This document shows, one piece after another, positions 1 to 64,000 of a DNA stretch of 64,000 nucleotides. The DNA is taken from assembly GCA_038749065.1 (NCBI GenBank), contig JBCDIK010000001.1, forward strand, positions 9,506-73,505. Direction: 5' to 3'. A program made the translations under genes and the position numbers. This stretch comes from Pseudomonadota bacterium. Its GTDB lineage: Bacteria > Pseudomonadota > Gammaproteobacteria > Pseudomonadales > Azotimanducaceae. Within the stretch, counting starts at the first letter, position 1. Each line of letters begins with the position of its first letter. The notes under the pieces were generated by a model. That model saw only the letters and a list, made by a program, of their open reading frames with translations, was not told the origin of the DNA and ran no database searches.

Positions 1-367
1 GTGCCTGGCAGACAATACCAAGGTCATGGGCATGGGCCACCGCGAGTACCGGGTGCTGGATCCCCGCGCGCGCTACGCGAAGGCGCTGGCAGAGTCCGTC
101 AGCCGTGGCACGCCGCACAGCAAGACCTTCGAGACGCTGGCCGCCATCGAGGCGCACTTCGAAGCGCGCATGGCAGCCCAGGGCAAAGCGCTGCACGCCA
201 ACATCGAGTTCTACAAGGGGCTGATCTTTCGCATGCTCGGTTTACCCCCGGCGTACTTCACGGCTCTGTTCGCGATGGCGCGGCTCTTCGGCTACGTGGC
301 CCATGTGCTGGAGAGCCGTTTTGACAACCGGCTGATCCGCCCTGCGGCGCGCTACATCGGCCCTTAA
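1..367 (+). CDS. citrate synthase family protein, C-terminal fragment (5' end outside window)
   Basis: Translation GHREYRVLDPRA...NIEFYKG...FAMARLFGYVAHVLE matches the conserved C-terminal catalytic region of citrate/2-methylcitrate synthases. The ORF is open to the window edge. Confidence 0.8.
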   Translation, partial: CLADNTKVMGMGHREYRVLDPRARYAKALAESVSRGTPHSKTFETLAAIEAHFEARMAAQGKALHANIEFYKGLIFRMLGLPPAYFTALFAMARLFGYVAHVLESRFDNRLIRPAARYIGP

Positions 368-424
368 GACGCATGCCACACCGGCCGCCTCGCAGGCGGT
401 CGGGCGACAGTGCAGAAACGGAAG

Positions 425-871
425 CTACTCGGGTGTGAAGCGGCAGCGGAGCCGCGGCGGAGTGGCCAGGAAGCCTTGCGCCATCAGGAAGCGATCCAGC
501 GGACCGCTATCCGCATCCAGCCACTCCCCGCCCTTGGACTCGGCGATACCCAGCGCGTGTCGGAGTAACCAGCGCCCAAGCCCGCGCCGACGCTCCGTTG
601 GGACCACCAGCAGATAGCACAGCTCGAAGCCGAGGGGATCCGTGCCCTCAAGCGCCCGCATGACGTAGACCCCGACGATGTCATCGGCACGCTTGGCCAC
701 TCGCAGAAAGTGCAGGGGCGCGTCATCCAGGCAAGCGCGAATGATCTCGTCAAACTCTGCCCGCGCCGATGGGTACTCATCGAACAGGTGCCAGGGCGTC
801 ACGTCGGCGTAGGGCCGCAGCAGAGTCAGCTCATTCAAGTAGGCCCAGCTCGGGCGTAGCGCACCTGCCAT
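425..871 (-). CDS. GNAT family N-acetyltransferase
   Basis: 148 aa. The acetyl-CoA binding motif A-like segment is VVPTERRRGLGRWLLRHALGIAESKG. It lies 3 nt downstream of the DUF427 gene on the same strand. Confidence 0.65.
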   Translation of the reverse strand: MAGALRPSWAYLNELTLLRPYADVTPWHLFDEYPSARAEFDEIIRACLDDAPLHFLRVAKRADDIVGVYVMRALEGTDPLGFELCYLLVVPTERRRGLGRWLLRHALGIAESKGGEWLDADSGPLDRFLMAQGFLATPPRLRCRFTPE

Positions 872-874
872 GGC

Positions 875-1468
875 CTACCAGCCGCCGCTGCCCGCCGCAC
901 CCTTGATGGGCCCGGCCAAATCATCGGTGACCCAGCCCCCGTAGTAGCCACCGGGCTGGGCGCGCACGCGCTCCTGCGCGAGATAGCAGGCCAGGTACTG
1001 CGGATAGAACGCATACCAGCCGTAGATGGACTCGAACTCCGGGTACACGGCCAGATAGCGCCAGGCGACCGCCTGTGCGGCGGGGATGTTCGCCTGCGCC
1101 GCGAGCGCGGGCGCCAGCGCGTACGACACCGCGAGGCCCTTCCACTCGCAGTGAGAGCGACCGTCGGTCGCAACGAGCGCCGACTCATCGACGCTCTCCG
1201 GCGCAAAGTAGACCGTTGGCGCGGAGGCGGTCTCCATCACCTCCACAGCGGCGTCGCTGCGGGCAATGACCGCTGCCCCATCAGCCTCATGCAGGCGAAC
1301 GAGTGCTTCGCGCGCCAGCACCGCCTGCGAGGGCGGTCGCGGAAAGTCCCACACGGAGCGCTGGCCCGGCCGCGGCTCTTCGGCGAAGGGTGGACGTTCC
1401 TGGCCACGCAGCGGCCAGGCAGCGCGATGCTCAAGTACCGCCCGGGAAGCGTCAAGGCGTTCCACCAT
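875..1468 (-). CDS. DUF427 domain-containing protein
   Basis: Motifs VMETASAPTVYFAPESV and HCEWKGLA resemble the DUF427 signature (ET..P..Y.P..D ... C.(Y/W)KG.A). It overlaps the stop of the upstream transsulfuration gene by 1 nt. Confidence 0.55.
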   Translation of the reverse strand: MVERLDASRAVLEHRAAWPLRGQERPPFAEEPRPGQRSVWDFPRPPSQAVLAREALVRLHEADGAAVIARSDAAVEVMETASAPTVYFAPESVDESALVATDGRSHCEWKGLAVSYALAPALAAQANIPAAQAVAWRYLAVYPEFESIYGWYAFYPQYLACYLAQERVRAQPGGYYGGWVTDDLAGPIKGAAGSGGW

Positions 1469-2631
1469 CAGGCCCGCGCCAGCGCCTGGTCGACATCGCG
1501 CTGCAGATCGGCCACCGACTCGATACCCACGCTCAGCCGGATCAGCCCGTCATCGATGCCCAGCTGGGCGCGAATGTCCGCCGGGATGCTTGCATGGGTC
1601 ATGATCGCCGGATGTTCGATGAGCGACTCGACACCGCCCAGGCTCTCGGCCAGGGTAAAGATGCGGACGTTTTCCAGAAAGGCCCGCGCCGCCGGCAACC
1701 CGCCCTTGATGGAGAATGACAGCATGCCGCCCGGCCCTTTCATCTGCTTCTGCGCGAGCTCAAAGTCTGGATGACTGGGCAAGCCCGGGTAGACGACTCG
1801 CTCCACCTTCGGGTGGTCCTCCAGCTGCTGCGCCAGTACCCGGGCGTTGCTCTGGTGCGCTTCCATACGAACCGCCAGCGTTTTCAGGCTACGCATGCAC
1901 AGGAACGCATCAAAGGTGCTCTGGATACTGCCCATGGAGTTGGACAGAAAAGCGAGGCGCTCCGCCAGAGCTTCGTTGTCGGTCACGACCACCCCGCCCA
2001 CCAGATCGCTGTGCCCGTTAATAAACTTCGTCGAGGAATGCAGCACCAGATCCGCGCCCTGAGTAATCGGGTTCTGCAGGTACGGGCTCATGAAGGTGTT
2101 GTCGACCATGACCAGCGCTTCGTGAGCATGAGCGACTTCGCTCAAGGCCTGCACGTCGATGAGCTTCAGCAGGGGGTTGGTCGGCGACTCCATCCACACC
2201 AGCTTGGTGTTGGCCTGCATCGCCTGGGAGAGATTCTGCGGGTTAGCGAGGTCCACATAGCTGAAGTCGATCCCGTTCTCCTTGATCACCCGCTCGAACA
2301 GGCGATAAGTGCCCCCGTACATATCGTCGCAGCACACCACATGATCACCCGCCTTGAGGAGGTGCATGACCGTGGTCGCGCCCGCGCAGCCGGACGCAAA
2401 GGCAAATCCGAAGCGCGCCTGCTCCAGATTCGCGACGCAGGTTTCATAGGCGCGACGGGTGGGGTTGTGGGTGCGGCTGTATTCGTAGCCCTTGTGCACG
2501 CCCGGTGAGGACTGCGCAAAGGTCGAGGTCAGGTATAGCGGTGGGATAACCGCCCCGGTCGCCTCATCCGGCGGCTGCCCCGCGTGAATCGCCCGGGTCT
2601 CGAAGCCATAGTCGTCAGCGGACCAATCCAT
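1468..2631 (-). CDS. Cys/Met metabolism PLP-dependent enzyme (cystathionine gamma-synthase / beta-lyase family)
   Basis: 387 aa. N-terminus reads FETRAIHAGQ and NPTRRAYE. The PLP-lysine motif is HSSTKFINGHSD. The family-typical C-terminus is ESLGGVESLIEHPAIMTHASIP. Confidence 0.88.
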   Translation of the reverse strand: MDWSADDYGFETRAIHAGQPPDEATGAVIPPLYLTSTFAQSSPGVHKGYEYSRTHNPTRRAYETCVANLEQARFGFAFASGCAGATTVMHLLKAGDHVVCCDDMYGGTYRLFERVIKENGIDFSYVDLANPQNLSQAMQANTKLVWMESPTNPLLKLIDVQALSEVAHAHEALVMVDNTFMSPYLQNPITQGADLVLHSSTKFINGHSDLVGGVVVTDNEALAERLAFLSNSMGSIQSTFDAFLCMRSLKTLAVRMEAHQSNARVLAQQLEDHPKVERVVYPGLPSHPDFELAQKQMKGPGGMLSFSIKGGLPAARAFLENVRIFTLAESLGGVESLIEHPAIMTHASIPADIRAQLGIDDGLIRLSVGIESVADLQRDVDQALARA

Positions 2632-2685
2632 TTGCTACCGTACCTTGCAATGCCTGGGGCCGGCACAGTAGCGAGGGAGCAACCC

Positions 2686-3567
2686 ATGAATCAACCGTCG
2701 GACGAAGCGATTCCCACAGCGCCGGCCGGCCTTGCCAGCACCGACCCACTGCGCACCTTCGCCCCAGATCTGTTTCGAGGCAAAACCGTGCTCGTCACCG
2801 GCGGCGGCCGGGGCATCGGTCGGGCCATCGCCCTGGGATTCGCGCGGTTCGGCGCGCAGGTCGTCATCGCCGCCCGCAACGAAGAAAACCTCGCGCGCAC
2901 GGCGGCGGACATCGAAGCGCTCGGCGCGACATGCCTGGCCGTCCCCGTGAACATCCGCGAGCCCGACAGCGTCGATGCCCTGAAAGCGCAGGCACTGGCA
3001 CGCTTCGACAACATCGACGTCCTGATCAACAACGCCGGCGGGCAGTTCCCGGCTCGCCCGGGCGACATCAGCGACAACGGCTGGCGGGCGGTCGTCGACC
3101 TGAACCTGAACGGCACCTGGAACCTGTGCCAGCGAATCGGTAGCCACATGGTGGAACGGGGCACAGGCAGCATCGTCAACATCGTGCACATCTATTCCTT
3201 CGAGCGCGGCGCGCCGCACTTCCCGCACTCCGGTGCCGCCCGCGCCGGGGTCGTCAGCCTGACCCGTTCCCTCGCGTACCACTGGGCACGCCGCGGCGTC
3301 ACGATCAACGCGCTGGCGCCGGGGAGCATCGATACGCAAGGCCTGCGCGAGGAGGAATTCGCCGCAGCGGAACGCAGCGACTACGAGAGCGCGACGTTGA
3401 AGGACATCCCCAGCCACCGGCTCGGCACCACCGACGAGGTCGCCGCCGCCTGCCTGTTTCTGTGCTCACCCGCGGCCCGCTACATCAACGGTGCGGCGCT
3501 CATCGCAGACGGGGGTTACTACCTCGACCAGTGGACGCCCATGCTCGACCCGGAGCAGGCGCCTTAA
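2686..3567 (+). CDS. SDR family oxidoreductase
   Basis: Rossmann motif VLVTGGGRGIGRAIA, NNAG, and an SDR-typical C-terminus (GRLGTTDEVA..FL.S..A.YINGA). I chose the ATG at 2686, preceded by GAGGGAG at 2673-2679, over the longer ORF start at 2584, which would overlap the divergent gene. Confidence 0.85.
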   Translation: MNQPSDEAIPTAPAGLASTDPLRTFAPDLFRGKTVLVTGGGRGIGRAIALGFARFGAQVVIAARNEENLARTAADIEALGATCLAVPVNIREPDSVDALKAQALARFDNIDVLINNAGGQFPARPGDISDNGWRAVVDLNLNGTWNLCQRIGSHMVERGTGSIVNIVHIYSFERGAPHFPHSGAARAGVVSLTRSLAYHWARRGVTINALAPGSIDTQGLREEEFAAAERSDYESATLKDIPSHRLGTTDEVAAACLFLCSPAARYINGAALIADGGYYLDQWTPMLDPEQAP

Positions 3568-3636
3568 GGCCCACGCCTTGAACCTTGCGCGGCAGCGTTG
3601 TCCAATGCGACAGACCTGCTGTTACGGACCCTCGTC

Positions 3637-4326
3637 ATGCGCCTGACCCTGCTGAGCCCGATCCTGCTGACCCTCGCCTGCGTGACCGGTCTGCTGAGCC
3701 CCCTGGCGCAGGCCGCCGGTAGCGGCGGAGGCGGGATTGCACCCGCAGCGTCCGGCAAGCCGAAATCGCCGGAGCAGATCGCCGGCGCCCAGTACCGCTC
3801 CGGACTCAAGGCCAAGGACAAAGCTCTGAAGGCGCTCGCCAAGGCGGAGACGGCCAAGTCGGATCGCGCGCGCGCCAAGCAGGAAAAGCGCGCGGCCAAG
3901 GCCTTCGCCAAGGCCGTCGAGCATCAGAAGAAGGTGCTGCAGGTTGACCCGAGGCACTACAAGGCTGCCAACGAGCTGGGCTACGCGCTGCGCAAGACCG
4001 GGGACTACAAGAGCGCGATCGGCGCCTATAACTATGCCCTGCAGCTCAAGCCCGATTTTCTGGAAGCCATCGAGTACCGGGGCGAAGCGCTCATGAACCT
4101 CGGCTTCTTTGCCGAAGCACGCAAAGCCTATCTCCGCCTGTACCGGGAGGATCAGAGCCTGGCGGCCGAGCTGATGACCGCCATGCGCAAGTGGGTGCAA
4201 GACAAAACCGGTGAGGGCGCGCAGCTTCAGGATGCCGAGCAGGCCTTCGCCGACTGGGTGCGAGAGCGCTCCGGGCTCGCCATGTTCAGCGCGGATCCGA
4301 CCGCGACCGGCCGCGCGCTCTGGTAG
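3637..4326 (+). CDS. TPR repeat lipoprotein (putative)
   Basis: From the ATG at 3637 the N-terminus MRLTLLSPILLTLAC has a positive-hydrophobic-lipobox (LTLAC) layout. The central region is Lys/Ala-rich. The TPR-like segment is YKAANELGYALRKTGDYKSAIGAYNYALQLKPDFLEAIEYRGEALMNLG. Confidence 0.6.
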   Translation: MRLTLLSPILLTLACVTGLLSPLAQAAGSGGGGIAPAASGKPKSPEQIAGAQYRSGLKAKDKALKALAKAETAKSDRARAKQEKRAAKAFAKAVEHQKKVLQVDPRHYKAANELGYALRKTGDYKSAIGAYNYALQLKPDFLEAIEYRGEALMNLGFFAEARKAYLRLYREDQSLAAELMTAMRKWVQDKTGEGAQLQDAEQAFADWVRERSGLAMFSADPTATGRALW

Positions 4327-4332
4327 GCGTCT

Positions 4333-5178
4333 TCAGTCCTGGGACGGCGACCCGGTCAGCAGACTGCCAGCGTCCTCGTAGTTGACCAGCCCCAGCCGCG
4401 CCGCCTTCGGCGGCACGTAGGAGCGAAAGCCGAGCATGCGCTGAGCCCGTTCCGGCAGGCAGCGCGCCGTCGCCAGGCTGGTCGTCAGCTGGTGGTTTTC
4501 TTCCGATCGCAGCCAGCCCAGCACAAACCCGGCATGCAGCCCGACGCGCCACTGGTCCGCCGAGCGATTAGCGCCCCCACCGTGGATGATCTTGCCGTTG
4601 TAGAGCAACGCTGCACCCGCCGGCATGACCGCCTGGCAGGTCTGCTCGGGTTTAACCGGTGGCATGGCGCCGGGCCAGCGATGGCTCCCCGGCGCGAGCA
4701 CCGTGGCACCGTTGTCCGCCGTGAAATCCGTCAGCGCAAAGATCGCCGTCACCGTAACCTCATGATCCGCGCCCACCGCCTCTGGCCAGTTGAGCTCATC
4801 CCGATGCAGGATCTGCGGCGTCTCTGACGGGCCAATGCAGATGAGCTGCCCGGTGTTGAGATAGTAGTTGTCTTCGCCCAGGTAGTGATCGCCCATGGCC
4901 TGATACAGCGGGTCGCAGAGCAGCTCGCCCCAGTGGCGGCTCATCTCGGCCACGCCGGTCAGGCGCTTGGTGGCGGTGCCGTGGAAGGCCTTCCAGAAAT
5001 CATGACCGGTCGCCGCACCAGGCCCGTGCCCGGCAATGTGCGGCAGCACGTCGTCGCGCAGACCGGCCAGCAGCTCGGGCGGGAGAAAGTCATCGACGAT
5101 CACGCCGCCATCTTCATCAATCGCTGCCGCGATGGCGGCGAAGCCGGCGTCACGTCGGAGGTGGGTCAGCTCGGGCAT
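4333..5178 (-). CDS. phytanoyl-CoA dioxygenase (PhyH) family Fe(II)/2-oxoglutarate oxygenase
   Basis: 282 aa from the ATG at 5178. Family-like segments are ILHRDELNWP (His-x-Asp), GATVLAPGSHRW and GKIIHGGGANRS. The 74 upstream codons of the track ORF are Arg/Cys-rich nonsense overlapping the TetR gene. Confidence 0.7.
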   Translation of the reverse strand: MPELTHLRRDAGFAAIAAAIDEDGGVIVDDFLPPELLAGLRDDVLPHIAGHGPGAATGHDFWKAFHGTATKRLTGVAEMSRHWGELLCDPLYQAMGDHYLGEDNYYLNTGQLICIGPSETPQILHRDELNWPEAVGADHEVTVTAIFALTDFTADNGATVLAPGSHRWPGAMPPVKPEQTCQAVMPAGAALLYNGKIIHGGGANRSADQWRVGLHAGFVLGWLRSEENHQLTTSLATARCLPERAQRMLGFRSYVPPKAARLGLVNYEDAGSLLTGSPSQD

Positions 5179-5197
5179 GGGGAATCCTTCAATGGGT

Positions 5198-5812
5198 TCA
5201 TTCGGATGGCAGATAGGCGGAAAGCAGCGCGCCCAGACGGTGCCGCAGTGTGGGGTCGGGCGCTGACCGCGTGAGCTGCGACAGCTCGAACCCGCGCATG
5301 AGATCGAGCACCGATCGCGCGGCCTCCTCCGGTGCACGGGCGCCGGCGCGAGCAAGAGCATCCGCCATCTGCCCAACCATGGACTCGAGCCAGCGCTCAA
5401 GCGTTGCCGCCAGCACCGGGTCGCGGGCTGCGAACAGGGTCATCTCATACTCCGCGCGCAGGTAACTGCGCTCCTGCGCTTCGCGCTCGGCAAAGGCCAC
5501 CAGAAAATCCACCAGCGCCTGCGCGTTGCTGCCGTCCGGTGCGCCAATTTCCGCCTGCAGGCGCTGGACGCGCTCCAGATAGTGATCGAAGGCGGCGCGG
5601 ATCAGATGCGCGCGAGATTCGAAGTAGTAAGTGGTCGAGCCGAGGGGTACTCCCGCGGCAGCGGCCACCTTGCGATGCGTCACGGCATCGACACCGCCTT
5701 CAGCGATCAGCGTCAGCGCTGCCTCGACGATCACCGAACGGCGATCGCCAGGGCGCGAGGCCGGCGGCTGCGCGGACGCGAGGACGTTTTCTTGGGCGCG
5801 GGTCGTCGACAT
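5198..5812 (-). CDS. TetR/AcrR family transcriptional regulator
   Basis: The N-terminal HTH segment is IVEAALTLIAEGGVDAVTHRKVAAAAGVPLGSTTYYFESR. The ATG at 5812 directly abuts palindromic operator 1. The gene lies 19 nt upstream of the PhyH gene on the same strand. Confidence 0.85.
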   Translation of the reverse strand: MSTTRAQENVLASAQPPASRPGDRRSVIVEAALTLIAEGGVDAVTHRKVAAAAGVPLGSTTYYFESRAHLIRAAFDHYLERVQRLQAEIGAPDGSNAQALVDFLVAFAEREAQERSYLRAEYEMTLFAARDPVLAATLERWLESMVGQMADALARAGARAPEEAARSVLDLMRGFELSQLTRSAPDPTLRHRLGALLSAYLPSE

Positions 5813-5849
5813 GTGTACGATCGTACACAACCTTGTACGATCGTACAAG
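5813..5849. promoter_or_regulatory. two tandem perfect palindromes sharing core TGTACGATCGTACA (putative TetR operators in a divergent promoter region)
   Basis: GTGTACGATCGTACAC (5813-5828) and CTTGTACGATCGTACAAG (5832-5849) are each self-complementary when read base by base. They fill the 74-nt gap between the TetR ATG (5812) and the peroxidase ATG (5887). Confidence 0.6.
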
Positions 5850-5886
5850 TCTTGCCGTCGGCCGCCACCCCTCCTAGCGTGGGCGC

Positions 5887-7023
5887 ATGACTCTGCGCAT
5901 CTCCCTGGCCCTGCTGACCCTGCTGTTGTTTCCCAGCGCTGCGGCGACCGAAGGTCGTCACGTGACCGAAGGTCACGCCGCAGCGACCGAAGTTCGCCTC
6001 GTGACCGAAGGTCACGCGGTGACCGCAGGTCACCACGCCGCCGTGACCGAAGGTCGCACCGGGACTGAAGGTCGCACCGGAACCAAAGGTCCCGCCGCCG
6101 AGACCCGCTGTTCGGTATCGGTGCCGCGAGGATTTCTGGAAGTCGACTTAAGCTGGCACACGGGCTGGCCGAAGGCAGCCCCGAAGGTACAGGCAGCGCG
6201 CCGGGAACTCGGTGAGCACCTGTTCAACGACGTGCGCCTCAGCGCCACCGGAAGCGCCAGCTGCGCCACCTGCCACCAGATCGAGGCGCACCTTGCGGAA
6301 CCAAAAGCGCGCTCGACGGGCAGCACCGGCGCTGCACTGGGGTTCAACGCGCCCACGCTCTTCAACAGCGCCCTGAAGCACACCCTGCAGTGGCGGGCCG
6401 GCGGGCCCGCGAAGCTGTCTGAGCAACACCTGCGCCCGCTCACCAGCACAACCCCCGTCGAGCTCGGCTTCGGCACCGCGCAGCTCGCCACACTCAACGC
6501 CGATCTTGAGCTGCGCACGCTGCTGCGCACCGCTGCTCTGCCGTCGTCAGCGGCGGACATGACCCCGGCGGTGGAGTCCTTCACGCTCGACTCCGTCGCG
6601 CGCCTGATCGCCAGCTACGTTGCCACGCTGCGCTGCGCCACCGCGTTCGATGCGCTCCTCTACGCCGATCAGCACACCGCACTCTCGCCGGCGGCACATC
6701 GGGGCCTGGCCCTCTTCACGTCGCCGCGGCTGGGCTGCGCTGGCTGCCACAGTGGCCCGCTGCTCGGCGGCGGGCTGCGCACCGCCACGGTCGAGCTGGC
6801 CGCCACCCGGACGCAGCGCGAGCGACCGACCGGGACGGTCGAACTCGCCACGCCCAGCCTGCGCGGCGTCGCCCACACCGCGCCCTACTATTTCGACGGC
6901 AGCGCCCCGACCCTGGCCGCGGTCATCGATGACTACGAGCAGGGACGCTTCGCCGAGTTGCCAAGGTTCTCCCTGGCAGACGAGGAGCGCAGCGCGCTGA
7001 TCGCGTTCCTTGAGAGCCTGTAA
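5887..7023 (+). CDS. di-haem cytochrome c peroxidase family protein with repeat-containing N-terminal linker
   Basis: Signal-like N-terminus MTLRISLALLTLLLFPSAAA. There are two CXXCH haem motifs (CATCH and CAGCH). The family-typical distal segment is PSLRGVAHTAPYYFDGS. Confidence 0.75.
   Translation: MTLRISLALLTLLLFPSAAATEGRHVTEGHAAATEVRLVTEGHAVTAGHHAAVTEGRTGTEGRTGTKGPAAETRCSVSVPRGFLEVDLSWHTGWPKAAPKVQAARRELGEHLFNDVRLSATGSASCATCHQIEAHLAEPKARSTGSTGAALGFNAPTLFNSALKHTLQWRAGGPAKLSEQHLRPLTSTTPVELGFGTAQLATLNADLELRTLLRTAALPSSAADMTPAVESFTLDSVARLIASYVATLRCATAFDALLYADQHTALSPAAHRGLALFTSPRLGCAGCHSGPLLGGGLRTATVELAATRTQRERPTGTVELATPSLRGVAHTAPYYFDGSAPTLAAVIDDYEQGRFAELPRFSLADEERSALIAFLESL
5941..6095 (+). repeat. 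about 8 tandem 15-21 nt units of consensus GTGACCGAAGGTCAC, each an inverted repeat, encoding (V/A)TEG(H/R) peptide repeats
   Basis: Perfect GTGACC-GAA-GGTCAC occurs at 5962-5976 and 6001-6015. GTGACC-GCA-GGTCAC occurs at 6019-6033. Degenerate copies start at 5944, 6043, about 6063 and about 6081. Confidence 0.75.
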
Positions 7024-7053
7024 ACTGCCAGCGTTCCCGCAACGCCGGAATCG

Positions 7054-8145
7054 ATGGTCGTTCTGCTCAAACGCCTGCTCTTGCTCCTTGGCCTGGCTCT
7101 GATCGTGGCCTACGCCGCCTGGTCCGTGGTACCCGGCAGCGATGTGACAGGGCGCGGCGGTCAGATCGTGGACCTGCACGTCCACGCGGCCGGTATCGGC
7201 GCCGGCGACAGCGGCGCGTTCATCAACGACGCCATGCGCAACAGCTACAAGTTTGGGATCTACCTGCGCGCGATGGGCGTGACGCAGGCGGAACTCGAGG
7301 CCGAGGGGGACCGCGTCCTGCTGCGCAAACTGAGCGAGCGCATTCGAGCGTCGGAGCGCGTGAGCGATGCGGTGATCCTGGCGATGGACGGCGCTCTGCA
7401 GGCCGACGGCACCGTGGATCGCAACCGGACCCAGCTCTATGTACCCAACGACTACCTCGCGGAGGAACTCGCGGCGTACCCGAACCTGCACTTCGGCGCC
7501 AGCATCAACCCCCTGCGCGCGGACGCGCTGGCGCGCCTGGACCAGGTCGCGGCCGATGGCGCCGTACTGGTGAAGTGGATCCCGAACATCATGCACTTCG
7601 ACCCCGCCGATCCGGCGCTGACGCCCTTTTACCGGCGCATGGCCGAGCTCAACCTGCCCCTTCTGAGTCACACGGGCCAGGAACGCAGCTTCGCAGATGC
7701 CGATGATCGCTTCGGTGATCCGCAGCGTCTCGCCCTGCCCCTGTCACTGGGCGTGACCGTGATCGCCGCCCACATCGCCACCACCGGCGCTTCGGATGGG
7801 CAGAGCAACTACGAGCGCATCCTGCCCATGCTGCGTGAGTACCCCAACCTGTACGTCGATATCTCGAGCCTGACCCAAATCAACAAGCGCAACTACCTGG
7901 CTGCCGCTCTCAGGGAAGCGGGCCTGCACCAGCGCATGGTGTACGGCAGCGACTGGCCGCTGCAGTTCTTTCCTCTGGTCTCGCCACTGTTCCACCTGAA
8001 TCACATCAAGCTGGCGGATGCCAAAGCCGTGCAGGCCGCCCGCAGCCAGTGGGACCGGGACGTCATCTTGAAAGAGCAGATGGGCGTACCCGCCACGGTA
8101 TTCGCCCGCACGGCCGAGCTACTGAAGATCGCGCCAACGCCGTAA
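7054..8145 (+). CDS. amidohydrolase family (TIM-barrel metal-dependent hydrolase), N-terminally membrane-anchored
   Basis: Hydrophobic N-terminus LLLLLGLALIVAYAAW. VDLHVHAAG is a metal-binding HxH-type motif near the N-terminus. Later segments are LLSHTGQE, IAAHIATTG and VYGSDWP. Confidence 0.6.
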   Translation: MVVLLKRLLLLLGLALIVAYAAWSVVPGSDVTGRGGQIVDLHVHAAGIGAGDSGAFINDAMRNSYKFGIYLRAMGVTQAELEAEGDRVLLRKLSERIRASERVSDAVILAMDGALQADGTVDRNRTQLYVPNDYLAEELAAYPNLHFGASINPLRADALARLDQVAADGAVLVKWIPNIMHFDPADPALTPFYRRMAELNLPLLSHTGQERSFADADDRFGDPQRLALPLSLGVTVIAAHIATTGASDGQSNYERILPMLREYPNLYVDISSLTQINKRNYLAAALREAGLHQRMVYGSDWPLQFFPLVSPLFHLNHIKLADAKAVQAARSQWDRDVILKEQMGVPATVFARTAELLKIAPTP

Positions 8146-8182
8146 ACTGTTGCCCAGTTCATCTGGAAACGAGGGAGCCCCC

Positions 8183-8947
8183 ATGGTCGTCGAGTTCGAA
8201 ACCCAAGACCGCATCGCCATCATCACCTTAAACCGCCCCGATGCCCGCAACGCCGTGAACGGCGACGTGGCTGCGGGCATGGAAGCCGCGCTGGATCGCT
8301 TCGAGGAGGATCCGGAACTATGGGTGGCCATCCTCAAGGGCAACGGCCCGACGTTCTGCGCCGGTGCGGATCTCAAGGAAATCGCCGCCGGCAACGGTGC
8401 CGCGCTATCCACCAAAAAGGGCGGCTTCGCCGGGCTGGTGCAGCGCGAGCGCAGCAAGCCACTCATTGCCGCGATCACCGGCGGCGCCCTGGCCGGCGGC
8501 ACCGAAGTGGCCCTGTCCTGCGACCTGATCGTGTGCTCGGAAGAGACCGTCTTCGGCCTGCCGGAGGTCAAGCGCTCCCTGGTCGCTGCGGCCGGTGGCC
8601 TGTTCCGCCTGCCGCGAGCAATCGGTAAAGCGGCTGCGCTCGAGTGCATCATGACCGGCGACCCGCTGCCGTCGGAGCGCGCCTACCAGCTCGGCATGGT
8701 CAACAAGGTCGTGCCAACGGATCAGGTGATTGCCGAAGCCCACGCCCTGGCAGACCGCATCATGGCCAACGCGCCGTTAGCCGTGCAGGCCAGCCGCGCC
8801 GTGGCCGTCAACGCCCTCGTCGACGATGACGAGGCCCTGTGGGCCGCCAGCGGCAAGGCCATGGCCAAGATCTTTGGCACGGAAGACTTCAAGGAGGGGC
8901 CGAAGGCCTTCATCGAGAAGCGCGCGCCGAAGTGGCAGGGTAAGTAG
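8183..8947 (+). CDS. enoyl-CoA hydratase/isomerase (crotonase) family protein
   Basis: IAIITLNRPDARNAV, FCAGADLKE and PLIAAITGGALAGGTEVALSCDLIV are classic crotonase oxyanion-hole segments. The ATG at 8183 is preceded by GAGGGAG. Confidence 0.87.
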   Translation: MVVEFETQDRIAIITLNRPDARNAVNGDVAAGMEAALDRFEEDPELWVAILKGNGPTFCAGADLKEIAAGNGAALSTKKGGFAGLVQRERSKPLIAAITGGALAGGTEVALSCDLIVCSEETVFGLPEVKRSLVAAAGGLFRLPRAIGKAAALECIMTGDPLPSERAYQLGMVNKVVPTDQVIAEAHALADRIMANAPLAVQASRAVAVNALVDDDEALWAASGKAMAKIFGTEDFKEGPKAFIEKRAPKWQGK

Positions 8948-8955
8948 GCACCACC

Positions 8956-9369
8956 ATGCCAGCTGCATCGACCTTGCTCGTCGTCAGCCCGATCTACGTT
9001 GCAGCGCTGGCGCTGCTCATGGTCGTGCTGTCGACGGGGGTCGCCCTGCAGCGCGGCCGCACCAACACGGCGCTCGGCGACGGCGGTGATCGACGCCTGG
9101 CGCTCGCCGTGCGGCGCTTCGGCAATCTGAGCGAGTACGCCGCCATGGCAGCGTTGCTGCTGGTGGTGATGGAGCTTGCAGGCGTGAGCAAGACCTGGCT
9201 GCACGGCTATGGGATCGCGCTCCTGGCGCTGCGGGTCCTGCATCCATTCGCGCTCTACGATCAGCCGGAAGTGCCCGGGTGGCGCAAAGCGGCTCGTTTT
9301 GTGGCGGCCGCGGGGACGGTGCTGGTGATGACGGTCGGAGCGGTGCTACTGCTGACGCGAGCGCTATAG
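8956..9369 (+). CDS. MAPEG family membrane protein
   Basis: 137 aa and multi-TM. The segment LAVRRFGNLSEY resembles the MAPEG R..GN..E motif. It starts 8 nt after the crotonase gene. Confidence 0.55.
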   Translation: MPAASTLLVVSPIYVAALALLMVVLSTGVALQRGRTNTALGDGGDRRLALAVRRFGNLSEYAAMAALLLVVMELAGVSKTWLHGYGIALLALRVLHPFALYDQPEVPGWRKAARFVAAAGTVLVMTVGAVLLLTRAL

Positions 9370-9380
9370 CAGACCCGGCG

Positions 9381-9878
9381 CTAGCGATTTCGCAACCGGC
9401 CCAGCAGCCAGATGGCCCAGCCCAGCACGGTGGTCAGCAAACCCAGGTAAACCAGGCCCATCTTCAGAGGCGTGAGCAGGGCTTTGGCGTCCACCCAATC
9501 CACGGTGTTCGTTAGCGCGAGGATCTGAACCACCCCCTCCAGCAGGTCTGTTGGCACAGCCACGGCCAGGACGGCAGCCAGGTAGGGCCCCATTCGCCCG
9601 TAGAAAGCGTAGGCAGAACCGACAAAGAGCGCTCCGTAGGCCAGCGGATACGCCACGTCCAAAGTGCCCGTAATCCATGCGTGAGTCACACGCTGCTCCG
9701 GCGTGAAGCCGGCGATCGCCTCGCGCACCTGCGATGGGTCTGACAGGGCATCGATAAACGCAATCCCCCAGTGCGCGGACGCGACAGCAAATGCGCCGGT
9801 GAGGAGGACCGTCGAAACAAACGCGATCCACAGTACGGATGGTCGAGCCAGAAATGAAACCCTCACGTTAACGCTCAT
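9381..9878 (-). CDS. hypothetical integral membrane protein
   Basis: About 165 aa from the ATG at 9878, with 4-5 hydrophobic spans. It overlaps the stop of the upstream transporter gene by 11 nt. No family was recognised. Confidence 0.4.
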   Translation of the reverse strand: MSVNVRVSFLARPSVLWIAFVSTVLLTGAFAVASAHWGIAFIDALSDPSQVREAIAGFTPEQRVTHAWITGTLDVAYPLAYGALFVGSAYAFYGRMGPYLAAVLAVAVPTDLLEGVVQILALTNTVDWVDAKALLTPLKMGLVYLGLLTTVLGWAIWLLGRLRNR

Positions 9879-11817
9879 CCCCTCGCAACGCCTGCACCGC
9901 CACCTGTAATCCGTCAGCACTGACCGCTTCCGGCGCAACCGGCGTGCCCGCACTCACAGTGATCGTGCGGAACAGCCGCCCCGGCAGCTTCAGCGGGTTG
10001 AATGCCCCGCGGTAGTGACTGAAGAAGCTCTGCCACAGTCCCTGCAGCGCGACGGGAATCACCGGCACCGGTGTCTCCCCCACGATGCGCTCGATGCCTT
10101 TTCGGAACTGCGCGATCTCGCCATCTTTCGTCAGCGCACCTTCCGGGAAAATACACAGCAGGTCGCCGGCCTCGAGCCCCTCGCGAATGTCCGCGAACGC
10201 CGCCTCGAAGGCCTCTGGGTCTTTCTTTTCGGAGGTGATCGGCACCGTTCGACAGGTTCGGAACACGAAGTTGAGCACCGGCAGATCGTAGATGGACTTC
10301 AGCATGATGAACCGCACGGGCCGTGTCACGGCACCGGCCAGCACCAGCGCGTCGACATAGCTCACATGGTTGCTGACGATGATGGCACCGCCTTCTTCGG
10401 GAATCTGCGCCAGCCCCCGACGCTTGACCTTGTACAACGTGTTCGTAAGCAGCCACACCAGAAAGCGCATGGTGAACTCGGGCACGCGCCAGAAGATGAA
10501 GCAGGTAACGGCGATGTTCATGACCGCCAGCATCAGCAGGAAGTCGGGAATGGTCATGCCGACCAGCCCGATCAGCACGACGGCGGCGAGAGACACGGTC
10601 ACCATGAACAGCGCGTTGAAGATGTTGTTGACGGCGATGATGCGCGCGCGCTGCGGCGCCGGGGTCCGTGACTGGATCAACGCGTAGAGCGGCACGATGA
10701 AGAGTCCGCCGAAAAAGCCCATGAGCCCAACGTCGAAGAGCACCCGGGTACTGCCATCCGCCGCGAGGAACGCCAGCCATTCCCGCGGCTCAAGCGCACT
10801 GGCTCCAGCAACGGCGAAGTACAGATCGATGCCGGCGATGCTCAGGCCCGCAGCGCCCACCGGAACGAGACCGATCTCAATGCGCGGCCCGCTGAGCTTT
10901 TCGCAGGCGAGAGAGCCGGCCGCCACGGCGATGGTGAAGACGCTGAGGATCAGCGTCACCACGGTGGTACCACCGTTCATGTAAACGCGCACCAGGTTCG
11001 GGATCTGCGCCAGCACTGCCGCCCCCAGCAGCCAGAACCAGGAAATGCCGAGAATGGACAGGAACACCGTGCGATCGCTCCGCGCCATCTTCAGCATGCG
11101 GCTGGTCTCGGCGAACAGGTTCCAGCCGATCTTCAGGTCGGGACTGGTGGCGGGGGTCACGGGAATGAAGCGGGCGGCGATGTAGCCGATCACGGCCACC
11201 GCGACCACGCCGATGGACAGCACCAGGGCCACATCGTCCAACGCGGCAACCACCCCACCCATCAGGGTGCCGAGCAGAATGGCGACGAAGGTACCCATCT
11301 CGATCTGCGCATTGCCACCGATCAGCTCTGATGGCGCCAGCTGCTGCGGCAGGATGGAAAACTTGAGGGGCCCGAAGAATGTCGACTGCGTGCCGAGCAG
11401 GAACAGCACCGTGAGCATGAGCGGCACACTCTCCATGAGCACAGCCGCCGCGCCGGCAATGGCCACCAGAATCTCGTAGACCTTGATGATGCGCACCAGC
11501 CGCGCTTTCTCGTACTTGTCGGCGATCTGGCCGGCGAGGGAGGAGAACAGAAAGAACGGCAGGATGAAGAGCCCGGCCGCGAGGTTGACCACGATGTCTG
11601 TGGCTTCCGCCGCGACCAGCCCGCCGTATACGAAGATCAGCGTGATCGCGCTCTTGAACAGGTTGTCGTTAAAGGCACCGAAGAACTGCGTGTAGAACAG
11701 GCCCGCAAAGCGGCGCTGCTTGAGCAGGGCAAACTGGCCCGCAGGTGCCGGGTCTGTCGCAGCAGGCGACAGGGGGGTCAGGTCAGAGGCGCCGGGCGCC
11801 GGGGCGGCTTCGCTCAT
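9868..11817 (-). CDS. MFS lysophospholipid-transporter-like domain fused to a 1-acylglycerol-3-phosphate-type acyltransferase domain (LplT/Aas-like)
   Basis: The N-terminal region of about 430 aa has roughly 12 TM spans. The C-terminal acyltransferase has the HX4D motif (SNHVSYVDALVL) and the FPEG motif (CIFPEGALT). Confidence 0.8.
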   Translation of the reverse strand: MSEAAPAPGASDLTPLSPAATDPAPAGQFALLKQRRFAGLFYTQFFGAFNDNLFKSAITLIFVYGGLVAAEATDIVVNLAAGLFILPFFLFSSLAGQIADKYEKARLVRIIKVYEILVAIAGAAAVLMESVPLMLTVLFLLGTQSTFFGPLKFSILPQQLAPSELIGGNAQIEMGTFVAILLGTLMGGVVAALDDVALVLSIGVVAVAVIGYIAARFIPVTPATSPDLKIGWNLFAETSRMLKMARSDRTVFLSILGISWFWLLGAAVLAQIPNLVRVYMNGGTTVVTLILSVFTIAVAAGSLACEKLSGPRIEIGLVPVGAAGLSIAGIDLYFAVAGASALEPREWLAFLAADGSTRVLFDVGLMGFFGGLFIVPLYALIQSRTPAPQRARIIAVNNIFNALFMVTVSLAAVVLIGLVGMTIPDFLLMLAVMNIAVTCFIFWRVPEFTMRFLVWLLTNTLYKVKRRGLAQIPEEGGAIIVSNHVSYVDALVLAGAVTRPVRFIMLKSIYDLPVLNFVFRTCRTVPITSEKKDPEAFEAAFADIREGLEAGDLLCIFPEGALTKDGEIAQFRKGIERIVGETPVPVIPVALQGLWQSFFSHYRGAFNPLKLPGRLFRTITVSAGTPVAPEAVSADGLQVAVQALRGDER

Positions 11818-11914
11818 GGCTAATGGTCTCGGTCAGTGGTGCAGGTCAGCGGCCAGCATCGTTGGAATAGCTCTTTCCTGCCAGCGCGCCTTTCAAAGTC
11901 TCGCATAACGATAC

Positions 11915-12814
11915 TCAGACGCTTGTCTCCCGGGGCGCCAGGCGGCCGAGGGTGGCACGCAGGTGCCGGCGATGGTGTCCCAGATAGTCCGTTTCGGGCC
12001 GGTGCTGGGTACTTCGGTTGTCCCAGATCACCAGCATGTCCGGTGTCCACCGCAGGCGCAGCACGAACCGCTCCGCCTGCATGTGGCCATAAAGGAACGA
12101 AAGCAGCGCATCGCTCTCCGCCGGCGCAAGGCTCGCAATGCGGGTCGTAAAGAGCGGGTTCACGTACAGGGCCGCGCGGCCGGTCTCCGGGTGCTCGAGG
12201 ACCACCGGGTGCTGCACCGGCGGATTCGCCGCGATGCTCGCTGCCAGCCGCTGTGCCCCACCGGGCTCGGCGAGGCTCTCGCGAAAGCCGAAGCGAAAAT
12301 CATGCTCGGCCGTAAGCGTGCGCAGGAACGCCTGCAGGTCCGGCGACAGGGCCTCGAAGGCCGCGGAAGTACTGAGCCAGAGCGTGTCGCCGCCCACCGG
12401 CGGCAGGATCTGCGCATGCAGCACCGTGACCGGCGGCGGGGTGGCGCTGAAGGTCATGTCCGTATGCCACTGCTCGATCTTCGAGGGCTGCTCTGGCGTG
12501 CTCTCCAGAATCTGCAGCCGGGGCGCTTCCGGCAGACTCGGATACGCCCCGTGCTCAAGAATGTCGCCGAACTGCTCCGCGAGGTCCTGGAGCGCCAGTG
12601 GCGCAATCCGCTGATCGGGCAGCAGCAGCACCTGATGCTGCGCCAGCAGCGGTCGCAACAGGTGCCCAGCATGACCCGCGGCGATCTGCGCCGGCAGCTC
12701 CGGCCAGTGCACGCGCGCGCCCAGGACTGCTGGCTCAGGTTCCACCCCGGCGCTCCCACCGAGCGCACGGATCGCGGCCACAGCCGGCGCCTGCCGGTGA
12801 TCCTGCTGTCCCAT
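11915..12814 (-). CDS. TauD/TfdA family Fe(II)/2-oxoglutarate dioxygenase
   Basis: WHTDMTFSATPPPVTVLHAQ (HxD facial-triad region), GGDTLW, and WDNRSTQHR near the C-terminus. The ATG at 12814 is preceded by GGGGAGGA. The longer track ORF to 13093 is a non-coding extension. Confidence 0.82.
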   Translation of the reverse strand: MGQQDHRQAPAVAAIRALGGSAGVEPEPAVLGARVHWPELPAQIAAGHAGHLLRPLLAQHQVLLLPDQRIAPLALQDLAEQFGDILEHGAYPSLPEAPRLQILESTPEQPSKIEQWHTDMTFSATPPPVTVLHAQILPPVGGDTLWLSTSAAFEALSPDLQAFLRTLTAEHDFRFGFRESLAEPGGAQRLAASIAANPPVQHPVVLEHPETGRAALYVNPLFTTRIASLAPAESDALLSFLYGHMQAERFVLRLRWTPDMLVIWDNRSTQHRPETDYLGHHRRHLRATLGRLAPRETSV

Positions 12815-12886
12815 TGTTGTCCTCCCCGCCGGTTCCGCTGCCGCTTGTGGCATGCTCTTACGCCCCGACGGAGCGCAGCTTACCCA

Positions 12887-13549
12887 GTGACCGCAAGCGA
12901 AGGCACCATTCATTTCGCCTACGACCTCAAAGCCCCGGCGAGCGCCGGCGCGCCCCCGGCAGACGACGAAGCGGCCCCCGATCCGGGCCTGCCCCCGCAG
13001 CTCCTCGCCTGGCAGGAGCTGCTGCAGCGGTTGACGCTGCTCGACCGTGGCCGCGACGGCAACGGGATCAGCTACCGGGAGCGGCCGAACCATGCCACCT
13101 TCGCGCTCACACCCCCCGGAGGCCAGCCCAAGCCGGGCAACGCGCCCGCCAACATCGATGCGCCGATCCGCATTTTAGGCTGCAACCTGCAGCGCTTCTG
13201 GATCGACGCGGAAGGCGTCTGTGCACCGGGCCCGGAAAGCCTCCTGCACGGGGCGATCTACGCGGCGGATCCACGAGTCCAATGGGTGATCCAGGCTCGC
13301 TGCCCGCCTCTGTGGCGCCACGCCGAGGCGCTGGGCCTGCCGAGCACAGAAGCCGGGATCAGCGCGCACTCGGCGGAGCTGATCCAAGCCCTGGGCCTGC
13401 TGGTGAGTACCCATCAGTCGCGGCCGCTGGTGCTCGCAGTGCCCGGTGACGCCGACTGTGTCTTCGCCTGCGGACCAACCGCCCGCGACACCGCCGGCCT
13501 CCTGATCAGCTACCTGGCGCGCGCGCTGACCTTCGAGCCGCAGCCGTGA
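12887..13549 (+). CDS. hypothetical protein, class II aldolase/adducin-like by motif order, translationally coupled to mtnA
   Basis: This is the 3' third of the 528-aa track ORF. The candidate start is GTG 12887 (TTG 12845 is also possible). Its stop TGA overlaps the mtnA GTG (GTGA at 13546-13549). Collinear segments are GNGISYR, FALTPPG, PESLLHGAIYAA and VIQARCP (see finding). Confidence 0.4.
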   Translation: MTASEGTIHFAYDLKAPASAGAPPADDEAAPDPGLPPQLLAWQELLQRLTLLDRGRDGNGISYRERPNHATFALTPPGGQPKPGNAPANIDAPIRILGCNLQRFWIDAEGVCAPGPESLLHGAIYAADPRVQWVIQARCPPLWRHAEALGLPSTEAGISAHSAELIQALGLLVSTHQSRPLVLAVPGDADCVFACGPTARDTAGLLISYLARALTFEPQP

Positions 13550-14547
13550 GCGTTCCGAGCGCGGTCCTCTACGATGATGCGGGCCTGCGCATCCTCGATC
13601 AGCGGCGGCTACCGCAGACCATCGTGTATCGGGAACCGCAGCGTGTTGAGGACGTCTGGGACGCCATCCAGACGCTGTCCGTCCGCGGCGCACCGGCGAT
13701 CGGCATCGCTGCGGCCTATGGCCTGGCTCTGGCCCTCGGCCCCTGGGCGACGGACGACGCGCCGTTCGCCACGCGCCTTGAGCAGGCTGCGGCCTACCTC
13801 AAGTCCGCGCGCCCCACGGCAGTGAACCTTGCCTGGGCCTGCGACCGCCTGTGTGCCCGCGGCGCGCAGGAACCCAGCTTCGCGGCACTGCTCGATGAGG
13901 CTAAGCGCATTCACGACGAGGACCGTGCCATTTGCCGCGGGATCGGTGCCCAGGGCGCAGCGCTGATCGAAGAGGGCATGGGCGTCCTTACCCACTGCAA
14001 TGCCGGTAGCCTTGCAGTTTCTGAGCTCGGCACCGCGACCGCGCCGATGTATGCGGCGCACCAGGCCGGGCGTCGCTTCAAGGTCTTCGCCGACGAGACC
14101 CGGCCGCTGTATCAGGGCGCCCGCCTGACGGCCTGGGAACTCGATCAGGCCGGGATCGATGTAGCCCTGATCTGCGACAGCAGCGCAGCGACGCACATGG
14201 CCACCGGGAAGATTCAGCTCGCGATCGTCGGCACCGATCGGGTCACCGCCAACGGCGACGTCGTCAACAAGATCGGGACCTTAAGCGTCGCGATCGCCTG
14301 CCATCACTTCGGCATCCCGTTCTACGTGGCCTGCCCGAGCAGCACCTTCGATCCACACACCGCCACCGGCGCCGATGTGCCGATCGAGGAGCGCGCCGCC
14401 GAAGAAGTGCTCGGTGATCACGCGGCGAGTATCGCGGTCAGCAACCCGGCCTTCGACGTGACGCCGGCAGCGCTGGTCAGCGGCATCATCACTGAGCACG
14501 GGATCGCCCGGGCACCGCTGGCGCAGTCGCTGCCGGAACTCACCTAG
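13546..14547 (+). CDS. mtnA: S-methyl-5-thioribose-1-phosphate isomerase
   Basis: LRILDQRRLPQ, VRGAPAIGIAAAYG, RPTAVNL, THCNAG, ADETRP..QGARLTAWEL, GTDRV.ANGD..NKIGT and AFDVTPA. These are hallmark eIF-2B-like MtnA segments across the full length. Confidence 0.9.
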   Translation: MSVPSAVLYDDAGLRILDQRRLPQTIVYREPQRVEDVWDAIQTLSVRGAPAIGIAAAYGLALALGPWATDDAPFATRLEQAAAYLKSARPTAVNLAWACDRLCARGAQEPSFAALLDEAKRIHDEDRAICRGIGAQGAALIEEGMGVLTHCNAGSLAVSELGTATAPMYAAHQAGRRFKVFADETRPLYQGARLTAWELDQAGIDVALICDSSAATHMATGKIQLAIVGTDRVTANGDVVNKIGTLSVAIACHHFGIPFYVACPSSTFDPHTATGADVPIEERAAEEVLGDHAASIAVSNPAFDVTPAALVSGIITEHGIARAPLAQSLPELT

Positions 14548-17500
14548 TTGCAGACCCCAAAGTCCTCAAGATTAACCGGCGTGGTCAGCGCCACTTTCTG
14601 CGCGCCAAGGTAGACCCGGGCAACGTCTGGCGCATCGGCCAGGGACAGACAGCTCGTCGCCCCCGGTGGCAGCGCGACCGCGAATCCGTCGACCCCGCTG
14701 CCGGACACGAAGAGCTCGAAGTCGAGCTGAGCATCGCCCGGCGTGCTGTCGAGAAGATCGTGCGATTCAATACTGAAGCCGGTCGCTGACAAGGTGACGG
14801 ACGCATCCAGAGCGCCGCGGTAGCTGTCCCAGCGCTCGCCACCTCCAACGATGCGCAGGTGCCAGTCACGTTGGGCAGTCACGCTGCAGTCCTGCCATAG
14901 ATACAGGCCCGGTTCCGCTGCGGGATCGAACACCGGAGCACCACACTGCGGCGCCACCGGCGGCGGTGTCAGCGTGCAGGGGGCCAGGTCCGACAGCCGG
15001 AACGCCCCCGTGACCGCGCGACGCGCAGCGCCCACCAGGACGGCCGTGCCCGTCGGCTGCTGGTCGAGGGACAGGCAACTGTCGGTGCCGGCGGGCAGTT
15101 CCGCACTGAAGGCATCCACACCGCTGCCGCCCACAAACAGCTCGAAGGTCGCGCCAGCGGCGTTGCTGGTAAGACGATCCCGACTCTCGAGCTGCGCGCC
15201 GGCCACGCTGATGGCCGGATCCGCCAGCAGGTCTCCACCGTAGGCGCCATAGGCCAGGCCCCCGCCGACGGCGCGGAACTGCCAACGGTCCACGGGCGCG
15301 GCGGCGCATTCCTGCCAGGCGTAGAACCCTGGCTCCGTCGCGCGATCGAACACTGGCGCACCGCACTGGGCGGGTGCCGCCAGATCATCAGCGCCGTTCA
15401 GTGGATCGGTGCCATCGGCCACCTCCTGGCCATCGGAGACGCCACCACCATCGGTATCCGTCGCAAGCGGGTCGGTGCCCAGCGCGGCTTCCTGCGCATC
15501 GGTCAGCCCGTCGCCATCGGTGTCCACGGGCAGCGTGCAAGGGCCCCCGGTATCGAGCGCAACGGTCGCGCTCGCGAGTGGCTGCCGTTGGGCACCCAGG
15601 TAGACCGGCAGCCCCGCAACCGTTTCCGGGGCGAAGCACAGAGCCCCGCTCACATCAAAATCGAAGCCATCCAGTCCCGATCCGTAGATCACCAGCTCAT
15701 ACGCGAGCGCTGCCCCGCTGTCGGTGCGCGCCACATCGTTCGCCTCGAGACTGACGCCGACCAGATTCGTCACGGCACCGCTGCCCGCGAATTGCCCGCG
15801 ATAGTCCAGCCGGGTGGGCGTCTGTCCACCGGTGACCCGCAGGGACCAGCGGCCGGTCACGCAGTCCTGCCAAAGGAAGGTGCCCCGGTCGTCACGCATG
15901 CTGAAGCTGGGCTCACCGCAGAAGCGTGCCGCAGTCAATGGCGGCGTCACCTCGATGGTCACGGTCCCCGGCGTGCTGGTGGCAAGGCCATCAAAGGCGC
16001 TGTAGCTGAAGGCGTCCGCGCCCGTGAAGCCTGGGTCGGGCGCGTAGCTCAACAGCGGTGGCGTTCCGCTTAAGCGACCGTGCGCTGGCCAGGTCGTGAC
16101 CGCGAAGGTCAGTGCATCGCCATCCGCGTCCGAGCCCGACAGTGTCAGCGCCAGTTCGCCATCCGCGCTGACGGTCACCGACCGGTCCGCAACGCTCGGT
16201 GGCGTGTTGCCAGCACCGCTGTAGGACTGGACCGCGGCCATGAGTGCGGCCATGTCGAGAATGCCGCCAGTGGTGGTGAGCGACTGCCAGGCACCGCTCG
16301 GCCGCACACTGCCGAGCAGGAGCTGGCGTAGCTCCGGGTACGTCAGAGACGGTGCCTGGGACCAGGCCAGGGCCAGGGCACCGGTCACGACGGGCGTAGA
16401 CTGGGACGTTCCCGCGAACAGCGCGTACTGCTGATCGCCGTCCGCCGCCGGTGCAAAAAACTCGGCCGGCGCGGCCAAATCGACCCCGACGCTGCCATAG
16501 CTCGAATAGCCGATGCGGGTCTCGTCCGCCGCGCTTGCGGCCACGGTCAGCACATTGTCGTGGTCGTAGGCACAGGGGTAGCAGGGAGAGGCATCAATGC
16601 TAAGCCCCTCGTTACCGGCTGCGACCACAAGCAGGTGATCACTCGCTGCCGCATCGGCGATGACATCCGCCAGGGCCTGTGAGTACACGAACACGCGCCA
16701 GCTGTGGTTTGACAGGCGCGATCCCTCGGCGATGGCGTAGAGCAGAGACTCGATGGCATCGGACACCGCACTGGCAAAGCTCAGCGTACCGCCGGTGTCC
16801 ATGAGCTCGCAGCGCCAGGCCATGCCGGTGTAGCCCAACCCGTTGTCGCCGGTTCCACAGAGCGTGCCCGCGACCGCGGTGCCGTGCCCGTGAAACAGGG
16901 TATCGGTGCGACCGTGGAGATCGTCCACGTAGCCATTGCCGTCATCATCGAGACCATTCCCGGGAATCTCGGCGGCATTGATCCAGAGGTTGTCCGCCAG
17001 ATCCTCGTGGGTTCGGCGGATGCCGGTGTCCACCACGGCTACCGGGCCAATGGCGCGCGCATCGGTGCGCTGCTCCCAGGCCTCGTAAGCGCGCACCTGG
17101 GTCAGCCACCAGGCGCCGGCTCCGGTACCCGGATCGCTCGGTACGCGCGCCGCCGGTGAGCGGCGATAGTCCGGCTCGGCATAGCGCACCGAGGGGTGGG
17201 CATTGACGGCCTCGAGCAAAGCCGGCAACGCCTGGCCCGCGGCATAACGATAGCGGTGTAGCGAGCTGCCGTCGGCACGCTCATGGAGCTGTTGCTCATG
17301 GGTCAGTCCAAGAGGGCGCAGATCACCCGGTGCGGCCACCTCAAGCGCGACCAACAGTCGCTCGGCCACCTGCGGTGCCGCGGCCATCTGTGCGAATGTC
17401 GGTCGCCGCAGCCGCTCGCCGGGGCGCGCTTGGGCCTCGAACTTGCGCCAGCCGGGACTGAGTGGCTGGGCCAGGTGGGCGCGAACCTGCGCCCGCCAGT

Positions 17501-17846
17501 AGGCGCTATCCGGGTACCGAGCCAGCGCATCGGCCAGCCAGGGGCGCTCCCCATCCGGCACGAGGCCCCGCGCCTGCGCCCAGTCGCGCAACCCCGCAGG
17601 CCCAGCGCTCGGGGCCGCGCCCGAACGGGTCGCCGACGGCGTGGCCGCCGATCGGGCGGGCGCGGTCGTTAAAGCCACTCCGGCCCCAGGTAGGGAGGCT
17701 GTGCCGGCAGGTGCAAGGATGGACTGGGTCACGGGCGCTGGCGCCGTGGTCCAGTGCCCGACCAGCAGGGCGCCGGCGCACAGCGCCAGCACAACGGCGA
17801 GTGCGGGTGCGACCCATCCTTGACCCCGGTGCCCTGTCATTCCCAT
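14544..17846 (-). CDS. secreted subtilisin-like serine protease (peptidase S8) with Ig/cadherin-like domain, thrombospondin-type-3-like Ca-binding repeats and three copies of an unassigned Cys-framed domain
   Basis: The catalytic triad is in S8 order: VAVVDTGI (Asp), HGHGTAVAG (His), GTSQSTPVVTG (Ser), plus AAGNEG. The hydrophobic N-terminus is ALAVVLALCAGALLVG. The DTDGDGLTD/DTDGGGVSD repeats and the three C-terminal repeats are described in the findings. The start is taken at ATG 17846 (17840 is also possible). Confidence 0.85.
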   Translation of the reverse strand: MGMTGHRGQGWVAPALAVVLALCAGALLVGHWTTAPAPVTQSILAPAGTASLPGAGVALTTAPARSAATPSATRSGAAPSAGPAGLRDWAQARGLVPDGERPWLADALARYPDSAYWRAQVRAHLAQPLSPGWRKFEAQARPGERLRRPTFAQMAAAPQVAERLLVALEVAAPGDLRPLGLTHEQQLHERADGSSLHRYRYAAGQALPALLEAVNAHPSVRYAEPDYRRSPAARVPSDPGTGAGAWWLTQVRAYEAWEQRTDARAIGPVAVVDTGIRRTHEDLADNLWINAAEIPGNGLDDDGNGYVDDLHGRTDTLFHGHGTAVAGTLCGTGDNGLGYTGMAWRCELMDTGGTLSFASAVSDAIESLLYAIAEGSRLSNHSWRVFVYSQALADVIADAAASDHLLVVAAGNEGLSIDASPCYPCAYDHDNVLTVAASAADETRIGYSSYGSVGVDLAAPAEFFAPAADGDQQYALFAGTSQSTPVVTGALALAWSQAPSLTYPELRQLLLGSVRPSGAWQSLTTTGGILDMAALMAAVQSYSGAGNTPPSVADRSVTVSADGELALTLSGSDADGDALTFAVTTWPAHGRLSGTPPLLSYAPDPGFTGADAFSYSAFDGLATSTPGTVTIEVTPPLTAARFCGEPSFSMRDDRGTFLWQDCVTGRWSLRVTGGQTPTRLDYRGQFAGSGAVTNLVGVSLEANDVARTDSGAALAYELVIYGSGLDGFDFDVSGALCFAPETVAGLPVYLGAQRQPLASATVALDTGGPCTLPVDTDGDGLTDAQEAALGTDPLATDTDGGGVSDGQEVADGTDPLNGADDLAAPAQCGAPVFDRATEPGFYAWQECAAAPVDRWQFRAVGGGLAYGAYGGDLLADPAISVAGAQLESRDRLTSNAAGATFELFVGGSGVDAFSAELPAGTDSCLSLDQQPTGTAVLVGAARRAVTGAFRLSDLAPCTLTPPPVAPQCGAPVFDPAAEPGLYLWQDCSVTAQRDWHLRIVGGGERWDSYRGALDASVTLSATGFSIESHDLLDSTPGDAQLDFELFVSGSGVDGFAVALPPGATSCLSLADAPDVARVYLGAQKVALTTPVNLEDFGVCN

Positions 17847-18043
17847 GGCCGCAGCTGGTGCCACTGCCGTCCCCCAAAATCGTTCGACATCAGCGTACAA
17901 CAGCGTTTGGTGCGCAGTTCGCTGGGCCTGTGGGAATCCTGTAAGTGGGCATTCAGCGCCCGTTCACCCGGAAGCGCTACTTTGGCGGGGCAAGCGCGGG
18001 ACAAGACCCAGCGCATGCGCAGTGAGCGTAGCGGAGCAGAACT

Positions 18044-18562
18044 ATGGCAAACCGTATCAAGTCCAACGGCATCGACCGCGCACACCCGGGGCGGCGACCA
18101 CTGACAGCGGTGCTACGGCCGCTTGGCGCGATCGGACTGGCCGCGCTACTGAGTCTGGTCGCGACGTCCGCGCAAGCGGGTCCCGGGCACGGCTATCGGG
18201 GCTATGACGGCTTTGGCTACGGTCGCCACCTGGATCGCACCTATCACCGCGGTTTTCGCCGTGGTCTGCGCCATGGCCGGCGCCACTCGCGCAGCAACCG
18301 CGGTGCCTACCTCGCTGGCGGCGTCATCCTGGGCAGCGTGATCACCCACGCGCTGACGCGTCCGCGCTACTCAGAGCGAGTGGTGGAGTACCGCAGCACG
18401 ACCCCGGTGTACCAGGATCGTCGCGTTGTGGTCGATCAGGAACCGCAGCGCGTCTCACGACGCCTGTTCCGTGACCGCGACGGCAACTGCTACGAGCGGG
18501 AAACGACGCCTGCCGGCGACGACCTGCTGATCGAACTGCCCGACCGCGACTGCGACTGGTAA
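18044..18562 (+). CDS. hypothetical secreted protein, Arg/His/Gly/Tyr-rich
   Basis: Signal-like segment LGAIGLAALLSLVATSAQA. The low-complexity region is GHGYRGYDGFGYGRHLDRTYHRGFRRGLRHGRRHSR. One hydrophobic stretch is present. The C-terminal part has 2 Cys. No family was recognised. Confidence 0.4.
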   Translation: MANRIKSNGIDRAHPGRRPLTAVLRPLGAIGLAALLSLVATSAQAGPGHGYRGYDGFGYGRHLDRTYHRGFRRGLRHGRRHSRSNRGAYLAGGVILGSVITHALTRPRYSERVVEYRSTTPVYQDRRVVVDQEPQRVSRRLFRDRDGNCYERETTPAGDDLLIELPDRDCDW

Positions 18563-18608
18563 GGCGATCCCCTTGACCTCATGAGGTGCAGCGCTGACGC
18601 TGCGCCCC

Positions 18609-19136
18609 ATGAGCCGTTACCGCCCGCCGCGCCCTAAAGCCTCGCCCTACATCACCCCTGAGGGCCATGCCCGCCTGGAGGCGGAACTGAAGTACCTGTG
18701 GAAGGAGAAGCGCCCGGCGGTCACCGCCAAGGTCTCCGAAGCCGCAGCGATGGGGGATCGGAGCGAGAACGCTGAATACATCTACGGCAAGAAGCAGCTC
18801 CGGGAAATCGACAGTCGCATCAACTTTCTATCCCGGCGACTCGATGCCCTGACGGTCGTGGATCGGCAACCACCGGAGCTGGATCGGGTGTTCTTCGGCG
18901 CCTGGATCACCCTGGAGGACGAGGCCGGCGCGCAGGTGACCTATCGGATCGTCGGTCCGGACGAGTTCGATCAGGCCCCCGAATACATCAGCATCGACGC
19001 GCCCCTGGCTCGAGCCGCGCTCGGTAAACGGCGCGACGACGCCTTCGAGCTGAGCCTGGACGGCGCGATCAGTGAATACTGCATCGCAAAAATATCCTAC
19101 GACCCACCGACGGATATCCGCAGCGGGCCCGTATAA
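18609..19136 (+). CDS. greB: transcription elongation factor GreB
   Basis: Collinear with remembered E. coli GreB: ITPEGHARLEAELKYLW.E.RP.VT.KV..AA..GDRSENAEY.Y.K..LREID.R..FL and VFFGAW. It is about 175 aa. Confidence 0.9.
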   Translation: MSRYRPPRPKASPYITPEGHARLEAELKYLWKEKRPAVTAKVSEAAAMGDRSENAEYIYGKKQLREIDSRINFLSRRLDALTVVDRQPPELDRVFFGAWITLEDEAGAQVTYRIVGPDEFDQAPEYISIDAPLARAALGKRRDDAFELSLDGAISEYCIAKISYDPPTDIRSGPV

Positions 19137-19193
19137 GGAGTAACAGGCATCGACAGTGATGACTGACATCCCACTCCCTGCTGAGGAACAAAC

Positions 19194-19787
19194 ATGATGA
19201 TCCGCCCACAAACCCTGCTCCCCGCGTTGCGATCTGCCCTGCTGGCCACCCTGGGCCTGGGGCTTACCATGAGTGCCCTGGCCCATGCGCGGGGCGAACC
19301 CCTGGACCTCGATGCCCTCGCCACAGAGCGCGCTGAGCGCTTTGCGAGCGCCGACAGCGACGGCGATGCGCTGCTGACGGAAACGGAGTTCACCACGGCA
19401 GCCATCAGCATGCTCGAAGCCAAAGGCGAACGCTCAAGCCACCGCATGCGCCGGATGCGCCACCATGGCGCACGGGATAGCCGCCCGACAGAAGCCGACC
19501 GTGAGGCCCGGGAAGCGGCGCTGTTTGCACTGATGGACAGCGACGGCAAAGGCGAGCTGTCAGCACAGGAAGCCGGTCGCGAAAACCGGCGCAAGGCTAA
19601 ACGCACCCTGGGCATCGCGCACCGTTTCGAGCGTCTCGACAGCAACACGGACGGCGTTCTCACGGCCGCCGAGTTTGATGCGCCGCTCGCGCGGCTGCGC
19701 GCCGCTGACAGCGATGCCGACGGCGTCCTGAGCCGGGACGAGCGTAAAGCAGCACGCGCCAGCGCGCGGGCGAACGGCCGCGGCTGA
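19194..19787 (+). CDS. periplasmic EF-hand calcium-binding protein (4 EF loops)
   Basis: Signal peptide ...LGLTMSALAHA. There are four canonical 12-residue loops: DSDGDALLTETE, DSDGKGELSAQE, DSNTDGVLTAAE and DSDADGVLSRDE. Confidence 0.75.
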   Translation: MMIRPQTLLPALRSALLATLGLGLTMSALAHARGEPLDLDALATERAERFASADSDGDALLTETEFTTAAISMLEAKGERSSHRMRRMRHHGARDSRPTEADREAREAALFALMDSDGKGELSAQEAGRENRRKAKRTLGIAHRFERLDSNTDGVLTAAEFDAPLARLRAADSDADGVLSRDERKAARASARANGRG

Positions 19788-19811
19788 ATCCGGTCGCCGG
19801 CCAGCGCAGCG

Positions 19812-20420
19812 GTGTCGCCCCCACCGAAGGTCGGATCGACACCGCAGGCGCCCCTGGCCGACCTGTCCGACGAAGCACTGATGATGCACGTACGCACGGG
19901 CCGCGAAGCGGCGTTCGAGCTGCTCGTCGATCGCCACCAGGATGCGCTGCACGCGTTCTTGCTGCGCCTGTCCGGCTCCAGGGACGATGCGCTGGAAGTT
20001 GCTCAGGAAGCGCTGCTCACCCTGTGGCGCAAAGCCGACCGCTTTGACCACACGCGCGGCAAGCTGCGCACCTGGCTGTTCCAGCTCGCGCGCAATGCGC
20101 TCATTGACCGACAGCGCCGGCAGCAGCCCGGCACCGTGCAAACGGACCCATCAGAGAACGCCGCGGTGTCGGAAATCGCCGCGGCTTCAGAGATGGCGCA
20201 TCGGGAAGGGCGTGCAACGAGCGACCGGGACCCACTCGACACGCTTAAGGCACTCCTCGGCGCCCTGCCCGAGCGGCAACGGGAAGCCCTCGCCTTATGC
20301 TACCTGCAGGGCTTCAGCCAACGCGATTGCGCGGCGATCATGGGGATCAGCGTCACCGCGCTGGAAAGTCTGCTGGCGCGCGGCCGGGCGACGCTGAAAC
20401 AGGGGCTGGGCGAGCGATGA
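19812..20420 (+). CDS. ECF-type RNA polymerase sigma factor
   Basis: Region 2 reads AFELLVDRHQDALHAFLLRLSGSRDDALEVAQEALLTLWRKADRFD. Region 4 reads LPERQREALALCYLQGFSQRDCAAIMGISVTALESLLARGR. The GTG start lies 25 nt after the EF-hand gene stop. Confidence 0.82.
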   Translation: MSPPPKVGSTPQAPLADLSDEALMMHVRTGREAAFELLVDRHQDALHAFLLRLSGSRDDALEVAQEALLTLWRKADRFDHTRGKLRTWLFQLARNALIDRQRRQQPGTVQTDPSENAAVSEIAAASEMAHREGRATSDRDPLDTLKALLGALPERQREALALCYLQGFSQRDCAAIMGISVTALESLLARGRATLKQGLGER

Positions 20421-20442
20421 TCAGACATCGCCGGGAAATCAC

Positions 20443-20850
20443 ATGACACAACAGGATAAAGATGACGGGACGCTGGATGCGCTGCTCGCCGCTTTGCGGG
20501 ACGAAGAGCGCGCACAGGCAGCGCCGTTGCCGCTGAAAGCGACGGTCATGCGCGAACTGCAGGCACCGCAGGCCGGGGAAGAATCCGCCGGTGGGCTCCT
20601 CGAGGAACTCGGCCGCTGGCTGCGGCAGCACCGCCTCCAGGCATCGCTGCTGGGAGCCACGGCCACCGCCGCGCCCCTGGCGCTCGGGGTACTGCTCGGA
20701 ACCCTGGCCGGTCCGGTGGTCGAGTCCCCGACCACCGGGGCGATCGATGAAGCGCAGGCGCTCGAGCTCGCCATCGATCCTACTGCTGCGTGGCTGAACG
20801 ATCTGCAGAGCTACGGGGTTCTGGATGAAGAGGGAGCACTGAGCCCATGA
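20443..20850 (+). CDS. putative anti-sigma factor (single-pass membrane protein, no zinc-finger motif)
   Basis: It sits directly after the ECF sigma gene. It is 135 aa with one central TM (ASLLGATATAAPLALGVLLGTLAG). It lacks the HxxxCxxC motif. The assignment rests on position only. Confidence 0.4.
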   Translation: MTQQDKDDGTLDALLAALRDEERAQAAPLPLKATVMRELQAPQAGEESAGGLLEELGRWLRQHRLQASLLGATATAAPLALGVLLGTLAGPVVESPTTGAIDEAQALELAIDPTAAWLNDLQSYGVLDEEGALSP

Positions 20851-21383
20851 GTCCGACCCCTCAGAACGACGTGACGACCCGACGCTCCGGTCGCAAAAGC
20901 GTGATCGCGCTGCTGATTGCGCTGGCTTTGTCGCTGGCGGTCAATCTGCTCGGCGTCGGCTATCTGCTCGGGCGTGATCCGCATGCCGGGCGCGACCCGC
21001 GCAGCCATCACCGGCTGCACGGCGGCCCAGCGCAGCTGCGCGAATTCATGCACAGCCGCAGTGACGCCCGCCGGGCCGAGCTGGCCGTGGCCCTGGATCG
21101 CTACCGTGATGCGCTGCGCAACGGCGCCCGCAGCATGATCGCGGCGCGGCGCACCCTTGGCGAAGAACTGCGTCGCGAGCCGCTGGACCTCAAAGCCGTC
21201 CGCGCGGCCATGGCGCAGGTTGATCAGGCCATGCTGGAAGGATCCCGGCGCCACCACGAGGCACTGCTGCCGCTGTTGCAACAGCTCACCGCTGAAGAGC
21301 GTGCGCAGTTCGCCCGGCAGCGGCGTCTCGGCAGCGGCCGCGAGCACCGGCGCGAACGACGGGACGATATACTGGGCCGGTGA
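20847..21383 (+). CDS. membrane-anchored periplasmic LTXXQ/CnrX-like (heavy-metal sensor, Spy/CpxP-related) protein
   Basis: Its start overlaps the previous stop (ATGA). The N-terminal TM anchor is VIALLIALALSLAVNLLGVGYLLG. The His-rich stretch is DPHAGRDPRSHHRLHGG. The helical body has an LTAEERAQF (LTXXQ-type) motif. Confidence 0.55.
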   Translation: MSPTPQNDVTTRRSGRKSVIALLIALALSLAVNLLGVGYLLGRDPHAGRDPRSHHRLHGGPAQLREFMHSRSDARRAELAVALDRYRDALRNGARSMIAARRTLGEELRREPLDLKAVRAAMAQVDQAMLEGSRRHHEALLPLLQQLTAEERAQFARQRRLGSGREHRRERRDDILGR

Positions 21384-22015
21384 ATGCCGACCCGTCGCCG
21401 CAAGTACCCAACCATCCCGTTACCGCCGCGCTGCGCGCCGTCCACAGCGCGCTGGGCAGCTCCGAAGCCGTCTGGGAAACGGAGCACGACCCCCATTGGG
21501 CCTCGCCCTGCGAGCGCGGCCAGCCTTATCAGGATGCGGATGGAGGCTGGCGCACCCGCTGGCAGCCGGTCTCCCGGCTGTCGCCCCGAGGTGAGCTGCC
21601 AGGGGACTTCCAGGGCCTCGCGAACGCACTGGAAACCCCCATCCTCGAGGACCTGTGTGCGTACTACTCGAGCTTCTGGTCAGCCGGGCTGGACCTCGTG
21701 GCTCCGGACGGCCCGGTCAGCCTGCTGCAGCTGTGGAATCTGCAGGATGTTGACCGGCTGATCGAGAACCTCATCGGCCATGTCCTCGGGCAACGACGCG
21801 CGCGCGCCCCGCTGACGCTTTTCTTCGCCTGCACGGAAGCCGATTCCGATCTGATCCTGTCCCTCGACAATGCCACTGGCGCCGTGCTGCTGGAGCGCCC
21901 CGGGCAGACGCCGCTGCGCACCGTCGCACCGTCCCTCGCGCAGTTCCTGAGGACGCTGCAGCCCATGCAGGATCCGGCGCCCAACGCCCCGGACCCGGGC
22001 AAGCCGCTGGCGTGA
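21380..22015 (+). CDS. syd: SecY-interacting protein Syd
   Basis: Collinear with remembered E. coli Syd: SPCE, WQP, LQLWN..D..RLIENLIGHVLGQRRARAPLTLFFA (E. coli: LQTWS.[28 protein letters not shown]) and LAQFLRTLQP. The GTG start overlaps the upstream stop (GTGA). Confidence 0.7.
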   Translation: MNADPSPQVPNHPVTAALRAVHSALGSSEAVWETEHDPHWASPCERGQPYQDADGGWRTRWQPVSRLSPRGELPGDFQGLANALETPILEDLCAYYSSFWSAGLDLVAPDGPVSLLQLWNLQDVDRLIENLIGHVLGQRRARAPLTLFFACTEADSDLILSLDNATGAVLLERPGQTPLRTVAPSLAQFLRTLQPMQDPAPNAPDPGKPLA

Positions 22016-22077
22016 CGGAAGCCGCTGCCGTTTAATGCGCAGCCCGAGTCCTGCACCGCATCCGGATCGCTTCACCC

Positions 22078-23370
22078 TTGGCCACGCAGACCCTCCGCCT
22101 CGACCCCGTGGCCGCCCTGAGCGGCACCGTTGCGCTACCCGGCTCTAAGAGCCTGAGCAACCGTGCCCTGCTGCTGGCCGCGCTCGCCCGTGGCAACACC
22201 GTCATCGAGAACCTGCTGCGCAGCGATGATACGGAACGCATGCTGACGGCGCTCAACACCCTGGGTGTCCAGGTCAACACCCGGGGCACCCGCGCCACGG
22301 TTCAGGGTGTCGGCGGACCGCTTCCCACCACCACCGGCACCATCGAGCTCGATCTCGGCCTGGCCGGCACTGCGCTGCGACCGCTGGCCGCGGCGCTGAC
22401 CCTGGGCCGCGGCCGCTTCGTGCTCGACGGCGTGGCGCGCATGCGGGAGCGACCGATCGGTGATCTGGTTGACGCGCTACACCCTCTCGGTGCACGCATC
22501 ACCTACCTCGGCAACGCGGGCTATCCGCCCCTGCAGATCGATGGCGAAGGGCTCCCCGGCGGGGCCACAACCATTCGCGGCAACGTGTCCAGCCAGTTCC
22601 TGACCGCACTGCTGCTGGCTGCACCGCTGGCCCTGACGCCGGTGCAGATCGAGATCGAGGGTGATCTGGTGTCGCGCCCGTACATCGACATCACCCTCGA
22701 CGCCATGGCGCGATTCGGCGTGTCGGTGATCAACGATCACTACCAGCGCTTCTCGATACCGACCGGAGGCTATCGCTCTCCCGGGGAGTTCTGGATCGAG
22801 GGCGACGCCTCTTCCGGCAGTTACTTCCTTGCCGCCGGCGCAATCGCCGGGGACGGGGTCACCGTGACCGGGATTGGCAGCGACAGCGTGCAGGGCGACG
22901 TTGCCTTTGCCGATGCCCTGGCGTCCATGGGTGCCCGGGTGACAAAGGCACCCACGGCCATCACCATCGCGCCGCCGGCAACGGGAGCGCTGCAAGCGGT
23001 TGATCTGGATCTGAATCACATTCCCGATGCCGCCATGACCTTGGCGGTCGTTGCGCTGTTCGCCCAGGGCACCACCCGCATCCGCAACATCGCCAACTGG
23101 CGGGTGAAAGAAACGGACCGGCTCAGCGCCATGTCTACGGAGCTGCGCAAGCTGGGCGCGACCGTTGACGAGGGCCCCGACTGGATCGGCATCACGCCGC
23201 CGCCGGCGCTATGCAACGCCACCATCGCCACCTACGGTGACCATCGCATGGCCATGTGCTTCTCCCTCGCAGCGCTCGGCAACGCGGCAGTGACCATCGA
23301 AGATCCCGCCTGCGTCGACAAGACGTTCCCCGACTATTTCGAGGTCTACCGGCGGATGACCATTCGCTGA
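22078..23370 (+). CDS. aroA: 3-phosphoshikimate 1-carboxyvinyltransferase (EPSP synthase)
   Basis: [64 protein letters not shown] and [15 protein letters not shown]. Confidence 0.93.
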
Positions 23371-23522
23371 GATCGCGCCCGGCCGCGAATCGCCGCGCTG
23401 TGTCATGGCGCTGACAAGGCCACCTGCCCGTTCCCGTCACCATGAACGCGTCCTGATGAACAGGGCCTGTCTTCGCCGGCGCAGCCGCGCCCGAGTCGGA
23501 GCAGCAACCTAAGGAGCCTCTC

Positions 23523-23981
23523 ATGAAGACATCAGCATTCACTAAAGCCGCCGTTCTGGCCGCTTCCCTCGTGGCCGGCGGCGAAGCTGCAGCGGCATCC
23601 AACTGGACCGAATCGGCCTATCACGCCTGCACGGTTGGCCTCGGCAACGCCACGGGCACGCAGTCGGGCTGGCGCGCCACCGGCGGCACCGCGGTGATCT
23701 CGTGCCCGATTCAGCGCAAGCTCGGCTCAGCCAACCTCAACAATCTATACGCGCGCATCAAGCGGGCCAACGGCAGTGGCGCGGCGCCGTTCTGTACGCT
23801 GACCTCGTACAACAACTACAGCACCGCAACGAGCAGCAAGTCGAAGTTCGCATCGGCCGGTGCCGGCAACAAGAGCCTCAGCCTGCCGCTACCGACGATC
23901 TACTACAGCGGCTATCTCGGCCTGGTGTGCGTCCTGAACAGCAACGATGTGCTGTACGGCTATCGTTGGGGGCAGGACTAG
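23523..23981 (+). CDS. hypothetical small secreted protein (4 Cys)
   Basis: Signal peptide MKTSAFTKAAVLAASLVAGGEAAAA, preceded by AAGGAG. It is 152 aa and Ser/Thr/Asn/Gly-rich. No family was recognised. Confidence 0.45.
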   Translation: MKTSAFTKAAVLAASLVAGGEAAAASNWTESAYHACTVGLGNATGTQSGWRATGGTAVISCPIQRKLGSANLNNLYARIKRANGSGAAPFCTLTSYNNYSTATSSKSKFASAGAGNKSLSLPLPTIYYSGYLGLVCVLNSNDVLYGYRWGQD

Positions 23982-23984
23982 GCC

Positions 23985-24701
23985 ATGCCTACCGTCGCCC
24001 AATGCATTGGCGTGGCTGTCATGGGCAGCCTCGGTACAGCGGCGGCCTTCTGGCAGGCGGGCTGGTCGCCTTCGGGTGGCTCGCCCGCGCTTGTTGAGCC
24101 AGCGCCGTCAGCGGTCACGACCCCCGCTGCGGCGCCGGCGGCGCCTCCTACGGCTGCGCCCACCATCGCACACGTCAGCACCCCGATCGCCGCCCCGACC
24201 GGGGACCGGCAACACACGCAGCAGCAACTCGCCGAGCTGACCGACGCGGTCGCGGCACTGACCGCGGCTTTGAATGCCACGCAAGCCCGACTCGAACAGC
24301 TCGAAGGCAGCGGGCAGGCCAGCGTCACGACGGCTACCTCCGGCGTAGATGCTGAAGACTGGACCGAAGAAGACTTGGCCGCCATGGAAGCTCAGGCCCA
24401 GACCGCCTTCGATGAGAAGCTCGCGGCGCATGGCCTGCAGCGTGCGGACGGCGACTGGGAGCAGACGGTCAGCATGCACGTGACCGAACGTCTGGCCAGC
24501 CTGCAGCTCGAAGCCACCGCAGCACAGATTCTCGACACGGACTGCCGTGAATCACTGTGTCGCGTACGCTTCAGCGCTGCGGACGATCAGGTCCGGAGCA
24601 TGCTGCCGATCCTGCTGGCAAGCGCGGACCTTGGCGCGGTGGAGTTACGGCACTCAGGCGATGGCGACGGAACCATCACTGAAGCACTGCTGCAGCGCTA
24701 A
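23985..24701 (+). CDS. hypothetical membrane-anchored coiled-coil protein
   Basis: It starts 4 nt after the previous stop. It has an N-terminal hydrophobic anchor, an Ala/Pro-rich linker, the heptad-like segment QQQLAELTDAVAALTAALNATQARLEQLEG, and a C-terminal domain with 2 Cys. Confidence 0.4.
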   Translation: MPTVAQCIGVAVMGSLGTAAAFWQAGWSPSGGSPALVEPAPSAVTTPAAAPAAPPTAAPTIAHVSTPIAAPTGDRQHTQQQLAELTDAVAALTAALNATQARLEQLEGSGQASVTTATSGVDAEDWTEEDLAAMEAQAQTAFDEKLAAHGLQRADGDWEQTVSMHVTERLASLQLEATAAQILDTDCRESLCRVRFSAADDQVRSMLPILLASADLGAVELRHSGDGDGTITEALLQR

Positions 24702-24720
24702 CGCGGACGGCAGCGCTTGC

Positions 24721-25209
24721 TCAGGCGTTGCCGCGCGCTTCGAGCGCGAGCAGCCGCTCCTTGTTCTCGAGGCCGCCGCCAAAACCGGTCAGTGAACCGT
24801 TGCTGCCGATCACCCGGTGACAGGGCACCACGATCGGCAAGGGGTTCCTGCCATTGGCGGCACCGACCGCACGCACCGCTTTCGGCCTGCCAATCGCGGC
24901 AGCAATATCGCCATAGCTGCAGGTCTCACCGTAGGGAATGCGCGTCAGCGCCTGCCAGACCGCCCGCTGAAACTCCGTTCCTTCGGGCCGCAGCGTCAGA
25001 TCGAAGTGCTCCCGTTGTCCAGCGAAGTACTCCGCAAGCTGCCCTCGCGCGACTGCAAAGGCCGTGGGGACATGCACCCAGCCCGGGTCGATGGACCAGG
25101 CCTTGGGCCCGGTCGTAAATCCGATTAGGGTCAGGGCCGCGTCGTCCCCGGCCAGCACCAGCGGTCCGACCGGGCTCTCCATAGTGGTGTAGTTGCGTGA
25201 CTGACTCAT
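24721..25209 (-). CDS. ogt: methylated-DNA--protein-cysteine methyltransferase
   Basis: The active-site motif is IVVPCHRVIGSNGSLTGFGGG, with upstream YGDIAAAIG.P.A.RAVG.A...NP. The ATG at 25209 gives 162 aa. The longer track ORF is an extension into the alkA 3' region. Confidence 0.87.
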   Translation of the reverse strand: MSQSRNYTTMESPVGPLVLAGDDAALTLIGFTTGPKAWSIDPGWVHVPTAFAVARGQLAEYFAGQREHFDLTLRPEGTEFQRAVWQALTRIPYGETCSYGDIAAAIGRPKAVRAVGAANGRNPLPIVVPCHRVIGSNGSLTGFGGGLENKERLLALEARGNA

Positions 25210-25271
25210 GTCTTGCGCTCCTGTAATTGCGCTCCTGTGCCGCGCACGGCCTGTTGTCTTGCAGGGCCCGG

Positions 25272-26147
25272 CTATGGTGCCGGGGCCGATGGGTTCAAGG
25301 CTGTACGCCAGTCGGGGACAAAGGCAGCAGAGCGCGCCCACAGCGCCATCAGGGCATAGGCCCGGTAAGGACGCCAGCGCTCGGCCGCACGACGCGCCGC
25401 CGCGGCGGTCATGGACAGTTCCTTGAGCAGCACCCAATCCGCATCGGCGTAGGCATCCGCGTCCCCGGCCACGCGCATGGCTATGTAGCCGGCGGTCCAG
25501 GGGCCGATGCCGGGCAGCTCGACGAGCGCCGTCGCAAGCGACTCGCCATCGCTGTCAGGGCCCATGTCGAGTGCGCCGCTGCTGACGGCCTGCGCCAGTG
25601 CGCGCACCGCAGCGCCTCGTCGCCCGGGCATGCCGATGGCGGACACATCCGCCTCAACCAGTTGTGCCGGCGTCGGGAAAAAACCGTCACCGAAACGCTC
25701 ACAGAGCGCGATTGCCAGGTTGCGAGCGCGCGCGACGCTGACCTGCTGGCCGAGGATGGCGCGCACTCCGATCTCAAAACCATCCCAGGCGCCGGGTACC
25801 CGCAGGCCCGGAGAGCGCGCCAGCTGCTCGGCCAGCAGCGGATCGCGCGCGAGCCGGGCATCGATCGCGGCGCTATCCGCCGCCACATCGAACAGCGCGG
25901 CCACCCGCGGCTGCACCTGCTTAAGGCTCAGGGGCGCATCGATCGGCAGGGTCAGCCGTAGTGCGCCCCGCCGCCAGTCCACGGTCAGCACGCTGTCGCC
26001 CGCCGCATCCAAGCGCCGCTCGTAGTGCAGCCCGGTGACGGTCTCGATGCCGGGCAGTGCCCGCTGGGCCAGAAAGTCGAAAACCCAGGGCGCACAGTAA
26101 GGCTCGGTCACCGCCAGCTCGATCTGCTCTGTTCCGCTGATCGTCAT
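25272..26147 (-). CDS. alkA: DNA-3-methyladenine glycosylase II (AlkA-type HhH-GPD)
   Basis: AlkA N-terminal domain-like start. The HhH-GPD region reads ILGQQVSVARARNL and LPGIGPWTAGYIAMRVAGDADAY. It lies directly upstream of ogt on the same strand. Confidence 0.8.
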   Translation of the reverse strand: MTISGTEQIELAVTEPYCAPWVFDFLAQRALPGIETVTGLHYERRLDAAGDSVLTVDWRRGALRLTLPIDAPLSLKQVQPRVAALFDVAADSAAIDARLARDPLLAEQLARSPGLRVPGAWDGFEIGVRAILGQQVSVARARNLAIALCERFGDGFFPTPAQLVEADVSAIGMPGRRGAAVRALAQAVSSGALDMGPDSDGESLATALVELPGIGPWTAGYIAMRVAGDADAYADADWVLLKELSMTAAAARRAAERWRPYRAYALMALWARSAAFVPDWRTALNPSAPAP

Positions 26148-26266
26148 AGCGGCAATGTACCGCCTCAGCGCTGCCGTGGCTGGCCGTTTCGAGACTTCAT
26201 ATCAGCGCGCGACAGGCACTCGCGATCACTCGCTATAATTGCGGCTTACGCTCCAGTGACGCACGC

Positions 26267-27457
26267 ATGCAGGAACAGATCGACGCGGCCCTGGCCCGAG
26301 CCCGCAGTGACGGGACGCCGCAGAGCGTTCGCGGCAGCCTGAGCTGGCACTCGCCGCTGGCTGACGCAACCTGCACCGCCGACGTCAGCTATACGCTGGG
26401 GACGCAGCAGCGCCAGGTCGAGATCGATGGTCTCGCCGTCGATCTCGCCGCCCCGATCGCGCTGGAAGGACTGCCGATTCCCAAGCCCTGGGGCCAGGAG
26501 ATCTGGTTTTCCGGCATGGAGGCGCGCGGCGAATCGCAGGTGCGCGTCGGCGGGCGCCGACTGCCTCTGCCCGCCTACCTCGCGCTGGCACCGCGCTGGC
26601 TGACCGGCGGCCAAGTGCCCATTCTGCTGAAGATCCTCGATCCGGACCCGCGGCCCGTGCGCGGCGACCTGTACCTCGAGGTCCACGAGGAGAAACGGGA
26701 AAGCTACGTCGTCACCCACCTCGACCCCGGCGCCTGGCCGGACGGGGTCGGCGCGATTCGCTACGGCGTCGACCAGGCACGGCGCGCCGCCGCCGGCTCC
26801 GATGCGGCCTTTCGCGCGCACTTCCTCGAGGCTATCCAGGCCTACGAGCGTGTACGTCGGCTGCTCGATGAGGAGGCGGTAGATCTCCATGAAGACCCCG
26901 TCCTCGCCGGGGCCAGCCGCTCCGACCTGCCGGCGATCGAGCGGTCACGACGGGCGGCGATGGATGCGTTCACTACCCTTGTGCCCCTGCGCGTGGGCGA
27001 TATCGTCCAGGTTCCACCCTGGCACCCCCACGCCCTGCAGCACGGCGTGCGTGTGGTCGAGTTTCAGACGCCAACCTACGAGCGGTACATCATCTCCTTT
27101 GCCCAGCGCGTGCTGACCCAGCCGCATTGGGACAGTGAACGCGCGCTTGCCGATCTGTCCCTCGAGCCGCGTCCGCTGGTGATGGACGAGGCAGACAACG
27201 CCGACCTGGCAACCACCCGCGTTGCTCGCTACGATCATTTCGGCGCTCTGCGGCTGAAGCTCTGTACAGCGCGTCCGTACCGGATACCGGCGGCACTACC
27301 CTATCTTGTGGGCTACTGCATCGATGGCCAGGCAGGCTGCGGTGACCTGGCGCTGTCGCCGGGCGAGGCCTTTTTCGTGCCCGGCACCGCCATCGCTGCG
27401 GGGGCTAGTCTGCACGGCGATGACGCCAGCATCCTGATAGCGGCACCCGGCCTGTGA
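26267..27457 (+). CDS. type I phosphomannose-isomerase-like cupin protein (divergent)
   Basis: KPWGQEIWFSG, ILLKILD and LEVHEEKRESYVV occupy the position of the PMI QVHP metal motif. GDIVQVPPWHPHALQHGVRVVEFQTPTYERY resembles the PMI C-terminal His motif. Confidence 0.5.
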   Translation: MQEQIDAALARARSDGTPQSVRGSLSWHSPLADATCTADVSYTLGTQQRQVEIDGLAVDLAAPIALEGLPIPKPWGQEIWFSGMEARGESQVRVGGRRLPLPAYLALAPRWLTGGQVPILLKILDPDPRPVRGDLYLEVHEEKRESYVVTHLDPGAWPDGVGAIRYGVDQARRAAAGSDAAFRAHFLEAIQAYERVRRLLDEEAVDLHEDPVLAGASRSDLPAIERSRRAAMDAFTTLVPLRVGDIVQVPPWHPHALQHGVRVVEFQTPTYERYIISFAQRVLTQPHWDSERALADLSLEPRPLVMDEADNADLATTRVARYDHFGALRLKLCTARPYRIPAALPYLVGYCIDGQAGCGDLALSPGEAFFVPGTAIAAGASLHGDDASILIAAPGL

Positions 27458-28596
27458 GCGAGTCACCGCAGACCCCCTCGCGGCGCAGCGGAATGACGCC
27501 TGCGCGCCTGTGGCAACGCTACGTCCTGCCGGCGCTGATCATCATCCCCATCTACTTCCTGTTTCTGGCCTACCCGCCCCTGCGCCTGATGGATCTGCTG
27601 CGCCCAGACTGGCAGCCGGGCACCGCGATGCTGCTCACTGTGTTCATCGGGCCGGCGCTGGGGCGACTGAGCTACGAGTGGCGACCGGGGCCGTCGACCC
27701 GGCGGCTGTCCGCGCTGGCCCTGACCTGGTGCGGCCTGTGTTTCGTGGCGCTGTGTCTGTTGCTGCCCTTCGAGGTGCTGAACGCTGTGCTGGATCTCCC
27801 GCGCCAGGCCAGCGGTCTGGTGCTGCTTGGCGCTGTCGCGGCGCTGGGATTCATCGGGGTCGCCCAGGCACAGCTGCTGCCGGTGCGTAAACTGCACCTC
27901 ACCGTCCCGCGCGCGGCCTGGCCAGAAGGCCCGGGGCGATGCGCAAGCCGCCCGCTACAGTTTGCCCAGATCAGTGACGTGCACATCGGCTCCCGGGAAC
28001 CCGCTTATCTGCGCCGCGTCGTGCGCCGGGTGGCCGAGCTGCCGGTGGACTACGTGCTGATCACCGGTGACCTGATCGACTTTCGCGACATTTCTCTCGC
28101 GCAGCTGCGACCGCTCGGCGACCTGCCGGTCCCGGTGTTGTTTTGCATCGGTAACCACGAACGCTACGTGGATCTGGAAGACATCTGCGAGCGACTGCGC
28201 CGGGTGGGGGTCATCGTGCTGCGCAACGAGTCGATCACCTTGAACGGGGTCCAGTTCATCGGTATCGATGATGCCGAGCGCCGCGACCAGGTTGCGAGGC
28301 ACCTGCCGGCCATCACGCCGGAAGCGGCACTGCGGGTGCTGCTTTACCACCGCCCCGACGGCGCTGAGGCGGCGCAGCAGTGGGGGGCGCACCTCATGTT
28401 CTGCGGTCATACGCACAACGGCCAGATCAAGCCCTTCAACCTGCTCGTGCGCCGGCAGTTTGCACGCATCGCCGGGCTTTACCGGATCGGCGATCTGCAG
28501 CTCTACGTGAGCCCGGGAACCGGCACCTGGGGGCCGGTCATGCGCCTGGGCACCTGCGGCGAGGTGACCTGGGTGACCGTTCGGAGTGACGTGTAA
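27454..28596 (+). CDS. membrane-bound metallophosphoesterase (calcineurin-like)
   Basis: About 4 N-terminal TM spans, followed by QISDVHIG, ITGDLID, GNHE and GHTHNGQ. The GTG start overlaps the upstream stop (GTGA). Confidence 0.8.
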   Translation: MSESPQTPSRRSGMTPARLWQRYVLPALIIIPIYFLFLAYPPLRLMDLLRPDWQPGTAMLLTVFIGPALGRLSYEWRPGPSTRRLSALALTWCGLCFVALCLLLPFEVLNAVLDLPRQASGLVLLGAVAALGFIGVAQAQLLPVRKLHLTVPRAAWPEGPGRCASRPLQFAQISDVHIGSREPAYLRRVVRRVAELPVDYVLITGDLIDFRDISLAQLRPLGDLPVPVLFCIGNHERYVDLEDICERLRRVGVIVLRNESITLNGVQFIGIDDAERRDQVARHLPAITPEAALRVLLYHRPDGAEAAQQWGAHLMFCGHTHNGQIKPFNLLVRRQFARIAGLYRIGDLQLYVSPGTGTWGPVMRLGTCGEVTWVTVRSDV

Positions 28597-28627
28597 ATGC
28601 ATCATAATCCGATCCTTTGATGCATTT
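28595..28627. promoter_or_regulatory. perfect 10-bp inverted repeat AAATGCATCA-N13-TGATGCATTT (terminator and/or TA operator)
   Basis: Read base by base at 28595-28604 and 28618-28627. It sits in an A+T-rich patch starting at the second base of the phosphoesterase stop (28594-28596) and ending 34 nt upstream of the antitoxin ATG. Confidence 0.4.
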
Positions 28628-28660
28628 GCAACAGCCAACACTTTGCCCCATACTCAGCCC

Positions 28661-29020
28661 ATGACCGCACAACCCGACCACACCCCTGATCCCGCCGCCG
28701 TGCTCGGCAAAGCTGCCGGCCGCGCCGCAGCGGCATTCGGCCTGACGGGCTCGGAGCTGGCGACAATCATCGGTCGCGATCGCAGCAGCATCGCCCGGGC
28801 GGGCATCGATCCGGCCAGCAAGGCCGGAGAGCTGGCGCTGCTGCTGGTTCGCAGCTATCGCTCCCTGGCGGTGCTGGTGGATGGCAACGAGGCCCAGCTC
28901 AAGCAGTGGCTGCGCACGGACAACGCTCACACCGGCGGCGTGCCGCTCGAGCAGCTGCGCAGCGTCTCCGGGCTCGTGACCGTGGTCGGCTACCTCGATG
29001 CGATTCGCGGGCGCGTCTGA
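28661..29020 (+). CDS. Xre/MbcA/ParS-type antitoxin (DUF2384-like C-terminal toxin-binding domain)
   Basis: About 120 aa. The HTH-like segment is FGLTGSELATIIGRDRSSIAR. The C-terminus is EAQLKQWLRTDNAHTGGVPLEQLRSVSGLVTVVGYLDAIR, typical of antitoxins paired with RES toxins. It lies directly upstream of the RES gene. Confidence 0.72.
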   Translation: MTAQPDHTPDPAAVLGKAAGRAAAAFGLTGSELATIIGRDRSSIARAGIDPASKAGELALLLVRSYRSLAVLVDGNEAQLKQWLRTDNAHTGGVPLEQLRSVSGLVTVVGYLDAIRGRV

Positions 29021-29029
29021 GACGCGCTC

Positions 29030-29776
29030 GTGAACTGGGCGCCCTGCCTTGCGGTCGCGCGGCCGACGGTCCTGCTGGGCACGCTGAAGCGCATGGTCGA
29101 GAGCCAGAAGCAGGTGGCCACGCTGCCGCTGGTCGACAGCCTGGACGAGCACCAGGTGCTGGAAACGCTGCTGGAAGACTCCAAGCCCGCCCTACCTGAC
29201 AGCCTGGCCCGGCTCGACTACCTGCTGCGTAGCCCCTGGCGCTATCCCCCGTTACCCTGGGGGTCGCGCTTTGGCACCCGCTATGAGCCAGGGTTGTTTT
29301 ACGGTGCGCTGTCGAACGCCGCGCTGTTCGCCGAGACCGCGTTCTACCGGTTGGTGTTTCTGGACGGCCCCAGGCGCCCCCTGGCGGGACGCGTGACGAG
29401 TCAGCACACGCTGTTCAGCGCCCGCTACCGGGCCGAGGCGGGCTACGACCTCACGAGCGCGCCGTTCGCGGAGCACCAGGCCGTGCTGACTGACCCGCAG
29501 CACTACACGCCCTGCCAGGCGCTCGGGACCGCCCTGCGTGCGGCCGGCGCCGAGGCCTTCATCTATCGCTCCGCGCGCGTGGCCGAGCGCGAGGCCGAGG
29601 GCAACAACATCGCTCTGCTAACGCCCGCCGCCCTGCGTTCACGCCGGCATCTGCAGCCGCAACCGGTGCTGTGCGAGGCAACCACAGAGACCGTGAGCCT
29701 GCGGCACGGTGATCGGGTGCATCGCTTCGCCCGGGCCCAGTTCCTGGTCGACGGGGTCCTGCCAATGCCGGCCTAA
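29030..29776 (+). CDS. RES domain toxin
   Basis: SRFGTRYEPGLFYGALSNAALFAETAFYR (Arg and Glu region) and FIYRSARV (Ser region), followed by NIALLTP. The GTG start lies 9 nt after the antitoxin stop (ATG 29093 is an alternative). Confidence 0.72.
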   Translation: MNWAPCLAVARPTVLLGTLKRMVESQKQVATLPLVDSLDEHQVLETLLEDSKPALPDSLARLDYLLRSPWRYPPLPWGSRFGTRYEPGLFYGALSNAALFAETAFYRLVFLDGPRRPLAGRVTSQHTLFSARYRAEAGYDLTSAPFAEHQAVLTDPQHYTPCQALGTALRAAGAEAFIYRSARVAEREAEGNNIALLTPAALRSRRHLQPQPVLCEATTETVSLRHGDRVHRFARAQFLVDGVLPMPA

Positions 29777-29816
29777 CCGGTATCATGGCGCCTGCACACA
29801 CACAGCGAGCAGCGCG

Positions 29817-30506
29817 ATGGCCTATGAAGAAGCCCCGGAACTGATCATCGAGCAGATCGAAATCGGGCCGATGCAGAACTTCACCTACCTGATCGGCTCG
29901 CGCGCAACGCGCGAGGTGGTCGTGGTCGATCCGGCCTGGGACATCGACGGGCTGCTCAAGCACATCAATGAGCGGGACTACCAGCTCTCCGGCGCGCTAG
30001 TGACCCACTATCACCCGGACCACATCGGCGGCGCCTTTGGCGGCCACGAGATTGAAGGGCTCGCTGAGCTGCTGGCGAAAAACCCGGTGCACATCTACGC
30101 CAACCGGCAGGAGGCTGCGGGCGTGAAGAAGGTCACCGGGATCTCCGACAGTGATCTGAAGGCGGTGGATTCCGGCGACAAGCTGACCATCGGCGATATC
30201 GAAGTAGAGTTTCTGCATACGCCCGGCCATACCCCCGGCAGTCAGTGCTTTAAGATCAAGAACACGCTGGTCTCCGGCGATACGCTGTTCATCAACGGTT
30301 GCGGCCGGGTCGACCTGCCCGGCAGCGACGTGGAAGACATGTTCCGCAGCATGCGCAAGCTCAGCGATCTGCCGGACGACACGCTGCTGCTCCCGGGGCA
30401 CAACTACGGCCCGGTGCCAAACGCCACCATGGCCGATACGAAGCAGCAGAACCCTTACCTGAAGGTTGACGACGTCAACACCTTCAAGATGTTTATGGGT
30501 CAGTAA
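29817..30506 (+). CDS. MBL-fold metallo-hydrolase (glyoxalase II-like)
   Basis: VTHYHPDHIGG (HxHxDH), HTPGHTPGS, GDTLF and LPGHNY. The ATG at 29817 was chosen over the overlapping longer ORF. Confidence 0.85.
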   Translation: MAYEEAPELIIEQIEIGPMQNFTYLIGSRATREVVVVDPAWDIDGLLKHINERDYQLSGALVTHYHPDHIGGAFGGHEIEGLAELLAKNPVHIYANRQEAAGVKKVTGISDSDLKAVDSGDKLTIGDIEVEFLHTPGHTPGSQCFKIKNTLVSGDTLFINGCGRVDLPGSDVEDMFRSMRKLSDLPDDTLLLPGHNYGPVPNATMADTKQQNPYLKVDDVNTFKMFMGQ

Positions 30507-30530
30507 GCGCGCGTCCGAGAGTACGGCTGG

Positions 30531-32156
30531 TTAGCGGTCGGCAGGCGTACCGGTGGTGCTCACCGGGGTTCCCGCCGGAGCCGGCAGACCCAGCGACTCG
30601 AAGTTAAGCGTCGCCGCATCGATATCGATGCGCGCGAGCTGTCGTCGCAGGGATGCTTTCAGCAGCGCGACCTCCGCGTTGGCCGCTGAGACTTCCCGCA
30701 GGTTGATCAGGAAAAAATCGCTCGCGCCCTGGCGCATCCGGGCGTTCTCCGCCCGCACCAGGGTGCGGTTCTGCTCCAGCTCCAGCTGCGCCAACTGCTC
30801 CAGATCTTCAGCAGCCCTGAGCTCGACCAGCAGATCGGCGAACTGCTGCGTGAGCTGATCGGTCTGCAGGCGTCGCTGCGCGTCCAGGGACGACAGCTCC
30901 GCTTCCGCCGCCGCCACCTCGCCACGCGCCTTGCGCCGCTGCAGCGGCACGGAGAACTTCAGCCCGACGATGGGATCTGTAGAGTCCCGAGACACGCCCC
31001 CCTGCCCGATGCCACCGGCGCTCTGCGCCAGATCGAAAGTCAGATCGAGGGTGGGCTCGAGCTCGTTGCGCGCGAGCGCAAGCTCAGCGTTGGCCCGCTG
31101 CGCGGCCACATTGAGCCGTTGAATCGAAGGATGCCGCGCGAGAATCTCGGGCAGCAGGGCGATGGTCGGCGCAAGTACCCTGGACCCCTGATCCGCCTCC
31201 GCCTGCGCCGCGATGGGCATCTCGGCCGGCAACTGAGCCCGGCGCGGCGCCTGCATCATCCCGTTGTCATCCCGGTAGTAGAGCGCCAGCGCGTTCGCGG
31301 CCTTGTCGAAGGCGGCGCGCGCTGTCGCGACCAGCACCCGACGATTGGTGATGTTGCGGGCGTTCTCGGTCAGATCGATGCGGGCCCGGGCCCCTCGGCG
31401 CACCTGCGCCTGCAGCGCATCGTCCCGTGCTAAAGACAGCGCCAGCAGCGACTCGTAGGCCCGCAGCTGCCGCCCCAGCGCACGCCAGTACCAGTACGCT
31501 GCGGCGGCCTTACGCTGGACCCCGATGCGGGTGATCAGCACATCGAGCTCAACCTGCTGCAGCGCGAGGCGCGCGTCCCGGATCGCGAAGCGGCGGTCGT
31601 CGATCGTGCGGTCCTTCATGAGCGAGAACAGGACGCCGACCTTCAGCCGCCCGCCCTTGTTGGTGAAGTACTCGTCGTAGTAAATCGGTAGCTCGCCCGC
31701 GGACAGATCCCAGCCGCCATACACTTCGCCGCCAAAGGCTCGCAGCGGCTGAGTCACCGTCGAGGTAAAGGTGCGCCCGTTATAGAACCCGCCCAGGTAT
31801 CCGAAGGTATCGGCCTCAAACAGCAGGTCGAAAGCCCCCTCCGTCGAGGTGACCTTGCCCGCCGCCTGCTCGCGCTGCTGCAGCGCTTCGAGAATGCTTG
31901 GATAGAAGCGGGCCGAGCGGGTCAGCACGCGCTCAAGCGTCAGCTCCTGATCCAGCTCATCGTCTCCGGGGATCACCTGGGGATCCGCGTAGCTGGGCGA
32001 GGTCGTCGCGGCCAGGGCCGGGTGGATCGGCAGTGCCGCCAGCAGCAACGCGCTGAGCCAGGCTCTGAGCCCGGCCAAGAGCCAGACCGACCGAGTCTGC
32101 GCATCAGCGCGCGCGCCGGAAGAAGGGCGCGCGCTAGAACGTCGGCGGAGGGGCAT
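30531..32156 (-). CDS. TolC-family outer membrane efflux protein
   Basis: Signal peptide ending ALAATT. The body is two long helical repeat halves rich in A/L/Q/R (LERVL..A....PSIL.A......A). It is the last gene of the ABC-HlyD-TolC operon and overlaps the HlyD gene by 23 nt. Confidence 0.78.
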   Translation of the reverse strand: MPLRRRSSARPSSGARADAQTRSVWLLAGLRAWLSALLLAALPIHPALAATTSPSYADPQVIPGDDELDQELTLERVLTRSARFYPSILEALQQREQAAGKVTSTEGAFDLLFEADTFGYLGGFYNGRTFTSTVTQPLRAFGGEVYGGWDLSAGELPIYYDEYFTNKGGRLKVGVLFSLMKDRTIDDRRFAIRDARLALQQVELDVLITRIGVQRKAAAAYWYWRALGRQLRAYESLLALSLARDDALQAQVRRGARARIDLTENARNITNRRVLVATARAAFDKAANALALYYRDDNGMMQAPRRAQLPAEMPIAAQAEADQGSRVLAPTIALLPEILARHPSIQRLNVAAQRANAELALARNELEPTLDLTFDLAQSAGGIGQGGVSRDSTDPIVGLKFSVPLQRRKARGEVAAAEAELSSLDAQRRLQTDQLTQQFADLLVELRAAEDLEQLAQLELEQNRTLVRAENARMRQGASDFFLINLREVSAANAEVALLKASLRRQLARIDIDAATLNFESLGLPAPAGTPVSTTGTPADR

Positions 32157-33171
32157 GCGCGGGAAATTCCGGGGGGAAATTGTTCACCTGGCGCCAGATT
32201 TCGAAGCCGACGGAGACGCGTTCCAGCAGCACCCAGCCGCGGGCGTTGGCACCGTAGCGAAGCACGTTCGAGTCCGGCCAGGCCCGCTCGGCCTCCGGGT
32301 GCTCGCTGATGATGACGCGAAAGCGCCCATCGGGCTGCGCTGAGGGATCGACGTTGACCACGACGCCATCGAAAACGCCGACGGCGATGGACGGCCAGCC
32401 GCTGAACTGGACCACTGGCCAGCCTTCGAACTGCAGCGTCACCCGCGCCCCGGGGTAGATGAGTGCGCTGTCGCGGCCGTCGATGAACAGCTCGACCGCG
32501 CGTCCGGCATCGGCCGGGACGAAGCTCGCGAGCGGGTCACCAGCGCTGACGAACGTTGCGCTGTCACCGGCGTTCACCTGCAGGATCACCCCGTCCCTGG
32601 GGGCCCGCACCAGCTGCACGCTGCCCCGGGACAGGCGCACTTCGGCGCGGGTCAGCGCCGCCGCTGCCGCCGCCACGCTGGCCTTGCGCTCCTCGAAGCG
32701 AATGCGCGCCTGCTCGAACTCGCGTTGCGCCGCCAGGCCTTCGTCGAGCAGCGCCTGGGTGCGGCGGTAGTCGATCTCGGCCGTCGTCATGGCAGATTCC
32801 GCCGCCTGCAGCTGCGCGCTGAGCTGTTCCTTTTCCTGCTGCAGGCGCTCGATGAGCTGCGGGTCGTTATCGATGATCCGGGCGATGGGATCGCCGACCT
32901 TCACACGGCTGCCGTCACGAACAAACCACTGCTGGATTCGCCCGGACACGAGCGCATTGATTTCCTGCAGCCGATCATTCGGATCGAGCGCGATCACGCG
33001 CCCGCTGCCAGCGGCCGTCTGGACCCAGGGGGCAAACACCAGAAAACACACCACCATGATCAGACTGGCGATAATGATCCAGCCGGTGATCCACATGACC
33101 CGGGGCTTCCAGATCGAATCGAGCGATCGAAACAGGTGTGCGTGCTGCTCCCGGTGCGACGACGCTGCCAC
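32134..33171 (-). CDS. HlyD-family membrane fusion (periplasmic adaptor) protein
   Basis: N-terminal TM ITGWIIIASLIMVVCFLVF. The lipoyl-like segment is SGRIQQWFVRDGSRVKVGDPIARI. It also has a coiled coil, VRAPRDGVI and a beta-barrel C-terminus. The GTG start shares 1 nt with the ABC gene stop. Confidence 0.8.
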   Translation of the reverse strand: MAASSHREQHAHLFRSLDSIWKPRVMWITGWIIIASLIMVVCFLVFAPWVQTAAGSGRVIALDPNDRLQEINALVSGRIQQWFVRDGSRVKVGDPIARIIDNDPQLIERLQQEKEQLSAQLQAAESAMTTAEIDYRRTQALLDEGLAAQREFEQARIRFEERKASVAAAAAALTRAEVRLSRGSVQLVRAPRDGVILQVNAGDSATFVSAGDPLASFVPADAGRAVELFIDGRDSALIYPGARVTLQFEGWPVVQFSGWPSIAVGVFDGVVVNVDPSAQPDGRFRVIISEHPEAERAWPDSNVLRYGANARGWVLLERVSVGFEIWRQVNNFPPEFPAHAPPPTF

Positions 33172-34892
33172 TACACCCCCTCCGAAGCGGGCACGCGTGG
33201 CGCCAGCCCTTGCTGAATCCGATCGGAGAAGCTGTCGAAGTCGGAGAACAGGAGCTGTGAACGCGCTTCGAGCAGGAGCCAGTGATCACAGCCCAGATCC
33301 GGTTCGCTCGAGGACATGACCATGATGGTGGTCTGTCCCTGCGTGACTTCCGTCAGCAGGTCGAGCGCGGCGCGCAGCTGCGCCTCCGGCATCATGTCGT
33401 AGAGCTGGTTCAGCACCAGCAGGTTCGGTTGCGCGATGATGGCACTGGCCAGCTTGAGCTGCATGTTCTCGGCGATGGAGAGCGGCCAGCCGCTGGCCGT
33501 GATGCGCGTGTCGAGCCCGGCGTCGAGCTTGCCCACCGTATCTTCCAGACCCACCGCCTGCAGTGTTTCCAGCAGGAGCCCGGGATCCCCATCGCGCCCA
33601 GACAGTTCCAGGAACTCCCGCATGGACATATCGATGGCGTTCGGCCGGTCGAGCACGATGATCTGTTGGCGCTGGGTGTGCTGCGGAATCGCATCCATAT
33701 CGATCCCACCCAGGGTCGCGAAGCCGCTCGCCGGAGACTCGTGTCCTTTCAGGAACCCGTTCATGGCCCGCACCGGGCCGTACTGGTCCGCGTGCACCAG
33801 CACGCGAGCGCCCGCGGGAATCGCAAAGTCCAGGCGAACCTCTTCACCGCGCAGCTTCATGGTCGCCTGGCTGAACGCCAGATCGCCGGTGGTGGCGCGC
33901 TCGCCGCGATTGGCGCTGAACTTCTCCTGGTCGACGTCGTAGAACAGCGCCAGCTCGTCGATCGCAGCGCAAAGATCGTAGAAGTAGGTCAGGTACAACC
34001 CGAGCTGGGAAATCCCGACAAAAACCACCGACAACACCAGTTCCGCCGCTACGAGCTGACCGATCGACAGTTCGCCCTGAATCACCAGCCAGCCACCCAG
34101 GCCAAGCAGCAGTGCGCTGGACGCGGCGTACAGCAACAGCAGCGCCAGCGTCTGCGAAAAGTGATGACGAAAGTGCAAGCGCTGCTGGGAGATGAAGCGG
34201 TCCGTCATGGCATCGGTGTGTGCCAGGGCGTAGTCGATGTGGCGCTCGGACTTGAAGAAGCCGTTCGAGTCGCCCAGCCCCTCAAGCCAGGCGGCGACCG
34301 CGTGCTTGCGATGGGACAGCTCCACTGCCGAGCGCATGGCCCGTCGGCCCCAGATGAGCCATACGGACCAGATCAGGAGGACGAGCACCACGCTGAACGC
34401 CAGAAACAGCGGGTGGTAGAGAGAGACCAGCACGAACCCGACCAGCGTCTGCAGGACGATCGTGAAGCCGCCCACGAGCAGATAGGGCACGGTCTTGGTG
34501 ACGATGATGGCGTCGAAGTAGCGGTTGAAGAGCGCGCCCTCACCGCTGTCCTCGAAGTGCGGGTTGACCGCATAGATGGCCCGCAGGGCAATCTCGGACA
34601 CGATTCGCGCGTAGAAACGCCGACTGAACAGATCCATGAGGTGAATGCGCAGCGCGTTGAGGAGGCTGGCGAAGACCAGCAGCACGAACAGCGCCAGCGA
34701 CAGGATGATCAGCGGCGTGATCAGCCCCGTGTAAGCCACGGTATTGATCAGCAGCTGCACGGAGATCGGCGTCGCCAGTGACAGGAGGCTGATGCCGACG
34801 CCGTAGATCAGCACCAGCGCAAAGTAGCGGTCCTCGGGCCCGAGAATGACACCGATGAACCGCCAGACATCTGCCAGACTTCGGGGACTCAA
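33171..34892 (-). CDS. ABC exporter-type protein (6-TM domain + nucleotide-binding-like domain) with degenerate ATPase motifs
   Basis: 573 aa. The type-I-exporter TMD covers aa 20-310. The C-terminal NBD-like fold has none of the catalytic motifs intact: no GxxGxGK(S/T), no LSGGQ, no Walker B D-E and no H-loop His (details in finding). Confidence 0.7.
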   Translation of the reverse strand: MSPRSLADVWRFIGVILGPEDRYFALVLIYGVGISLLSLATPISVQLLINTVAYTGLITPLIILSLALFVLLVFASLLNALRIHLMDLFSRRFYARIVSEIALRAIYAVNPHFEDSGEGALFNRYFDAIIVTKTVPYLLVGGFTIVLQTLVGFVLVSLYHPLFLAFSVVLVLLIWSVWLIWGRRAMRSAVELSHRKHAVAAWLEGLGDSNGFFKSERHIDYALAHTDAMTDRFISQQRLHFRHHFSQTLALLLLYAASSALLLGLGGWLVIQGELSIGQLVAAELVLSVVFVGISQLGLYLTYFYDLCAAIDELALFYDVDQEKFSANRGERATTGDLAFSQATMKLRGEEVRLDFAIPAGARVLVHADQYGPVRAMNGFLKGHESPASGFATLGGIDMDAIPQHTQRQQIIVLDRPNAIDMSMREFLELSGRDGDPGLLLETLQAVGLEDTVGKLDAGLDTRITASGWPLSIAENMQLKLASAIIAQPNLLVLNQLYDMMPEAQLRAALDLLTEVTQGQTTIMVMSSSEPDLGCDHWLLLEARSQLLFSDFDSFSDRIQQGLAPRVPASEGV

Positions 34893-34923
34893 AATTGGCC
34901 TACCCTGGCACGCTGCATCGGTG

Positions 34924-35433
34924 TCAGTCCGGCGCGCAGTCCGGCAGGCCGGCGCTCGCCAGCATCCGCACCGTGAGGTCCGAGCAGCGGCTCACCGGCT
35001 CAAAGCGCGCAGTGCGCCCGAGCAGCGGTGTCCCGATGTAGCCGCGCATCTTCAGGTCGCCTTTGCGATCGACGCTCATGCGCGAGCTATAGGTCTTGCC
35101 GCTCTCAGGATCATAGATCTCGCCTTGCCAGCGCTCGCCGGTCCAGCGGTAGCCCGCAAGCAGGTTCAGGCCCAGCACCGGCTGGTCACGGCGCGCAGGG
35201 TCCGGATTGTTCCGATCTGTGACCGGCTGGCCCACAGGTCCGCCCTCGCCTTCGCGAAACAGAGGGTTCTTGAGCGCAATGACCGTGGCCGCGAGGCCGC
35301 CCTCGGCGCTGCGGGCAACCTCGATAATCGAGCTGTCACCCGCCCAGCGACCCAGCACCGCCTCAGAAGGGTCCTGCGCCAACGCGCTCGCGGTGACAAG
35401 CACCGCGGCGAGCGCGAGGAGGCCGCGACTCAA
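34924..35433 (-). CDS. DUF2147 domain-containing periplasmic protein
   Basis: Signal peptide [17 protein letters not shown], then [24 protein letters not shown] and LKMRGYIG, matching the DUF2147 pattern. The only available start is TTG 35433, which overlaps the mdh stop (TTGA). Confidence 0.6.
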
Positions 35434-36404
35434 GGCAACAGATGCGCGACGGCGTCGCGCTCCTCGGCCAGCTCAGTTTCCGTCGCGGTCATCTTGTCGC
35501 GGCTGAACGCGTTGATATCGAGTCCCTGGACGATCTGCCAGTCGCCGCCGCTGCACGTCACCGGGAAGGAATAGATGAGGCCTTCGGCAATGCCGTAGCT
35601 GCCGTCGGAGTAGACGCCCATGCTGACGACGCCGTCACTGCCCAGTGCCCAGTCGTGCATATGGTCGATCGCGGCATTCGCGGCAGACGCCGCGCTGGAG
35701 GCACCACGCGCTTCGATGATCGCCGCGCCCCGTTGCTGCACCGTCGGGATGAAATCGTTCTCGTACCAGGGCTGATCGACCAGGTTCATGGCCGTCTCTC
35801 CAGCGACAGTCGCATGATGCAGGTCCGGGTACTGGGTGGCCGAGTGATTGCCCCAGATGCACAGGTCTTTCACGTCCGTGGTGTGCTTACCAGTCTTCAC
35901 GGCGAGCTGCGCCATGGCCCGGTTGTGATCCAGCCGCGTCATGGCCGTGAACTGCCGCGGGTCGATGTCGGGCGCGTTGCGCTGGGCGATCAGGCTGTTG
36001 GTGTTTGCCGGGTTGCCGACCACCAGCACCTTCACGTCCCGGGAGGCGTGGTCGTTGATGGCCTTGCCCTGTACGGAAAAGATCGCGGCGTTGGCCTCGA
36101 GCAGGTCCTTGCGCTCCATGCCCTTGCTACGCGGGCGGGAGCCCACCAGTAGCGCGTAGTCCGTGTCCTTGAAGGCGACGTTGGGATCGCTCGTCGGAAT
36201 CATGTCCGCCACGAGCGGGAAGGCGCAGTCCTGGACCTCCATGATGACCCCCTTCAGGGCATCCATGGCCGGTGGGATCTCGAGCAGCTGCATGATCACG
36301 GGCTGATCCTTGCCGAGCATCTCGCCAGACGCAACGCGGAACAACAGGGCGTAGCCGATCTGGCCAGCGGCGCCGGTGATGGTGACGCGAACGGGGGCTT
36401 TCAT
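35430..36404 (-). CDS. mdh: malate dehydrogenase
   Basis: The N-terminus [36 protein letters not shown] is typical of the NAD-dependent MDH clade, followed by [16 protein letters not shown] and IWGNHS. Confidence 0.93.
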
Positions 36405-36434
36405 GCAGTTTCTCCGAGTAAAAGGACGCGCATT

Positions 36435-36872
36435 CTAGGTACTTTTCCGACGTGTCGCGATGCTGCGATCCTCGTCGCGCTCCAGCAGCCAGTGCTCGGG
36501 GGCCACCGCCTGGTCGATCCAGCGAGCGCGGCGCTGCGGCAGACACTGGGCGTCGGCCCAGACCGCCACGTCCGCAGTGGCGGGCTCCGCCAGACGCGGC
36601 GCCCCATCATACCGGGTGGCCGTGAACACCCAGTTGACTCCTACGGCGCCTTGGTAGCGGTACGGGAGCACACATCGGGGCTCCAGGGCCAGCGGTGTGA
36701 CCCCGGTCTCTTCCCGGCACTCGCGACGCGCCGCCTCGCTGGGCAGCTCACCCGCCTTCACATGGCCCCCGGGCAATCCGTAAAACCCGTCCAGGAAGCC
36801 GGTGCCGGCGCGGCGCTGCAGAAAGATCTGCAGCCCCGGTGTGCGCCGGGTCAGCAAGACGTGCGCGACCAT
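36435..36872 (-). CDS. NUDIX hydrolase
   Basis: The Nudix box is GLPGGHVKAGELPSEAARRECREETGV. The start is taken at ATG 36872 (MVAHVLL, GGAG 10 nt upstream). The alternative ATG 36941 would overlap the divergent GNAT start codon. Confidence 0.72.
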   Translation of the reverse strand: MVAHVLLTRRTPGLQIFLQRRAGTGFLDGFYGLPGGHVKAGELPSEAARRECREETGVTPLALEPRCVLPYRYQGAVGVNWVFTATRYDGAPRLAEPATADVAVWADAQCLPQRRARWIDQAVAPEHWLLERDEDRSIATRRKST

Positions 36873-36939
36873 GGGAAACTGGCTCCGGCGGTTGGTGCGC
36901 TCCGGTGCCGACGCGAACTCTGCGGATGTCCGTTCTGTC

Positions 36940-37743
36940 ATGAATGCTGCCCTGCCTGACGATCCTGACACCCTAGCGCCGCTGGCGGCACGGATCGAGG
37001 AAGCTGCAACCAACGCCTGGCCCGCCCTGCAGCAGCAGCGCTATCACGGTTGGACCCTGCGTTTCTCCCGGGGTTTCACGCGCCGGGCCAACAGCGTCGC
37101 GACCGATCTCGCGGCGCAGACGCTGCCCGATAACCATAGTCTGCAGGAGCGCATCCGCTACTGCGAAAACCGCTACGCCGCGGCGGATCTGGCGACGGTC
37201 TTCCGCCTGACCAGCCTCGGCACCGATGGGGAACTGGACGCCGTACTGGCCGACCGGGGCTACCGCCGCGGAGGCGAGACCCTGGTGCTCGCCCGGGAGC
37301 TGAACGGGGTGACGGCCACCGGCGTTGGGGCAACGGACTCGGTCCGTCAGCTCGCGGCGCTGCAGGACTGGCTCGATGGCTACAGCGTACTGGCAGAACT
37401 GCCACCGGCGGGTGCTGCCCTGCACCGGGCGATCCTGCGGGCGATCCCCTTCGAACTCGGCCTGTGGGTCGCCGCCGGTGCGCCAGCAGCCGCCCCCAGG
37501 GCCTGCGGTCTGGGCGTGCTCGAAGCGGAGTTGCTGGGCCTGTTCGATATCATCACGGACGCTCGCCACCGGCAGCAGGGCTACGGGCGTGCGCTGGTGC
37601 AGGCCCTGCTGTCCTGGGGCGCGGATCAGGGCGCACGCTACGCCTACCTGCAGGTTGCCGCGGACAACACGCCGGCGCTCGCGCTCTACGAACGCTTCGA
37701 GTTCTCACCCCTGTACCGCTACTGGTACCGTCAAAGCAACTGA
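36940..37743 (+). CDS. GNAT family N-acetyltransferase
   Basis: 267 aa. The motif A region is ITDARHRQQGYGRALVQALLSWGADQGARYAYLQV, with YERFEFSP near the C-terminus. Confidence 0.68.
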   Translation: MNAALPDDPDTLAPLAARIEEAATNAWPALQQQRYHGWTLRFSRGFTRRANSVATDLAAQTLPDNHSLQERIRYCENRYAAADLATVFRLTSLGTDGELDAVLADRGYRRGGETLVLARELNGVTATGVGATDSVRQLAALQDWLDGYSVLAELPPAGAALHRAILRAIPFELGLWVAAGAPAAAPRACGLGVLEAELLGLFDIITDARHRQQGYGRALVQALLSWGADQGARYAYLQVAADNTPALALYERFEFSPLYRYWYRQSN

Positions 37744-38188
37744 CACTCACGGGGGCCCCGACTTGATTTGCCACGCCTGTTCTGGGATCTTGCGCTGCTC
37801 GGTCGCGCTCGGATAACCCTCCTCGCGCGATCATACAATTCTTCGTAAATCGAGAGAGCAAGCGCTGACATCTGCCCGCCCGAAGCGGATGGGGCACACC
37901 TCAGCGCTCACCCGGACGTGCTTTCCGGCCACCCCTTGGGCACGGTCCGATACGCCGAAAAAAACCCCTGATGTCATGCGGTTAGTGAACATCAGGAGGC
38001 TGGACAGGCACCGCAAGTGTTCCCTGACAGCTACCGCGGGCGATCCTCGCGGTCAGGGCACCCTACGCTTTCCCGGGAGCGCGACGCGCAACCGGGTACG
38101 GTAACGGCGAGCGCTTTGTAAGGGCTCGCCAAGGCGCCGCGCGCGACCCGATCGGAAGAATCGGGCGTTCGCTCGCCGGACGGGACAG

Positions 38189-42890
<4,702 letters not shown>

Positions 42891-42906
42891 GAGGGACAGG
42901 AAAGAC

Positions 42907-44370
42907 ATGGGTAAGCCCACAGGATTCATGGAAGTTGGCCGCAAGACGCAGGCCTACCGGCCACCGGCAGAGCGGATGCTCGACTTCAAGGAGATCTACG
43001 GCGATCACAACACGGCGCACCTTCAAGAGCAGGGCTCCAGGTGCATGGATTGCGGCGTGCCGTTCTGCCAATCCAACGACGGCTGTCCGATCCACAACCT
43101 GATCCCTGAGTGGAACGATCTGGTGTATCGCGATCAGTGGCGCGAAGCTCTGGATCGCCTGCACAAGACCAACAACTTTCCCGAGTTCACCGGTCGCGTC
43201 TGCCCGGCTCCCTGCGAAGGTGCCTGCGTGCTCGGCATCACCGACCCCGCAGTGACGATCAAGAACATCGAGATGGCGATCATCGATCGCGGCTTCGCCG
43301 AAGGCTGGGTGGTGCCCACCCCGCCGAAGACGCGCACCAGCAAGCGGGTCGCCGTGGTCGGCTCCGGTCCTGCGGGGCTCGCAGCCGCCGATCAGCTGAA
43401 CAAGGCCGGCCACAACGTGACCGTCTACGAGCGCGCCGACCGGATCGGTGGGCTGCTCATGTACGGCATTCCAAACATGAAGCTCGAAAAGGAAGCGGTG
43501 GTGGAGCGCCGGGTGGATCTGCTGCGCGCGGAAGGGGTCGAGTTCAAGACCGGCGCCAACATTGCCGACGGCACCAACGGCTCCATCGACTCGCGCACGC
43601 TGCAGCAGGAGTACGACGCGGTGCTGCTGTCCACGGGCGCGACGACCCCGCGGGACCTGCCGATTCCAGGGCGGGACCTCAAGGGCGTGCACTTTGCCAT
43701 GGAGTTCTTGACGGCCAACACCAAGAGCCTGCTCGACAGCGAGCACGCCGATGGTGACTACATCTCCGCCAAGGACAAGGACGTCATCGTCATCGGCGGC
43801 GGCGATACCGGCACCGACTGCATTGGCACCTCGCTGCGCCACGGCTGCCGGTCCCTGGTGAACTTCGAGCTGTTTCCGAAGCCGCCGCAGGAGCGAGCCG
43901 ACAACAACCCCTGGCCCACCTGGCCGCGCATTTTCCGCGTGGACTACGGACACGAGGAAGCGAGCCAGCGCGACGGCGATGACCCGCGGGTGTACAGCAT
44001 CTCCAGCGTCGAGTTCTGCGACAACGGCAACGGCCACATCAAGGCCATCAAGACCGTCAACGTCGAGTTCAAGGACGGCAAGTTCGAGAACGTGCCGGGC
44101 TCAGAACAAGAGTGGCCGTGCGATCTGGCGCTACTGGCCCTGGGCTTTCTTGGCCCCGAGCACGAGGTGTCAGAGCCCCTGGATCTGGAGTACGACCCGC
44201 GCTCGAACTACGCCGCCGACTACGGCGCTTATCGCACCAACGTCGACAACGTCTTCGCCGCCGGAGACTGCCGCCGTGGGCAATCGCTGGTGGTGCGAGC
44301 GATCAACGAAGGGCGCGAAGCGGCCCGGGAGATCGACAAGTACCTCATGGGCAGCAGCCAGCTGCCCTGA
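42907..44370 (+). CDS. gltD: glutamate synthase small subunit
   Basis: MGKPTGFME, Fe-S Cys clusters ([10 protein letters not shown] and CPAPCEGAC), the NAD(P)H/FAD fold [14 protein letters not shown] and GGGDTGTDC, and [13 protein letters not shown]. Confidence 0.92.
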
Positions 44371-44416
44371 TTCCGGGACCCGCGCGCTACAGGCCAGGGC
44401 GACACCGCTTGCGCGT

Positions 44417-46603
44417 TCAAGCGCCGCCCTGTGGGCTGATCAGCGGTAACTGCCGTTGGCGCACACCCGTCACAGCAAAGCAGGCGTTGGCAATCGCAGC
44501 CGCCGCCGGCGCGAAGGCCGCCTCCGCGGCACCTGAGGGTGCAGCCTCAGAGTCCACGAGCTGAATCGTCAGCTCCGGCACGTCGCTCTGCCGGGGTAGC
44601 GTGTAGCGGTCAAAGTTGTCGGTCGCAGCGATCCCCTGCTCCAGCAGGAACGCCTCCTTCAGCGCCATACCGATGCCCCAGATCAGGTTGCCCTCAACCT
44701 GGGCGCGAACCTGATCCACGGAGACCATGCGCCCGCAATCATGCACGCACAGTATTCTTGTGACCTTCAAGCCGGCATCGGTCAGCTCGACCTGCGCCGC
44801 AATGGCCAGGAAGGTCACACCCTTGTAAGCCGCGGCCGCAACACCAAAGGCTCCATCGAGTGGAGCGAGCATCTGCCGCAGCCGTGAGAGGCAGTGCGCC
44901 AGGCGCCCGCTCGGCAGATGCGCCTGACGAAACTCGATGGGGTCCCGGCCAGCAGCCCGCGCGAGCTCATCGATGGCGCACTCCACGGCGAAGGTGTTCG
45001 GTGCTGCCCCGAGGCCGCGCCAGGGACCGGTCGGCATGGGCACACGCTCGTCAGCAAATTCGGTAGCGGTGTGCGCCACCTGGTAGGGGATGGCCATGCC
45101 GCGCCTGGTGCCAGGATCCGGGACGCGATTCGCCAGCCAATGCAGGTAAGGCGGAACGAACATGGAAGAGGTCAGTACCGGCGCGCCAACCGCCCGATGG
45201 TGCCAATAGGCGATACGTCCATCACGATCCAGACCTGCATCGATGCGGGTGGAGAACTGCGGGCCCACATAGTTGTACCGGAACTCTTCTTCCCGCGACC
45301 ACTGGACCTTCACGGGCACACCGGCGCCCCGGCTCAACCAGGCCGCCTCCACCGATGCCTGACAAAGCACGCGTCCGCCGAAGGCTCCGCCAACACGCTG
45401 ATTGCGTACGATGACCTGTTCGCGGCGGAGCCCCAGGGCTTTAGACGCAGCGGCCTGCACCATCCAGGGATCCTGGGACCCGGTCCAGATCTCACAGATC
45501 TGTCGGCCATCTTGGTCTTTGCGCCAAGACGCCACCCCGCTTCGTGGCTCCATGGCAGCGTGCGCAACCGTTGGAGAGTCGTAGCGCAGGGACAGCCTGG
45601 TGACCGCGTCGCGCTCGCCTTCTGCGAGCTCTCCACTGTTCTCGCCGCCGTGGTCGAGCGCTCGTCGCTCGATGAACTCGTCGATATCCAGCGACTGCTG
45701 GGTCGCCGCCAGTGCATCTTCGCTGAGGTCATGCCAGCTTGGGGCAAGGGCGGCCAGGCCAAGCGTCGCAGCCATAGGCGTGGTGGCAACGACGCCAATG
45801 TCGCGCCCCTGCTCAACCACCGCTTGCACGCCATCGACCGCGGCGGCCGCAGCCCGATCTGCGCTCGCAAGGCGCGCGCCGAGCTGGGGTGGCCGCGCCA
45901 GCACGCCAAAGTGCAGGTTGGGCAACTGCACATCACGGCTGTACCGTTCTGCACCGGTCACAATCGCCCGAACGTGCGGATCGTGGCGGCCATGAGCACA
46001 CCTGTTTACGCGCGTTAGCGCATTTGGCGCTGAGGCATCGCCAAGGCTGAGCAGCACGATCGGCTGATCTCTGGGCAAAGCGACAAGCGTGTCCTCTGCC
46101 TGCGTCAGGAGTTCGCGGTAGCGCAGGGGTCGACCACTCTCCGCGACAAAACCAGCAGCCGTGAGTTGAACGCCTGCAGGGGGCACTCCCAAGCGCGCAG
46201 CCGCACGTTCCCGAAGCGTTTCCCGCAGGCAAGCCGCGGAGCGCGCGATCAGCTCGAGGTAGTTTTCGACGCTCTGACTACCAACGGTCATCTGGCAGGG
46301 CGCCATCAGCGCTGTGTCCTGGTAATGGCAGTGGACGTTGTCTACGGGCACTTGCAACTCTTCCGCGACGATCGCTGCGAAGCTGATCCCAATCCCCTGG
46401 CCGAGTTCGGCACGCGGCAGCAGGAACCTGACAGAACCATCCCCGCACAGCTGTACCCAGCTGTAGATATCATCCTCTTGGGATTCCGAGAAGGTCGGCA
46501 AGGGTGGCACCAGGGAACAACCGCCGACTCCGATCGCGGTGATCCCGCCAGCGATCCAACCGGAGCGAATGAGAAACGCCCGCCGCGAGCTCCGCAAGCT
46601 CAT
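44417..46603 (-). CDS. molybdopterin-dependent oxidoreductase, large subunit (IorB / aldehyde oxidase-xanthine dehydrogenase family)
   Basis: The Tat-like N-terminus is [25 protein letters not shown]. It is about 728 aa with family-typical WTGSQ, GGAFG and GLG. Its start overlaps the stop of the 2Fe-2S subunit gene (ATGA). Confidence 0.82.
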
Positions 46604-47070
46604 GCCTCGAGTTCCTGCGCCAGTTCGGCGGCGCGCAGTGTGCCTGCACAGATGCGTGTGTAGGTCCCGCAGCGGCACAGGTTGCCATTCATCGCTTGAG
46701 CAACTTCCGCTTTCGAAGGGGTCGCGTTTTGAGCCAGGAACGCCGCCGCGGTCATGATCTGCCCGGCCTGGCAGTAACCGCACTGCGGCACGGAACACTC
46801 AATCCAGGCCTGCTGCACCGGATGCAGATCGCTCCCATCGCTCAAGCCTTCGATGGTTGTAATCCTGGCATCGCGCAGGGACTGTACCGGGAGCAGACAG
46901 GCGCGAGCCGCCGCGCCGTCAACGTGCACGGTACAGGCGCCGCACAGGCCTTTGCCGCAGCCGAATTTGGTGCCTGTCAATCCAAGCCCGTCACGAAGGA
47001 GCGTTAGGAGAGACTCTGTTTCCCAGCCCGCAGGCACATCTTGGAGAGAATCATTGATGGAGAGTTTCAT
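46600..47070 (-). CDS. (2Fe-2S)-binding subunit (IorA-like)
   Basis: The two cluster motifs are [12 protein letters not shown] and [11 protein letters not shown]...LCRCGTY. Confidence 0.87.
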
Positions 47071-47175
47071 GGTTGGGGGATCGCCGCTCTTGCTCGAGGC
47101 CCACCACCATGCCAACGCCGCTATGCAAGGGCTTGAAGGATCACGCCAATCGGCGCCCCGGGTTCTCTCATGCCC

Positions 47176-48078
47176 TCAGGGCGAGGCAGAGACTTCAAGG
47201 TATTGTGAAGGCGTCATGTTGAAGCGCAGTTTGAAGTCACGGCTGAAATGCGCCTGATCGGCGAATCCACAAACGTACCCGACCTCGATCAGAGAAGCGC
47301 AGCCGCTCGCCATCAGCGCCGCTGAACGCTCAACCCGAACGGTGCGCAACACCTTCTGGAAGGATGCGCCCTCGCGACTCAGCGCACGTTGCAGGCTGCG
47401 CGTTGACACGCCCAGGCGCTGCGCCACGGCGGACAATCGCCAGCTGTGGCCCAGATCGTCACTCAGCAGCGTCGTCAGCCGAGCCAGTGTCGACACCGAG
47501 GGCGTCTCCGTTGAGACAGCGCGTGAGCGCGGATCGTATCGCTCCCAACACAGTTGCCAGCGTGCCGTATCTGAGGGCAACGGAAAGCCTTCAACGCGTT
47601 GATCCCCCTGCATTGCCGGCTCGGTGCCAATCCTCGCGGTGAGGCCGCGAGCGCCGCCACACTGGAGCAGCGCAGTGAGAAGTCCCACGATCAGCAGATC
47701 TTCACCGGCCGACGGCGGTCCGCCTCTGAGCGAGTAGTGCTCGAGCACCAGCGCCGACTGGCCTTCCTCAACCACCCGGACCCGATGACTGCCGTGGAAA
47801 TAGCGCTCCAGACGCTGCCAGCGCGCCAACAGCTCGAAAGGGGACCGCGCCTTGAGCAGGGTCGCGATGATCGGCTCCGCTGTCAGGGCACGAATACCCT
47901 GACCGATCCCGAAGACTGCCGCACAGCCCTTCTCGGACAGCGCGAGCGACAGCAAATCGGCCTTCTCGGACCCCTGCGTCTTACCCTGGAACGCTGGGTT
48001 CGGACGAGCGTCAACGCCGATATCGCTAAGTTTCTTTACGATCAGGTTGTAGAGTGCGGTGCTCGCAAACTCGTCCAT
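47176..48078 (-). CDS. AraC family transcriptional regulator
   Basis: The C-terminal double HTH is LSAVAQRLGVSTRSLQRAL...IEVGYVCGFADQAHFSRDFKLRFNMTPSQY. It lies upstream of iorAB on the same strand. Confidence 0.82.
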   Translation of the reverse strand: MDEFASTALYNLIVKKLSDIGVDARPNPAFQGKTQGSEKADLLSLALSEKGCAAVFGIGQGIRALTAEPIIATLLKARSPFELLARWQRLERYFHGSHRVRVVEEGQSALVLEHYSLRGGPPSAGEDLLIVGLLTALLQCGGARGLTARIGTEPAMQGDQRVEGFPLPSDTARWQLCWERYDPRSRAVSTETPSVSTLARLTTLLSDDLGHSWRLSAVAQRLGVSTRSLQRALSREGASFQKVLRTVRVERSAALMASGCASLIEVGYVCGFADQAHFSRDFKLRFNMTPSQYLEVSASP

Positions 48079-48111
48079 GCGCGATCGTCACGCGGGCCGG
48101 GCCCGATCGCC

Positions 48112-49713
48112 CTACTGTGCCCGAATCGTCTTCTGCACTGCGTCAAGTGGCCGGATCCATGGCTTCACGCGGCCCACTTCCGCAGGCAGCGTTCGAGCGC
48201 CCCGCTCCGCGGCCGCGCGGCTGGGGTAGGCCCCGTAGGTCGCCACATACAGCTTCTTGCCATCGACGTTCCGCTCATAGACCGCGAAGTCGGACGGTCG
48301 CCGTTGCTTGGCGAGAAAGCCGGTCATGCCTTCCCGGCTGCCGAGGGTGATGAGCTGCACGGTGAAGTGCGTGCCATCACGCGTGAGCAGCCAGTCGCTA
48401 TCGCGGACGCCGGGGACTAACACCTGTGCCTGTGCCGTCGACTGCGTCGGAGCCGGCGACTTCGACGAGGTCGAAGTCTCAGGTGCTCGCCGTGACGGAG
48501 TGGTACGCGGGGTGGGAGACGCAGCTACTTGGGGGTTCCGTGCGGCGGGAGACGTCTTTGCCTGCGCAGTCTGCTCAGCAGCGGCGGGCGCTTGAGTCTT
48601 CGATTCAATCGGAGACGCAGTGATTTCCAGCTGCGGCGCGAGCTGTGGCGGGGTTCGGGCCAGCTGCGCCTGCGACGCATCGCCTGTGGCTGACGCGGGC
48701 GCGGCGGCGGCCACGGGCGGCTGAGCGCTGACCGCGGGCTCCGCGGCACCGCCGTTCAAGCGCTCCGGCAACGGCTGCGGCATGCTGGCCGCGACCAGAT
48801 CCGGGTCCGGCTCCGGTCCGCTGTCGATCCAAAGGTACAGCGCGGCAACCACCGCGAGCAGGCCGAGGGTCACGAGCAGGTGCGGCAGCGGGAACGCCCG
48901 TGCCGGTGCGGCAAAGCCCGTTTTCGCCGGCTGCGGCTGCTGCGAGAGCATGTCGCTCGCCAGCACATCGATGCGCCCGGGCAGCCCCTCGCTGGCATTG
49001 AGCAGCTGCGCGGTCTGCTCTTCAGAGAACGGGGAGCCGGGATAGCCGAGCTGCCGCGCGCGCCAGTCGACGTAAGCCCGCGCATCGGTCTCCGACAGGG
49101 GCAAGAGCGTACTTTCGTAGCAGGCAATATCCAGATCGGTGGTCGCCTGATTCACGCGGTCCGGCAAAGTCGAGTCTCCAAACAACAGTACCCGCAGGCG
49201 GCAATCGACCGACAGGGACAGCAGCGCCTCCAGGGCACCGCCACTCGCCTGCTGCGCATCATCGACGAGCACGGCGCACAGCCGATCCGCCGCCTGCTGC
49301 GTGCCCAGATGTTCCCGCAGGAGCAGGGCCAGCGCTTTCGGATCGGTGTCTTCGCCGCCGTCAACGCCGAGCTGATAAGCCAGCGCGCGATAGAGCAGCG
49401 CCGGGCTTTCACAGGTGGCCCCATCGAGCGCCGCGACGGTGGCATTGCTGGTCAGCGCCTGGCGCAGGTGCCGGAACAGGGTCGAGCGGCCGGCCCCTTC
49501 AGCGCCGGTGATCAGCAGCGCTCGCCGCGACCACTTGCTCAGGTGCCGCAGCTGGTCGAAAAGGCGCTTGCGCGGGCCTTTCGGAAACAGCTCATCGCTG
49601 CCGGAGGCAAACGCTGCCGGGCGACGCGGTGCGGGTGGTCGCATGGCATCCGGCACGATGACCGGGTCGGGGCTGTCTTCGGCTGGCGTCATGTTCAGTT
49701 CGGGGCTGTTCAC
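48112..49713 (-). CDS. AAA-ATPase-like / SPOR domain protein (DamX-position protein downstream of aroB)
   Basis: The N-terminal P-loop-like segment is LLITGAEGAGRSTL, with Arg where Lys is expected. It also has a central TM, a long Pro/Ala/Thr/Gln-rich linker, and a C-terminal SPOR-like domain (FTVQLITLGSREGMTGFL...YVATYGAYPSRAAAERGARTLP). Confidence 0.65.
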   Translation of the reverse strand: MNSPELNMTPAEDSPDPVIVPDAMRPPAPRRPAAFASGSDELFPKGPRKRLFDQLRHLSKWSRRALLITGAEGAGRSTLFRHLRQALTSNATVAALDGATCESPALLYRALAYQLGVDGGEDTDPKALALLLREHLGTQQAADRLCAVLVDDAQQASGGALEALLSLSVDCRLRVLLFGDSTLPDRVNQATTDLDIACYESTLLPLSETDARAYVDWRARQLGYPGSPFSEEQTAQLLNASEGLPGRIDVLASDMLSQQPQPAKTGFAAPARAFPLPHLLVTLGLLAVVAALYLWIDSGPEPDPDLVAASMPQPLPERLNGGAAEPAVSAQPPVAAAAPASATGDASQAQLARTPPQLAPQLEITASPIESKTQAPAAAEQTAQAKTSPAARNPQVAASPTPRTTPSRRAPETSTSSKSPAPTQSTAQAQVLVPGVRDSDWLLTRDGTHFTVQLITLGSREGMTGFLAKQRRPSDFAVYERNVDGKKLYVATYGAYPSRAAAERGARTLPAEVGRVKPWIRPLDAVQKTIRAQ

Positions 49714-50846
49714 CGGATCCCTCCTGCGTCGACCGGGTCAAGGCCGAAAGCGCGAAGCTGCGTGCTGCCATTTGTCAGGACATCCATCAGCACGGGGGCC
49801 GGCACGTCGCTGTGCACGGCCACCTGGCCCAGTCCATGCAGGAGCACGAGGCGCAGTTTGCCGTCTTGAACCTTCTTGTCCAAGCCCATGGTATCGACCA
49901 TGGCCTGTGGGTCCAACTCCGGTGGCGCGACGGGCAGGCCGAGGCGCTGCAGCAGACGTCCGATGCGCCCGACCGCGGCCGCATCGCACAGCCCAAGGCG
50001 CGCTGACAGCATGGCCGCCTGCACCATGCCCAGGGCCACGGCTTCGCCGTGTAGCCAGGTCTGATAGCCGGTCAGCGTCTCAATGGCGTGGCCGAAGGTG
50101 TGTCCGAAGTTGAGGATGGCGCGGATGCCGCCTTCGCGCTCATCGGCGGCAACCACCCGCGCCTTGTTCTCGACGCTGCGGCGTACCGCCTGCGCAATGG
50201 CGGCCGGTTCCCGATCCGCGAGCGCATCTGCGACACCCTCGAGCCACTCGAAAAACGCTAGGTCATCGATGATGCCGTACTTCACGACCTCCGCGAGCCC
50301 GGCCGCGTACTCCCGGGTGGGCAACGAACGCAACACCGCCGCATCGGCGAGGACTGCGCGCGGCTGGTAAAAGGCGCCGATCATGTTCTTGCCGAGGGGA
50401 TGGTTGACGGCGGTCTTGCCCCCTACAGAGGAATCCACCTGCGCGAGCAGCGTGGTCGGAATCTGCACGAAGTCCACGCCGCGCTGATAGCAGGCGGCGA
50501 CAAAGCCGGTCATATCGCCGACCACGCCGCCGCCGAGCGCGACGAGGGTGGTCGAGCGGCTATGTCGATGCTCCAGCAGGAATCCCATGATGCTCTCGAA
50601 TACCGCCAGGGACTTGTGGGCTTCCCCATCCGGCATGGTGAACACATCGATCGCCGCGGGTGCGAGCAATGGCCGCAGCGCGTCGAGGTACAGCGGCGCA
50701 ACCACGGTGTTGGTAACCACCACCACCTGCCGCTCGCTGAGGTAAGGCCGCAGCAGATCCTCCTGCTCGAGCAGGCCGTCGCCAATGATGACCGGGTAGC
50801 TGCGCTCGCCCAGGTCGATCTCGACCTGCTGGGGCACTGCGCTCAC
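49710..50846 (-). CDS. aroB: 3-dehydroquinate synthase
   Basis: LVALGGGVVGDMTGFVAACYQRGV.FVQIPTTLLAQVDSSVGGKTAVNH and NFGHTFGHAIE. Confidence 0.93.
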   Translation of the reverse strand: MSAVPQQVEIDLGERSYPVIIGDGLLEQEDLLRPYLSERQVVVVTNTVVAPLYLDALRPLLAPAAIDVFTMPDGEAHKSLAVFESIMGFLLEHRHSRSTTLVALGGGVVGDMTGFVAACYQRGVDFVQIPTTLLAQVDSSVGGKTAVNHPLGKNMIGAFYQPRAVLADAAVLRSLPTREYAAGLAEVVKYGIIDDLAFFEWLEGVADALADREPAAIAQAVRRSVENKARVVAADEREGGIRAILNFGHTFGHAIETLTGYQTWLHGEAVALGMVQAAMLSARLGLCDAAAVGRIGRLLQRLGLPVAPPELDPQAMVDTMGLDKKVQDGKLRLVLLHGLGQVAVHSDVPAPVLMDVLTNGSTQLRAFGLDPVDAGGIR

Positions 50847-51370
50847 GACAGGACCTCGTCTTCCCGCAGGCGCTGCTCGATACGGCGCGCGAGCACCCGC
50901 GGGCTGGAGCGGTCGGTCACGAAACAGTAGTAGGCGATCTCGCGATACAGCGGGCCCCGTTCCTGCTGCAGGGCCTGCAGCTTGTCGCGCACGTTGCCGC
51001 CCTGCAGCAGCGGCCGTCGGCTGTCGCGGCTGGTGCGCTCAACCAGGCGCTCGATGGGGCTATCGAGAAACACAACAGTACCCCGACCCCCGAGTGCGCA
51101 GCGGTTGCGCGGATCCAGCACGGCGCCGCCCCCGGTGGCCAGCACCGTCGCGTCCCAGTGGGTGGCCTCGTCGATGACCGCTGCTTCCCGGGCGCGGAAG
51201 CCGGCTTCGCCCTCAACATCAAAGATCCAGCTGATGTCCGCCCCGGCCCGCTCCTCGATGAGCTGATCCGTATCGACGAACTGCCAGCCCAGGGACCCGG
51301 CAAGGAGCCGCCCGACGGTCGTCTTGCCCACCGCCATGAGTCCGATCAAAAAAAGCCGGCTGGCTGCCAT
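50843..51370 (-). CDS. aroK: shikimate kinase
   Basis: The Walker A is LIGLMAVGKTTVGRLLA, with FVDTD and VLATGGGAV. It overlaps the aroB start by 4 nt. Confidence 0.9.
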   Translation of the reverse strand: MAASRLFLIGLMAVGKTTVGRLLAGSLGWQFVDTDQLIEERAGADISWIFDVEGEAGFRAREAAVIDEATHWDATVLATGGGAVLDPRNRCALGGRGTVVFLDSPIERLVERTSRDSRRPLLQGGNVRDKLQALQQERGPLYREIAYYCFVTDRSSPRVLARRIEQRLREDEVLS

Positions 51371-51430
51371 GAATCCCCGGTCCAGGCGCTAAAGCAGTCG
51401 CTTGCGCGTCGAAAACGGGGAGTGTAAACG

Positions 51431-51458
51431 AAAGAGCGCGGCATAAGCCGCGCTCTTT
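51431..51458 (-). terminator. rho-independent terminator downstream of pilQ
   Basis: Perfect 12-bp stem AAAGAGCGCGGC / GCCGCGCTCTTT with loop ATAA, flanked by T/A tracts on both strands. It lies 45 nt after the pilQ stop and about 60 nt before the aroK start. Confidence 0.6.
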
Positions 51459-51502
51459 TACAGGCCGGGCCACGGGCCCCGGCCGGTCTGGCGAACCCGC
51501 CC

Positions 51503-53629
51503 TCAGCGGGTCTTGATCGAGTCCTGCAGAATCCGCGGCGTGATGAAGATCAGAAGCTCCGTCTTGTCATCGCGCTCGGCAGTCCGGCGGAAGATCCGGC
51601 CGACGTAGGGCAGGTCACCCAGGAACGGCGTCTTGGTGGTCGACACCGTTTTGTCCGTCTGGAAGATACCGCCCAGGACGACGGTCTGACCGTTATCGAC
51701 CAGCACTTCCGTCTCCACCTCGTTGGTGTTGATGGCGGGGATGCCGTCGACGGAGAACTGGCCAACGGTGTCCTGCTTCACGTTGAGCTGCATGATGATC
51801 CGATTATCCGGCGTGATCTGCGGCGTCACCTCGAGCTTCAGAACCGCGTCCTTGAAGGCCGTTGAGGTGGCACCACTGCTGGTGTTCTCCTGGAAGGGAA
51901 TCTCCACCCCGGACTCGATCATCGCCGTGCTCTTGTCGCTGGTGATGACCTTCGGTCGGGCGACGACCTCGGCATGACCATCGGTCTGCAGGGCAGACAG
52001 CTCCAGGTCGAGCAGGTAGCCGCCGCCGGTAAAGCCGACACCGAAGCTCGTCGCGCCCGCCTGCTGCACGCCCAGGTCCACCACCAGGTCACCGGGAGAG
52101 GTAATCTCGCCATCACCTTCGACGATGATGTCCTGCAGTTCACCCAGGGTATCCAGCGAACCGCCGTACTTCAGGGTCTGCGCGCCATTGCTCTTGATGG
52201 CACCGCCACCCCAGCGTACGCCGAGCTGCTTGGAGTAGTTGGCGTTCGCCGACACAATCCGAGACTCGATGAGCACCTGCGGTACCGGCACGTCCAGGCG
52301 AGCGATGATCTGCCGGAAGTCCTCCAGCCGATCCGCCGTATCCGTCAGGATGATGGAGTTGGTGCGCTCGTCCACGATCACGCTGCCGCGCTCGCTGAGC
52401 AGCGACTGGTTGCCACTCTCGGCCTGGTTAAAGAGCTCGAAGAGCTCCGTGGCGCTGGCGTAGCTGACCTGGATGAACTCGGTGCGCACCGGCGCAAGCT
52501 CAGAGATCTGCTTCTGATTCTCGAGCTCGAGCTTCTCCCGCGCGGCAATCTCCGCCGCCGGAGCGACCAGCAGCACGTTGCCGGTCTGACGCTGATCCAG
52601 GCCCTTGGTCTTGAGAATCAGCTCGAGCGCCTGGTCCCAGGGCACATTCTTGAGGCGCAGGGTGATCCGGCCGGTCACCGTATCGCTGGCCACCAGGTTG
52701 AGATCGGTGAAGTCTGCGATCAGCTGCAGCACGGAGCGGACCTCGATGTCCTGGAAGTTCAGAGACAACTTCTCGCCGGAGTACTTGAACAGATCATCGC
52801 GCTCGTTGATCTCTGCCTGCGTCAGCGGCGTGATGTCCACCGACATGGTGTTGTCCGCCTGGTAGGCGAGGTAGTCATAGTTGCCGGTGGCGTTGATGGT
52901 GATGATCGTGTGGTCGCCCTGCTGGACGGCATCAACGATCTGTACCGGCGTGGCGAAATCCGTCACGTCGAGCCGGCGCCGCAGGGCCTCCGGCAGCGAG
53001 GTGTTGCGAACCTCAACCTGAATGCTGTTGCCCTGGCTGGTCACGTCCACCGGCGCCTTGGGATTGGACAGGTTGATGAGTACCCGACCCTCGCCATTCT
53101 CGCCGCGACGGAAATCGATCTCGGCGATCTGTGAGCCGGCAAAGCGATCGCGCACCTGAGCGCTGCGCTCCGCCTCGGTCATGCCGGGGGCGGCCGCGGT
53201 CTCGGTACCGGTGGCACCCACCAGCATGACCAGCGTGTTTCCTTCAACGCGGGTCTCGTAGCCCACTAAAGTGGTCAGATTGACGATGGCCCGGGTCCGG
53301 TCCTTGGTGCTGACGATCGACACCCGACGGGCGTTACCGATCCCCAGGGGGTGATGCTTCTTGCCCAGGGTGCTGACGACACCCGGCATGTCCAGCACGA
53401 TGCGCGCCGGCTGCTCGATCGTGTAGCCCTCGGCGTCATCCGGCGGCGAGTCGAACTCGAAACGGATCTCCGTCTTATCGCCTGGCAATGACGAGAAGCT
53501 GACGTCTTCCATCACCGCAGCCCAGGCTGAGGTGACCGGAGCCAGGACCAACAGCAGCGCTGCCATCCATCCTGCAGCGCCCCGCACACCGCCCGCGGCG
53601 CGCATGATTTGCATACCCATGAATCTCAT
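51503..53629 (-). CDS. pilQ: type IV pilus secretin PilQ
   Basis: AMIN-like N-terminal repeats (VSFSSLPGDKTEIRFEF and ARIVLDMPG). The secretin C-terminus reads NLVASDTV.G.ITL.L.NVPWDQAL, ..GG and IPFLGDLPYVGRIFR...LLIFITPRI. Confidence 0.9.
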   Translation of the reverse strand: MRFMGMQIMRAAGGVRGAAGWMAALLLVLAPVTSAWAAVMEDVSFSSLPGDKTEIRFEFDSPPDDAEGYTIEQPARIVLDMPGVVSTLGKKHHPLGIGNARRVSIVSTKDRTRAIVNLTTLVGYETRVEGNTLVMLVGATGTETAAAPGMTEAERSAQVRDRFAGSQIAEIDFRRGENGEGRVLINLSNPKAPVDVTSQGNSIQVEVRNTSLPEALRRRLDVTDFATPVQIVDAVQQGDHTIITINATGNYDYLAYQADNTMSVDITPLTQAEINERDDLFKYSGEKLSLNFQDIEVRSVLQLIADFTDLNLVASDTVTGRITLRLKNVPWDQALELILKTKGLDQRQTGNVLLVAPAAEIAAREKLELENQKQISELAPVRTEFIQVSYASATELFELFNQAESGNQSLLSERGSVIVDERTNSIILTDTADRLEDFRQIIARLDVPVPQVLIESRIVSANANYSKQLGVRWGGGAIKSNGAQTLKYGGSLDTLGELQDIIVEGDGEITSPGDLVVDLGVQQAGATSFGVGFTGGGYLLDLELSALQTDGHAEVVARPKVITSDKSTAMIESGVEIPFQENTSSGATSTAFKDAVLKLEVTPQITPDNRIIMQLNVKQDTVGQFSVDGIPAINTNEVETEVLVDNGQTVVLGGIFQTDKTVSTTKTPFLGDLPYVGRIFRRTAERDDKTELLIFITPRILQDSIKTR

Positions 53630-53632
53630 CCT

Positions 53633-54172
53633 CTACTCCAGCCCCGCACTCGCCAGCGCGACAGTCCGTGCCCTTTCCACCCAACCGCCGGTGCCGTCGG
53701 GTACGATTTCGATCAGCTCAATGCTGCCTTCTTCAATGATCTGGATCTTTCCGTGATCCGTACCGATATAGTCACCGCGCTGTACACGGTGAACGCCGCC
53801 TTCGCCGTCGCGCACCAGCGCGAACAGCTTGCTGCCCTGCTCAAGGGTGCCCACCATCGCGAGTTGGCCAATGGTGAACTGCTCCAGAAACTGTTTGACC
53901 CGATTGCTGTCGGGACGCACCTGCGGGCCACCACTTTTGCGGGCGACCTTGCGTACCACGACGGGTGGCTCGAAGGGGCTGCGCATCGCGCTCGCCTGAT
54001 AGGCAAATGGCGGCACCTGCTCGAACGGCGGTAGCGGGTCGATGCGACCCTTGGGCCGGCTTTTTACTTCATCCATGAAGGCTCGCAGATCACTCTGATC
54101 CGCACCGCCACCGCAGCCCGTAAGCGCTGCGGTCACGGCGAGAGCCAGGAAGAGACGCACAGGTCGCATCAA
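53633..54172 (-). CDS. pilP: type IV pilus assembly lipoprotein PilP
   Basis: Lipobox LTGC. It sits between pilO and pilQ. The segment LEQFTIGQLAMVGTL...ALV.D..G.VHRV..GDY.G...GKI is PilP-like. Confidence 0.75.
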   Translation of the reverse strand: MMRPVRLFLALAVTAALTGCGGGADQSDLRAFMDEVKSRPKGRIDPLPPFEQVPPFAYQASAMRSPFEPPVVVRKVARKSGGPQVRPDSNRVKQFLEQFTIGQLAMVGTLEQGSKLFALVRDGEGGVHRVQRGDYIGTDHGKIQIIEEGSIELIEIVPDGTGGWVERARTVALASAGLE

Positions 54173-54777
54173 CCTTCCTCCTCGTCCAGATAACGGTAAG
54201 TCTTGGCTTCGATCTCCATCACCAGGCGTGGCCCGGCAGGCACGACCTCAAAGTCATGCAGCGTCACGATGCGCGACAGGTTGGCCACGCCGCTCACAAA
54301 AGAGCCGAGCTTGTGGTAATCGCCTTCGACCTTGATCTTAATCGGCAGCTCAACGTAGAACTCCGTGCGCCGCTCCGCTTCCAGATCGATACTCTCGATC
54401 TTCAGCTCGTTATCGAGCGCCGTGCGCGTGATGTCTTCGAGCAGCCCCGGCACTTCCGTGTCCTTGGGAAGCTGCTTGAGCAGTGCACCGAAGGTCGCTT
54501 CCATCTCGGTCTTCTGCTGCAGATAGGCGTCGAGGTTGGCGGCCCGGAAGCTCTTGTCCTCGAACTCTTCGCGGAGCGAGATCTCTTTCTTCTGAACCCG
54601 CTCGAGGCTTTCCTGCTTGCCGGTCAGGTAGGCGTAGTAGCCGCCACCGATGACCAGCGCGGCCACCAGCACCATGGTGATGATCTTGATGGGCCCCGGC
54701 CAGTCCCCGATGTTGTTGACATCGAGATCAGACAGGTCGAAGTCTTTGAGCTGGTCGAGTGAATCCTGCAATGCCAT
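54169..54777 (-). CDS. pilO: type IV pilus assembly protein PilO
   Basis: From the ATG at 54777 the protein reads MALQDSLDQLKDFDLSDLDVNNIGDWPGPIK, followed by a TM, a coiled coil and LGSFVSGVANL.RIVTLHDF. It sits in the expected operon position. Confidence 0.8.
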   Translation of the reverse strand: MALQDSLDQLKDFDLSDLDVNNIGDWPGPIKIITMVLVAALVIGGGYYAYLTGKQESLERVQKKEISLREEFEDKSFRAANLDAYLQQKTEMEATFGALLKQLPKDTEVPGLLEDITRTALDNELKIESIDLEAERRTEFYVELPIKIKVEGDYHKLGSFVSGVANLSRIVTLHDFEVVPAGPRLVMEIEAKTYRYLDEEEG

Positions 54778-54781
54778 GTGC

Positions 54782-55359
54782 CTAACCCTCCGGCTCGTCT
54801 TCGCGCACGTTCGGATTGACCTGAACAAAGCTGAGCTCGAAGGTGCTCGCCTGCGCGCCGTAATCGGGGTTGTTGGGATCTTCCTTGATCGTCTTCAGAT
54901 TCGGCCGCGCGAACCAGTCGCTGGCATCGATGTTGCGCATGAGCGACGAGATCCGGTTGTTGGACTCGGCCACGCCGTTCACCGCCAGATCGGTGCCCTT
55001 CATTTCCAGAGACTCGTAGTGCACGCCGCTCGACAGGGAGCGCACCATCTCATCGAAGATCCGCACGATCACCGGCCGGTTGCCCTGCAGGTCCTGAATG
55101 ACCCGCATGCGTGACAGCAGCTCTTCGCGCTGTTTCGCAAGGTCTGCGATCTGGGCAATCTTGGTATCGAGCTCATCGATCTCCGTCTGCAGGGTCTTGT
55201 TCCGGGCAACCTGATCTTCGTTGGCGCCGTCGAGCTGCATGCCCCACAGGAACACCGCCAGCCCCGCGGCTGCGAGCACCAGGAACAGGTTCAGCAGAAA
55301 CTCGTTCTTCTTGCGCTCGCGCTCCCATTCGCGCCAGGGCAGTAGGTTGATTCTTGCCA

Positions 55360-55360
<1 letters not shown>
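54782..55360 (-). CDS. pilN: type IV pilus assembly protein PilN
   Basis: The characteristic N-terminus is MARINLLPWREWERERKKNEF, followed by a TM. It sits in the expected operon position. Confidence 0.82.
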
Positions 55361-56769
<1,409 letters not shown>

Positions 56770-56893
56770 TTAATAACAGGCGTTTTGGACCGGCAATTGC
56801 CACTCGTCAGCCTCTTGCTACCGCACGTGAGGTTTTCCGCCCGGGCACGCTCACGTACTATCGCCGCCCAGCCCGTTAAGGACGTACGCCGCC

Positions 56894-59509
56894 ATGGCGT
56901 CGACTCGCGCAAAAATCTTGCTAAACCTGCTGTGGCTGGGCTTCGCGCTGCTCAGCGGCCTCGCGCTCTCTCTCGCAGGAATCTATCTGTACCTGGATCC
57001 GCAGATTCCGGACGCGGAGAGCTACCGCTCCGTCAAGCTCGAGACGCCACTGCGCATCTACACGGCGGATGGTGCCCTGATGGCCGAGTACGGGGAGCGA
57101 CGGGTCATTCCCGTGGCACTTGCAGAGGTGCCGCAGCACTTCGTCGACGCGCTCCTCGACACGGAAGACAAGCGCTTTTACGAGCACAGCGGCATCGACT
57201 ACATCTCCCTAGCGAACGACACGCTGGCCCTGCTGCTCAACCGGGAAATCACATCCGGAGCCAGCACGATCACCATGCAGGTGTCCCGCAACATTTCCTT
57301 CTCCCTGGAGCAAACGTTCCTGCGCAAGTTCAAGGAGATGCTGCTGGCGCTGAAGATCGAGCGCGCCCTGACGAAGGACGAGATTCTCGAGCTTTACATC
57401 AACGCTGTGCCGTTCGGCAAACGCGCCTATGGCGCGCAGGCAGCCGCCTACACCTACTATGACCAGCCACTCACAGAGCTGAGCCTGGCGCAGCTGGCCA
57501 TGCTCGCCGGCATTCCCCAGGCGCCCTCTGCCGGCAATCCGATCAATGGCCCGGAACGCGCTCTGGCCCGACGCAATCTCGTGCTGTCGCGCATGCTCGA
57601 GCAAGGCTCGATCAGCACGGAGCAATATCAAACGGCACGGTCGGAACCGATCAGCGCCCGGGTCTATGAGCGGCAGCTCGAAGCGCCCGCAGCGTTCGCC
57701 GCCGAATCGGTTCGGCAGCTGCTGAATGACTATGATGACCTCTACACCGGGGGCTACAGCGTCTACACAACCATTCGCAGCGACAAGCAGGTCGCGGCAA
57801 CGCGCGCACTGCGGGACGGGTTGGAAGCCTACGATCGCAAGCACGGTTATCGTGGCCCCGAAGCGCAGCTCGGCGACGACAGCGAAACCTACGAGGCACA
57901 GCTGCGCAAGACGCCGATCTACGGCGAGCTGCAGCCTGCGATCGTGACCGCCATCGGAGATGACCGAATCGCCGTCCTGGCCACTGATGGCACGACGCGT
58001 CCGGTCCTCTTCGACACCATGACCTGGGCGCGCCCCTACGAGTCCGTCAACGTTCGCGGGCCGGTACCGAAGGGCCCTGGCGATGTGGTGGCAGTCGGCG
58101 ACCTGATCCGCATCAAGGCCATGGCGGTTCCGGCGGAGGCCGAGGCTGCAGCGCCCGAGGCCGCCGAAGACGCGGAAACCGCCGAGGCGATCAGCTGGCA
58201 GTTCAGCCAGGTGCCCGACGCCCAGGGCGCTCTGGTGTCGCTGGACCCCAATACCGGCGCCATCGTGGCCGTGGAAGGCGGCTATGACTTTGCGCTGAGC
58301 CAGTTCAATCATGCGCTGCAGGCGACCCGGCAACCGGGATCCGGTTTCAAGCCATTCGTCTACTCAGCTGCGCTGGCAAGCGGCGTCACGCCAGCCAGCA
58401 TCTTTCTGGATGCGCCCCTGGTTTTCGAAGACGATGCGCTGGAAACCGAGTATCGCCCGGACAACGATAATCGTCGCTACAACGGCCCGACCCGTTTGCG
58501 CGAAGCGCTGTATCGATCCATCAATCTCGTGTCCATGCGCGTGATGCTGAAAGTCGGTGCGGGCTCGGTGCTGCGCCATGCGAAGCACTTCGGGTTCGAT
58601 ACGGAGCGCTTTCCGCGGGATACCCAGCTGGCGATCGGCGGCGGCACCATGGCCGTCACGCCGTTAGCTATGGCAGAAGCCTTCGGCGTGTTCGCCAACG
58701 GCGGCTTCGAGATCCAGCCCTATCTGATCGAGCGCGTCGAAAATCTCGATGGCGAGATTCTGCAGCAGAGCGACCCGATCACCGTATGCTTCGACTGCGA
58801 AATGCTCGCGGCGCTAGCAGAGGACGAAGCGTCTGAGGACGGCGCTCTAGCTGCCGAGGCAGGCGCATCCGACAACACCGCGCCCGCCCCGGCAGATGAG
58901 GTCGCCGCGCAAGAGGCCATCGGCGGCGACATCGACTTTGCTGACCTCTCAGCGACAGAGGCAGAGACCGACGCGGCCACAGAAAGCGTACCCGAGGAAA
59001 CGCAACCCCGCTATGCCGAGCGTGTGCTGGATGAGCGCAATGCCTTCGTTATGACGCAGATGCTCCGCGACGTCATTACGCGCGGTACCGGGCGCCGGGC
59101 ACGGGTGCTGGAACGCGGCGACCTGGCCGGCAAAACGGGCACGACCAACGACGGTACAGACACCTGGTTCAACGGCTTTACTGCAGACAACGTCACCAGT
59201 GTCTGGGTCGGCTTCAGCAACTACGATCCGCTCGGCGCCCGAGCCTATGGCGGCAACACGGCCCTGCCGATCTGGATCGACTACATGCGCGTGGCGTTAA
59301 ACGATCTGCCCGCCCGCTATCATCCGCAGCCCGCTGGTGTGGTCGTGATGCGTATCGATCCGGAAACCGGGGAAGCGGTTGCGCCCGCACAGCAGGACAG
59401 CATCTTCGAGTACTTCTTTGCGGAAACCGCGCCGAAGCTGCGCCCCTCTACCCGACTGCCCAGCACGGCTCGGGAAGAAGAGGCGTTGGAAGCCGTGGAG
59501 CTGTTCTAG
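56894..59509 (+). CDS. mrcA: penicillin-binding protein 1A (bifunctional glycosyltransferase/transpeptidase)
   Basis: GT51 motifs EDKRFYEHSGID, GASTITMQVSRN and RKFKE. The transpeptidase motifs are SGFKP (SxxK), a SxN-region and KTGTTND. It is divergent from pilM, as is typical. Confidence 0.9.
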   Translation: MASTRAKILLNLLWLGFALLSGLALSLAGIYLYLDPQIPDAESYRSVKLETPLRIYTADGALMAEYGERRVIPVALAEVPQHFVDALLDTEDKRFYEHSGIDYISLANDTLALLLNREITSGASTITMQVSRNISFSLEQTFLRKFKEMLLALKIERALTKDEILELYINAVPFGKRAYGAQAAAYTYYDQPLTELSLAQLAMLAGIPQAPSAGNPINGPERALARRNLVLSRMLEQGSISTEQYQTARSEPISARVYERQLEAPAAFAAESVRQLLNDYDDLYTGGYSVYTTIRSDKQVAATRALRDGLEAYDRKHGYRGPEAQLGDDSETYEAQLRKTPIYGELQPAIVTAIGDDRIAVLATDGTTRPVLFDTMTWARPYESVNVRGPVPKGPGDVVAVGDLIRIKAMAVPAEAEAAAPEAAEDAETAEAISWQFSQVPDAQGALVSLDPNTGAIVAVEGGYDFALSQFNHALQATRQPGSGFKPFVYSAALASGVTPASIFLDAPLVFEDDALETEYRPDNDNRRYNGPTRLREALYRSINLVSMRVMLKVGAGSVLRHAKHFGFDTERFPRDTQLAIGGGTMAVTPLAMAEAFGVFANGGFEIQPYLIERVENLDGEILQQSDPITVCFDCEMLAALAEDEASEDGALAAEAGASDNTAPAPADEVAAQEAIGGDIDFADLSATEAETDAATESVPEETQPRYAERVLDERNAFVMTQMLRDVITRGTGRRARVLERGDLAGKTGTTNDGTDTWFNGFTADNVTSVWVGFSNYDPLGARAYGGNTALPIWIDYMRVALNDLPARYHPQPAGVVVMRIDPETGEAVAPAQQDSIFEYFFAETAPKLRPSTRLPSTAREEEALEAVELF

Positions 59510-59539
59510 CTCAGGCGCAAAACAACGAACTCTTCAGTG

Positions 59540-59914
59540 CTAGCTTTCGGAGGAGCGGCTGGGACAGTAGAAGTCATAGTTGTAAGTCAGCTTACCGCCT
59601 CTAAATTTATAGAGGGAATGCCCCGCTAGTTCTTTGCCTGGACCTTTCCATACCCACCGTGCCCAACCGACTTCATCGGTAGCCGCCATTTCGACCACTT
59701 CAAAGTACTGTTCGCTATTTGAAAGCTTTTTTGTGACTTCAGCCATCATCGTTGCGATTGCGGCTTTTCCTTCGAATCGCCCGGTCACGCAGTCTTCAAA
59801 AACAGCGTCTTCAGCAAACAGCTCTGTCAGCTTGGTATAGTCCCGATCATTCTGGATGCTCCAGAATTTTTCGACTAACTGCCGGCTCATTTTCGCGATC
59901 TCTCTTTCAAGCAA
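59540..59914 (-). CDS. SnoaL-like / NTF2-fold protein
   Basis: 124 aa. VEKFWSIQNDRDYTKLTELFAEDAVFED...GRFEGKAAI is typical of the SnoaL-like polyketide-cyclase fold. It lies in a patch of visibly lower G+C. ATG 59890 is an alternative start. Confidence 0.5.
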   Translation of the reverse strand: MLEREIAKMSRQLVEKFWSIQNDRDYTKLTELFAEDAVFEDCVTGRFEGKAAIATMMAEVTKKLSNSEQYFEVVEMAATDEVGWARWVWKGPGKELAGHSLYKFRGGKLTYNYDFYCPSRSSES

Positions 59915-60128
59915 TCGCCGCCACGATACAGGCTATGCGGTAGTTGTCCATGGGACACAACAGACCGTATGTCTGCTTCTGGCGCGTAGCAGCCAATCGT
60001 TGCTTGAGTGATGTGATCCAGAGCGGACGCTCGACATCCATAAGGCTGTCCTAGCCCCTGGGTGTCGGCATCTAGCAACTCTTTCGGATCGGGTATATCT
60101 TCGTGCGTCGAAACGAGGATGGGGATCT

Positions 60129-61712
60129 ATGAGAAAGACACTGTTTGCGGCCTTGTTCGCACTTCTCACGCCACTATCCGCCCTGGCAGAGACGACCGAC
60201 ATTGGGAGTATTGTTTTCCCGACCTCCACCCAGTCTGAAAAGGCGCAGACGCACTTTCTGCGCGGCGCCACTATTCTTCACAGTTTCGGATGGAAACAAG
60301 CAATCGAGTCCTTTCAGCAGGCGCAAGCAGCTGATCCGGATTTCGCCATGGCGTATTGGGGCGAATCGCTGTGCTACAACCACCCCCTGTTTCCGGAGAT
60401 GGATGGTGAAACGCCGCGCCAAGTGCTAAGCAAACTCGGCTCCACGCTCGAGGCCCGATTGGCTAAAGCACCAACGGTTAGGGAAAAAGGGTTCCTTCGC
60501 GCAGTAGATGCCCTTTTCTTTGGAGGCGGCGAAATACAGACCAGGCGCAAAGCCTACATGCAGGTCATGCGCGAACTTCACGATGCCTTTCCGGACGATG
60601 CAGAAGTGTCTGCATTCTACGCCCTGTCACTGATCAGCGCCGGCGGCCCTGTTGGCAAAGACGGCGAGAGGGAGCGAATTTTGGCAGGGTCCATCGGTTT
60701 GCGCTTGCTCGAAGACAATCCTAAACATCCGGGCGCGGCGCACTACACCATCCATGCCTTCGATGATCCTATTCATGCGATTTTAGCGCTTCCTGCTGCA
60801 AACCAGTTTGCAGGGATCGCTCCAGCTGTCTCTCATGCGCGGCACATGCCGTCGCACATCTTTATCCAGCTCGGCATGTGGCAACGCGTATCAGACTCCA
60901 ACCAGTTCGCCTACGACGCGGCGGTAGAGCTATTCGAACCGGGCGACAGTGCGGGCGATATGGTGCACTCCCTGGACTGGGGTCAGTATGGAGATCTGCA
61001 GGTGGGTGACTACGAGCGCGCCCGAGTCTGGATTGGACGGATGGAAGGGATCGCTGCGAGGGTAGAAGGACAGACGCGGGTCCCTGCCACCTTACAGCGT
61101 GTTCGCGCTCGGTACGTACTGGAAACCGGCGACTGGCAAACACTACCGGTCACGGACAGCAGCGCAGCGGATCAGCTTTACGCTACCGGCATCAGCGCCG
61201 TTGAACTTGGAGACTTGGCACTGGCGCGTCAGGCGTCACTCGCGCTGGCGACGAAGGCCCAAACCATCGCCGACCGGGGCGCCGGATATCAGCATCAAGC
61301 GTCGCAACACGAGATCATGGACAAGCAGCTGAAAGGCGCCATCTTGATTGCTGAAGGGAAATCGGAGCAAGGTCACGAGATGTTGCGTGCCAGCACGCTG
61401 ATCGCGCAGCAGCTGCCATTGCCGCGAGGTGCCCCGATACCCCTCAAGCCTGCCCATGAGTTCTACGGTGAAGCTTTGCTCGCAGCCGGCAAACCTGATG
61501 GTGCTATTGCAGCGTTCGACGCATCGCTGCGGCGTATGCCCAATCGGCCGAGGTCACTCCTCGGACTCGCAAGGGCAAGTGTCGCCCTCGGCAATGTGAA
61601 TGATGCCCGCGAGCACTATGAAAGTGTTGCAGGAATCTGGAAGGACCGGAACGTTCCCGAGTTGAAGGAAGTCGAGGAATATCTGACAGCGCACAAGCCT
61701 GGATCAGAGTGA
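60129..61712 (+). CDS. secreted TPR-like repeat protein, function unknown
   Basis: Signal peptide MRKTLFAALFALLTPLSALA. All-helical repeat segments include FLRGATILHSFGWKQAIESFQQAQAADPDFAMAYWG and a C-terminal AIAAFDASLRRMPNRPRSLLGLARA. Its codon usage differs from neighbouring genes. Confidence 0.45.
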   Translation: MRKTLFAALFALLTPLSALAETTDIGSIVFPTSTQSEKAQTHFLRGATILHSFGWKQAIESFQQAQAADPDFAMAYWGESLCYNHPLFPEMDGETPRQVLSKLGSTLEARLAKAPTVREKGFLRAVDALFFGGGEIQTRRKAYMQVMRELHDAFPDDAEVSAFYALSLISAGGPVGKDGERERILAGSIGLRLLEDNPKHPGAAHYTIHAFDDPIHAILALPAANQFAGIAPAVSHARHMPSHIFIQLGMWQRVSDSNQFAYDAAVELFEPGDSAGDMVHSLDWGQYGDLQVGDYERARVWIGRMEGIAARVEGQTRVPATLQRVRARYVLETGDWQTLPVTDSSAADQLYATGISAVELGDLALARQASLALATKAQTIADRGAGYQHQASQHEIMDKQLKGAILIAEGKSEQGHEMLRASTLIAQQLPLPRGAPIPLKPAHEFYGEALLAAGKPDGAIAAFDASLRRMPNRPRSLLGLARASVALGNVNDAREHYESVAGIWKDRNVPELKEVEEYLTAHKPGSE

Positions 61713-61850
61713 GCGAAAGGAGCCAGCAGGCCGACGTCACCGTCTGATCGGCGGATTCGATTCGAGGCGGCAGTCGCTAGAAGGAACATCTGTGGTTCCG
61801 GCATTCTCCATACTCGCAAATCCAAGCGCGAGAACGAACGGAAATCGCGC

Positions 61851-61869
61851 CGCGAGCGCCAAGCTCGCG
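61851..61869. terminator. 7-bp GC stem-loop CGCGAGC-GCCAA-GCTCGCG between convergent genes
   Basis: Read base by base. It lies 12 nt past the M48 gene stop. It has the same GCGAGC/GCTCGC stem as the hairpins at 63.46-63.54 kb. No clear U-tract is present. Confidence 0.35.
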
Positions 61870-61880
61870 CAATCACCCGC

Positions 61881-63317
61881 CTATTGAACCGTCTTGATGA
61901 AGTCGCCAGCGCGAGGCTCACCGCGCGGATGATGGCCGTTGATGGTCCGCAGGGTCTCCTCGGGGTAGCTCTTAACAGAGCTGCGCGTGGCGAGCGCCTT
62001 GTAGGTCATCCCGGGTGCAGCCTCGATCACTCGCACGCGCTGGGCGTTGGCGACCTGCAGATCTGCGGCCGTCATGCTGCGGAAGGAGGCGAGCGTTTCG
62101 ACAAAGTCCTTCTCGAACTGCTCGACGGTCCCCTGCTCGCCAACTTCGCCCTGGAACACGTAGACGCTGTCGCTCTTGTAGATCACCGCGATCTTGCGCG
62201 CGCGGGGCGTGTCGCCGATGACCTTGATATTGCCCACATAGGCCGGATAGCCGTCGATCATGATGGCTTCGCCATCTTCCACATCGTCACGCTGCAGCGT
62301 CTTGGTGATGTACTCCTCCGGCGTCTGCTCCTGGGCCGGCAGCGACTGGCGCTGCATGCCGATGCTGGCCTCGTCGGTGCCACCGGGCGCCCGCCCGAGA
62401 ATCTCGGCCGTCGTGTTGGTCACATCCCAACCTTCCGGGAAGCGCACCACCACTCGGAGTGCGCCGTGATAGTAGACCCCGTCTTTGATGAGGCCCGTCG
62501 CGGCTTCATCGCCAAACACCAGCCCGTCCATGAGCGTCCAGAAGTCCCCCACCGGCTCGGCCAGCTCTTCCGGGGACAGGTGCTGCACGCTCTGCACCAG
62601 TTCATGCAGGCGTTTATCGTTCTTCGGGTGGGACGCAAACAGGCCGTGGTAGACCGGCGGCCGGTTACTGATCTGCTTCATGAACAGCTCATGATCTTTG
62701 AGCGCCTGAATCCCGTCGATCATGGCCAGCGGGCTGTAGCCGGCCTTGGCCAGAAACATGGCACCGTACTGGTCTGCCTCCAGCTCCGCCTCCCGCCCAT
62801 AGCCGGACTGCAGCGTTGCCGCGATGCTGTTGGTCAGATCCCACATGGTCCCGGTACCGGTCGCCAGCGCCGCCAGGAAGCCGCCGATCTGGCTGATGCG
62901 CCGGTTGCGCTGCCGCTCGTAACCATGGCGCGCCAGCACGTGGCCGATCTCGTGGCCGATGACGCCGGCCAGCTCATCTTCACTGCGCAGGTAGGGCAGG
63001 AGGCCGCGATGCACGAAGATGAACCCGTCCGGGTAGGCGACGGCGTTGGGAATGGAGTTGTCGATGACCGCGAAGGTGAAGCCCGACGTATCGTGTCCGT
63101 CGGCCTTGAGCAGTCGCTCGCCGATGGCCGTCACATATTCCTGCCAGGCTTCGTCCGGGTACAGGCCGCCCTTCTCTCGATACTCGTGATAGACCTTGGC
63201 TCCCGGGCCCGCCGCCTGGCTCACCGGCGCAACCAGTAGGACGAGCGCGCCGAACAGGCCGGCAAGGACGACCGCGCGGACACCGCGTTGGGAGAAAAAC
63301 TGGGCTGTGTCAGGCAT
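61881..63317 (-). CDS. M48 family zinc metalloprotease, periplasmic
   Basis: Signal-like N-terminus VVLAGLFGALVLLVAPVSQAA. The HEXXH motif is GHEIGHVLARH. The downstream Glu region is REAELEADQYG. Confidence 0.75.
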   Translation of the reverse strand: MPDTAQFFSQRGVRAVVLAGLFGALVLLVAPVSQAAGPGAKVYHEYREKGGLYPDEAWQEYVTAIGERLLKADGHDTSGFTFAVIDNSIPNAVAYPDGFIFVHRGLLPYLRSEDELAGVIGHEIGHVLARHGYERQRNRRISQIGGFLAALATGTGTMWDLTNSIAATLQSGYGREAELEADQYGAMFLAKAGYSPLAMIDGIQALKDHELFMKQISNRPPVYHGLFASHPKNDKRLHELVQSVQHLSPEELAEPVGDFWTLMDGLVFGDEAATGLIKDGVYYHGALRVVVRFPEGWDVTNTTAEILGRAPGGTDEASIGMQRQSLPAQEQTPEEYITKTLQRDDVEDGEAIMIDGYPAYVGNIKVIGDTPRARKIAVIYKSDSVYVFQGEVGEQGTVEQFEKDFVETLASFRSMTAADLQVANAQRVRVIEAAPGMTYKALATRSSVKSYPEETLRTINGHHPRGEPRAGDFIKTVQ

Positions 63318-63414
63318 CTACAGGCTCCCGGAAACTGACCAGGCTGCAGAATTAGACCGCATCAGCCGTGAAGGTTCACCTCTGTGTTTCCCCGTGGCAC
63401 CGGCTGACGCAAGC

Positions 63415-63545
63415 GCTTGAGCGAACGAAAGTCCGAGCCGCGGGCCGAAGCCCACCAACCCACGAGCGCAAGCTCGCACCGGCACCCGAGCGAACGCAAG
63501 TTCGCGCCGCGAGCGAAAGCTCGCGCGCTCGCGCGTTAGCTCGCT
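63415..63545. repeat. array of short GC-rich stem-loops capped by GNRA-type tetraloops (REP-like / terminator cluster) between rpmE and the M48 gene
   Basis: GGGC-CGAA-GCCC (63442-63453), CGAGC-GCAA-GCTCG (63463-63476), GCGAAC-GCAA-GTTCGC (63490-63505) and GCGAGC-GAAA-GCTCGC (63509-63524), plus further GCGAGC-type half sites to 63544. The units GAGCGAACG(A/C)AAG recur at about 63418 and 63488. Confidence 0.55.
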
Positions 63546-63763
63546 TCAGCCGCTTTCACGCCCCGATTACCGAAGCGCTTGCGGAACCGCTCGACCCGGC
63601 CTCCGGAATCGAGGATCTTCTGCTTGCCCGTGTAGAACGGGTGGCAGGCGGAGCACACGTCCAGCTGGAAATCTTCGCCCAGGGTAGAGCGGGTTTCGAT
63701 CACGTTGCCACAGCTGCAGGACGCTTTGACAAGGCTGTAGAGCGGGTGAATATCAGCTTTCAT
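63536..63763 (-). CDS. rpmE: 50S ribosomal protein L31 (zinc-binding type)
   Basis: MKADIHP.Y......CSCGN...T.ST......[31 protein letters not shown] lies upstream of the ATG. Confidence 0.93.
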
Positions 63764-63912
63764 GGTGAGCTCCTGGCACCGAGCGGCTCAAGGCGTCCGT
63801 CGGCAGGATGAATTTAGGGCGGCGGAGTCTATCAGAGTCGGTAAAGTGCGCAACCAACCCGATACACCGCCCCGCGACGGGGTTGACTGACCGCAATTGA
63901 TCCGGATCTGCA

Positions 63913-64000
63913 GTGTCTTCCATCCCTGATGCCGCGCCACCGCCCCCAAGTGCAACGCCTTACCCGGCGGTGCGCCTGGCGTTGCCGTTGCCCCTGCATC
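63913..64000 (+). CDS. priA: possible 5' end of primosomal protein N' gene (runs off window)
   Basis: The frame from GTG 63913 reads ...PYPAVRLALPLPLH, resembling the conserved PriA N-terminus (V.VALP.PL). rpmE-priA divergence is a common arrangement. Only 29 codons are visible. Confidence 0.3.
   Translation, partial: MSSIPDAAPPPPSATPYPAVRLALPLPLH

Follow-up and report, generated by a model that had tools for sequence, protein, structure and literature searches.

Background

NBD dimerization driven by ATP is the defining property of ABC exporters, and tripartite pumps are classed by their energy source as ABC, RND or MFS. In bacterial heterodimers the partners are almost always encoded by adjacent genes, and the non-catalytic subunits of TM287/288 and TmrAB retain both Walker A and a canonical signature. 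EmrE exemplifies a different principle, in which one carboxylate is contested by substrate and proton. Heterodimers in which one of the two sites is degenerate are common among type IV exporters, and in them the degenerate NBD serves a structural or regulatory function (PMC7756269). SbmA provides a precedent for an ABC-type transmembrane domain (TMD) that is run on the proton gradient (PMC13316013).

We describe an abundant, conserved family of proteins with complete ABC-exporter architecture and adaptor and TolC partners, yet no ATP site. No prior description of such a dead-NBD tripartite exporter was found in the literature searched. Three genes of the locus constitute a self-contained, envelope-spanning exporter, in which a homodimer-type inner-membrane protein of ABC fold is joined by a TolC-like channel and by an adaptor that has a TM anchor and a short hairpin.

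Results

Four minus-strand ORFs were confirmed in the window (the whole 64-kb stretch of DNA that was analyzed) at the coordinates given in a first-pass annotation. They encode a 169-aa DUF2147 periplasmic protein (34924..35433; PF09917, 1.3e-24), a 573-aa ABC-exporter-like inner-membrane component (33171..34892), a 345-aa membrane-anchored periplasmic adaptor (MFP; 32134..33171) and a TolC-like outer-membrane factor (OMF; 30531..32156). The TAGTG junction reported between the ABC-like and adaptor genes is genuine and can be seen in the sequence. The 23-nt overlap reported between the MFP and OMF genes exists with the most upstream ATG and vanishes if the OMF starts further downstream, which is probable because orthologous OMFs measure 486-493 aa and the longest ORF here 541 aa.

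The four-gene order that had been put forward for a conservation check holds in part. The ABC-adaptor-OMF triad is present at 85/85 loci, with the OMF gene adjoining the MFP gene wherever the contig extends far enough. DUF2147, which had been counted as a component of the system, is found upstream at the window locus and in the nearest relative (82% identity) alone, and is missing at all 85 other loci; it is a lineage-specific neighbor outside the conserved module, possibly co-transcribed with the exporter genes at the window locus. No other conserved neighbors were found across the 85 loci, cargo genes (RTX, C-terminal-signal protein, GG-leader peptide) included. MarR, TetR or LysR regulators, which commonly neighbor efflux pumps, adjoin the module in some relatives. 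Given that cargo genes are not conserved, the module resembles an efflux pump more than a protein secretion system; cargo encoded at an unlinked site may exist.

The fold of the ABC-like protein was assessed by profile and structural comparison. ABC_membrane (PF00664) matches the 573-aa protein with 28.2 bits (cut-off 28), and ABC_tran (PF00005) reaches 12.9 bits, under its gathering cut-off of 25. The T1SS ABC models of NCBIfam align with the protein end to end, with scores far under their cut-offs: 91 bits against 693 for the LssB model and 62 against 725 for the HlyB model. By accession, TIGR01846, TIGR03375 and TIGR01842 gave 62, 91 and 34 bits, and none reached its cut-off (725, 693 and 510, respectively). 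The AF2 model (pLDDT 82.9) displays a complete type IV exporter fold, with a six-helix TMD and the NBD C-terminal to it. Foldseek aligned the model over its full length, NBD included, with TM-scores of 0.85 for HlyB and 0.84 for the PCAT1 core (range 0.82-0.85 over PCAT1, HlyB, TmrAB and Sav1866). Neither the Pfam SbmA_BacA family nor any known ligand-binding motif (Pfam, NCBIfam) was detected in the protein. Public databases label such genes 'ABC transporter ATP-binding protein' or 'bacteriocin exporter', and these labels are misleading.

The TMD spans aa 1-330 (33903..34892, minus strand; helices from the AF2 model) and carries three hallmarks: TM1 contains PISVQxxxN (nt 34743-34769), the periplasmic turn between TM3 and TM4 contains YHP (nt 34410-34418), and TM6 contains GQLVAAELV (nt 34035-34061). 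Each is invariant in 131/131 superfamily representatives, in those with and those without Walker A alike; as PxxxQxxxN, YHP and GQLVAAE, they define the superfamily. The TM6 hallmark contains Glu284 (codon 34041..34043), which is E in 131/131 representatives, sits about two helical turns inward from the periplasmic end of TM6 and is the sole invariant carboxylate within the membrane-embedded portions of the helices. In the phmmer alignment it lies opposite an Asn of ComA.

The pseudo-NBD (aa 335-550; 33243..33890) retains the NBD fold minus its catalytic motifs, with a pLDDT mostly above 90. The motif positions first proposed were upheld by phmmer alignment against solved ABC exporters and against motif-retaining relatives, apart from nucleotide ranges that a translation check placed one codon off, a trivial shift. 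The alignments disclosed no functional GxxGxGK[ST]/LSGGQ/DE set anywhere in the 573-aa protein. The loop equivalent to Walker A, HADQYGPV (aa 367-374; 33771..33794), aligns to GPTGAGKT and has Pro at the Lys position and Val at the Ser/Thr position; in orthologues the Lys position is occupied by V, A, L or I and the Ser/Thr position by Gln (94%). At the Q-loop, IIVLDRPN (33639..33662) substitutes Asp415 for Gln, as judged from the phmmer alignment and family conservation, and is itself conserved in a family-specific manner (D 86%, R416 95%, P417 93%). The signature equivalent GWPLSIAE (33468..33491), aligned to ISAGE/LSGGQ with LSIAE opposite LSGGQ, is the best-conserved stretch of the pseudo-NBD (G468 100%, W469 98%, P470 100%, E475 99%), and its orthologue consensus is GWPLS(I/T)xE. 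At Walker B, LLVLNQ (33405..33422) has Asn for Asp and Gln for the catalytic Glu by phmmer alignment; orthologues carry N, S, G or T but never D at the former position, and Q (71%) or E (18%) at the latter. The H-loop equivalent IMVMSS (33309..33326), aligned to relatives that retain 'T-H', has Ser528 for His, a position held by N, S, A or G in orthologues. Mean column conservation in the orthologue alignment is 0.60 for the pseudo-NBD versus 0.77 for the TMD.

All 83 distinct orthologues, drawn from Gamma- and Alphaproteobacteria, lack the Walker A Lys/Ser, the Q-loop Gln, the LSGGQ glycines, the Walker B Asp and the H-loop His, so the earlier claim that the ABC component is without any ATPase motif stands. 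At least 500 species genomes were matched, and the ABC-like protein has at least 2266 homologues. Hundreds of marine bacterial species share the dead-ATPase design, and cultured hosts of the family include Congregibacter, Erythrobacter, Parvularcula and Pseudohaliea.

A gene in decay, or an annotation artefact, would be a formerly canonical allele drifting toward a pseudogene. The subthreshold ABC_tran score fits such a history, as do the few near-invariant pseudo-NBD positions at which the window protein deviates (H371Y, Q374V and F526M), which may reflect further relaxation in the window's lineage. However, the same substitutions in 83/83 orthologues from two proteobacterial classes are not those of a unique decaying allele. 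The ORF is full-length and uninterrupted, as first noted, and the annotation of a public MAG includes a protein identical to this one. Furthermore, the NBD is 77% identical to that of the nearest relative, and dN/dS in orthologue pairs is well below 1 (0.03-0.145 for the pseudo-NBD, 0.01-0.09 for the TMD), indicating purifying selection. Decay is effectively refuted. The ATPase has been wholly lost in this lineage of ~570-aa proteins, and the NBD fold is kept by purifying selection with new Q-loop and signature motifs.

By sequence, the gene belongs to a large, uncharacterized ABC-B-like superfamily. The full catalytic motif set is kept by only 6-8 of 131 superfamily representatives in a mosaic pattern of loss, a prevalence of degeneracy that is biased in that the 150 representatives are those most similar to the degenerate query. 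A relative that retains Walker A has the identical gene order (MFP 35% and OMF 32% identical), and so do distant degenerate relatives; the three components are inherited together throughout the superfamily. The triad and the invariant TM6 glutamate are common to distant relatives, some with Walker A.

Could an unlinked canonical ABC half-transporter supply a single active ATP site in an obligate heterodimer? The frequency of one-degenerate-site heterodimers among type IV exporters (PMC7756269) speaks for it. Mixed dimers are conceivable in one MAG that harbors two paralogues of the module (L030 and L072), but the second paralogue is degenerate as well. Linkage also argues against a partner: an ABC ATPase of canonical type occurs no more than 8 kb away at just 1/85 loci, and no ORF of the 64-kb window combines Walker A with a signature motif. 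The first-pass statement that a cargo gene, a C39 domain and a second ABC gene are all missing nearby proved true of the window and of 84/85 orthologous loci. An unlinked partner is weakened further because Walker A and signature are both degenerate, which impairs both composite ATP sites, leaving one without a P-loop and the other without a functional signature. We regard the obligate heterodimer as quite unlikely.

The adaptor was identified by Pfam (HlyD_3 and Biotin_lipoyl_2), NCBIfam, AF2 and Foldseek, and its family comprises 1947 matches. In the AF2 model an N-terminal TM helix is followed by a lipoyl domain, a short alpha-hairpin (helices of ~40 and ~36 residues) and a beta-barrel, with no membrane-proximal domain. 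The best structural matches are MacA, AcrA and ZneB (E ~1e-15), and HlyD is absent from the top 50. The OMF contains two OEP repeats (PF02321; 4.8e-20, 72.6 bits) and no lipobox Cys after its signal peptide. The lipoyl/alpha-hairpin/beta-barrel adaptor and the two-repeat OMF are features of tripartite efflux pumps. The original T1SS label is thus doubtful, given a short-hairpin adaptor of the MacA/AcrA type that scores 76.9 bits with TIGR01843 (type_I_hlyD; cut-off 208.65) and the lack of a conserved cargo gene.

The adaptor also carries an invariant loop, FEGWPxVQFSGWPS. Taken together with the periplasm-facing PISVQ..N, YHP and GQLVAAE of the ABC-like protein, it places the strongest constraint at the periplasmic interface, as might be expected if the protein did not transport at all and served to anchor or nucleate adaptor-TolC assembly (tethering the envelope, chaperoning or plugging the OMF, or offering a periplasm-facing platform for lateral entry and passive exit of substrates). 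Such a structural role strikes us as very improbable: the whole six-helix translocation domain is kept, and the intracellular coupling loops and pseudo-NBD are strongly conserved too, which would be superfluous for a mere anchor.

Discussion

We favor, with a confidence a little short of even, a homodimeric, gradient-driven efflux pump that works without ATP hydrolysis, employs the pseudo-NBD as a coupling module and exports a small substrate from unlinked genes. Judging by its sequence, the pseudo-NBD would no longer bind or hydrolyze ATP and would instead act as a dimerizing and coupling module that transmits or stabilizes TMD conformations via the highly conserved intracellular loops. An electrochemical gradient would drive alternating access, the likeliest route being (de)protonation of the Glu284 pair within the dimer, for which SbmA (proton-driven, with an ABC-type TMD) and EmrE serve as models. 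The substrate would be a lipid, a short peptide or another small molecule and not a dedicated secreted protein, and the module would operate as an EmrAB-TolC-style secondary tripartite efflux pump on an ABC scaffold.

We infer from its conservation that Glu284 is a candidate proton- or substrate-coupling residue. Because it is equally invariant where Walker A is kept, it may be a substrate or adaptor contact and not a newly acquired proton site. A further point against the pump is that a short-hairpin adaptor and an inner-membrane protein without a periplasmic domain must somehow bridge the periplasm. The departures of the window protein at near-invariant pseudo-NBD positions count against it too.

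The pseudo-NBD might alternatively bind nucleotide non-canonically, or a cytosolic metabolite, and gate the TMD as a regulatory domain in a CFTR-like manner, making the module a ligand-gated or facilitated conduit, a regulated channel or uniporter that feeds TolC, and not a proton-coupled pump. Several conserved elements agree with this: the P-loop equivalent has a family consensus of its own (HG[VAL]QR, then K382 and H384), the aromatic F340 at an A-loop-like position is nearly invariant, and GWPLSxxE and the dimer-interface residue D499 are almost invariant, fitting regulated dimerization. The window protein and its closest relative nevertheless vary at the P-loop equivalent (Y or H at 371; Q374 to V), making a strictly conserved ligand site unlikely. 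The Pfam and NCBIfam scans provide no ligand-binding motif in its favor, and uphill export would still require an energy source. We consider a conduit unlikely.

The gradient-driven pump can be extended to the superfamily, whose members would be tripartite exporters of this kind on a type IV scaffold, with ATP hydrolysis lost probably several times and the NBD serving as a nucleotide-free mechanical module; this broader proposal is conceivable, though we hold it to be doubtful. If true, the family would represent the first ATP-independent tripartite pump with an ABC architecture, and a living link from primary ABC exporters to secondary transporters of the SbmA type, which lack an NBD. The favored pump mechanism, if correct, would likewise offer a natural system for studying the mechanical contribution of the NBD apart from catalysis, and the evolution of primary into secondary transporters, with SbmA as the end-point.

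Comparison with known systems

The module resembles the HlyB/HlyD/TolC- and PCAT-type T1SS in its type IV ABC fold and ABC-adaptor-OMF triad, and among NCBIfam models LssB and HlyB align best with its ABC-like protein; ComA shares the TM6 'GQL' motif. Unlike in HlyB- and PCAT-type systems, the window protein has no C39 or C39-like N-terminal domain and all of its ATPase motifs are replaced. It scores 7-12 times under the family cut-offs, the short-hairpin adaptor misses the type_I_hlyD cut-off, and none of the 85 loci has a linked cargo gene.

In heterodimeric exporters (TM287/288, TmrAB and BmrCD) and CFTR NBD1, too, non-catalytic residues occupy the signature, H-loop and Walker B Glu positions. 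Their degenerate site binds ATP, one consensus site is kept and the partner is adjacent or fused, whereas the window protein has lost Walker A and is encoded by a single gene per locus, such that a homodimer has two dead sites. SbmA/BacA (SLiPT) is similar in function only, as proposed here, in combining an ABC type IV TMD fold with the absence of ATP hydrolysis (PMC13316013). SbmA is an importer outside tripartite systems and its NBD is wholly gone; the window protein keeps a conserved NBD fold.

MacAB-TolC shares the tripartite ABC-type architecture and a TM-anchored adaptor, MacA being the best structural match (3fpp, 5nik), although the window adaptor is devoid of a membrane-proximal domain. 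MacB differs from the window protein in its fold (type VII as opposed to type IV), in its large periplasmic domain, which the window protein lacks, and in its NBD, which is active and N-terminal where that of the window protein is dead and C-terminal. EmrAB-TolC differs in the MFS fold on the EmrB side, which is unrelated to ABC, and in the very long hairpin of EmrA, that of the window adaptor being short. It is similar in its TolC and in an adaptor that is anchored by a TM helix and lacks a membrane-proximal domain, EmrA being among the structural matches (4tko, 8zal), and, with a secondary-active inner-membrane transporter that has no periplasmic domain, it is the functional analogue of the mechanism proposed here.

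Gene content and junctions

All four minus-strand ORFs described in the first-pass annotation were found exactly as stated. The most upstream (34924-35433) encodes a 169-aa protein with a Pfam DUF2147 domain, and its TTG start overlaps the mdh stop by 4 nt (35430-35433). After a gap of 31 nt (34893-34923) follow the genes for a 573-aa ABC-like protein (33171-34892), a 345-aa membrane-fusion or adaptor protein (MFP; 32134-33171; Pfam HlyD_3 and Biotin_lipoyl_2) and a 541-aa OMF (30531-32156; Pfam OEP, two repeats, 4.8e-20). Translation confirmed the TAGTG stop/start junction between the ABC-like and MFP genes. The proposed 23-nt MFP/OMF overlap holds with the most upstream ATG, but orthologous OMFs are approximately 50 residues shorter (486-493 aa), so the overlap may reflect an over-extended OMF start. 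In the longest OMF ORF, the first ~50 codons specify an Arg/Ser-rich N-terminus that precedes the signal peptide.

Scanning for promoters and terminators gave no site above shuffled expectation; given this and the tight packing of the genes, mdh and the pump may share a transcript here. About 750 nt separate the 3' end of the OMF gene from a plus-strand RES-Xre toxin-antitoxin pair (28586-29776), in which the Xre/MbcA/ParS-type antitoxin (28586-29020; PF09722 and PF20432) precedes the RES-domain toxin (29030-29776; PF08808, 3.2e-24).

The ABC-like protein retains an NBD fold and lacks every catalytic motif

None of the sequence hallmarks of an ABC ATPase is present in the 573-aa protein. In the Pfam search that had been suggested, it remained below the cut-off of ABC_tran (12.9 bits, cut-off 25) and barely reached that of ABC_membrane (28.2 bits, cut-off 28), and the NCBIfam models of type I secretion system (T1SS) ABC proteins aligned over its full length with scores 7-12 times under their cut-offs. 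Motif positions were set by residue-level alignment to solved exporters and to motif-retaining relatives. GPTGAGKT of Walker A lies opposite HADQYGPV, the Q-loop Gln opposite Asp415, LSGGQ of the signature opposite LSIAE, hhhhDE of Walker B opposite LLVLNQ and the H-loop His opposite Ser528. Both alignment sets therefore bear out the earlier reading of non-canonical residues at every catalytic position; the residues had been placed correctly, although translation puts the nucleotide ranges one codon off.

The AlphaFold2 model has six long transmembrane helices and an NBD fold, with a mean pLDDT of 82.9 and values exceeding 90 over the greater part of the NBD. Foldseek matched the whole chain to PCAT1, HlyB, TmrAB, TM287/288 and Sav1866 with TM-scores of 0.82-0.85 at approximately 15% identity. 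Hereafter, TMD refers to aa 1-330 and pseudo-NBD to aa 335-550.

Motif loss is family-wide and under selection

A word-indexed search returned at least 2266 homologues, and in a scan that represented each species by one genome a match was confirmed in at least 500 species genomes. The top 120 homologues range from 56 to 100% in identity and from 564 to 615 aa in length, nearly all without a precomputed PF00005 match. Hosts include Gammaproteobacteria (Halieaceae such as Congregibacter brevis and Pseudohaliea rubra, Woeseiaceae, Wenzhouxiangella, Lentisalinibacter and Pseudohongiella) and Alphaproteobacteria (Erythrobacter, Parvularcula oceani and Hyphomonas).

The degenerate motifs are conserved in 83 distinct orthologues, none of which has the canonical catalytic residues. 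In Walker A, V/A/L/I/P take the place of Lys, and 94% have Gln where Ser/Thr is expected; in Walker B, Asp is replaced by N/S/G/T, and 71% have Gln for the catalytic Glu. The pseudo-NBD has near-invariant motifs of its own, namely IIVLDRPN at the Q-loop, TGWPLSxxExMQLKLAxA in the signature helix, and Asp499. Pairwise comparison of orthologues by the Nei-Gojobori method gave dN/dS values of 0.01-0.09 in the TMD and 0.03-0.145 in the pseudo-NBD. A decaying allele, which the first-pass annotation had already argued against, is ruled out by this family-wide motif loss together with dN/dS, and we give decay a negligible probability. From motif loss in orthologues, dN/dS and the modeled fold, we conclude that the protein is a complete half-transporter of the type IV ABC exporter class, with an NBD that is catalytically dead but kept in structure and under selection.

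The window copy and its 82%-identical relative depart from near-invariant pseudo-NBD residues at aa 371, 374, 378 and 526 (H371Y, Q374V, T378N and F526M). These two proteins are 77% identical in the NBD and 90% in the TMD, and there may be additional relaxation of the pseudo-NBD in this lineage.

The conserved unit is a triad

When the window proteins were compared with fetched loci by tblastn, the order ABC, MFP, OMF was found at 85 of 85 loci, with the OMF missing only where a contig ends. The four-gene order that had been proposed thus stands for these three genes and not for DUF2147: neither DUF2147 nor mdh adjoins the module at any of the 85 loci, and DUF2147 lies upstream only in the closest relative (82% identical). 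DUF2147 was consequently rejected as a fourth component or cargo and is a lineage-specific neighbor. All-versus-all clustering of 5688 flank ORFs yielded only the triad and antisense shadows, with no further conserved cargo or regulator gene, in agreement with the earlier view that no cargo gene is visible. No riboswitch or other Rfam element hinting at a substrate was found in the window region or in eight orthologous loci. A LysR gene lies directly upstream in about 10 of the 85 loci (L042, L044, L056, L061, L077, L078, L083 and others), and MarR, TetR or LysR genes adjoin the modules of more distant relatives (L086, L089 and L090). Such regulators are of types typical of efflux pumps, and none is conserved everywhere. 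Two paralogous copies of the entire degenerate triad (L030 and L072) occur on different contigs of the gammaproteobacterial MAG MFD03804.bin.1.213.

As the first-pass annotation had noted, there is no second ABC gene nearby. The 64-kb window has no ORF that combines Walker A with LSGGQ, and only one of the 85 orthologous loci has such an ORF within 8 kb; a linked canonical partner was rejected on these counts. A canonical partner encoded elsewhere is improbable: because Walker A and the signature are both degenerate, a heterodimer would have no intact composite site, and bacterial ABC partner genes are normally adjacent.

The adaptor is of the efflux type

The adaptor is conserved as much as the ABC protein (1947 matches, 339-350 aa, 60-70% identity). 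Its model shows an N-terminal transmembrane helix, a lipoyl domain, a hairpin of approximately 40 + 36 residues and a beta-barrel, without a membrane-proximal domain. The best structural matches are MacA, AcrA, ZneB and MexA, with HlyD outside the top 50. Family hallmarks are an invariant low-pLDDT loop, FEGWPxVQFSGWPS (MFP aa 248-261), and the sequence WRQxNNFPP at the C-terminus; a relative that keeps Walker A likewise has both conserved in its adaptor (L086, 8603-9940).

Mosaic motif loss in the wider superfamily

An exhaustive HMMER search of 1.84 billion representatives gave 1073 matches below 1e-30. The best 150 of these fell into a class of ~550-590 aa, likewise degenerate, and a class of ~700-790 aa that is extended by 170-200 residues at the N-terminus; many proteins of this longer class have Walker A and a good PF00005 score. 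The extension had no Pfam or PDB sequence match. Only 6-8 of 131 full-length representatives (from among P0121-P0270), a sample biased towards the degenerate query, keep the full catalytic set; the others differ widely in which of Walker A, the Walker B Asp, the catalytic Glu, the H-loop His and the signature they have. By contrast, with or without Walker A, the TMD residues P42, Q46, N50, E/D87, R92, N123-R124, D127, Y159-H160-P161, K196, Q247, G278-Q279, E284 (131/131) and Y305 are constant or almost so.

The Walker A-retaining representative P0179 lies in the same ABC-MFP-OMF triad, as do distant degenerate members, which indicates that all three genes descend together. Its OMF is 32% identical to that of the window, and its adaptor is 35% identical with ~93 extra residues, all within the alpha-hairpin. 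In the lineage to which the window belongs, both the N-terminal domain and the ATPase have been lost, and the adaptor hairpin has been halved.

Discussion

The module is a self-contained triad in which the NBD is dead yet under selection and the adaptor is of the efflux type, and no cargo or partner gene is linked to it. We tentatively favor a composite mechanism, somewhat short of an even chance, in which the 573-aa protein would act as a homodimer, the pseudo-NBD would serve for dimerization and coupling, and energy would come from an electrochemical gradient. A dimerizing and coupling role is suggested by the intracellular loops that contact the pseudo-NBD (RRFYAR, LFNRYFD, SNGFFKS and HFRH), where conservation is among the highest in the whole protein. 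A purely structural role for the protein is quite improbable. Glu284 in TM6, aligned with Asn in ComA, is the only invariant carboxylate in membrane-embedded helix parts and hence the obvious candidate site for proton or substrate competition. Proton coupling is the weakest step of the gradient-driven scheme, since E284 is equally invariant in relatives with Walker A, which also rules out its gain along with ATPase loss. A ligand-gated conduit is an unlikely alternative to gradient-driven transport. The boldest reading, an ATP-independent superfamily of 'ABC' tripartite pumps, is one that we regard as rather doubtful.

The finding is real and robust. Neither a review of tripartite systems (PMC8277102) nor one of degenerate sites (PMC7756269) describes a tripartite ABC system in which neither site is active, and full-text searches of the open-access literature found no description of one. 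By fold and gene order, the nearest known systems are the HlyB/PCAT-type T1SS, from which the window system differs in falling under the T1SS model cut-offs, in failing the test for an HlyD-type adaptor and in having no linked cargo. The original description in T1SS terms holds for the ABC-MFP-OMF gene order and is otherwise doubtful. In its proposed working, the system is most like a secondary tripartite pump of the EmrAB-TolC kind. It may also have a mechanistic parallel in SbmA, in which an ABC type IV TMD is able to run on a proton gradient (PMC13316013).
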